Part shown: positions 1-29,385 of the stretch, in pieces
How positions within the stretch are numbered: the first letter of the stretch is position 1
Layout of the letters: every line of letters begins with the position of its first letter
Made by a program: the position numbers and the translations under genes
Virus record (IMG/VR): IMGVR_UViG_3300009183_000272
Coordinates: 1 to 29,385 of that record
Length of the DNA: 29,385 nt
Origin: a virus
Taxonomy: Duplodnaviria > Caudoviricetes
Direction: 5' to 3' (one strand)
The notes under the pieces: generated by a model
The model's database searches: none
Told to the model about the DNA's origin: nothing
The model's input: the letters and a program-made list of their open reading frames with translations, nothing else

Positions 1-1
1 A

Positions 2-1216
2 TATACAGGAACAACAAAGATTGTAAACATTGATTTTAATGTTAATGCGGAGTGGGCTATTGGTCAAAATGCAACGATGTACTTAAAGAAAAACGGCACA
101 TCAATTGCATCATATAACATGGGAACGGGATTTAGTGGCAATTTTTTCCAAGTAAACTTTAACCTAACAAATTATACAATCAATGTAAATGATTATTTCC
201 AAGTACATATAACATGGTCATTAGGTAGTCAACCATATGAGTTCAATAGCTTAACATCATCGGGCTTTAATTTTAATACAACTACTCCCGAGATTGTTCC
301 GGTTACATATAATGAGACTATAACAATAAACGACACAATCCCAAAGGGAATATTTCAAAAAGACTTTTTTACAAGCATATTAAAGATGTTTAATTTACTT
401 GTAACGGAGGATAAATTTATTCCGTATCACTTAAATATTGAGCCTTATGTTAATTTTTGGAGTGGGAATGTAATCGATTGGAGTAACAAATTAGACAGGA
501 GCCAACCGATTAAAATTAAGCCAATGAGCGAAATCAATGCTAGATATTACAATTTAAAATATAGACAAGACAATGATTTTTACAACGAGGATTATCGTAA
601 GAAATATAATGAGGGCTATGGTGATAGGATTTATGATAATGGTTTGGAATTTGCAAAGGATAATCAATCGGTGGAGGTAATCTTTGCAAGCTCGGTACTT
701 TTTGGCGCTGCGGGAACTGATAAGGTTTATCCGGCTATTTATAAAAAGTCAAATGAGAATACAAAAGAGGATAGCATGGATCACATTATAAGAATCATGC
801 AAATAAAAAAACTTACCGGATTAACATCATGGAACATATTAAATGGGGCAACTGTGTTAGCAAGTAAGACATCTTATCTTTATGGAGGACATTTAGATTC
901 TCCGGATGCTCCAAATACTGATATTGCCTTTGGCGCACCTAATCAATTTTATTTTACTTTGGCAAGTGGCAATTTATCAAATAACTTATTTAATACATAT
1001 TACTCACCTTATTTAGCCGAGATAACAAACAAAGATAGTAGGCTATTGAGTGGTATGTTTAATTTAACATCCATCGACATGTATAACCTTGACTTTGCAA
1101 AATTTATATTTATAGATGGCGGGGTGTATAGAATCAGTAAAATCATAGATTACTCACCGGAGACAAACGACTTAACAAAAGTTGAGCTTTTGAGGGTAAT
1201 TAACAAAACATATTAA
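2..1216 (+). CDS. Tail/baseplate structural protein, 5'-truncated by the window edge
   Basis: The frame is open from position 2 (YTGTTKIVNIDF...) into the ATG at 77. C-terminus 'FIFIDGGVYRISKIIDYSP..TKVELLRV' is typical of phage tail proteins. It abuts the tape-measure-like gene. Confidence 0.6.
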   Translation, partial: YTGTTKIVNIDFNVNAEWAIGQNATMYLKKNGTSIASYNMGTGFSGNFFQVNFNLTNYTINVNDYFQVHITWSLGSQPYEFNSLTSSGFNFNTTTPEIVPVTYNETITINDTIPKGIFQKDFFTSILKMFNLLVTEDKFIPYHLNIEPYVNFWSGNVIDWSNKLDRSQPIKIKPMSEINARYYNLKYRQDNDFYNEDYRKKYNEGYGDRIYDNGLEFAKDNQSVEVIFASSVLFGAAGTDKVYPAIYKKSNENTKEDSMDHIIRIMQIKKLTGLTSWNILNGATVLASKTSYLYGGHLDSPDAPNTDIAFGAPNQFYFTLASGNLSNNLFNTYYSPYLAEITNKDSRLLSGMFNLTSIDMYNLDFAKFIFIDGGVYRISKIIDYSPETNDLTKVELLRVINKTY

Positions 1217-1217
1217 G

Positions 1218-2702
1218 ATGGCAAAAAAAGTGGTGGCGGCCGAGATTGAGATAAAAACGGCCAATTCGATTGCGGATTTAAAAGCATTAAAAAAGCAATT
1301 AAAAGAGACTGCGGCGGGATCGGAAGAGTTTAAAAAGCTTTACAACCAAATTGATGACCTTGAGGATAAGATTAAATCATCAAAGAATGCCTCAAGCGAT
1401 TGGATTGATTCATTAGAGAGTGCGGGTGGCCCATTGGGGATGGTTGGGGCCGCATTAAATAAAGCAAAGGTTGCAACTCAATCATTTGGCGGTGCATTAA
1501 AAGCGACCGGCATTGGATTATTTGTTTCAGCTATTGGCGGACTTGTTGCGGCATTTAGTCAAAGCGATGAGGCAATGAAAAAGTTTCAACCTTTATTGAT
1601 TGGACTGCAAAAGATTTTAAATGGTATATTAGCAGCATTAGAGCCTATTATTAATGGCTTTATTGATCTTGCAACAAATGCAATGCCATATGTAACTCAA
1701 GCAATTGGAGTGGCTTATTCCGCAATTACATCATTCTTACAAGGACTTGGGATGGTTGGATCAGCGGTTAAAAAGTTTATAAGCGGAGATTTTAGCGGAG
1801 CCTGGGATGATGCCAAAAAATCAGTAACCGAATTTGGCAAAAGATATGATGAGAGTAATGCAAGGTTTATAAGCGGTACAAAAGAAGTAACAAAGATTGA
1901 AAAGGAGGAACTTGCAAAAAGAGAGGCAGCGAGAATAGCAGCCGCAGAAAAGCAGCTAGCCCTAGAAAAGAAAGAGCAAGATTTATTGATTAAGCAATAT
2001 GAGGAATATTTAAAGAGAAGAGAATTTGCAAAGAAAAATTCCGATATTATTACTCAAGATGAAATTAAAAAACTTAATCAAGAGGATGCAGATGAAAAGA
2101 AAAAAGCAGATGATTCCGAACTTGATGCAAATGTAGTTAAACAAAATAAAGCACTTGGGTTATATAAAAATGGTTTATCATCTCAAATAGTAGCGCAAAA
2201 AGAAACAAGTGATGCAAGCGCTAAAATAGTTGAAGCGGATAGGAATATGCGTGTAAATGCTGCATTAGATATTGGAGATGCTATGGTATCACTTGGATCA
2301 ATAGTTGGTGAGCAAACAATGGCGGGTAAAGCATTAGGTGTGGCATCGGCTTTAATTAATACATATGTCGGTGCATCCGAGGTAATAAGAGCAAAATCAG
2401 TATTGCCGGAGCCATTTGGTACCATCCAAAAGATTGCAAGTGTTGCGGCTATTATTGCAACAGGATTGAAAACAGTTAGGACAATAACGGCGGTTCAAGT
2501 GCCAGGAGGCGGCGGCGGTAGTATGCCATCAATGCCATCTATGTCCGCACCATTGATGCCTCAAGTATCAACAACGACATTAAACCAAGCCCAGGTTAAT
2601 CAAATTGGTAATGTTGCGGCGCGAGCATTTGTTGTTGAATCGGATGTGACCGGTAATCAAGAGAGAATCCAAAGACTTAATCGAGCGGCCCGAATTAATT
2701 AA
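1218..2702 (+). CDS. Tape-measure-like tail protein (494 aa)
   Basis: Ala/Gly-rich amphipathic and hydrophobic helices (LKATGIGLFVSAIGGLVAAF), a 'FISGDFSGAWDDAKK' TMP-type motif and a charged coiled-coil middle. Confidence 0.7.
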   Translation: MAKKVVAAEIEIKTANSIADLKALKKQLKETAAGSEEFKKLYNQIDDLEDKIKSSKNASSDWIDSLESAGGPLGMVGAALNKAKVATQSFGGALKATGIGLFVSAIGGLVAAFSQSDEAMKKFQPLLIGLQKILNGILAALEPIINGFIDLATNAMPYVTQAIGVAYSAITSFLQGLGMVGSAVKKFISGDFSGAWDDAKKSVTEFGKRYDESNARFISGTKEVTKIEKEELAKREAARIAAAEKQLALEKKEQDLLIKQYEEYLKRREFAKKNSDIITQDEIKKLNQEDADEKKKADDSELDANVVKQNKALGLYKNGLSSQIVAQKETSDASAKIVEADRNMRVNAALDIGDAMVSLGSIVGEQTMAGKALGVASALINTYVGASEVIRAKSVLPEPFGTIQKIASVAAIIATGLKTVRTITAVQVPGGGGGSMPSMPSMSAPLMPQVSTTTLNQAQVNQIGNVAARAFVVESDVTGNQERIQRLNRAARIN

Positions 2703-2731
2703 AAGTACAATGTTATAATTTTTTATATTTA
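2703..2731 (+). promoter_or_regulatory. Putative phage late promoter AAGTAC-N15-TATATTTA
   Basis: The same bipartite motif recurs just upstream of start codons at 3746-3776 and 29305-29334. Confidence 0.45.
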
Positions 2732-2736
2732 TTTAT

Positions 2737-3768
2737 ATGACTTTACCTATATATGAGCTTAAAATACAAGAGGATTTACAAGATGATGCGGAAGTGTCAT
2801 TTATAGCGCTTGTTGACAAGCCGGCCATAATGAAGGACTTTGTGGCATTTGGCCAAGAGTTTATTAACCCATCCAAAGGAGAGCAAAAGGATTCATTCTT
2901 ACCTCGCTGCATATCTTATGTAGTAAATGAGGGCAAAGATAATGAGCAAGCCGTAGCAATATGCAATTCACTTTGGGAGCAACATTTTGCGGGCCAAAAG
3001 ATTTCATTTGATTATGATGATACATTAAGCACGGATCGTGGCAAAGGACTTGCAAAGGATGCTATTGATAACGGAAATACTGTTTATATTATCTCCGCTC
3101 GTAATGATGTCAATGGGATGCTTGCAACTGCAAAAGACCTAGGAATACCCGAAAGCAGAGTTTACGCAACAGGATCAAACAAAGCAAAGGTTGAGAAGAT
3201 TAAAGAATTGTCAATCGATAAGCATTATGATAACAATAGCGATGTAATTGCGCAGCTTGGAACAATAGGAGCAAAGTTTAATTTTCAATCATTTGCTATT
3301 CAAAGCGAAGATAAGCACATTATTAGTGGCCCATTGATGCTTGCAGATGCATTAATTTATCGTAACAATTCAAAGTTTGGCGAACACTATGTCAAGTTTT
3401 CAGCGGAGACAATTAAAGAGATTGCCATCAAATTTGCTAAAAAAGGGTATCAACAAAATGTCAATTTGATGCATGATTCAAATATGAAGCTTGATGGCTT
3501 GGTGATGTTTGAAAGCTTTATTGTTGATAAGGCAAGAGGAATTTTGCCTATGGCCGGATTTGAAGATGCAAAGGATGGCTCATGGTTCGGTTCGTTCTAT
3601 GTTGAGAATCCAACGGCCTGGCAGTTGATTAAGGAAGATAAGGTAAAAGGATTCTCCGTTGAGGGTTTCTTTGACTATGTTTTACCAATTGATCGTGAAA
3701 AAAGCTATGCCGAGCAAAAACTTGCCGAACTAGCAGATTTATTAAAAGTACCTAATTCATTAAAATAA
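2737..3768 (+). CDS. XkdF-like prohead (capsid maturation) protease with an inserted HAD-like domain
   Basis: N-terminal 'IALVDKPAI' and C-terminal 'IISGPLMLAD..IYR..NLMHD..FESFIVD..GSWFGS..VKGFSVEG' match XkdF-type phage serine proteases. The insert has FDYDDTL / IISAR / K / HYDNN. It lies upstream of scaffold and capsid genes. Confidence 0.75.
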   Translation: MTLPIYELKIQEDLQDDAEVSFIALVDKPAIMKDFVAFGQEFINPSKGEQKDSFLPRCISYVVNEGKDNEQAVAICNSLWEQHFAGQKISFDYDDTLSTDRGKGLAKDAIDNGNTVYIISARNDVNGMLATAKDLGIPESRVYATGSNKAKVEKIKELSIDKHYDNNSDVIAQLGTIGAKFNFQSFAIQSEDKHIISGPLMLADALIYRNNSKFGEHYVKFSAETIKEIAIKFAKKGYQQNVNLMHDSNMKLDGLVMFESFIVDKARGILPMAGFEDAKDGSWFGSFYVENPTAWQLIKEDKVKGFSVEGFFDYVLPIDREKSYAEQKLAELADLLKVPNSLK

Positions 3769-3776
3769 TATATATA
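3746..3776 (+). promoter_or_regulatory. Putative phage late promoter AAGTAC-N17-TATATATA
   Basis: Second copy of the motif, 5 nt before the scaffold ATG. Confidence 0.4.
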
Positions 3777-3781
3777 AGAGT

Positions 3782-4372
3782 ATGGAAAACGCACAAAGTA
3801 TTTTAAACAAGGTCTCAATGTTCTTTGCGGAATTAGTTGGAGACCAAATGCCACCCGTAAGCGGTGAGCCAAAAGCAACGGAAAGTAAAATGATGGTAGC
3901 TAAATTAAAAGATGGCACTATCGTTGAAGTTACCGAGTTAATGGTTGGTGGAATAGTAACCATTAAAGGTGTTGCAGCTCCTGTTGGAGAGCATATGCTT
4001 GAAGATGGTACAACAATTGTCCTTGGTGACAATGGCGTAATTATGGAAATCAAGCCGGCTACCGAAGAGGTTGCGAATCCCGCAATCCCGGAAGAGCCAA
4101 TCGGCCAAGAGGACATGAGCGCTAAATTTGCTGCGTTCGAGAGTGCAACAAATGAAAAGTTCGCAGCTTATGAAGATAAGTTTGCAGCTTATGAAGTTAA
4201 ATTGACTCAAGCTAATAAAGTAATCGAAGGATTAATGCAAATTAGTAAGATGTTAGTTGAAGCTCCTCAAGCTCAAGCCGATTCAAGTGTTAAAAATAGC
4301 AACGCATTTAGCGAAGTTAAAAGAGATGCAAGAGCGGAGTTTGAAAATTTCTCAAAATCAATTTGTTCTTAA
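3782..4372 (+). CDS. Capsid scaffolding protein
   Basis: Acidic protein between protease and capsid genes, with a 'APVGEHMLEDGTTIVL..GVIMEI' beta domain followed by a coiled coil. Confidence 0.65.
   Translation: MENAQSILNKVSMFFAELVGDQMPPVSGEPKATESKMMVAKLKDGTIVEVTELMVGGIVTIKGVAAPVGEHMLEDGTTIVLGDNGVIMEIKPATEEVANPAIPEEPIGQEDMSAKFAAFESATNEKFAAYEDKFAAYEVKLTQANKVIEGLMQISKMLVEAPQAQADSSVKNSNAFSEVKRDARAEFENFSKSICS
4157..4198 (+). repeat. 21-nt tandem repeat encoding KFAAYE(D/V) twice
   Basis: aagttcgcagcttatgaagat / aagtttgcagcttatgaagtt. Confidence 0.8.
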
Positions 4373-4391
4373 AAATTAAAATTATAAAAAA

Positions 4392-5351
4392 ATGGCATTA
4401 TCATTCAGCGGCATAAGTGCATATACTAAACAAGAGATTGCACCTTTATTAACCGAGGCTGTATTCGCAGCAAAAACGCAATCTTTAATCAAGAGCGGTG
4501 GTATCTTATTACCTAAAACAAAGTCAAGCGTAGCGGTTCCAAAACTTGCTACAAATGCAAACTTCCAAGTTGATGCATGCGGTTGGAATCCATCCGGTAC
4601 AACAACTTTGAGCCAAGCAACTGTAACAGTTGGTAAAATCAAAATGGAAGAGACAATTTGTCCTAAAGATTTTGAAGCTTACTTCTCTCAAGAGGCTTTG
4701 AAAGCGGGATCAACTTACGAAGATTTTGGATGGGCAGAATTTCAAACAAAGTTCACCGCGCAAAAAAACAAGATGATTGCAAAGCAATTAGAAGTTGGTT
4801 TGTGGCAAGGTGATACTGATTCAGCTACTGAAAACTTAAAGCGTTTTGATGGTTTAATCAAAATCATTGATGCGGGTTCTCCTGTTAATGCGAATGTAAG
4901 TGGTTATGTAAGTGGTGGACCAATCTCTACTTTGACTGCTTCAAACATCGTTGCTTCATTAAACGGAGTTTACAAAGCAATCCCTGTTGAAATTATCGAT
5001 CAAGATGATTTAAAAGTATTCGTTGGTAATGATGCATATCGTTTAGCGGTATTAGCTTACCAAGCATTAAACCTTTACAACTACAAAGTTGATGGTGATG
5101 CAGCTCAAACTTTCATTATCCCAGGAACTAATGTTGAATTAGTTGCGGTTAATGGTTTGAACGGTACCGGTGACATATACGCTACAACTTTATCAAACAT
5201 CGCAATGGCGTTTGATTTAGAAGCAGAAGAGGAAAACTACAAAATTTGGTATTCTCAAGATACTAACGAGGTTCGTTATAGAGTAGCTTTCAAATTGGGT
5301 GTTGGTGTAGCTTACACAACTTTATGTGTTAAGTTCAAATCAACTATCTAA
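4392..5351 (+). CDS. Major capsid protein (319 aa)
   Basis: Follows protease and scaffold, has highly biased codon usage, carries 'ETICPKD' and 'LWQGDT...FDGLIK' motifs of HK97-fold-like capsids, and is followed by a terminator. Confidence 0.8.
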   Translation: MALSFSGISAYTKQEIAPLLTEAVFAAKTQSLIKSGGILLPKTKSSVAVPKLATNANFQVDACGWNPSGTTTLSQATVTVGKIKMEETICPKDFEAYFSQEALKAGSTYEDFGWAEFQTKFTAQKNKMIAKQLEVGLWQGDTDSATENLKRFDGLIKIIDAGSPVNANVSGYVSGGPISTLTASNIVASLNGVYKAIPVEIIDQDDLKVFVGNDAYRLAVLAYQALNLYNYKVDGDAAQTFIIPGTNVELVAVNGLNGTGDIYATTLSNIAMAFDLEAEEENYKIWYSQDTNEVRYRVAFKLGVGVAYTTLCVKFKSTI

Positions 5352-5368
5352 TATAATTTATAATCAAG

Positions 5369-5398
5369 AAAAGGCGGTGAAATAGCCGCCTTTTTTTT
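5369..5398 (+). terminator. Rho-independent terminator after the capsid gene
   Basis: aaaaGGCGG-tgaaatag-CCGCC followed by T8. Confidence 0.85.
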
Positions 5399-5411
5399 AA
5401 ATTTTTTTATC

Positions 5412-5930
5412 ATGCCATGTGCAATAATTTCCGGTTACACGATTGATTGTCGCGAGAATATTGGCGGTTTGTCCGCAGTATATTTAGCAGAGTTCGGCAA
5501 CATTTCGGGTGTAACCGAAGTAAGCGGTTTAGTTACCGGGATCACAAAAGTGACAGGCAAAAGATTTTATAAATTTGAGGTGCCAAGAGCGACCGCAAAT
5601 ACATCATCTAATGCGACTGCATCGGAAGAGAATGGATCAGTATTTTATACTCATCAAGTAGTATTCCCATTAAATAAGAGAGACTCAACAACTGCGAACA
5701 TAGTTCGTACACTTGCTAAAAATAAGTTAATGGTTGTTACATTGGATATGGATGGCAATTATCGTATGTACGGTAAGGGTAAAGGTTTATATCTTGCAAC
5801 AACTGAAAGCGGAAGTGGTACGGCTGCGGGTGATCGTAATGGTTACAATATCACATTAAGTGGAATAGAGGTTGATGATTTTTTACAAGTTAGTGCGGCA
5901 GTAGGAGCGGCGCTTGAGACTGCGGGATAA
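5412..5930 (+). CDS. Putative major tail tube protein (172 aa)
   Basis: Beta-rich, Thr/Gly/Ser-rich protein ('CRENIGGL', 'SEENGSVFYTH', 'GTAAGDRNGYNITLSG') with its own terminator, suggesting high expression. Confidence 0.55.
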   Translation: MPCAIISGYTIDCRENIGGLSAVYLAEFGNISGVTEVSGLVTGITKVTGKRFYKFEVPRATANTSSNATASEENGSVFYTHQVVFPLNKRDSTTANIVRTLAKNKLMVVTLDMDGNYRMYGKGKGLYLATTESGSGTAAGDRNGYNITLSGIEVDDFLQVSAAVGAALETAG

Positions 5931-5958
5931 TCCTATCTAAAAGCAGTATTTTATTTAT

Positions 5959-5991
5959 GCCCTACCTACCTGTGAGTAGGTAGGGCTTTTT
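5959..5991 (+). terminator. Rho-independent terminator
   Basis: Perfect 11-bp stem GCCCTACCTAC / GTAGGTAGGGC with a 6-nt loop, then T5. Confidence 0.9.
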
Positions 5992-6003
5992 AAATTTAAC
6001 AAG

Positions 6004-6378
6004 ATGTTGCACATATATAAAGGGCAAAATAATTACATAATATTTACGGCCGATGAGTTAACAACCATCGCAACGCCTAAATATTTATTTATTTTTACAA
6101 GTGCTACGGATAAAATAGTTAAATTTGTTGGTACAAACATTGTTGATTATAATAGGTACCAAAAAATGCTTATCTTGGATAAGGTTTTTAAGAATTACGA
6201 AGCCGGCACCTGGCGATATATTATAAGACAACAAGCAAGCTCAACAAATCTTGATCCATTATTGAGCGGTGCAATTGTTGAGGAGGGCTTTATGTATTTA
6301 CATGATGTCGACGAATGTGCGCCAACTGAATACACGGATCAATGTAACGAATTTAAAACATATAATTGTGAGCAATAA
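6004..6378 (+). CDS. Hypothetical virion protein (124 aa)
   Basis: ORF within the structural operon, overlapping the portal start. Confidence 0.6.
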   Translation: MLHIYKGQNNYIIFTADELTTIATPKYLFIFTSATDKIVKFVGTNIVDYNRYQKMLILDKVFKNYEAGTWRYIIRQQASSTNLDPLLSGAIVEEGFMYLHDVDECAPTEYTDQCNEFKTYNCEQ

Positions 6379-8359
6379 ATATCATTTAGTAAAGGTCGAA
6401 TTTGACCAAGCGCAACAACCCAAATTTGAAGAGAAGAGGGGCAAAAACTATGTTGAGTTTGGTGCTAAAAATAACTATTCAAATTACTTGATTGAGTTAT
6501 TTGGCGAAAGCCCAAAGCATGGTGCAATTGTAAAAGGTAAGGTTAATTATATTTATGGCAAAGGTTTCGCGGATGTTCCGAAAGTTGCCAATGTTGAGGG
6601 TGAGACTTGGAATCAAATTTTGAAGCGCTCTATTTTAGATGATGAGCTTCATGGTGGATTTTATTTGCAAATTGTTTACAATGCGTTAAAGCAAATCGCC
6701 GGAGTATATCATATTGAGTTCCAAAAAGTAAGGGTTTCAAAAGATATGAAATGCTTTTATGTTAAAGATGATTGGAGCAAGAGTGAATATAGAGAAGAGG
6801 CAAGAGAGTACAAAGCATTTAATCCAAAGGAGCCAAACGGCGCACAAATATTATTTGTAAAGCAGTACAATCCAAAGAGTGATATATATCCTCTTCCTTC
6901 CTATTTTCAAGGTCTTAACTACATCGAGAGTGATATTCAAGTAAGCCGACATATATTAGGTAATGCAAAGAAAAACTTTGTGGCTACTAAATTGATTAAT
7001 TTCAATAATGGCTTACCAGGTGAGGAGGAGCAAGAGGAAGTTGAGAGAGATTTAAAGAATAAGTTTGCTAATCCGGAAGGTGATCGCGTGGTGATTGCAT
7101 TTAACCCATCAAAGGAAAATTCAGTTGAGATTGTTGATCTTGGCCAAACCAATTTGACAAAAGAGGATTTCACTAATGTTAATAACTTAATCCAACAAGA
7201 GATATTCTCTTGTCATCAAGTTACAAGCCCGATGCTATTTGGTATTAAAACCGAAGGGCAATTGGGTGGCCGTAGCGAGATTCGTGATGCATATCAAATA
7301 TTCCAAAATACATATGTAAACGAGCGCCAACAACAACACGAAGTTACTTTCAATAAGTTAATGAAATTGTCCGGCATCGTTGGTGAGTTTGAGATTGTTC
7401 CGGTTGAGCCATTAAGCTTTGAGTTTAGCGAGGCCATTATGAGCGCCAATATGACACGCGATGAAATCCGTGAGAAGTTAGGCCTCGCATCGGATAACTT
7501 GGCACCACAGGGCGGCAATGTACCTCCAACGGGTAGTGAGCCAATAGCGGCTGCAAATGATAGCATTAAGAATTTAAGCGGAAGGCAATATCAAAATGTT
7601 ATGCGTATCGTTCGCCAATTTGGGAGCGGTAAGATTAACAAGCAACAAGCTGCATTGATGTTAAAGAGTGGATTTGGATTTAGCGATGATGATGTGAATA
7701 CCTTCCTGGGTATTGATGATGATCCTAAAACCGAAGAGGCCTTTGCTGATATGCAAGATGATTTGTTATTAAGTGAATTTAGCGCGTGCGGTGACAATTG
7801 CAATGAGTTTGAAGTAATTGAGACTCACGAAGCTAAAAACTTTGAGCAATTTGCGGATGCAGAGATTGACACTTTAAAGGCAAATGTCCTTGATTTGATA
7901 AGCAAAAATAAGCTTATCACTCCGGAGAACATTGGCACCATCTTAAATAAAAGCGTTGCCGAGGTTAATCTTACAATTGAAGCTTTAAAAACGGAAGGAT
8001 ATTTAAAAATAATTGGAAGAGATTTAAGCATCTTAAACCCAAAGTATAAACCTCAAGAGAGTGTGCTTACAAAGCCACTTCGCAAAATTGCGGGAGGTGA
8101 TAAAGCAACCACAACCGAGGTGCTTTTGCGTTACACATATGCCGGTCCAAGGGATGATAAAAACCGACCATTTTGTGCGCGCTTATTACAACTAGCGGAG
8201 ACAAAGCTTTGGAGCCGTTCCGATATTGAGAACATTTCCGAGCGTTTAGGCTATTCAGTATTTGATAGGAGAGGCGGTTGGTTCACGCAACCAAATGGAG
8301 TTCACCGCCCTTATTGCAGACATCGTTGGCAAGTAAAAATTGTAACTAGAAAAAAATAA
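6368..8359 (+). CDS. Portal protein with C-terminal wHTH-like and MuF-like extensions
   Basis: Probable GTG start at 6368. Portal-type motifs 'SPKHGAIVKGKVNYIYGKG', 'YPLPSY' and 'HQVTSPMLFGIKTEGQLGGRSE'. C-terminal 'RPFC...PYCRHRW' resembles Phage_Mu_F minor head domains. Confidence 0.8.
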   Translation: MSNKYHLVKVEFDQAQQPKFEEKRGKNYVEFGAKNNYSNYLIELFGESPKHGAIVKGKVNYIYGKGFADVPKVANVEGETWNQILKRSILDDELHGGFYLQIVYNALKQIAGVYHIEFQKVRVSKDMKCFYVKDDWSKSEYREEAREYKAFNPKEPNGAQILFVKQYNPKSDIYPLPSYFQGLNYIESDIQVSRHILGNAKKNFVATKLINFNNGLPGEEEQEEVERDLKNKFANPEGDRVVIAFNPSKENSVEIVDLGQTNLTKEDFTNVNNLIQQEIFSCHQVTSPMLFGIKTEGQLGGRSEIRDAYQIFQNTYVNERQQQHEVTFNKLMKLSGIVGEFEIVPVEPLSFEFSEAIMSANMTRDEIREKLGLASDNLAPQGGNVPPTGSEPIAAANDSIKNLSGRQYQNVMRIVRQFGSGKINKQQAALMLKSGFGFSDDDVNTFLGIDDDPKTEEAFADMQDDLLLSEFSACGDNCNEFEVIETHEAKNFEQFADAEIDTLKANVLDLISKNKLITPENIGTILNKSVAEVNLTIEALKTEGYLKIIGRDLSILNPKYKPQESVLTKPLRKIAGGDKATTTEVLLRYTYAGPRDDKNRPFCARLLQLAETKLWSRSDIENISERLGYSVFDRRGGWFTQPNGVHRPYCRHRWQVKIVTRKK

Positions 8360-8363
8360 TTTT

Positions 8364-8936
8364 ATGAGTTTAAATATACTTTTTATTAATGAGGAGCTTA
8401 TCAAAAGTCGCACGGCAATAAGCACAGGCATCGATGGTAAGCAAATTTTACCGGTTATCAAGTTGGCTCAAGATAAGTTTTTATTGCCGGCGCTTGGTAC
8501 ATCTTTATTTCGTAGGTTACAAGATGGGGTTGAGAATAATGATTTAAGCACGGATGAGAAATCTTTGCTTAATGATTATGTAACGGATTGTCTTTTATGG
8601 TTCACACTTGCCGAGATGGTTATGGCAACATCGTTCCAATTTTTTAGCAAAGGATTAATGCAGAAAACTGCGGAGGAAAGCAACTCACCAAGTAAGGGCC
8701 AATTGGAATTATTACAAAGGTCCTACATGAGCAATGGTGAGTTTTACAAGACAAGATTAATTGATTATCTTCGTGAAAACTCCGAGTTGTTTGATGAGTA
8801 CTTAAACTATGGTAGCGGATTTGATATCATAGCGCCACAAATTAAAGCATATACTTCGCCAATATTTTTGGGAAGGAGAGGAGCAACACGAAGAGTTAGT
8901 AACCTAGATTTACCTCATGAAAATACGCAGTTATAA
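8364..8936 (+). CDS. Putative head-tail adaptor protein (190 aa)
   Basis: Helical protein directly after the portal ('IKLAQDKFLLPALGTSLF', 'RLIDYL'). Confidence 0.5.
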   Translation: MSLNILFINEELIKSRTAISTGIDGKQILPVIKLAQDKFLLPALGTSLFRRLQDGVENNDLSTDEKSLLNDYVTDCLLWFTLAEMVMATSFQFFSKGLMQKTAEESNSPSKGQLELLQRSYMSNGEFYKTRLIDYLRENSELFDEYLNYGSGFDIIAPQIKAYTSPIFLGRRGATRRVSNLDLPHENTQL

Positions 8937-8971
8937 AAGGGAGTTTTTAGACAAAGTAAAACAAAAATTCA

Positions 8972-9406
8972 ATGACTTACAACCAGGTATTAAGCACAAT
9001 AAGGACACTCCTCCAATCGCATGCGCAAATAAAAAGCGTAAAGTATGCGACACCAAAAGAGTGGTTGTTTGTAAATGACCAACCAATTTATCCCATTGCT
9101 TGCTTTGCAATTAATAGCGGATCATTGAATGTTGGGCGTGAACAAGTCTATAATGTTACGCTTTGGTTTTTAGATAAGGCGGGCATGGAGGCCGAATTTG
9201 AGCCGGATGTTGCATCCGATCAATTACAAATCGGAGCGGACATAATTAGCAAAATGAGAAACGGAGCAAATAACTACATCCTTGATCCTAATATTAGTTA
9301 CAACTTTATTTTGGATAAGTTTGAAGATTATTTGAGTGGTATTGAGATAACCTTTAACATGACAACAGTATCGGAGTTTGATGCTTGCGATATGCCATTA
9401 AATTAA
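8972..9406 (+). CDS. Putative tail terminator/completion protein (144 aa)
   Basis: Size, acidic character and alpha/beta pattern fit; it follows the adaptor gene. Confidence 0.45.
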   Translation: MTYNQVLSTIRTLLQSHAQIKSVKYATPKEWLFVNDQPIYPIACFAINSGSLNVGREQVYNVTLWFLDKAGMEAEFEPDVASDQLQIGADIISKMRNGANNYILDPNISYNFILDKFEDYLSGIEITFNMTTVSEFDACDMPLN

Positions 9407-9418
9407 AAAATTATAAAT

Positions 9419-9784
9419 ATGAGTTGCAATAGTTCAACCGGGGATTTAAGGCCCGCACAATACAATGTTCAGTTATGGCGCAATGACAGTTGGGCGCAAA
9501 CATTCGCCATCACGGCAAATGATGTGGCAGTCGATTTAAGCGGATCAACAATCTTGATACAAGTTAGGACCAAGCCTACATCAACGGATGTGGTGTTGAG
9601 CCTTGTAACCGGTACAAGCATCACAATTGGTGGCGCCGGTAAAAACGAGATTACATTAAATAAGATAGTCAACATTGCTGCCGGAAGTTATGTTTATGAC
9701 ATGAATGTCACCTTTCCAAGTGGCCTTGTCAAGACATATATTTGGGGAACTTTTTTAGTACAGGAGGACATAACAAGAGTATAA
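9419..9784 (+). CDS. Beta-sandwich virion protein (fibre attachment/baseplate-like)
   Basis: 'VDLSGSTILIQVR...GSYVYDMNV...GTFLV' pattern is typical of small Ig-like proteins preceding tail fibres. Confidence 0.55.
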   Translation: MSCNSSTGDLRPAQYNVQLWRNDSWAQTFAITANDVAVDLSGSTILIQVRTKPTSTDVVLSLVTGTSITIGGAGKNEITLNKIVNIAAGSYVYDMNVTFPSGLVKTYIWGTFLVQEDITRV

Positions 9785-9788
9785 CAAA

Positions 9789-12700
9789 ATGAGTACAATA
9801 ATAACACCAAGCGAAGAGCAAATAAACATAGTAGTTAATGATGAAAAAATTAGTATCAATGTAGAGAGTGGCGATGTTATTGTTAATGTAACCGAGAATA
9901 TTGTTGAAGTATCAACAGTTAATGGAGGTTATCCATTGCCAACAACCGTGTATTCAGTATTCGGAAGGACCGGTACAATCGTTGCAACCGAGGGCGATTA
10001 CAACCTTGATAAACTTTCCGATGTTACATTGACTTCATCTACTAATGGCGATGTCTTATCATATGATGGTACTAAATGGATTAACAAGCCGGTAACCGGA
10101 ACGGGAACGGTAACGAGTGTAAATATGAGTGTTCCACTTGGACTCCAAGTAAGTGGCAATCCAATTGTAAGTAATGGAACGCTTGCCGTTAATTTTGCTT
10201 CGGGTTATTCTTTGCCAACAACTGCAAAGCAAACAACCTGGGACACGGCCTATAATGACTCAATTGTAAGTGCAAGCGTAAGTGGTACAACTACCAAAAC
10301 ACTAACATTAACGCAACAAGATGCGGGAACAATTACGGCATCATGGAGTGACCTTGCAGCAAGTGGAACGGTTACAAGTGTTGCGGCATCGGTTCCAACC
10401 GGAATGACAATAAGTGGCTCGCCAATTGTAAGCGCCGGAACTTTAGCATTTGGGTTATCTGCGGGTTACACAATTCCATTAAGCACTCAATTAGTGCCAA
10501 CGGGAGGTACTGCGGGGCAATTGCTTACAAAAAATAGTGCAACAAATTATGATACTGCATGGATGGATAATTACGCAGATTGGACCGAGCAATTAAGAGA
10601 TACAGTCAAAGCAGAAGTTGCAATAAATAAAGGACAAGCCGTTTACATAAGTGGGGCCAATGGTACAAACCAATTGGCTTCATTGGCATCAAATACAACC
10701 GAAGCAACATCAAGCAAGACTCTTGGTTTGGCTATGCAGAATTTAGCAATTAATGGCATAGGATCAATTATTACGGAAGGATTATTAGGAGGATTGAATA
10801 CATCAACGGCAACCGCGGGCGATCCGGTGTGGCTTGGAGTAAGTGGTAATTTAATATATGGATTAGCAAATAAGCCCGTTGCACCGGCGCATTTAGTTTA
10901 CATTGGAGTAGTTACAAGAGTCAATTCAAACAATGGAGAAATTTATGTTAAGATACAAAATGGCTTTGAATTAAGAGAGATTCATGATGTTTTAATCTCA
11001 AGCGTTGCAAATAACGAAGGTTTATTTTATGAGAGTGCTACAAGCTTATGGAAAAATAAAAGCATCGCAACAGTATTGGGATATACACCAATCTCATTAA
11101 CAAGTTTAAGCGGAGTGTCTCCATTAAGCTATAATAATACAACCGGATCGTTTAGCATTGCTCAAGCAACTACATCGGCAAATGGTTATTTATCAAGTAC
11201 CGATTGGAACACATTTAATAATAAGCAAGCATCCGGAAGCTATATCACTGCATTAAGTGGTGAGGCAACGGCAAGCGGCCCAGGTTCAGCGGCGGTAACA
11301 TTAAGTACACCGGCCGTAACGGGTAAACTTTTAACCGGTGTAAACATTACCGGTGGATCAATAAGTGCAACCGATTCAATATTGGTTGCATTTGGTAAGA
11401 TTCAAAACCAAATCAATGGAGTATTAGGTGGCGCAATTTATCAAAGCGTTTGGAACGCATCAACAAATAGCCCAACACTTACAAGTGGAACGGGAACAAA
11501 AGGATATTATTATATCGTAAGTGTTGCGGGATCAACAAACCTTGATGGTATCACCGATTGGAAAGTGGGTGATTGGGCCATCTTTAATGGCACCACTTGG
11601 GATAAGGTTGATAACACAGATGCAGTGAGTTCAGTAAATGGATTTACCGGTGCGGTAAGCTTGACAACATCTAATATAAGCGAAGGCACTAATCTTTATT
11701 ACACCGATACAAGAGCAAGAGCATCCATTACATTAACAACAACAGGAAGTAGCGGCGCGGCAACTTATAGTGGTGGTACTTTAAATATTCCTAATTATGG
11801 AAATGCTTTAACTGATTATGTAACATTAGCTACCACTCAAACAATTAGCGGTGAAAAAACTTTTACTGCTGCAACTGTTTTTAGTTCAACAACATCACAT
11901 ACAGGAAATGCAACATTTGGGGTAGGTTCTCCAACTGCATTTGATGGAACTAATGGAGTGTTAATTATTCCAAAAATAAGATTATATAATGCAGTTCCGG
12001 CAAGTATTTATACTGATTTGACTTCCGCTGCAACAATTAATAGAGCAATAATATTTCCCGATGCTTCGGGTACTGTTGCATTAACTAGCGATATTCCTTC
12101 ATTAACAGGGTATGTAACATTAGCAACCGCACAAACAATTAGCGGTGCAAAGACTTTTACTAATAACCTTTTAATAAGACCCTCAACTGGATACAATGCT
12201 TTTTTCCAAGTAAATGGAACTACTTTAAGAATTAATTATTTAAATGATGCTCAAGATACAAATATATCTGCGGCATATAGGGCAAGTGATTTTGTTTGGC
12301 AAGGTAGCACAGGAGGAGCAATATTTACCATAGCGTCCACAGGCGAAGTAACATTTAGTTCAACATTAAGCAATGGTACTTATACTTATACTTTACCAAG
12401 TGCAACCGGTACATTGGCACTTACTTCAAACTTGTCATCATATTTACCTTTAAGTGGTGGTACATTAACGGGTACTTTAAACGGAACAAGTTCTTATTTT
12501 ACTTCATTAATAAAAACGGATAATGCAGTAGCATTTCAAAACATTACAAGTGGTGGAACATCCCCAAGTTCATTATCCGGTTATAGTCAATTATATTTTG
12601 ATTCTTACCAATTTGCAATTAGAAAATCGGATAATCAAAGTGTAACATTTAGATATCCTTCCGTTGCTTCTACTCAAACTTGGGATTTTAATGTTGAAGG

Positions 12701-13529
12701 ATATATTTCAGTTCAATCATCCGCAACAATAACAACGGGTAGTGTATTATTTGCAAATAGTTTAGGTAAGATTGCGCAAAACAATGCTCAATTTTTTTGG
12801 GATAATACAAATTATAGATTAGGTATTGGAACTGCAATTCCTGCTTATATGATAGATGTTAATGGTACAGGAAGGTTTAGTGGGGCATTAACAATGGCTG
12901 CTTATAGTTATTCTTCAGTAGCTATACAATTTACAAGGGCAAATAGTAATACTATTTCTCCGGCTTCGGGTAATGGAATATTAGTTTTTGGAGGTGGTAA
13001 TGCACAAATGAGAATCGACACTTCAAACGGAATTAATTTTGATATGAATAACGGAGGAACTCCCTATACTCCTCTTAAAATACAACAAAATGGGAATACA
13101 GTACTAATAGATTCTCCTAATAATACATTATCATTAGGTTTAGGATATCAAGGAACAATGCACGGATATCTAGGAGGTTTTAGCTCTAGGATAGAGGCAT
13201 ATTCTAATAATGGTGGATATGTTTATTTAAGTTCATCTTCAACTTGGATTCCCGCTTCTGATATAAAAAGAAAGAGAAACTTTGAAACATATTCACTTGG
13301 GTTAAATGCCATACTTGGACTTGAACCTAAATTGTATAATATGGATTTTCAAAAGGATGGGGATGACAAACAATTAGGTTTAATAGCACAAGAGGTTAAA
13401 AAGTTTATACCACTTGCATTTGAACAAAGTGCAGATTTTATTGGATTGAATTATAATTATATTATAGTTACAATGGTTAATGCTATTAAAGAATTAAAAG
13501 GAGAAATAGATATATTAAAAAATAAATAA
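9789..13529 (+). CDS. Tail fibre with C-terminal intramolecular chaperone (Peptidase_S74)
   Basis: Thr/Ser/Gly-rich repeats (GTVTSV, VSSVNGFTGAV, YLPLSGGTLTG). C-terminal 'SDIKRKRN...GLIAQEV...LNY..IIVTMVNAIKEL' autocleavage chaperone starts at ~13257. Confidence 0.9.
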   Translation: MSTIITPSEEQINIVVNDEKISINVESGDVIVNVTENIVEVSTVNGGYPLPTTVYSVFGRTGTIVATEGDYNLDKLSDVTLTSSTNGDVLSYDGTKWINKPVTGTGTVTSVNMSVPLGLQVSGNPIVSNGTLAVNFASGYSLPTTAKQTTWDTAYNDSIVSASVSGTTTKTLTLTQQDAGTITASWSDLAASGTVTSVAASVPTGMTISGSPIVSAGTLAFGLSAGYTIPLSTQLVPTGGTAGQLLTKNSATNYDTAWMDNYADWTEQLRDTVKAEVAINKGQAVYISGANGTNQLASLASNTTEATSSKTLGLAMQNLAINGIGSIITEGLLGGLNTSTATAGDPVWLGVSGNLIYGLANKPVAPAHLVYIGVVTRVNSNNGEIYVKIQNGFELREIHDVLISSVANNEGLFYESATSLWKNKSIATVLGYTPISLTSLSGVSPLSYNNTTGSFSIAQATTSANGYLSSTDWNTFNNKQASGSYITALSGEATASGPGSAAVTLSTPAVTGKLLTGVNITGGSISATDSILVAFGKIQNQINGVLGGAIYQSVWNASTNSPTLTSGTGTKGYYYIVSVAGSTNLDGITDWKVGDWAIFNGTTWDKVDNTDAVSSVNGFTGAVSLTTSNISEGTNLYYTDTRARASITLTTTGSSGAATYSGGTLNIPNYGNALTDYVTLATTQTISGEKTFTAATVFSSTTSHTGNATFGVGSPTAFDGTNGVLIIPKIRLYNAVPASIYTDLTSAATINRAIIFPDASGTVALTSDIPSLTGYVTLATAQTISGAKTFTNNLLIRPSTGYNAFFQVNGTTLRINYLNDAQDTNISAAYRASDFVWQGSTGGAIFTIASTGEVTFSSTLSNGTYTYTLPSATGTLALTSNLSSYLPLSGGTLTGTLNGTSSYFTSLIKTDNAVAFQNITSGGTSPSSLSGYSQLYFDSYQFAIRKSDNQSVTFRYPSVASTQTWDFNVEGYISVQSSATITTGSVLFANSLGKIAQNNAQFFWDNTNYRLGIGTAIPAYMIDVNGTGRFSGALTMAAYSYSSVAIQFTRANSNTISPASGNGILVFGGGNAQMRIDTSNGINFDMNNGGTPYTPLKIQQNGNTVLIDSPNNTLSLGLGYQGTMHGYLGGFSSRIEAYSNNGGYVYLSSSSTWIPASDIKRKRNFETYSLGLNAILGLEPKLYNMDFQKDGDDKQLGLIAQEVKKFIPLAFEQSADFIGLNYNYIIVTMVNAIKELKGEIDILKNK
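11817..12161 (+). repeat. Two 51-nt direct repeats in the tail fibre (11817-11867, 12111-12161) encoding YVTLAT(T/A)QTISG(E/A)KTFT
   Basis: tatgtaacattagctaccactcaaacaattagcggtgaaaaaacttttact versus tatgtaacattagcaaccgcacaaacaattagcggtgcaaagacttttact. Confidence 0.85.
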
Positions 13530-13532
13530 TCT

Positions 13533-13540
13533 TATATTTG
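13533..13540 (+). promoter_or_regulatory. Bacteroidota-type -7 promoter element TATATTTG
   Basis: Matches TAnnTTTG in the short intergenic gap, 16 nt before the ATG at 13557. Confidence 0.55.
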
Positions 13541-13556
13541 TAAAAATTATAATTTT

Positions 13557-13943
13557 ATGAAGTATTCAAATTTATTAAACCTAGTCGCACAAATGGAGGC
13601 GGTAATAGGTAACCAGGAAACAAAAGTACAAAAAAAGCTATTCAAAATATTTGAAAAGCTTAAGCCTAGCTATGAAGCTTATCAAGCAAAAAAGGATGAG
13701 TTACGCCTTGATAATGCAAGCGCTACCGACAAAGGGATTTTAAATGTAACTGAAAAGGGTGATTACCAATTTACCAAGGAAGGCATTAAAAAGCTAACAA
13801 GCGACATTAAAGCCCTAAATGATGAGGAGTTTGCATTTGAGAAGATTAACATCGTTAATCCTCAAGGGCTTGAAAACTTTATTTTCCTTGAAGATTGGAC
13901 CAATGGAATCGAATTTATTAAACAAGATGAAGAGGAACTTTAA
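13557..13943 (+). CDS. Hypothetical protein (128 aa, helical, follows tail fibre)
   Basis: Clean ORF with an upstream promoter-like element. Confidence 0.65.
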   Translation: MKYSNLLNLVAQMEAVIGNQETKVQKKLFKIFEKLKPSYEAYQAKKDELRLDNASATDKGILNVTEKGDYQFTKEGIKKLTSDIKALNDEEFAFEKINIVNPQGLENFIFLEDWTNGIEFIKQDEEEL

Positions 13944-13946
13944 CAC

Positions 13947-14117
13947 ATGACACAGGATAGCAGCCAAGCGCTTATTAACACAGGGGTATCAATTACCGCA
14001 GCAAGTATAACAATGTCTCAAGTGCAACCATTGGTCACAATGGTAGCGGGCTTGGTTGCTATCTTATCGGGTATTTTAGCAATCGTATATTATATTAAGC
14101 AAATTCGTAAGTTATGA
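13947..14117 (+). CDS. Small holin-like membrane protein (56 aa; not in the ORF track)
   Basis: MTQDSSQALINTGVSITAASITMSQVQPLVTMVAGLVAILSGILAIVYYIKQIRKL has a hydrophobic helix and a basic tail. It fills the gap exactly and overlaps the next start (ATGA). Confidence 0.65.
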   Translation: MTQDSSQALINTGVSITAASITMSQVQPLVTMVAGLVAILSGILAIVYYIKQIRKL

Positions 14118-14311
14118 TGAAGTTTTTCAACACAATGTTAGGATCATGGTTAAAGGTAGTTATTACGGCCATCCTTACAATGGCAATGGCAAAGGGTGAT
14201 ATCTTTGCAATTACTTTAAAAGAGTGTTTGTCGGCCGGTGCCATATCAATAATGCCTATTATTATAAATTTCCTCAACCCTAATGATCCGAGATATGGCA
14301 ATAAAAAATAG
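14114..14311 (+). CDS. Holin-like membrane protein (65 aa)
   Basis: Two hydrophobic segments and a C-terminal 'FLNPNDPRYG'; lies in the lysis cassette. Confidence 0.55.
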   Translation: MMKFFNTMLGSWLKVVITAILTMAMAKGDIFAITLKECLSAGAISIMPIIINFLNPNDPRYGNKK

Positions 14312-14771
14312 CATTTTAGCAGTTTTATTAATTGCACTAACATTCAGTTGCAACCCAATCCGTAAAGCCGAGCGCCTAATCCTTAATGATAAAGATGCAA
14401 GCGAGCGGATTTTTCGTGCTTTGGAGGTTACTCATCCATGCGCCAACGATACAACCTTAATAACACAATATGATACTACATTACTTATTGATACCATTGT
14501 TAACTACAAAAGAGATACGATCAATATTAACGGGGTTGAATACATAACCATTAAAGAGGCGCCAAAAACCATTGTTAAGACAGTTAAGGTTAACAAAATT
14601 CAAACCGGCTATATTGTTGACACTCGTAGCCTAGGCATTGCGCTTGATTCCGTGCGATATTACAAGGCTTTGGCGCAAGTCAATAAAGAGACTAGCAAGT
14701 CATGGAGCCGCCGTTTTTGGGTACTTTTAATCGCTTTAATAGTTATTGGATTTTTAAAGTATAAATTATGA
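14295..14771 (+). CDS. Lipoprotein, probable unimolecular spanin
   Basis: Signal peptide II MAIKNSILAVLLIALTFS-C and C-terminal TM helix RRFWVLLIALIVIGFLKYKL; directly before the endolysin. Confidence 0.65.
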   Translation: MAIKNSILAVLLIALTFSCNPIRKAERLILNDKDASERIFRALEVTHPCANDTTLITQYDTTLLIDTIVNYKRDTININGVEYITIKEAPKTIVKTVKVNKIQTGYIVDTRSLGIALDSVRYYKALAQVNKETSKSWSRRFWVLLIALIVIGFLKYKL

Positions 14772-15235
14772 TAATATCCGAGCATTTATCTTTGTCCGAA
14801 TTAATTCGTAGTGACTCCGCAAAGCGCCTAGGAGTTACCAATATGCCGACCGATGAGCATATTATTAATTTAAAGGCATTAGCCGAAAATATCTTCGAGC
14901 CAATCCGCAACCATTTCCGTTGCCCGATTTTTATCTCTTCCGGATATCGCTCCGCAGAACTTAACCAAGCATTGAAAGGCGCCAAATCAAGCCAACATCT
15001 CAAAGGCGAGGCAATTGATATTGACATGGATGGCTCATCCAATGGAGTGACAAATGCAATGGTGTACGAATTTATAAAATCGAAGCTTGATTTTGACCAA
15101 CTTATTTGGGAGTTCGGCAATACCGAGAATCCATCCTGGGTACATGTTAGTTTTAAAAAGAACGGCCCCCAAAGACATCAAGTCTTGAGAGCCGTGTTAG
15201 TAGATGGGGGAACAAAATATGTTATAGTTTCATAA
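14768..15235 (+). CDS. Endolysin, peptidase M15 family (Zn peptidoglycan peptidase)
   Basis: SSGYRS..LN, SQHLKGEAIDID and WVHVS motifs. Confidence 0.9.
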   Translation: MIISEHLSLSELIRSDSAKRLGVTNMPTDEHIINLKALAENIFEPIRNHFRCPIFISSGYRSAELNQALKGAKSSQHLKGEAIDIDMDGSSNGVTNAMVYEFIKSKLDFDQLIWEFGNTENPSWVHVSFKKNGPQRHQVLRAVLVDGGTKYVIVS

Positions 15236-15572
15236 CCAATTTTTGATACTCTTCCTTAATATTACAATCCGTATCAAGCATATTATTTGTTGACCTAATT
15301 GCAGATATTACTGTTGTATGATCACGATTAAAAACAATACCAATCTCATCCAATGTAAGCAATGTGTTTGATCTCAAGATATGCATCGTTAATAATCTTG
15401 GGATAGCAACAACCGACTTCCTACTTTTGGACTTAATATCATCCATTGAGATATTAAATTGCTCGCAAGTATTTGCGATAACAGTATCGATATATTTCAA
15501 TACTTTCTTTTTTGGCATTGTCTTAAAGCCAATCTTTGCTTTCTTAATCCCTGGGATTATCATGTAGTTCAT
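15222..15572 (-). CDS. DnaA C-terminal (domain IV)-like HTH protein
   Basis: 'DDIKSKSRKSVVAIPR..MHILRSNT.LTLDEIG.VFNRDHTTVISAIR' matches the Bac_DnaA_C signature. The likely start is MNYMIIPG at 15572 (track start 15659). Confidence 0.8.
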   Translation of the reverse strand: MNYMIIPGIKKAKIGFKTMPKKKVLKYIDTVIANTCEQFNISMDDIKSKSRKSVVAIPRLLTMHILRSNTLLTLDEIGIVFNRDHTTVISAIRSTNNMLDTDCNIKEEYQKLVMKL

Positions 15573-15741
15573 TGTCGTTAAATTTAATCTCATTAAATAT
15601 TCCAAAAGATTCTGCCTTTTGGATATGTCTTTTAAATGTATGAAATGACATCTCATCATTTTGTAGTAAATGGGTAAGCTTACCCACTAGATCAATCTTC
15701 TCAATAATTGATAACTCAATCCATTCTTTGTGATTCGCCAT
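15544..15741 (-). CDS. Hypothetical protein (65 aa)
   Basis: ORF in a tightly packed minus-strand operon. Confidence 0.55.
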   Translation of the reverse strand: MANHKEWIELSIIEKIDLVGKLTHLLQNDEMSFHTFKRHIQKAESFGIFNEIKFNDNELHDNPRD

Positions 15742-15844
15742 TTTCTTTGAATTTATAGATAAAAAATAATGTTACATATAGAAAGCACGCTAATGGCACC
15801 GCTAATAAGAAAAACTTTAATAGTGATAATATTGCTCTAATCAT
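15716..15844 (-). CDS. Small membrane protein (42 aa; not in the ORF track)
   Basis: MIRAILSLLKFFLLAVPLACFLYVTLFFIYKFKENGESQRMD fills the operon gap. Confidence 0.45.
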   Translation of the reverse strand: MIRAILSLLKFFLLAVPLACFLYVTLFFIYKFKENGESQRMD

Positions 15845-15846
15845 GG

Positions 15847-15933
15847 TTAATAATTTTGTAAAAATGCCGTGATTAAAAATGCGGTGATTAAAATAACGAC
15901 CGCTTGAAAGTTGTGGTTTTGTTGCTTATTCAT
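15847..15933 (-). CDS. Small hydrophobic peptide (28 aa; not in the ORF track)
   Basis: MNKQQNHNFQAVVILITAFLITAFLQNY abuts its neighbours within 1-2 nt on both sides. Confidence 0.45.
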   Translation of the reverse strand: MNKQQNHNFQAVVILITAFLITAFLQNY

Positions 15934-15934
15934 G

Positions 15935-16099
15935 TTAGTCAATTTGATTATAATTAATAAGTTTTACTTCATAACCTAAAGCAAGATATTTTTCCATCTT
16001 AAACTTTAATACGTCCAAAGTAAATTCCTCAATCGGAATTAAAATAGTAACCCAATTTTCCGTAGTGCCTTTTTTGTAAATCTTAAATAATTTTTTCAT
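15935..16099 (-). CDS. Hypothetical protein (54 aa)
   Basis: Likely start MKKLFK at 16099, downstream of a TAGCTTTG promoter element. Confidence 0.55.
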   Translation of the reverse strand: MKKLFKIYKKGTTENWVTILIPIEEFTLDVLKFKMEKYLALGYEVKLINYNQID

Positions 16100-16123
16100 A
16101 GATATATGATTTTGTTTAGAAAT

Positions 16124-16131
16124 CAAAGCTA
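16124..16131 (-). promoter_or_regulatory. Bacteroidota-type -7 promoter element TAGCTTTG
   Basis: TAnnTTTG on the minus strand in an AT-rich intergenic gap, ~25 nt before the ATG. Confidence 0.6.
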
Positions 16132-16160
16132 TGTTATTTTAATTTAATAAAAAAATATTT

Positions 16161-17384
16161 TTAATATATTTTTTTAAAGTGCCTTAAAGTAAAGTCTTTT
16201 TTGGCTTGGACCATGTTAAAAATGCGCTCTTCAATGCCCCCAACGGTAAATATCCAAAACACTTTTGATGCTATTGTCCGGTCCTTTGTCTGCATCCTTG
16301 CCCTTGATTGCCAATAGCTTACCGCTGAAAAGTCGATATTATACATGACAAGCGCATCGGCCGTGCTTAAATTTATCCCTTCCCTTCCGCTTTGCACCTG
16401 GCTTATAAATACCGCATCGCCTCCGGCCTTGTTGAACTCTTGCGGATCATCAAAGCTATTTTTAAAAGTTGCCTTTAAAAGCAACCCCTCGGCTATGTAC
16501 TTATAAAAGATGGCTATCTTTTTATCCTTAAACCTTTCCTTAATAAAGTTGGCTTTTGTCTCATCAAAGATTATTGCATTGCCATCATCCTTTTTAACCG
16601 TTCCGCTACATATTTGATGGACTTTTTGCATCTCTTTAACCGCAGTATCGGCCACCACTATCTCACCATCCTTTGTCCTAAATAATTTGTCCTTGGTAAT
16701 CTTATCAATGGCCCATTTGACCTTGTCACTCATTGGAACATACAAGATGGCCTCTTGCACCAAAGATTCAAATCCGGCTTCCTGTTGCGTATATGTCAAA
16801 AACAAATGGTTGATTTCGCATTCAATCAACTCCGTTTTGACATGTGAGTAATCTGCAAGCTCCCGATTAAAAACAAATTTTTTCTTTGGGATGCCATAAT
16901 GCTTATGCCAGGAGTAAAAGTTTTTATGATCTGCAAATGGAGACTTGTCCGATACCCAAAATTGATGGAATATTTGAGCAAAGCTTTCCGGTGTTGGGGT
17001 GCCACTTAAATAAATAACCGGCTTACATTTGCATAATTCCTTTAATGCTTTTGTCCTTTCACTTGGTATTGGGTATTGGCCCAATGAATGAGCTTCATCA
17101 ATAATAATAAGATCATAAATATTTTCGCATTTATGTACACTTTCAAAATTAATAATATCTAATTTATATACATAACCGGACATTTTAAAATCATCTTCAA
17201 TGCTTGAGATGGCTTTTTTCTTTGTAACAAATAAGACATGCTCAACACTTAACTTGTTTGCTAATAGTAAACTTGTTAATGTTTTGCCGGTCCTTACTTG
17301 CATTGCAAGATATACCAAACCAAATTCATTAATCACCTCAAGGCCCCTATTGGCTATGTCGATTTGATAATCTCGCAACTCCAT
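16161..17384 (-). CDS. Superfamily 2 (DEAH, SNF2/ResIII-like) helicase
   Basis: Q motif LRDYQ, Walker A VRTGKT, IIIDEAH, LSGTP, SGREGINLS and QSRAR. Confidence 0.9.
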   Translation of the reverse strand: MELRDYQIDIANRGLEVINEFGLVYLAMQVRTGKTLTSLLLANKLSVEHVLFVTKKKAISSIEDDFKMSGYVYKLDIINFESVHKCENIYDLIIIDEAHSLGQYPIPSERTKALKELCKCKPVIYLSGTPTPESFAQIFHQFWVSDKSPFADHKNFYSWHKHYGIPKKKFVFNRELADYSHVKTELIECEINHLFLTYTQQEAGFESLVQEAILYVPMSDKVKWAIDKITKDKLFRTKDGEIVVADTAVKEMQKVHQICSGTVKKDDGNAIIFDETKANFIKERFKDKKIAIFYKYIAEGLLLKATFKNSFDDPQEFNKAGGDAVFISQVQSGREGINLSTADALVMYNIDFSAVSYWQSRARMQTKDRTIASKVFWIFTVGGIEERIFNMVQAKKDFTLRHFKKIY

Positions 17385-17395
17385 ATTTAAGTAAA

Positions 17396-17665
17396 TTAAT
17401 TTGTGCCATCCTGTAATGGTGTATCGTTCGTGTCATCAATACGGCGATAACCTTCATCCCATAAAAGTCTTGTTAAGGTAATTGACTTTTTTATTATAAC
17501 TGCCTCGCTATCTTTTGGATTTAAGATGTGCAATATTTCATGGAGGCAAATTTCAAGATGCTTTTTGCCTTTCAACCTGGTATCTAAATAAATAATCCCA
17601 TCGCTTTCGGCAATGCCATGAGCTTGCTCCCTTCCTAATTTTTTATAAATTATCTTTATTTTCAC
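17396..17665 (-). CDS. Small HExxH metallopeptidase-motif protein (89 aa)
   Basis: 'G.IYLDTRL....LEICLHEILH' zincin motif. Confidence 0.6.
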   Translation of the reverse strand: MKIKIIYKKLGREQAHGIAESDGIIYLDTRLKGKKHLEICLHEILHILNPKDSEAVIIKKSITLTRLLWDEGYRRIDDTNDTPLQDGTN

Positions 17666-17843
17666 TTCGAGTCTTAATTATTTTTTTTAGATAAATAGCC
17701 AAATCCAATGCTTCCTCGTATGCATGTTGTAACCACTCATCTTCGCTTAAATCAGTGCGATCCATTGTCGTTCCATATTCCGCTCGGCCCTTCTCCTCTC
17801 TAAATAATAAATCATCAATGATATCGTATAAAAGTTTACTCAT
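17643..17843 (-). CDS. Hypothetical phage protein (66 aa, acidic helical)
   Basis: 'KGRAEYGTTMDR.DL...WLQHAYEEALDLAIYL' has an EExxD pattern reminiscent of all-alpha NTP pyrophosphatases. Confidence 0.6.
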   Translation of the reverse strand: MSKLLYDIIDDLLFREEKGRAEYGTTMDRTDLSEDEWLQHAYEEALDLAIYLKKIIKTRSENKDNL

Positions 17844-18580
17844 TATTTATCCGTTTTATTATGATGCTTGCCGCATGTTCTACATCTAAAAATTAATTTA
17901 ACAACTCCGCTTGCTAATGCTCTTCGGTCCTTGATTACCAGGTCATCGCTGCCACACTCCGGGCAACTGCCTTTGTGGTGACCAAATATTACTCCGTAAT
18001 GTGTTTTGGGTGCGATATGGTTTGATAGTTTCTTATGGACCTTCTCAAGCAATACAACATCCATCTTGCAATACTTAACCATCTTATCCATTGCAACTTG
18101 ATCCTTTTTTAAAACAATGTTTTTCCACAAATCAAAATCAGTTTTAATCTTGGAGCCAATGCCTAAATATCCGGCAATGTAATTAAGCTTATTGCTATTG
18201 AATTTAAATTTTGACCTTGATACTTTTAAGGTGTCAATGGTTTGGTAGGTTGGGAACATATCGATGCCGTAAAACAAACATCTTGTTCGCACCCAAGATA
18301 AATCAAACTTATCACCATTATGACCAACCAACTCATCCGCTTCATTTACAATCTTGATAAAATCTTGAAGCATCTTTTTATCGCTTTGCTTTACATCCCA
18401 GGTGAGTGCGTGAGTCTCTTTATCATCCTCCCATTTGTAACATATGCAAATAATGGCACGCTCGGTGATAATATTCTGCGGCCCTATGTTTAACTTAAAC
18501 CCGCTTTGCCAAAAAAAACCAATATTGGGGCTTGTCTCGATGTCGAAATACAATCTCTTCCTTTTGGTTCTCGTTATCAT
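17843..18580 (-). CDS. DnaQ/RNase H-like 3'-5' exonuclease with C-terminal Zn ribbon
   Basis: ExoI YFDIETS, ExoII GHNGDKFD, ExoIII YCKMDV; CPECGS...CRTCG. Confidence 0.85.
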   Translation of the reverse strand: MITRTKRKRLYFDIETSPNIGFFWQSGFKLNIGPQNIITERAIICICYKWEDDKETHALTWDVKQSDKKMLQDFIKIVNEADELVGHNGDKFDLSWVRTRCLFYGIDMFPTYQTIDTLKVSRSKFKFNSNKLNYIAGYLGIGSKIKTDFDLWKNIVLKKDQVAMDKMVKYCKMDVVLLEKVHKKLSNHIAPKTHYGVIFGHHKGSCPECGSDDLVIKDRRALASGVVKLIFRCRTCGKHHNKTDK

Positions 18581-18604
18581 AATGCGGGTTTAAGTGTAAA
18601 ACTA

Positions 18605-19351
18605 CTATTTTTTATAAGATAACTGATAACTAAATTCTCGGGGCTTATCATTCTCATGCTCCGCGTTCCATAATTGTTGGACCGCTTGGAACAATGACCA
18701 ATCATCCGAGGTATCATCTTTGGTCACCATCTGCCATCCTGGACCTTGGATGACTCCGTTCTTACCATAGGTCCGAGTCTTGGCATTCAGCCATAAAATA
18801 GCCACGCCATCAATGTCCGGCATGTTATCGGATTGCTTAACCGAATGATTATATAATTCCTTGTAAGCTGCCAATTGCAGCCAATAGCTATTATATATCC
18901 CGTTGCTTGTCTTAATGTCTAAAACATATGTTTTGCCATCAATGCTACAAATGCGATCAAGCGTACCGGCAAACTTTAAATGATTGCTTACAAAGGTTTG
19001 CTCAATCATTGCATGTACCGGCTTATGGTTTACGCTGAATTCAACATATCGCTCAAACATATTCCACTCCTCAAGCGAATACTTTGGGCGATTGTTATCA
19101 TCCAATAAAGTACACTCCATGCCGTGATCGTAATCTTCGGTCAATTGGTGTACTGTTGAGCCACGGCGCCCGGCGTTATCTCTTATCTCATCGGCCTTTG
19201 ATCCCATTTCCTTCATCCATTGAATCAAGGCAAATGGCTTTGGATAAGCTTCAAGCAAAGTGGTGGCACTTGGGAAATAATTCCCATCTTCATCGTGGTA
19301 AAATCTACCATCGACAAAAGTTAATTGATTGGTTTTGGTTTTTACTAGCAT
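18605..19351 (-). CDS. PD-(D/E)XK exonuclease (recombination-type)
   Basis: PSATTLL, RGSTVH, E...AGTLD...DIKTS and QLAAY motifs. Confidence 0.85.
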   Translation of the reverse strand: MLVKTKTNQLTFVDGRFYHDEDGNYFPSATTLLEAYPKPFALIQWMKEMGSKADEIRDNAGRRGSTVHQLTEDYDHGMECTLLDDNNRPKYSLEEWNMFERYVEFSVNHKPVHAMIEQTFVSNHLKFAGTLDRICSIDGKTYVLDIKTSNGIYNSYWLQLAAYKELYNHSVKQSDNMPDIDGVAILWLNAKTRTYGKNGVIQGPGWQMVTKDDTSDDWSLFQAVQQLWNAEHENDKPREFSYQLSYKK

Positions 19352-19533
19352 GTGTATTCTTTTATGGTTTCGGTAATTACTTTATCTCCGTTATTGGCAA
19401 TGACTGCGGTTGCAATTTGCTCAATCTCTTCAAGGGTTTCGGCCCCTGTAATAAACTTATTATCGACATATAAGAAATATCTCTCAAAATTGTCGATGAT
19501 GTTAATCTCTTTGGTAATTTTAATTTTCGGCAT
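19345..19533 (-). CDS. Hypothetical protein (62 aa)
   Basis: ORF overlapping the nuclease start, with an AT-rich leader. Confidence 0.6.
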   Translation of the reverse strand: MPKIKITKEINIIDNFERYFLYVDNKFITGAETLEEIEQIATAVIANNGDKVITETIKEYTC

Positions 19534-19552
19534 GTTTTTAATTTTAAATTAT

Positions 19553-19579
19553 AAAAAGTGCCTTTTTGTACGGAAGGCT
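19553..19579 (-). terminator. Possible weak terminator after the SSB-like gene
   Basis: Minus strand reads GCCTT-ccgtacaaa-AAGGC-ac-TTTTT. Confidence 0.35.
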
Positions 19580-19598
19580 AACCGCTAACCAAAACCAA

Positions 19599-20189
19599 CT
19601 AAAAAGGTGATTCCTCGGTATCAAGGACTAAATCATTATCATTATGCTTTGCAAATATCTTCAAAGCAGTTTGCTCAAGGAACTCCATCATTGCAGAATC
19701 ATCCCATTGCTCTTTACCTTTAACTTTAATCTTCTCCATTTGTGGTAAGCCATTAGGCGCATCCTTTGTGTAAGCCGGTGCAATCTTTGTATCATCTTGA
19801 TACATTGTTATGCCGGTAACTGTTTTGCTTACATCGTTTTTGTCCTTCATGGCCCAAGGCATAAATCTTAAAGGTTCCTCAATGTTAATGTTTGGCAAAG
19901 CTTTTAAAAAGCTTGATGCATATCGACTTGAGTACGGCATTGATACAATATATGTATCGGCGCCATCCTGGAATGTCAATTGCCATTGCTTACCATAATC
20001 ATTTTCACGAGTGTTTACATTTGTGATGTTACCCGTTAAGTCTTTGAAGCGCTCTTCAAAAACAAGCTTACCGGTTTTTGTTACTCGCTCGGTTGTGCGA
20101 TCATTCGCCGTTTTGTGTTGGCGTACTAGGTTCCCATCGGAAACGGAGAGGTAAGTTAAATTTGTACCTCCTAAATTTGATAAAGCCAT
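19599..20189 (-). CDS. Putative single-stranded DNA-binding protein (196 aa)
   Basis: Beta-rich core with acidic C-terminal tail ending DTEESPF; adjacent to the exonuclease. Confidence 0.55.
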   Translation of the reverse strand: MALSNLGGTNLTYLSVSDGNLVRQHKTANDRTTERVTKTGKLVFEERFKDLTGNITNVNTRENDYGKQWQLTFQDGADTYIVSMPYSSRYASSFLKALPNINIEEPLRFMPWAMKDKNDVSKTVTGITMYQDDTKIAPAYTKDAPNGLPQMEKIKVKGKEQWDDSAMMEFLEQTALKIFAKHNDNDLVLDTEESPF

Positions 20190-20222
20190 GATTTAAAAAT
20201 CGTTTGTTTTATAACGACATCA

Positions 20223-20286
20223 CAATACTAAACTATTTAATTTAAATAAAAAAACTTTTTTATTAAATTTTTTTAAATTACTTTTG
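20223..20286. promoter_or_regulatory. Divergent promoter region
   Basis: Plus-strand TACTTTTG (20279-20286) and minus-strand TAGTATTG (20223-20230) flank a very AT-rich spacer at the strand switch. Confidence 0.6.
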
Positions 20287-20297
20287 AAAGGTAAACG

Positions 20298-20366
20298 AAA
20301 TACCTCCGCTAATTAACAATAATTAATAATCGTAGTGGGTTATCCTGGATGGGAGCGGGGGTATTT
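20298..20366 (+). other. Stem-loop in the 5' leader of the replication operon
   Basis: AAATACCTCCGCT (20298-20310) pairs with AGCGGGGGTATTT (20354-20366): 13 bp with one U-G pair. Confidence 0.55.
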
Positions 20367-20384
20367 TATTAAAACCAAAATCTT

Positions 20385-20477
20385 ATGAAAATTTTATTTA
20401 TCATTGCATTCCTTATATTGGTTTGCATAAAAATCAACCTAGATGAAAACTATGAAAAAAGAAACACGAGGGCGTAA
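20385..20477 (+). CDS. Small hydrophobic peptide (30 aa; not in the ORF track)
   Basis: MKILFIIAFLILVCIKINLDENYEKRNTRA is the first ORF after the promoter. Confidence 0.35.
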   Translation: MKILFIIAFLILVCIKINLDENYEKRNTRA

Positions 20478-20610
20478 GCCACTCCCGGAAAAGGAAAAGA
20501 AAAAAGCTTTGACCATAATGGTGAAAAGCAAATTTTTAAACGAAGCTAAAAAAGAACTTAAAGAAATTGAGAGAATCTATTCTGCAAAGCAAAGTCATCC
20601 GGCACTTTGA
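20443..20610 (+). CDS. Small basic DNA-binding protein (not in the ORF track)
   Basis: MKTMKKETRGRKPLPEKEKKKALTIMVKSKFLNEAKKELKEIER...: an RGRKP AT-hook-like motif followed by strand-helix (ribbon-helix-like). Confidence 0.55.
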   Translation: MKTMKKETRGRKPLPEKEKKKALTIMVKSKFLNEAKKELKEIERIYSAKQSHPAL

Positions 20611-20830
20611 ATTAATCGGTTGGTATGTCGTAAAAATAATACAATGCAATAAAAATGGCATGCCCGACCTAATGATCCTCAAGGATGGTAAAACTTTCTT
20701 TATTGAATGCAAGGCCGAGAAGGGCCGGCTTTCGGAATTACAAAAGTATAGACATGAACAACTTGAAGAGCAAGGGTTTCGCGTTTATACTATTTACAAA
20801 ATGGATGAGATTAAATTTATAACCAAATGA
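20567..20830 (+). CDS. VRR-NUC domain nuclease
   Basis: E..LQ, GMPDL, FFIECK, GRLSELQ and G..V motifs. Confidence 0.9.
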   Translation: MRESILQSKVIRHFELIGWYVVKIIQCNKNGMPDLMILKDGKTFFIECKAEKGRLSELQKYRHEQLEEQGFRVYTIYKMDEIKFITK

Positions 20831-23301
20831 TTAAAGCAGCCAACTACTACGCAAATCAAGGTTTTTCCGTTATCCCAATAGGAGATAACAAGAGAGCAAT
20901 TTTCCCTTGGACCGAGTTCCAATCCAAAATAATGGATGCGGCAACAATGAAAGCCCAATTTACAAACACTAGGTCAAACAATATTGCCATCATCGGTGGC
21001 GCAGTCTCCGGAGGATTAGAGATAATTGATGTTGACCTTAAATATGATGTAAGCGGTACATTATGGAATCGACTCAAGGCCGAGCTTGGAGACTTAATGG
21101 AGCTTTTATATGTGGTACGCACCAAATCCGGTGGGTATCATTTATATTACAGGTCCGAAGAGATTGAAGGCAACCAAAAACTTGCGATGCGCCATGCAAC
21201 AAAAGAGGAACTAAAAGAGACACCACACGCAAAAGAGATAGTGTTAATTGAAACACGCGGTGAGGGAGGATATGTGCTTGCACCTCCATCCGAAGGGTAC
21301 ACTAAAGAAAAGGACTTTAAGATAAATGTTATAACATTAGAGCAAAGAGAATCCATCCTATCAATTTGCAGATCATTTAACGAAGTAGTTAAAGAGGTGC
21401 GCCAACAAGTTATCACCGATACCGCTAACTTTCAACTCACACCTTGGGATGATTACAATAACAAATGTGATGTAGTTGCATTACTTGAAAAGCACGGATG
21501 GACTTGGATTGAGCGCAAGGGTGAGCGTGATTACTTAAAGCGCCCAGGCAAAACCGATTCTCATATATCCGCAGATTATCATCAAGGCCTTGGACTGTTT
21601 AAAGTATTCTCAACATCAACCGAGTTTGAGACAGGCAAAGGATATAAGCCTTTTGCTATTTATACCATCCTTGAACATGGTAGTAACTTCTCTAATGCTG
21701 CCAAGCAATTGTCTCAAGATGGATTTGGTGAGCAAAAGAATCGCATCTCATCAAATATAAAGCGCGACTTCCTTAAGAAAAAAGAGGAAGGGCTTGATAA
21801 TAAAAATATCGCCGCCTACCTTTCACAAAAGCATAACCTTGATGTAACCAAGACCGAGGACTTAATAAAAGATATTGAGAGCGGTAATGGAGAGAGCATC
21901 CTTACATTTTGGAATGTGAATGATAAAGGCATTGTCACCATTGATCGCTCCAAGTTCCTTTCATTCCTTTCAATGAGTGGCGGGTTTTATATTTATTATT
22001 ATGACAATAAGCTTAATTACAAATTGGTCCGCGTTGAAGATGGTTTTGTCTCGGAGACAAACATGGAGCAAATTAAAAAATTCCTTAACTCTTATATTGA
22101 CTCCCTTCCTTCAAACTTTGATGGCACCAATCCATCCAAGCTCCGAGAGATAATATATAAGGGAGCCGATGCATATTTTAATAAAGGGTTGTTTGAGTTC
22201 ATGCAGAACATAAAGCTTAACTTCCTTAAGCACACCAAGACCGCTGCTTTTTATCCTTTTAAAAATGGAGTTGTCCGAATCACTAAAAATAAAAAGGAAC
22301 TAATTAAGTATGGGGATTTGGGCGTGCATGTTTGGAAAGATCAAGTAATTGATTTTAACATTGACATCGAGCAAGACATTGACTTTGAATATGTTCAGTA
22401 CACTAAATTTATTGATAAGGTTTGCAATGGAGACACGGAGCGCATTGCTTATGCCATTAGTTTAATTGGTTACTTGTTGCATACTTACAAGGATCCGACC
22501 AAATCATTTGCGGTTATCCTAGCAGAAGAGACCGAAGATGAGGCTCAAGGCGGTGGCGCCGGCAAAGGAATTTTCTTTAAGGCCATCGGTAAGCTTATAA
22601 ACCTGGTATCAATTGATGGTAAGAACTTTAAGCTTGATAAGTCATTCGCATTTCAACGCGTTGAGTTATCTACTCAATTAATTATCATTGAAGATTGCCG
22701 TAAAAATTTAGACTTTGAGGGATTTTATTCCAAGATTACCGAAGGGGTGACAGTTGAAAAGAAAAACAAAGATGAGCTTTATATTGATTACAATAATGCT
22801 CCCAAGTTTGGATTTACTACTAATTACACTATAAATTATAGTGGGGGCCACGGCAAGCGAAGAGTAAAAGTAATTGAGTTCGGTTCGTTCTTTAACCATA
22901 AGAACTCACCACTTGATTTCTTTGGCAATACATTGTTTAATGATTGGGATCAAGATGAGTGGAATCGATTCTATAATTTTATGATTGAATCAGTTCAAAT
23001 TTATCTTGAGACCGGTATTCCTGTTATTGAGAATAGCGACTCAATCAATCGTAAGAATGTTAAGCTTAATTTTGGTGAGGATTTCCTTGCATATTATGAT
23101 GATATTATTCGAGATAAATGGTTTGAGTTTGGCTCGGAATACATCTCATTTTGTAATATTAACGACCTAGATAAAAAGGATTACTCTCAAATGAGATTTA
23201 AAAAAGGACTAAATATGACCTCGGATATTTTTGGAATCAAATTAGAAACCCGCCGAAATAGGCAAAACAACAACAAACATGAGTTTAAAATCTTATCTTG
23301 A
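20827..23301 (+). CDS. Bifunctional primase-polymerase fused to a P-loop (SF3/D5-like) helicase
   Basis: N-terminal Prim-Pol motifs (GFSVIP, IIDVD, TKSGGYHLY, ETRGEGGYVLAPPS). C-terminal GGGAGKG Walker A, IIIED and FTTNY. Confidence 0.9.
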   Translation: MIKAANYYANQGFSVIPIGDNKRAIFPWTEFQSKIMDAATMKAQFTNTRSNNIAIIGGAVSGGLEIIDVDLKYDVSGTLWNRLKAELGDLMELLYVVRTKSGGYHLYYRSEEIEGNQKLAMRHATKEELKETPHAKEIVLIETRGEGGYVLAPPSEGYTKEKDFKINVITLEQRESILSICRSFNEVVKEVRQQVITDTANFQLTPWDDYNNKCDVVALLEKHGWTWIERKGERDYLKRPGKTDSHISADYHQGLGLFKVFSTSTEFETGKGYKPFAIYTILEHGSNFSNAAKQLSQDGFGEQKNRISSNIKRDFLKKKEEGLDNKNIAAYLSQKHNLDVTKTEDLIKDIESGNGESILTFWNVNDKGIVTIDRSKFLSFLSMSGGFYIYYYDNKLNYKLVRVEDGFVSETNMEQIKKFLNSYIDSLPSNFDGTNPSKLREIIYKGADAYFNKGLFEFMQNIKLNFLKHTKTAAFYPFKNGVVRITKNKKELIKYGDLGVHVWKDQVIDFNIDIEQDIDFEYVQYTKFIDKVCNGDTERIAYAISLIGYLLHTYKDPTKSFAVILAEETEDEAQGGGAGKGIFFKAIGKLINLVSIDGKNFKLDKSFAFQRVELSTQLIIIEDCRKNLDFEGFYSKITEGVTVEKKNKDELYIDYNNAPKFGFTTNYTINYSGGHGKRRVKVIEFGSFFNHKNSPLDFFGNTLFNDWDQDEWNRFYNFMIESVQIYLETGIPVIENSDSINRKNVKLNFGEDFLAYYDDIIRDKWFEFGSEYISFCNINDLDKKDYSQMRFKKGLNMTSDIFGIKLETRRNRQNNNKHEFKILS

Positions 23302-23458
23302 TCCGGTAAAAGCATTTGACAAATGGATAATTGCTAATCCAAAAGGGGGTATATTTGTATGGAAAGGCATCAAATTGGAGGTAAAACCTAAAAATGTACT
23401 TACTTGTACTTGGTTTGTACTCGGTTTGAGTCAAGTTTTAATACACATAAATAATTGA
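23279..23458 (+). CDS. Possible small protein (59 aa) running into the repeat region
   Basis: MSLKSYLDPVKAFDKWIIANPKGGIFVWKGIKLEVKPKN... overlaps the primase stop. Confidence 0.3.
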   Translation: MSLKSYLDPVKAFDKWIIANPKGGIFVWKGIKLEVKPKNVLTCTWFVLGLSQVLIHINN

Positions 23459-23671
23459 TAAACAACTAATTAAAAAAAATGTACTCAATGTACTCGCTTT
23501 TATTAAATATTTCCTTGACCTCTTCTTTTTTTTTATTTTTTATTATAATAGTCCAATTTATTATAGGTAAAGTGCGTACACGAGTACAAAAACCTCACAA
23601 CTAATTAATAGTCAATATGTTAAGCAAAAAAAAACCGAGTACATGTAACGAAATCATTGAGTATGTGTACT
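23395..23671. repeat. Iteron-like TGTACT(CG) direct and inverted repeats; putative replication origin
   Basis: TGTACT at 23395, 23405, 23416, 23480, 23489 and 23666; inverted CGAGTACA at 23581 and 23636; T-rich tract ~23520-23545; ACAACTAATTAA at 23462 and 23597. Confidence 0.65.
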
Positions 23672-24159
23672 TGAATCCACAAATTGACCAATTGATTAAA
23701 TCAGTACGGCCTAGCGATTTGCAAGATGACTTGAGACAGGAACTAGCTTTGGCATTGTTGAGCATCCATTGCGATAAGATAACCGAAATTTGGGCCTCTA
23801 ATGGCTTAATAGGATTCTCAATAAAGATTATTACTAATATGGCATTTAGCTCAACATCTCAATTCTATAAAAAGTTTCGTAAGAATGATTACGATAAAGC
23901 AATTAACTATTTAAAGTCTCAATTAAAATTACCCGAATTAAATCCTAAATTTGCCAAGGTTGCTAATGCTCGCCTGGTAGCAAAGTTTGCCGAGGATGAA
24001 ATGCAAGCTCATGAAGCGATACTCTTTAACAAATATGTTGAAGTAAGATCATGCAAAAAAGTAGCGGACCATTACAATATACCGGAAAAACATGTAAAGG
24101 ATATTATTAGGAAAACAAAACTTGAACTCAAAACACTATGTCTTAACCAAAACAAATAA
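23617..24159 (+). CDS. Sigma70/ECF-like transcription factor (180 aa)
   Basis: Region-2-like 'LQDDLRQELALALL' and region-4-like HTH 'SCKKVADHYNIPEKHVKDIIRKTK'. Confidence 0.65.
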   Translation: MLSKKKPSTCNEIIEYVYLNPQIDQLIKSVRPSDLQDDLRQELALALLSIHCDKITEIWASNGLIGFSIKIITNMAFSSTSQFYKKFRKNDYDKAINYLKSQLKLPELNPKFAKVANARLVAKFAEDEMQAHEAILFNKYVEVRSCKKVADHYNIPEKHVKDIIRKTKLELKTLCLNQNK

Positions 24160-24160
24160 A

Positions 24161-24358
24161 ATGGAAAAAATAGCAGTTAAAGATTTAAAAGAGTTTATAA
24201 ATAATAAAATAATTATTAAGAAAAATGGTCAATTAAATGACTATCAACAAGGTTTTAATGTAGCTTATGAATTGATTTTAAATTATATTAACCAAATAAC
24301 ACATGAAAATAATAATAACAATATTAATTTGGGAGGCAATAAAGATTATTTATTATAA
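24161..24358 (+). CDS. Hypothetical protein
   Basis: ATG at 24161, immediately after the sigma-like stop; very AT-rich. Confidence 0.5.
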   Translation: MEKIAVKDLKEFINNKIIIKKNGQLNDYQQGFNVAYELILNYINQITHENNNNNINLGGNKDYLL

Positions 24359-24374
24359 AATTATAAACCGATGA
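24303..24374 (+). CDS. Possible 23-aa peptide MKIIITILIWEAIKIIYYKIINR
   Basis: Its stop overlaps the next start (ATGA), suggesting translational coupling. Confidence 0.3.
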   Translation: MKIIITILIWEAIKIIYYKIINR

Positions 24375-24607
24375 TTACAGTACTTGCAGCGTTTTTATTT
24401 GCATATTATTTTGTTAATGTGGCCAAAATACCTTACATTATAAAAAAGATATGGGGCATTCCATTTGAGAAAAGAATGAAGCCATTTGATTGTGCGACAT
24501 GCTTAAGTGTGTGGTGTGCAGTGATACTATTTTTTTTACCGATTGAAATAAGTACCTTTATCGCAGTAATATTTGGAGCCGGTTTTTTAGGACAAAAAAT
24601 TAAGTAA
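24371..24607 (+). CDS. Small membrane protein with CxxC (DUF1360-like)
   Basis: 'KPFDCATCLSVW' between hydrophobic helices. Confidence 0.6.
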   Translation: MITVLAAFLFAYYFVNVAKIPYIIKKIWGIPFEKRMKPFDCATCLSVWCAVILFFLPIEISTFIAVIFGAGFLGQKIK

Positions 24608-24608
24608 T

Positions 24609-24845
24609 ATGTTACCAAAAGAAAAGGCAAAAGAATTAGTAAAAAAATATAGTGATATACAAATTGAAATAGGTAGTGAATATGAAGGTTATTTAATTGT
24701 TAAAATATTACAAGCTAAACAATGTGCATTAATATCAGTAGATGAGATATTAATTGAATATCCAAGTCAATGTCCAAAAGATAGTTATGAAATGGTTAGG
24801 CATTTATATTGGCAAGAAGTTAAACAAGAAATAGAAAAACTATAA
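24609..24845 (+). CDS. Hypothetical phage protein (78 aa)
   Basis: 'PKEKAKELV...AKQCALISVDEIL...YWQEVKQEIEKL' pattern; markedly AT-rich codons. Confidence 0.7.
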   Translation: MLPKEKAKELVKKYSDIQIEIGSEYEGYLIVKILQAKQCALISVDEILIEYPSQCPKDSYEMVRHLYWQEVKQEIEKL

Positions 24846-24846
24846 T

Positions 24847-25083
24847 ATGTTACCAATAAAGATTCCAATAATTTGCCATGATGATGTATCAAAGCAGATG
24901 AAGGACATGGGAATTGACACAGACTTTGCAGAATTGAAGCGGACATACTTTGTATTATTTTATATTGATTACATGGCGCAGTTGTTTAAAAACGGTATTG
25001 AATACACCGAGGTTGTTGTTGATAATAACAGTTATGTAAGTGATATGAAGATTGATGATATACTTAATTTAATAAAGCAATAA
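24847..25083 (+). CDS. Hypothetical protein (78 aa)
   Basis: Tightly packed ORF. Confidence 0.6.
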   Translation: MLPIKIPIICHDDVSKQMKDMGIDTDFAELKRTYFVLFYIDYMAQLFKNGIEYTEVVVDNNSYVSDMKIDDILNLIKQ

Positions 25084-26102
25084 TGAACGATAAGATTATC
25101 CAGGTCCTTGGAGTTACACAAAAGCAAAGCGGATGCGGATGGCACCGAGTATTGTTGCCGTTGGCATTTATGCCGGATTCATATAACCATATTTGTAATG
25201 CACCAACGGAAGAGATATTAAACGAAAGGAACTTTGAGATATTACTTTATAATCGATTCTCTCAATTTGATAATGATTGGCATGAGACAAAGAAACACTT
25301 TAAAGTAGTGATTGATTTGGATGATGATTGGGAGTTGCCGTATAGTCATCCTTTACACCAATATTACGAGCCACAAAAGAAAAGGGTAATAAACAATATC
25401 TTTAATGCGGACATGGTTACATGTACCAATGAGCGCATTGCGGAGAAGGTAAGTAAGTATAATAAGAATGTAAAGATATTTCCAAACTGCATTCCATTGG
25501 GTGAGCAACAATATACCGACTTGAGACATGAGTCGGATAAAGTAAGAATCTTTTGGGCCGGAGGATCAACACATATGAATGACATTGCAATACTTAAAAA
25601 CCCGATAAAGAGGTTTAATGCATTGCCAGGTATTGAGATGGTATTGGGCGGTTATACCGATACCGATCCGGTGAGTAAAGAGTATTGGGATAAAGTGCAT
25701 AGCATGTTTACTAATGGTGGAAAGTTATCTAATAGAAAACTTAATGGAACGTTACCAAATAATTACATGACTCATTTTGAGCATGCCGACATTATGGTGA
25801 TACCATTAGAGGACTCGCAATGGCATGCTTGCAAATCTAATCTTAAGATACTTGAAGCTGCGAGCAAAAGGATTGCATGTGTGGTGAGTGATGTTGAGCC
25901 ATACAACAAGGATAAGGATGCACCGGTATTATGGGTAAAGAGCCAAAGTGATTGGTTTAAGCACATATCTTATTTAACAAACAACCCAACCGAAAGGGTT
26001 AAAATGGGAAACGATTTATATGAGTGGGCAAAAGAAAAGTACAACTATCAAAAAATTGGTGCCGAGCGCCGAGAAGCATTTGGAAATCTTATTGAAGCAT
26101 AA
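25083..26102 (+). CDS. Glycosyltransferase, GT-B fold (GT4-like)
   Basis: 'GCGWHR..LP', 'VIDLDD', 'FWAGGSTH..D' and 'PLED..WHACKSNLKILEA' motifs. Confidence 0.8.
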   Translation: MNDKIIQVLGVTQKQSGCGWHRVLLPLAFMPDSYNHICNAPTEEILNERNFEILLYNRFSQFDNDWHETKKHFKVVIDLDDDWELPYSHPLHQYYEPQKKRVINNIFNADMVTCTNERIAEKVSKYNKNVKIFPNCIPLGEQQYTDLRHESDKVRIFWAGGSTHMNDIAILKNPIKRFNALPGIEMVLGGYTDTDPVSKEYWDKVHSMFTNGGKLSNRKLNGTLPNNYMTHFEHADIMVIPLEDSQWHACKSNLKILEAASKRIACVVSDVEPYNKDKDAPVLWVKSQSDWFKHISYLTNNPTERVKMGNDLYEWAKEKYNYQKIGAERREAFGNLIEA

Positions 26103-26310
26103 GCACCATTATGATCTATTTATCCGGAGTGGCGAAGTAGTAAACTTTCACGCAGATATTCAAGATGAGTTATTGAGCGTGATTAAATTAAAGATACCAC
26201 ACTATGATTACAATCGTAGGTGTGATGCATGCGTATGTGAATTTTTAGTGTTAACATATAAACAATTTAAAGATGAGTTACATCCATCCAACGGCGTTGA
26301 TTGGGCCTAA
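26080..26310 (+). CDS. Hypothetical protein with CxxC
   Basis: Probable TTG start near the GT stop (track start 26020); contains 'RRCDACV'. Confidence 0.5.
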   Translation: MEILLKHKHHYDLFIRSGEVVNFHADIQDELLSVIKLKIPHYDYNRRCDACVCEFLVLTYKQFKDELHPSNGVDWA

Positions 26311-26764
26311 TGTAAGCATAGGCGAGAACTGTTATATTGGTCCTTATTGCATTATCGGTTACACGGCCGAGCATAAAGAGTTTTGGAATCGGGAGCCTGG
26401 GAGTGTCTCCATTGGTGACAATGTAGTATTAACCGGACATGTTACTATTGATGCAAGCACAGGAGATCAACCGACATTTATTGGTGATGATGTGTGGATG
26501 CTTAAGCATAGCCATGTCGGTCATGATTGCTTTATTCATAGCAAGGTGACCATCTCATGTGGTGCAAAGGTTGGAGGACATACAATTGTGAGGTACAAAT
26601 GTAATCTTGGACTTAATGCAGTAATCCATCAAAAGCAAGACATTGCCATTGGTTGCATGATTGGAATGGGTGCCGTGGTAACAAAGAAACTAATCACTCA
26701 AGCTTTTAAAAAGTATGCCGGCAATCCCGCAAAAGAGATAGGGGATAATGCTATTTACAAATAA
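26273..26764 (+). CDS. Hexapeptide-repeat (left-handed beta-helix) acyltransferase, LpxA-like
   Basis: IHPTALIG..V.IG..CYIGPYCIIG, HSHVGHDC, VGGH, VIHQ and AGNPAK. Confidence 0.85.
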   Translation: MSYIHPTALIGPNVSIGENCYIGPYCIIGYTAEHKEFWNREPGSVSIGDNVVLTGHVTIDASTGDQPTFIGDDVWMLKHSHVGHDCFIHSKVTISCGAKVGGHTIVRYKCNLGLNAVIHQKQDIAIGCMIGMGAVVTKKLITQAFKKYAGNPAKEIGDNAIYK

Positions 26765-27120
26765 GTTGCATGAATTTTTCCGAATTAGTGTCACCGATTT
26801 ATATAAATATGTGACAAAGTGAGGGGCAATTCGGAGTTTATTTGTATTAAAATAATGGTAGTAATATTACTATTATTATCAAAAAATGCAACTTGTTCAA
26901 ATTTTGATAGTGTTCACGAATCGTGAACAATGGTAATAAGTGAACATAGTAAAGCCGTTACTTTACTCAATGGAGTGAGTAATTTTACTCAATGAGCCGG
27001 TAATGATTGATAATCGGCTCAAGCTTGATTGATAAATGCACATCATAAAATGCATTATATGACACATATTGCAATCATTAGTATCATTAATGACCACTTA
27101 TGATGGAAACTTCGGACATG
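26763..27120. repeat. Non-coding array of non-identical palindromes / inverted repeats
   Basis: About ten dyads, e.g. TGTCAC-N16-GTGACA, TAGTAATATTACTA, TGTTCACGA-A-TCGTGAACA, AGTAAAG-N6-CTTTACT, TGAGTAA-TT-TTACTCA and TGAGCCG-N15-CGGCTCA; no ORF in the track. Confidence 0.8.
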
Positions 27121-27126
27121 ATTAAG

Positions 27127-27134
27127 TATATTTG
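27127..27134 (+). promoter_or_regulatory. Bacteroidota-type -7 promoter element TATATTTG
   Basis: TAnnTTTG 17 nt before the ATG at 27152. Confidence 0.55.
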
Positions 27135-27151
27135 CAGATAAATAAGGATAT

Positions 27152-27772
27152 ATGAAAATACTAATATGCGGCTTAACTTATGGAAATAGGCCAACGGATA
27201 TCATTGAATCCAATTTAAAGCGTGCGGGATGCGATTACAAGTACCTTGAGGTAAATAGAGAAGGTATTGCCAACGCGCTAAATGACGGCCTAGATATCGC
27301 TATAATTAATAACTACGACTATATTGGCTATCTTGCCAATGATATCATTGAGCCGGACAATTGGTTGGCAAAGAAACTTGAAGCCATCCAAACTTACCCA
27401 TTTGCGGGAATAGTTGCATCAAGCTTGGGAGAAGTAAAGAAAGGAATTAGGAGTGAGCATATCATATCCAATTGGTTGCTTGACATAAAGCTTGTTAATG
27501 CAATTGGTTACTTTAATGAGTCGATGTTCCCTTATGGCCCAATTGATTTGGATTATTGCGAGCGGTCCCATATAGCGAATTTTAATACTTACTATGTGAT
27601 GGACTGTATGGCCGAACATTTAGGAACTCACGCAACAGGGGATGAGTACGGATGGGATAAGGCCGAGATAATTAATAAGAATTGGGCCGCACATGAGCAT
27701 GACATAAACTCATATAGAAACGGAACTAAAAACATAAAACATGGTAAGAGAACATACAACAAGGAAGTTTAA
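27152..27772 (+). CDS. Glycosyltransferase, GT-A fold (GT2-like)
   Basis: 'TYGNRP', 'GIANALNDGL', 'LANDII.PDNWL' and 'IGYFNESM.PYG.IDLDYCER' motifs. Confidence 0.8.
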   Translation: MKILICGLTYGNRPTDIIESNLKRAGCDYKYLEVNREGIANALNDGLDIAIINNYDYIGYLANDIIEPDNWLAKKLEAIQTYPFAGIVASSLGEVKKGIRSEHIISNWLLDIKLVNAIGYFNESMFPYGPIDLDYCERSHIANFNTYYVMDCMAEHLGTHATGDEYGWDKAEIINKNWAAHEHDINSYRNGTKNIKHGKRTYNKEV

Positions 27773-28166
27773 GGATATCGATAAAGATGAAATGCTTAAT
27801 TTGGCTTATGCATATTGTGATGATTGTATGGGCGGTAAAAAAGAGGTGGCGACCGGTAGCGGTAAGATAGTTGAGATAAGAGACCGTTATGTGCCAACAA
27901 TAGATTATTTCCTAGATCATTGGTTGAGGTTGCACAATAAAGAGTTTTATCATAGGATGCAACTTTGGACCATTAGACAGGACCCGACACATCCTTATTA
28001 TGAATTGGTTACTCATATCGTTGCGATGTTTAAATCATTGGCAGTTGATATAGTAGCGAACGAAGGCAAGGCGATATTTTATGCAAAGAATGCTTTGGGC
28101 ATGACTGATAAGGCAATGACTGAAAATACAAACATCGACACCATTACAATCAAGTATGAATCTTGA
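27741..28166 (+). CDS. Putative terminase small subunit
   Basis: Directly upstream of and overlapping TerL; C-terminal 'AIFYAKNALGMTDK' is typical of small subunits. Confidence 0.6.
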   Translation: MVREHTTRKFKDIDKDEMLNLAYAYCDDCMGGKKEVATGSGKIVEIRDRYVPTIDYFLDHWLRLHNKEFYHRMQLWTIRQDPTHPYYELVTHIVAMFKSLAVDIVANEGKAIFYAKNALGMTDKAMTENTNIDTITIKYES

Positions 28167-29322
28167 GATTAAACTCCCAAAGCCACATCTTAAACAACTA
28201 GAGGTTATTCAATCGGGTGCCAGGTTTAAAGTAATGATGGCCGGTCGAAGGTTTGGTAAGTCGGTTATCTCTCAAACCATAGCAATTGAATCAGCATTAA
28301 AGCGACAACATGTTGCGTATATTACTCCCACTTATCAGTTGGGTAAAATGTTTTTTAAAGAGATATGCAAGATATTACCGGATAAAGTTTATAAAAAGAA
28401 TGAGACCGACTTATTAATGGATTTCATTACGGGAGGATCAATAAGGTTTTTTACGGGTGAAAGGCTTGATGCAATGAGAGGAACAAAGTATCACCTGGTT
28501 ATCATTGATGAGGCATCATATATCGCCAATCTTGAGGAAGGATGGAATAATAGCATAAGGCCAACGCTAACTGATTTTAAGGGCAAGGCAATATTTTTAA
28601 GTACACCAAGAGGCAAAAATTACTTTTATAGTTTATTTATGAGGGGCGGTGAGCCGGATTGGCAAAGCTTCAAATTTACTACTTATGATAATCCTTTTAT
28701 GGATGCATCCGAGATTGACTCGGCAAAGGCGCAGCTTCCGGCGGTTGTATTCAAGCAAGAGTACATGGCCGATCCAATGGAGAATGCAGCCAATCCATTT
28801 GGCTCCGAGTTTATTTATGCATGTACTAAAACCTCAACCGGTGTGGCTGCTTATTACGGAATTGACCTTGCTAAATCGGTCGATTGGACTGTTATCATCG
28901 GGATGGATAAGCTAGGCAATGTCGTTCACTTTGATCGGTTCCAAAAAGATTGGATGCAGACAAAAGAAACAATTTTAAGATTGCCATCTAATATCCCAAT
29001 AGTAATTGATAGTACAGGAGTGGGCGATGCCATTGTTGAGGACCTACAAAAAAAATTTAGTCAAATGCATGGCTTTAAGTTTACGAGTGTGAGCAAGCAA
29101 CAGTTATTGGAGGGGTTAAGTAATGCCATCCAAACGAAGAGCATATCTTATCCGGATGGATTTATTAGGCATGAGCTTGAAGTGTTTGAGTACAAATTCA
29201 CTCCAACCGGAGTTAGGTATTCAGCGCCTCAAGGGTTCCATGATGATTGCGTGATTGCCCTAGCACTTGCAAACAAATGCCGTAATGACTACAAATTGGT
29301 TGGTAAGTACCATGTAATATAA
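28156..29322 (+). CDS. terL: Terminase large subunit
   Basis: Walker A AGRRFGKS, Walker B VIIDEA, STPRG coupling motif, nuclease GIDLA / DSTGVG / HDDCVIALALA. Confidence 0.95.
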   Translation: MNLEIKLPKPHLKQLEVIQSGARFKVMMAGRRFGKSVISQTIAIESALKRQHVAYITPTYQLGKMFFKEICKILPDKVYKKNETDLLMDFITGGSIRFFTGERLDAMRGTKYHLVIIDEASYIANLEEGWNNSIRPTLTDFKGKAIFLSTPRGKNYFYSLFMRGGEPDWQSFKFTTYDNPFMDASEIDSAKAQLPAVVFKQEYMADPMENAANPFGSEFIYACTKTSTGVAAYYGIDLAKSVDWTVIIGMDKLGNVVHFDRFQKDWMQTKETILRLPSNIPIVIDSTGVGDAIVEDLQKKFSQMHGFKFTSVSKQQLLEGLSNAIQTKSISYPDGFIRHELEVFEYKFTPTGVRYSAPQGFHDDCVIALALANKCRNDYKLVGKYHVI

Positions 29323-29334
29323 AAAGTATATTTA
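29305..29334 (+). promoter_or_regulatory. Putative phage late promoter AAGTAC-N16-TATATTTA
   Basis: Third copy of the motif, 7 nt before the ATG at 29342. Confidence 0.45.
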
Positions 29335-29341
29335 TAATAGA

Positions 29342-29385
29342 ATGAAACTAACAATAGACAAATTTCAAAAGCTTCACTCCATTGC
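29342..29385 (+). CDS. Start of the next gene (MKLTIDKFQKLHSI...), truncated by the window edge
   Basis: ATG after an AT-rich leader; frame open to the window end. Confidence 0.5.
   Translation, partial: MKLTIDKFQKLHSI

Follow-up and report, generated by a model that had tools for sequence, protein, structure and literature searches.

A palindrome array in a non-coding gap of a phage genome matches promoter sites of host defence-type genes and may act as a DNA decoy

To our knowledge, known counter-defences are proteins or RNAs. The closest published analogue that we found for the locus described here is the set of pseudo-ToxI repeats of phage PhiTE, whose copy number is reported to vary and which can be acquired from the host by recombination (PMC3475682). 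On the side of the host, AbiEi antitoxins are described as repressing their own operon through inverted repeats in the promoter (PMC7319586) and as neutralising AbiEii by binding as well as by induced auto-phosphorylation (bioRxiv 10.64898/2026.01.19.700257). Repression of its own promoter is likewise described for CccR, a Fic protein that contains a DNA-binding domain (PMC9755527), and CbFic2 was proposed to turn into a deAMPylating dimer on DNA (PMC10628234). Furthermore, PDC-S01, a very common ATPase fused to a PD-(D/E)XK domain (PMC12988326; PMC3424549), is named as the fourth most common defence candidate (PMC12988326), and in rumen genomes PDC-S01, AbiE, and SoFic are listed among the most abundant defence systems (PMC13356809). 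A search of the literature, thin on subscription papers and confined to main texts without supplements, found no precedent for a phage array of defence-gene operators.

The window, that is, the whole stretch of DNA analysed (29,385 nt), derives from the record of a linear lake virus of 29.4 kb, which is 79% complete and contains structural, replication, and terminase genes. A first-pass annotation had described a dense collection of unrelated palindromes in the longest gap of this genome, and had suspected a set of operators for several host regulators. Among the called genes this gap (26765-27151, 387 nt) is indeed the longest, followed by one of 253 nt, and all 19 quoted stretches were recovered with the letters and coordinates given. 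The proposed start of the element at 26763 stands, but not its end at 27120, as the element continues to ~27151 (Table 1). No support as separate units was found for TCAAGCTTGA, AAGTTGCAT/ATGCAACTT, and CATCATAA/TTATGATG, which had been listed as pairs. In turn, a direct repeat of TGATTGATAA at 27004 and 27026 and an 11/22-bp periodicity, with short direct repeats returning at 22 nt, had been absent from the annotation.

Table 1. Positions of the array, its units and the neighbouring genes within the window
Feature	Position	Strand	Basis or remark
Hexapeptide-repeat transferase gene, 5' flank of the array	26273..26764	+	Pfam Hexapep
Non-coding operator array (predicted), entire	26763..27151		Between hexapeptide-transferase gene and GT2 gene
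Half-site of TGCATGAA..TTCATGCA palindrome (190-199-aa AbiEi antitoxins)	26766..26778		Host loci L404, L496, L504, L505
Partial copy of AATTCGGA..TCCGAATT palindrome (212-aa AbiEi antitoxins)	26772..26787		Host loci L409, L497
TGTCAC-N16-GTGACA, predicted operator of DUF6088-type AbiEi (200-206 aa) + AbiEii toxin operons	26789..26816		L392, L499
GTAGTA..TACTA dyad	26852..26879		In 70/142 arrays
TATCAAAA-N17-TTTTGATA, predicted operator of 392-aa AAA_14-DUF4143 (PDC-S01) subfamily	26877..26909		Metagenome contexts
Four TGTTCA/TGAACA half-sites, core dyad 26911-26929, predicted operator of 331-aa AbiEi_2 antitoxin	26893..26946		L234, sole host example
AGTAAAG-N6-CTTTACT, predicted operator of mobile mystery protein A (HTH) + protein B (Fic)	26948..26967		3/4 genome hits
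TTACTCA/TGAGTAA array, 22-bp period, predicted operator of 394-aa AAA_14-DUF4143 (PDC-S01) subfamily	26961..26993		Host loci
TGAGCCG-N15-CGGCTCA, predicted operator of DUF4172-Fic genes	26993..27021		L544, L559, L575
TGATTGATAA-N12-TGATTGATAA, predicted operator of 349-aa HTH-Fic gene	27004..27035	+	20/46 GTDB loci
3' block, 11-bp CAT(A/T) period	27038..27120		Common to relatives
Degenerate repeats with single TAnnTTTG at 27127-27134	27121..27151	+	Resemble repeats 5' of host Fic gene L548; one example, tentative
Glycosyltransferase family 2-like (GT2) gene, 3' flank of the array	27152..27772	+	Pfam Glycos_transf_2, E 2.7e-4, below cut-off
Putative small terminase (terS)	27741..28166	+	Position alone; Pfam search without match
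Large terminase (terL)	28156..29322	+	Pfam Terminase_6N

The palindromes are real and lie far above chance, as the recommended comparison with shuffled sequence demonstrated: perfect dyads with arms of at least 6 and loops of at most 20 number 13 as opposed to 3.0 +/- 1.7, a count reached by 0 of 1000 dinucleotide shuffles, and those with arms of at least 7 number 7 in the gap versus 0.84 expected, again with 0/1000 shuffles as high. The array strand also folds better than shuffles, with z = -5.6 for RNA folding and z = -6.3 for DNA folding. However, dyad density alone is not unique to the array, because an AT-rich gap between divergent genes near 20001-20460 attains an equal dyad score (13 and 9); the unit patterns of the array form no cluster in that gap. 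Its dyad-rich part at 20190-20442 is probably an early control region. Elsewhere in the window, a phage gene on the minus strand (15222-15659) encodes a DnaA C-terminal HTH domain (Pfam Bac_DnaA_C, E 4e-20). No RNA dataset is among the sequencing runs listed for the array. Contigs from four sequencing runs pile up on its units with loose ends near the unit borders, which shows their presence only.

Sequence comparison indicates that seven full units and two half-units match palindromes situated directly upstream of particular Bacteroidota defence-type genes, namely those of four AbiEi antitoxin subfamilies (two as half-sites only), two PDC-S01 ATPase-nuclease subfamilies, two Fic families, and mobile mystery protein A/B. 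This identity of the units as promoter palindromes of host defence genes is well supported, and we regard it as highly probable. Searching the dyads against Bacteroidota sequence, as had been suggested, returned copies directly 5' of toxin-antitoxin and defence genes; the idea of a collection of host-regulator operators thus holds for such genes, but not for the metal or metabolic regulators that had also been envisaged. Rather, the assigned units appear to be sites of narrow, self-regulating defence genes without known regulon, unlike the boxes of global or metabolic regulators. Each phage-derived pattern adjoins one gene family, with 20/46 loci for the HTH-Fic unit, 36/119 upstream for the 392-aa and 9/11 for the 394-aa PDC-S01 unit, and 3/4 for the mobile mystery protein unit, while host copies of units also occur as orphans and on either side of genes. 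Host-site matrices place the array first for 7/9 families, a ranking that is partly circular, since the host sites were chosen with phage-like patterns, and that we therefore exclude from the independent evidence; the full-site matrices of the 190-199-aa and 212-aa AbiEi units did not rank the window half-sites first. In a BLAST of the whole array against 301 Chitinophagaceae genomes, AT-rich noise dominates except for the TTACTCA and TGTTCA units. From the occurrence of the sites we infer a host within the Chitinophagaceae.

A test independent of the phage made use of DUF4143, AbiEii, HipA, and Fic loci of Chitinophagaceae gathered by Pfam search alone (the best 30 per set plus, among the matches listed, a further 40 for DUF4143, 20 for AbiEii, and 40 for Fic), whose promoters were scored against the window array and 40 shuffles of it. 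Within this part of the listed matches, and with labels that are heuristic and noisy, z > 3 was reached by 9/48 AbiEi promoters and 5/71 Fic-labelled promoters versus 3/274 controls (Fisher p = 2.8e-6 and 0.011, respectively). In the fetched set, 0/64 PDC-S01 and 0/2 HipB promoters exceeded the threshold, the former because the two matching subfamilies were absent from that set and the repeats are subfamily-specific. HipA/HipB promoters were also considered as a source of the window array and rejected for want of a match; the array in the gap of L070 alone resembles them, carrying TATACC..GGTATA units like the HipB promoters L432 and L439.

With regard to the AbiE-type units, an inverted repeat stands directly 5' of the abiEi-abiEii operon in L392, L499, L404, L496, L504, L505, L409, L497, and L234. 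The window holds the two-armed DUF6088 and AbiEi_2 sites in full and the 190-199-aa and 212-aa sites as halves. TGTCAC-N16-GTGACA abuts the ATG of DUF6088 antitoxins in L392 and L499, which came from the AbiEii Pfam search with no phage query and whose promoters score z = 6.8 and 12.0, respectively, against the window array. TGCATGAA is the mark of the 190-199-aa antitoxins and AATTCGGA/TCCGAATT that of the 212-aa antitoxins; all tested members are AbiEi by PADLOC, at 293 bits for L404 and 237 bits for the 212-aa antitoxin. The full TGCATGAA..TTCATGCA dyad is found in 35/142 arrays and only its half in the window, where a second half of the AATTCGGA..TCCGAATT unit lies at 26826-26835. The L234 antitoxin matches Pfam AbiEi_2 with 98.5 bits. 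Longer arrays (gaps upstream in L726, L727, and L730) carry TGTCCAG..CTGGACA of 240-aa DUF6088 antitoxins, a unit that is not in the window; host loci of the longer-array units are L407, L413, L415, L417, L495, and L502. TGTAAC..GTTACA and GGTGCAAA are further units of longer arrays, absent from the window and so far without a host family.

Two units point to PDC-S01 subfamilies. The gene link of the TATCAAAA unit was derived from metagenome contigs, where its 119 distinct contexts comprise 39 phage-type arrays, 36 positions upstream and 6 downstream of a 392-aa PDC-S01 gene (PADLOC PDC-S01, 465 bits), and 38 orphan or undetermined cases; the site typically lies 19-23 nt from the ATG. In 251 Chitinophagaceae genomes the same pattern occurred in 21, nearly always in coding DNA and with one good orphan site. 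For the TTACTCA unit the first lead was Bacteroides finegoldii L144, with three copies of TTTTACTCAAT at a 22-nt period just 5' of an AAA_14-DUF4143 gene, and 9 of 11 fetched Bacteroidota loci adjoin the 394-aa gene (8 upstream, 1 downstream), whose subfamily is PADLOC PDC-S01 with 601-611 bits. Other PDC-S01 subfamilies carry other repeats before the gene start. A DNA-binding domain is weakly indicated, as HTH_11 was matched in 7/39 PDC-S01 members with a best E of 0.006. L358-L387 and L448-L487, in which each subfamily has its own tandem or inverted repeat 5' of the start codon, constitute a catalogue of predicted operators.

Three further units are linked to Fic proteins. AGTAAAG-N6-CTTTACT had 4 matches in 201 genomes, being rarer than its control pattern (4 vs 7 of 201), and 3 of the 4 lie upstream of TIGR02612 genes above cut-off; mobile mystery protein A shows weak HipB-like domain matches, and in L747 its gene is followed by a Fic gene. 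TGAGCCG-N15-CGGCTCA abuts the ATG in L544, L559, and L575, which were retrieved by the Fic Pfam search with no phage query. Its arms are identical to the host sites at 14/14 positions in 10 of 11 site readings from these three loci, the spacer at 6-8 of 15, and the first TGATTGATAA copy, the motif of the HTH-Fic genes, is nested inside this spacer. Arms identical to those of the host, together with a second operator in the spacer, point to selection for binding and not to a relic. As for TGATTGATAA-N12-TGATTGATAA, 20 of its 46 GTDB loci adjoin a 349-aa Fic gene, mostly 7-10 nt 5' of the ATG, all with Bacteroidota titles and many from Sediminibacterium, while the remaining 26 are mostly tandem repeats or scattered matches. 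The 349-aa family matches Pfam Fic and, weakly, N-terminal HTH domains (E 4e-4 to 0.016). Two blocks yielded no host family: the GTAGTA dyad matched 27/201 genomes, with its control pattern more frequent and no gene in common, and the pattern of the 3' block matched 0/251 genomes. The TAnnTTTG at the end of the array is what we take to be a Bacteroidota -7-like motif.

Exact scans of viral contigs with three of the units revealed a family of 141 non-redundant non-coding viral stretches besides the window, hence 142 arrays; in one of the scans 55/120 hits were kept and about half, being coding sequence of another gene, were dropped. The three scan units are over-counted in these arrays because the stretches were chosen by them. 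As to the 11 tracked units, 18 stretches hold one only and most hold 4 to 8. Spacer lengths are fixed throughout the arrays (15 nt in 91/92, 16 nt in 42/42, 17 nt in 74/74, and 12-13 nt in 35/35). Comparison of the syntenic gap in relatives, another check that had been proposed, disclosed units gained and lost between close relatives: 20 of 21 GT2 relatives had upstream sequence, and at 89-100% identity 9/10 possess an array of 224 to >900 nt with differing units, one of these nine being identical to the window, while the tenth ends at the contig end. No record of the INPHARED phages covered the array, and short matches only were obtained. Tenacibaculum phage pT24 may be a cultured phage carrying a site of this kind, as TGTTCA/TGAACA motifs cluster in a 640-nt gap (L147:1500-1600) that also contains another repeat. 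In related phages, many arrays are bordered by a hairpin whose CGTTT(C/T)TACG loop is conserved (L004, L017, L018, L040, L049, L074, L082, and L085). Presumed likeness of units to serine-resolvase res or hix sites was not borne out, since the one plasmid match in the vicinity of a resolvase coincides with the beginning of a KfrA-like gene, and other assignments were subsequently obtained for the units. A bias of G-T versus A-C mismatches proved uninformative, as it is mostly one inherited asymmetry.

Judging from these sequence matches, we lean towards the reading that the array acts as a DNA decoy binding self-regulating defence proteins during infection and, with slightly less assurance, that Bacteroidota phages tend to collect operators of many defence and toxin-antitoxin genes as a modular, DNA-only counter-defence with one unit of 20-35 bp per system. 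The trait common to the assigned families is likely self-regulation via an upstream repeat; AbiEi, CccR, and CbFic2 are precedents for operator binding. The host copies of the palindromes would then be autoregulatory operators, and replication would multiply the phage copies beyond the single operator of the host. Single-protein effectors such as Fic and PDC-S01 would be kept inactive while bound to DNA, in analogy to the switch proposed for CbFic2, whereas antitoxins would be drawn off their promoter, thereby derepressing the operon and yielding more antitoxin. Each unit would counter one defence specificity, and thus the array would widen the host range at ~30 bp per system. The trimming, nesting, and fixed spacers of the units argue for their later selection. 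Against a decoy, titration of a one-gene autorepressed effector could boost its synthesis, harming the phage. Moreover, the targets may not all be anti-phage, because PDC-S01 is an unvalidated candidate, as most PDCs await validation (PMC12988326), and the AbiE of S. agalactiae is reported to give no protection against 32 coliphages (bioRxiv 10.64898/2026.01.19.700257).

Alternatively, the sites might act in cis as a self-mark, which would lead defence proteins, the PDC-S01 ATPase-nuclease in particular, to leave the DNA bearing them intact; one copy would be enough and no titration would be needed. This is consistent with solitary sites in unrelated phages, as the host-like form of the DUF4172-Fic site occurs at 19 viral loci, none of them close to such a Fic gene and many consisting of a lone site between the closely packed genes of unrelated phages, and with orphan sites in host DNA, to which the orphan or undetermined contexts of the TATCAAAA unit belong. 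We nonetheless consider it unlikely, for it is difficult to reconcile with Fic enzymes and AbiE nucleotidyltransferases, which act on targets other than the invading DNA. Examples of solitary DUF4172-Fic-type sites, in narrow spaces between genes of unrelated phages, are found in L778, L782, L784-L787, L789, and L792; in L783, a distant relative, the hexapeptide-GT2 gap is occupied by a mini-array of different composition. The Fic site of L782 adjoins a phage gene (L782:419-895; also L724:576-746 and L349:98-250) in which a MUG113/T5orf172 domain is fused to an HTH with 40-45% identity to residues 25-85 of mobile mystery protein A, possibly an antitoxin or repressor mimic.

A role as sensor or roadblock, in which bound host proteins repress or stall transcription through the gap and so slow the late genes in hosts that bear the systems, would agree with the -7-like motif at the end of the window array and with the arrangement of the arrays: among 51 with both neighbours visible (62 others touch the locus edge), 44 lie between co-directional genes, 15 of these before the large terminase gene, compared with 5 between divergent and 2 between convergent genes. 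We hold this to be improbable as well. The gaps that arrays occupy are unrelated, some preceding terL or GT2 and others lying between head genes or between early genes; TGATTGATAA, an asymmetric unit, reads in the sense direction in 18 arrays and in the antisense direction in 8; and 9 of 10 GT2 relatives at 49-56% identity have the same operon without a gap, the remaining one having 116 nt that lack the units. The array is therefore an insertion dispensable to the operon, unlikely to be an essential promoter or a pac site, and the variant of the first-pass annotation in which host signals feed the promoter of GT2-terS-terL is weakened by the many unrelated gaps and both orientations.

Nor do we give much credence to the sites being scars or landing pads, left where defence genes inserted at or with a palindrome and were later deleted, so that sites accumulate from which the phage gains nothing. 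Cellular contigs do show the 392-aa PDC-S01 gene between two copies of the site (L614/L615, L630/L631, and L668/L669), and L639/L675 share 99.8% identity as far as the site, beyond which they are empty versus filled. However, tblastn with ten cognate host proteins found no full homologue, that is, no filled allele, beside the 141 arrays (64 of the loci being <1500 nt) or in the window, the exceptions being a phage gene with an HTH-sized stretch that matches mobile mystery protein A and, near L776, one AbiEi_2 gene. Furthermore, units are trimmed and nested with spacer lengths kept, and several unrelated protein families would need the same habit. In G076:C14:24218-25608 a PDC-S01 gene is flanked by two palindrome copies, such copies being ~1.3 kb apart, and gene and site of PDC-S01 may form a cassette that moves or is lost as a whole. 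Such cassettes may be how phages first capture units.

A structured non-coding RNA or packaging-start region, both voiced in the first-pass annotation and in keeping with the better-than-shuffled folding and the position upstream of the terminase genes, is very improbable, as Rfam gave no credible match (a single one, at E 3.9, lies outside the gap), the folding is as good for DNA as for RNA, units occur in both orientations with fixed spacers and have a DNA-level source in host promoters, the array is absent in 10/10 distant relatives, and similar arrays lie far from terminase genes.

If the decoy reading is true, the array would amount to a phage-written list of candidate systems that are truly anti-phage (PDC-S01, DUF4172-Fic, HTH-Fic, mobile mystery proteins, and DUF6088-type AbiE), and its units without a host match would point to defence genes not yet named. 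The role of chromosomal toxin-antitoxin and Fic modules against phages is debated, and operators kept by phages suggest their importance in lakes. A non-coding, multi-system DNA array would escape gene-based anti-defence screens. The result also yields predicted operators for the AbiE, PDC-S01, Fic, and mobile-mystery-protein families, and offers a way in which the non-coding DNA of phages could be used to deduce their hosts as well as new defence genes.

How does this array relate to known systems? REP/BIME and the Ssn/RAYT-associated repeats likewise form a mosaic of short palindromes, with the cognate gene sometimes flanked by sites and with orphan copies in host DNA. Unlike these, each unit of the array belongs to a different protein family, the spacers, by their length and constancy, are unsuited to hairpin substrates, and the arrays lack an accompanying nuclease or transposase gene. 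Closer to the units themselves, CccR and CbFic2 are Fic enzymes with a DNA-binding domain, of which CccR binds palindromes in its own promoter (PMC9755527), while the activity of CbFic2 is regulated by DNA binding and its DUF4172 N-terminus is shared by L544/L559/L575 (PMC10628234); both are secreted effectors, however, and the accessible text of the two reports describes no phage-borne site (PMC9755527, PMC10628234). As with the AbiEi promoters of S. agalactiae and its homologues (PMC7319586), four units match inverted repeats of Chitinophagaceae 5' of AbiEi-AbiEii operons, but the phage copies appear as orphans, with no antitoxin gene and packed together with the presumed operators of unrelated families. 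The array is most reminiscent of pseudo-ToxI, in that a non-coding phage sequence mimics part of a host toxin-antitoxin locus (PMC3475682). Nevertheless, tandem one-strand RNA units of the pseudo-ToxI type were not encountered, the array units being unrelated dyads in both orientations with no Rfam match. Thus, whereas pseudo-ToxI is described as an RNA antitoxin against one system (PMC3475682), the array would consist of DNA operator copies of about nine gene subfamilies, present in either orientation, and as a decoy it would be a new kind of counter-defence.
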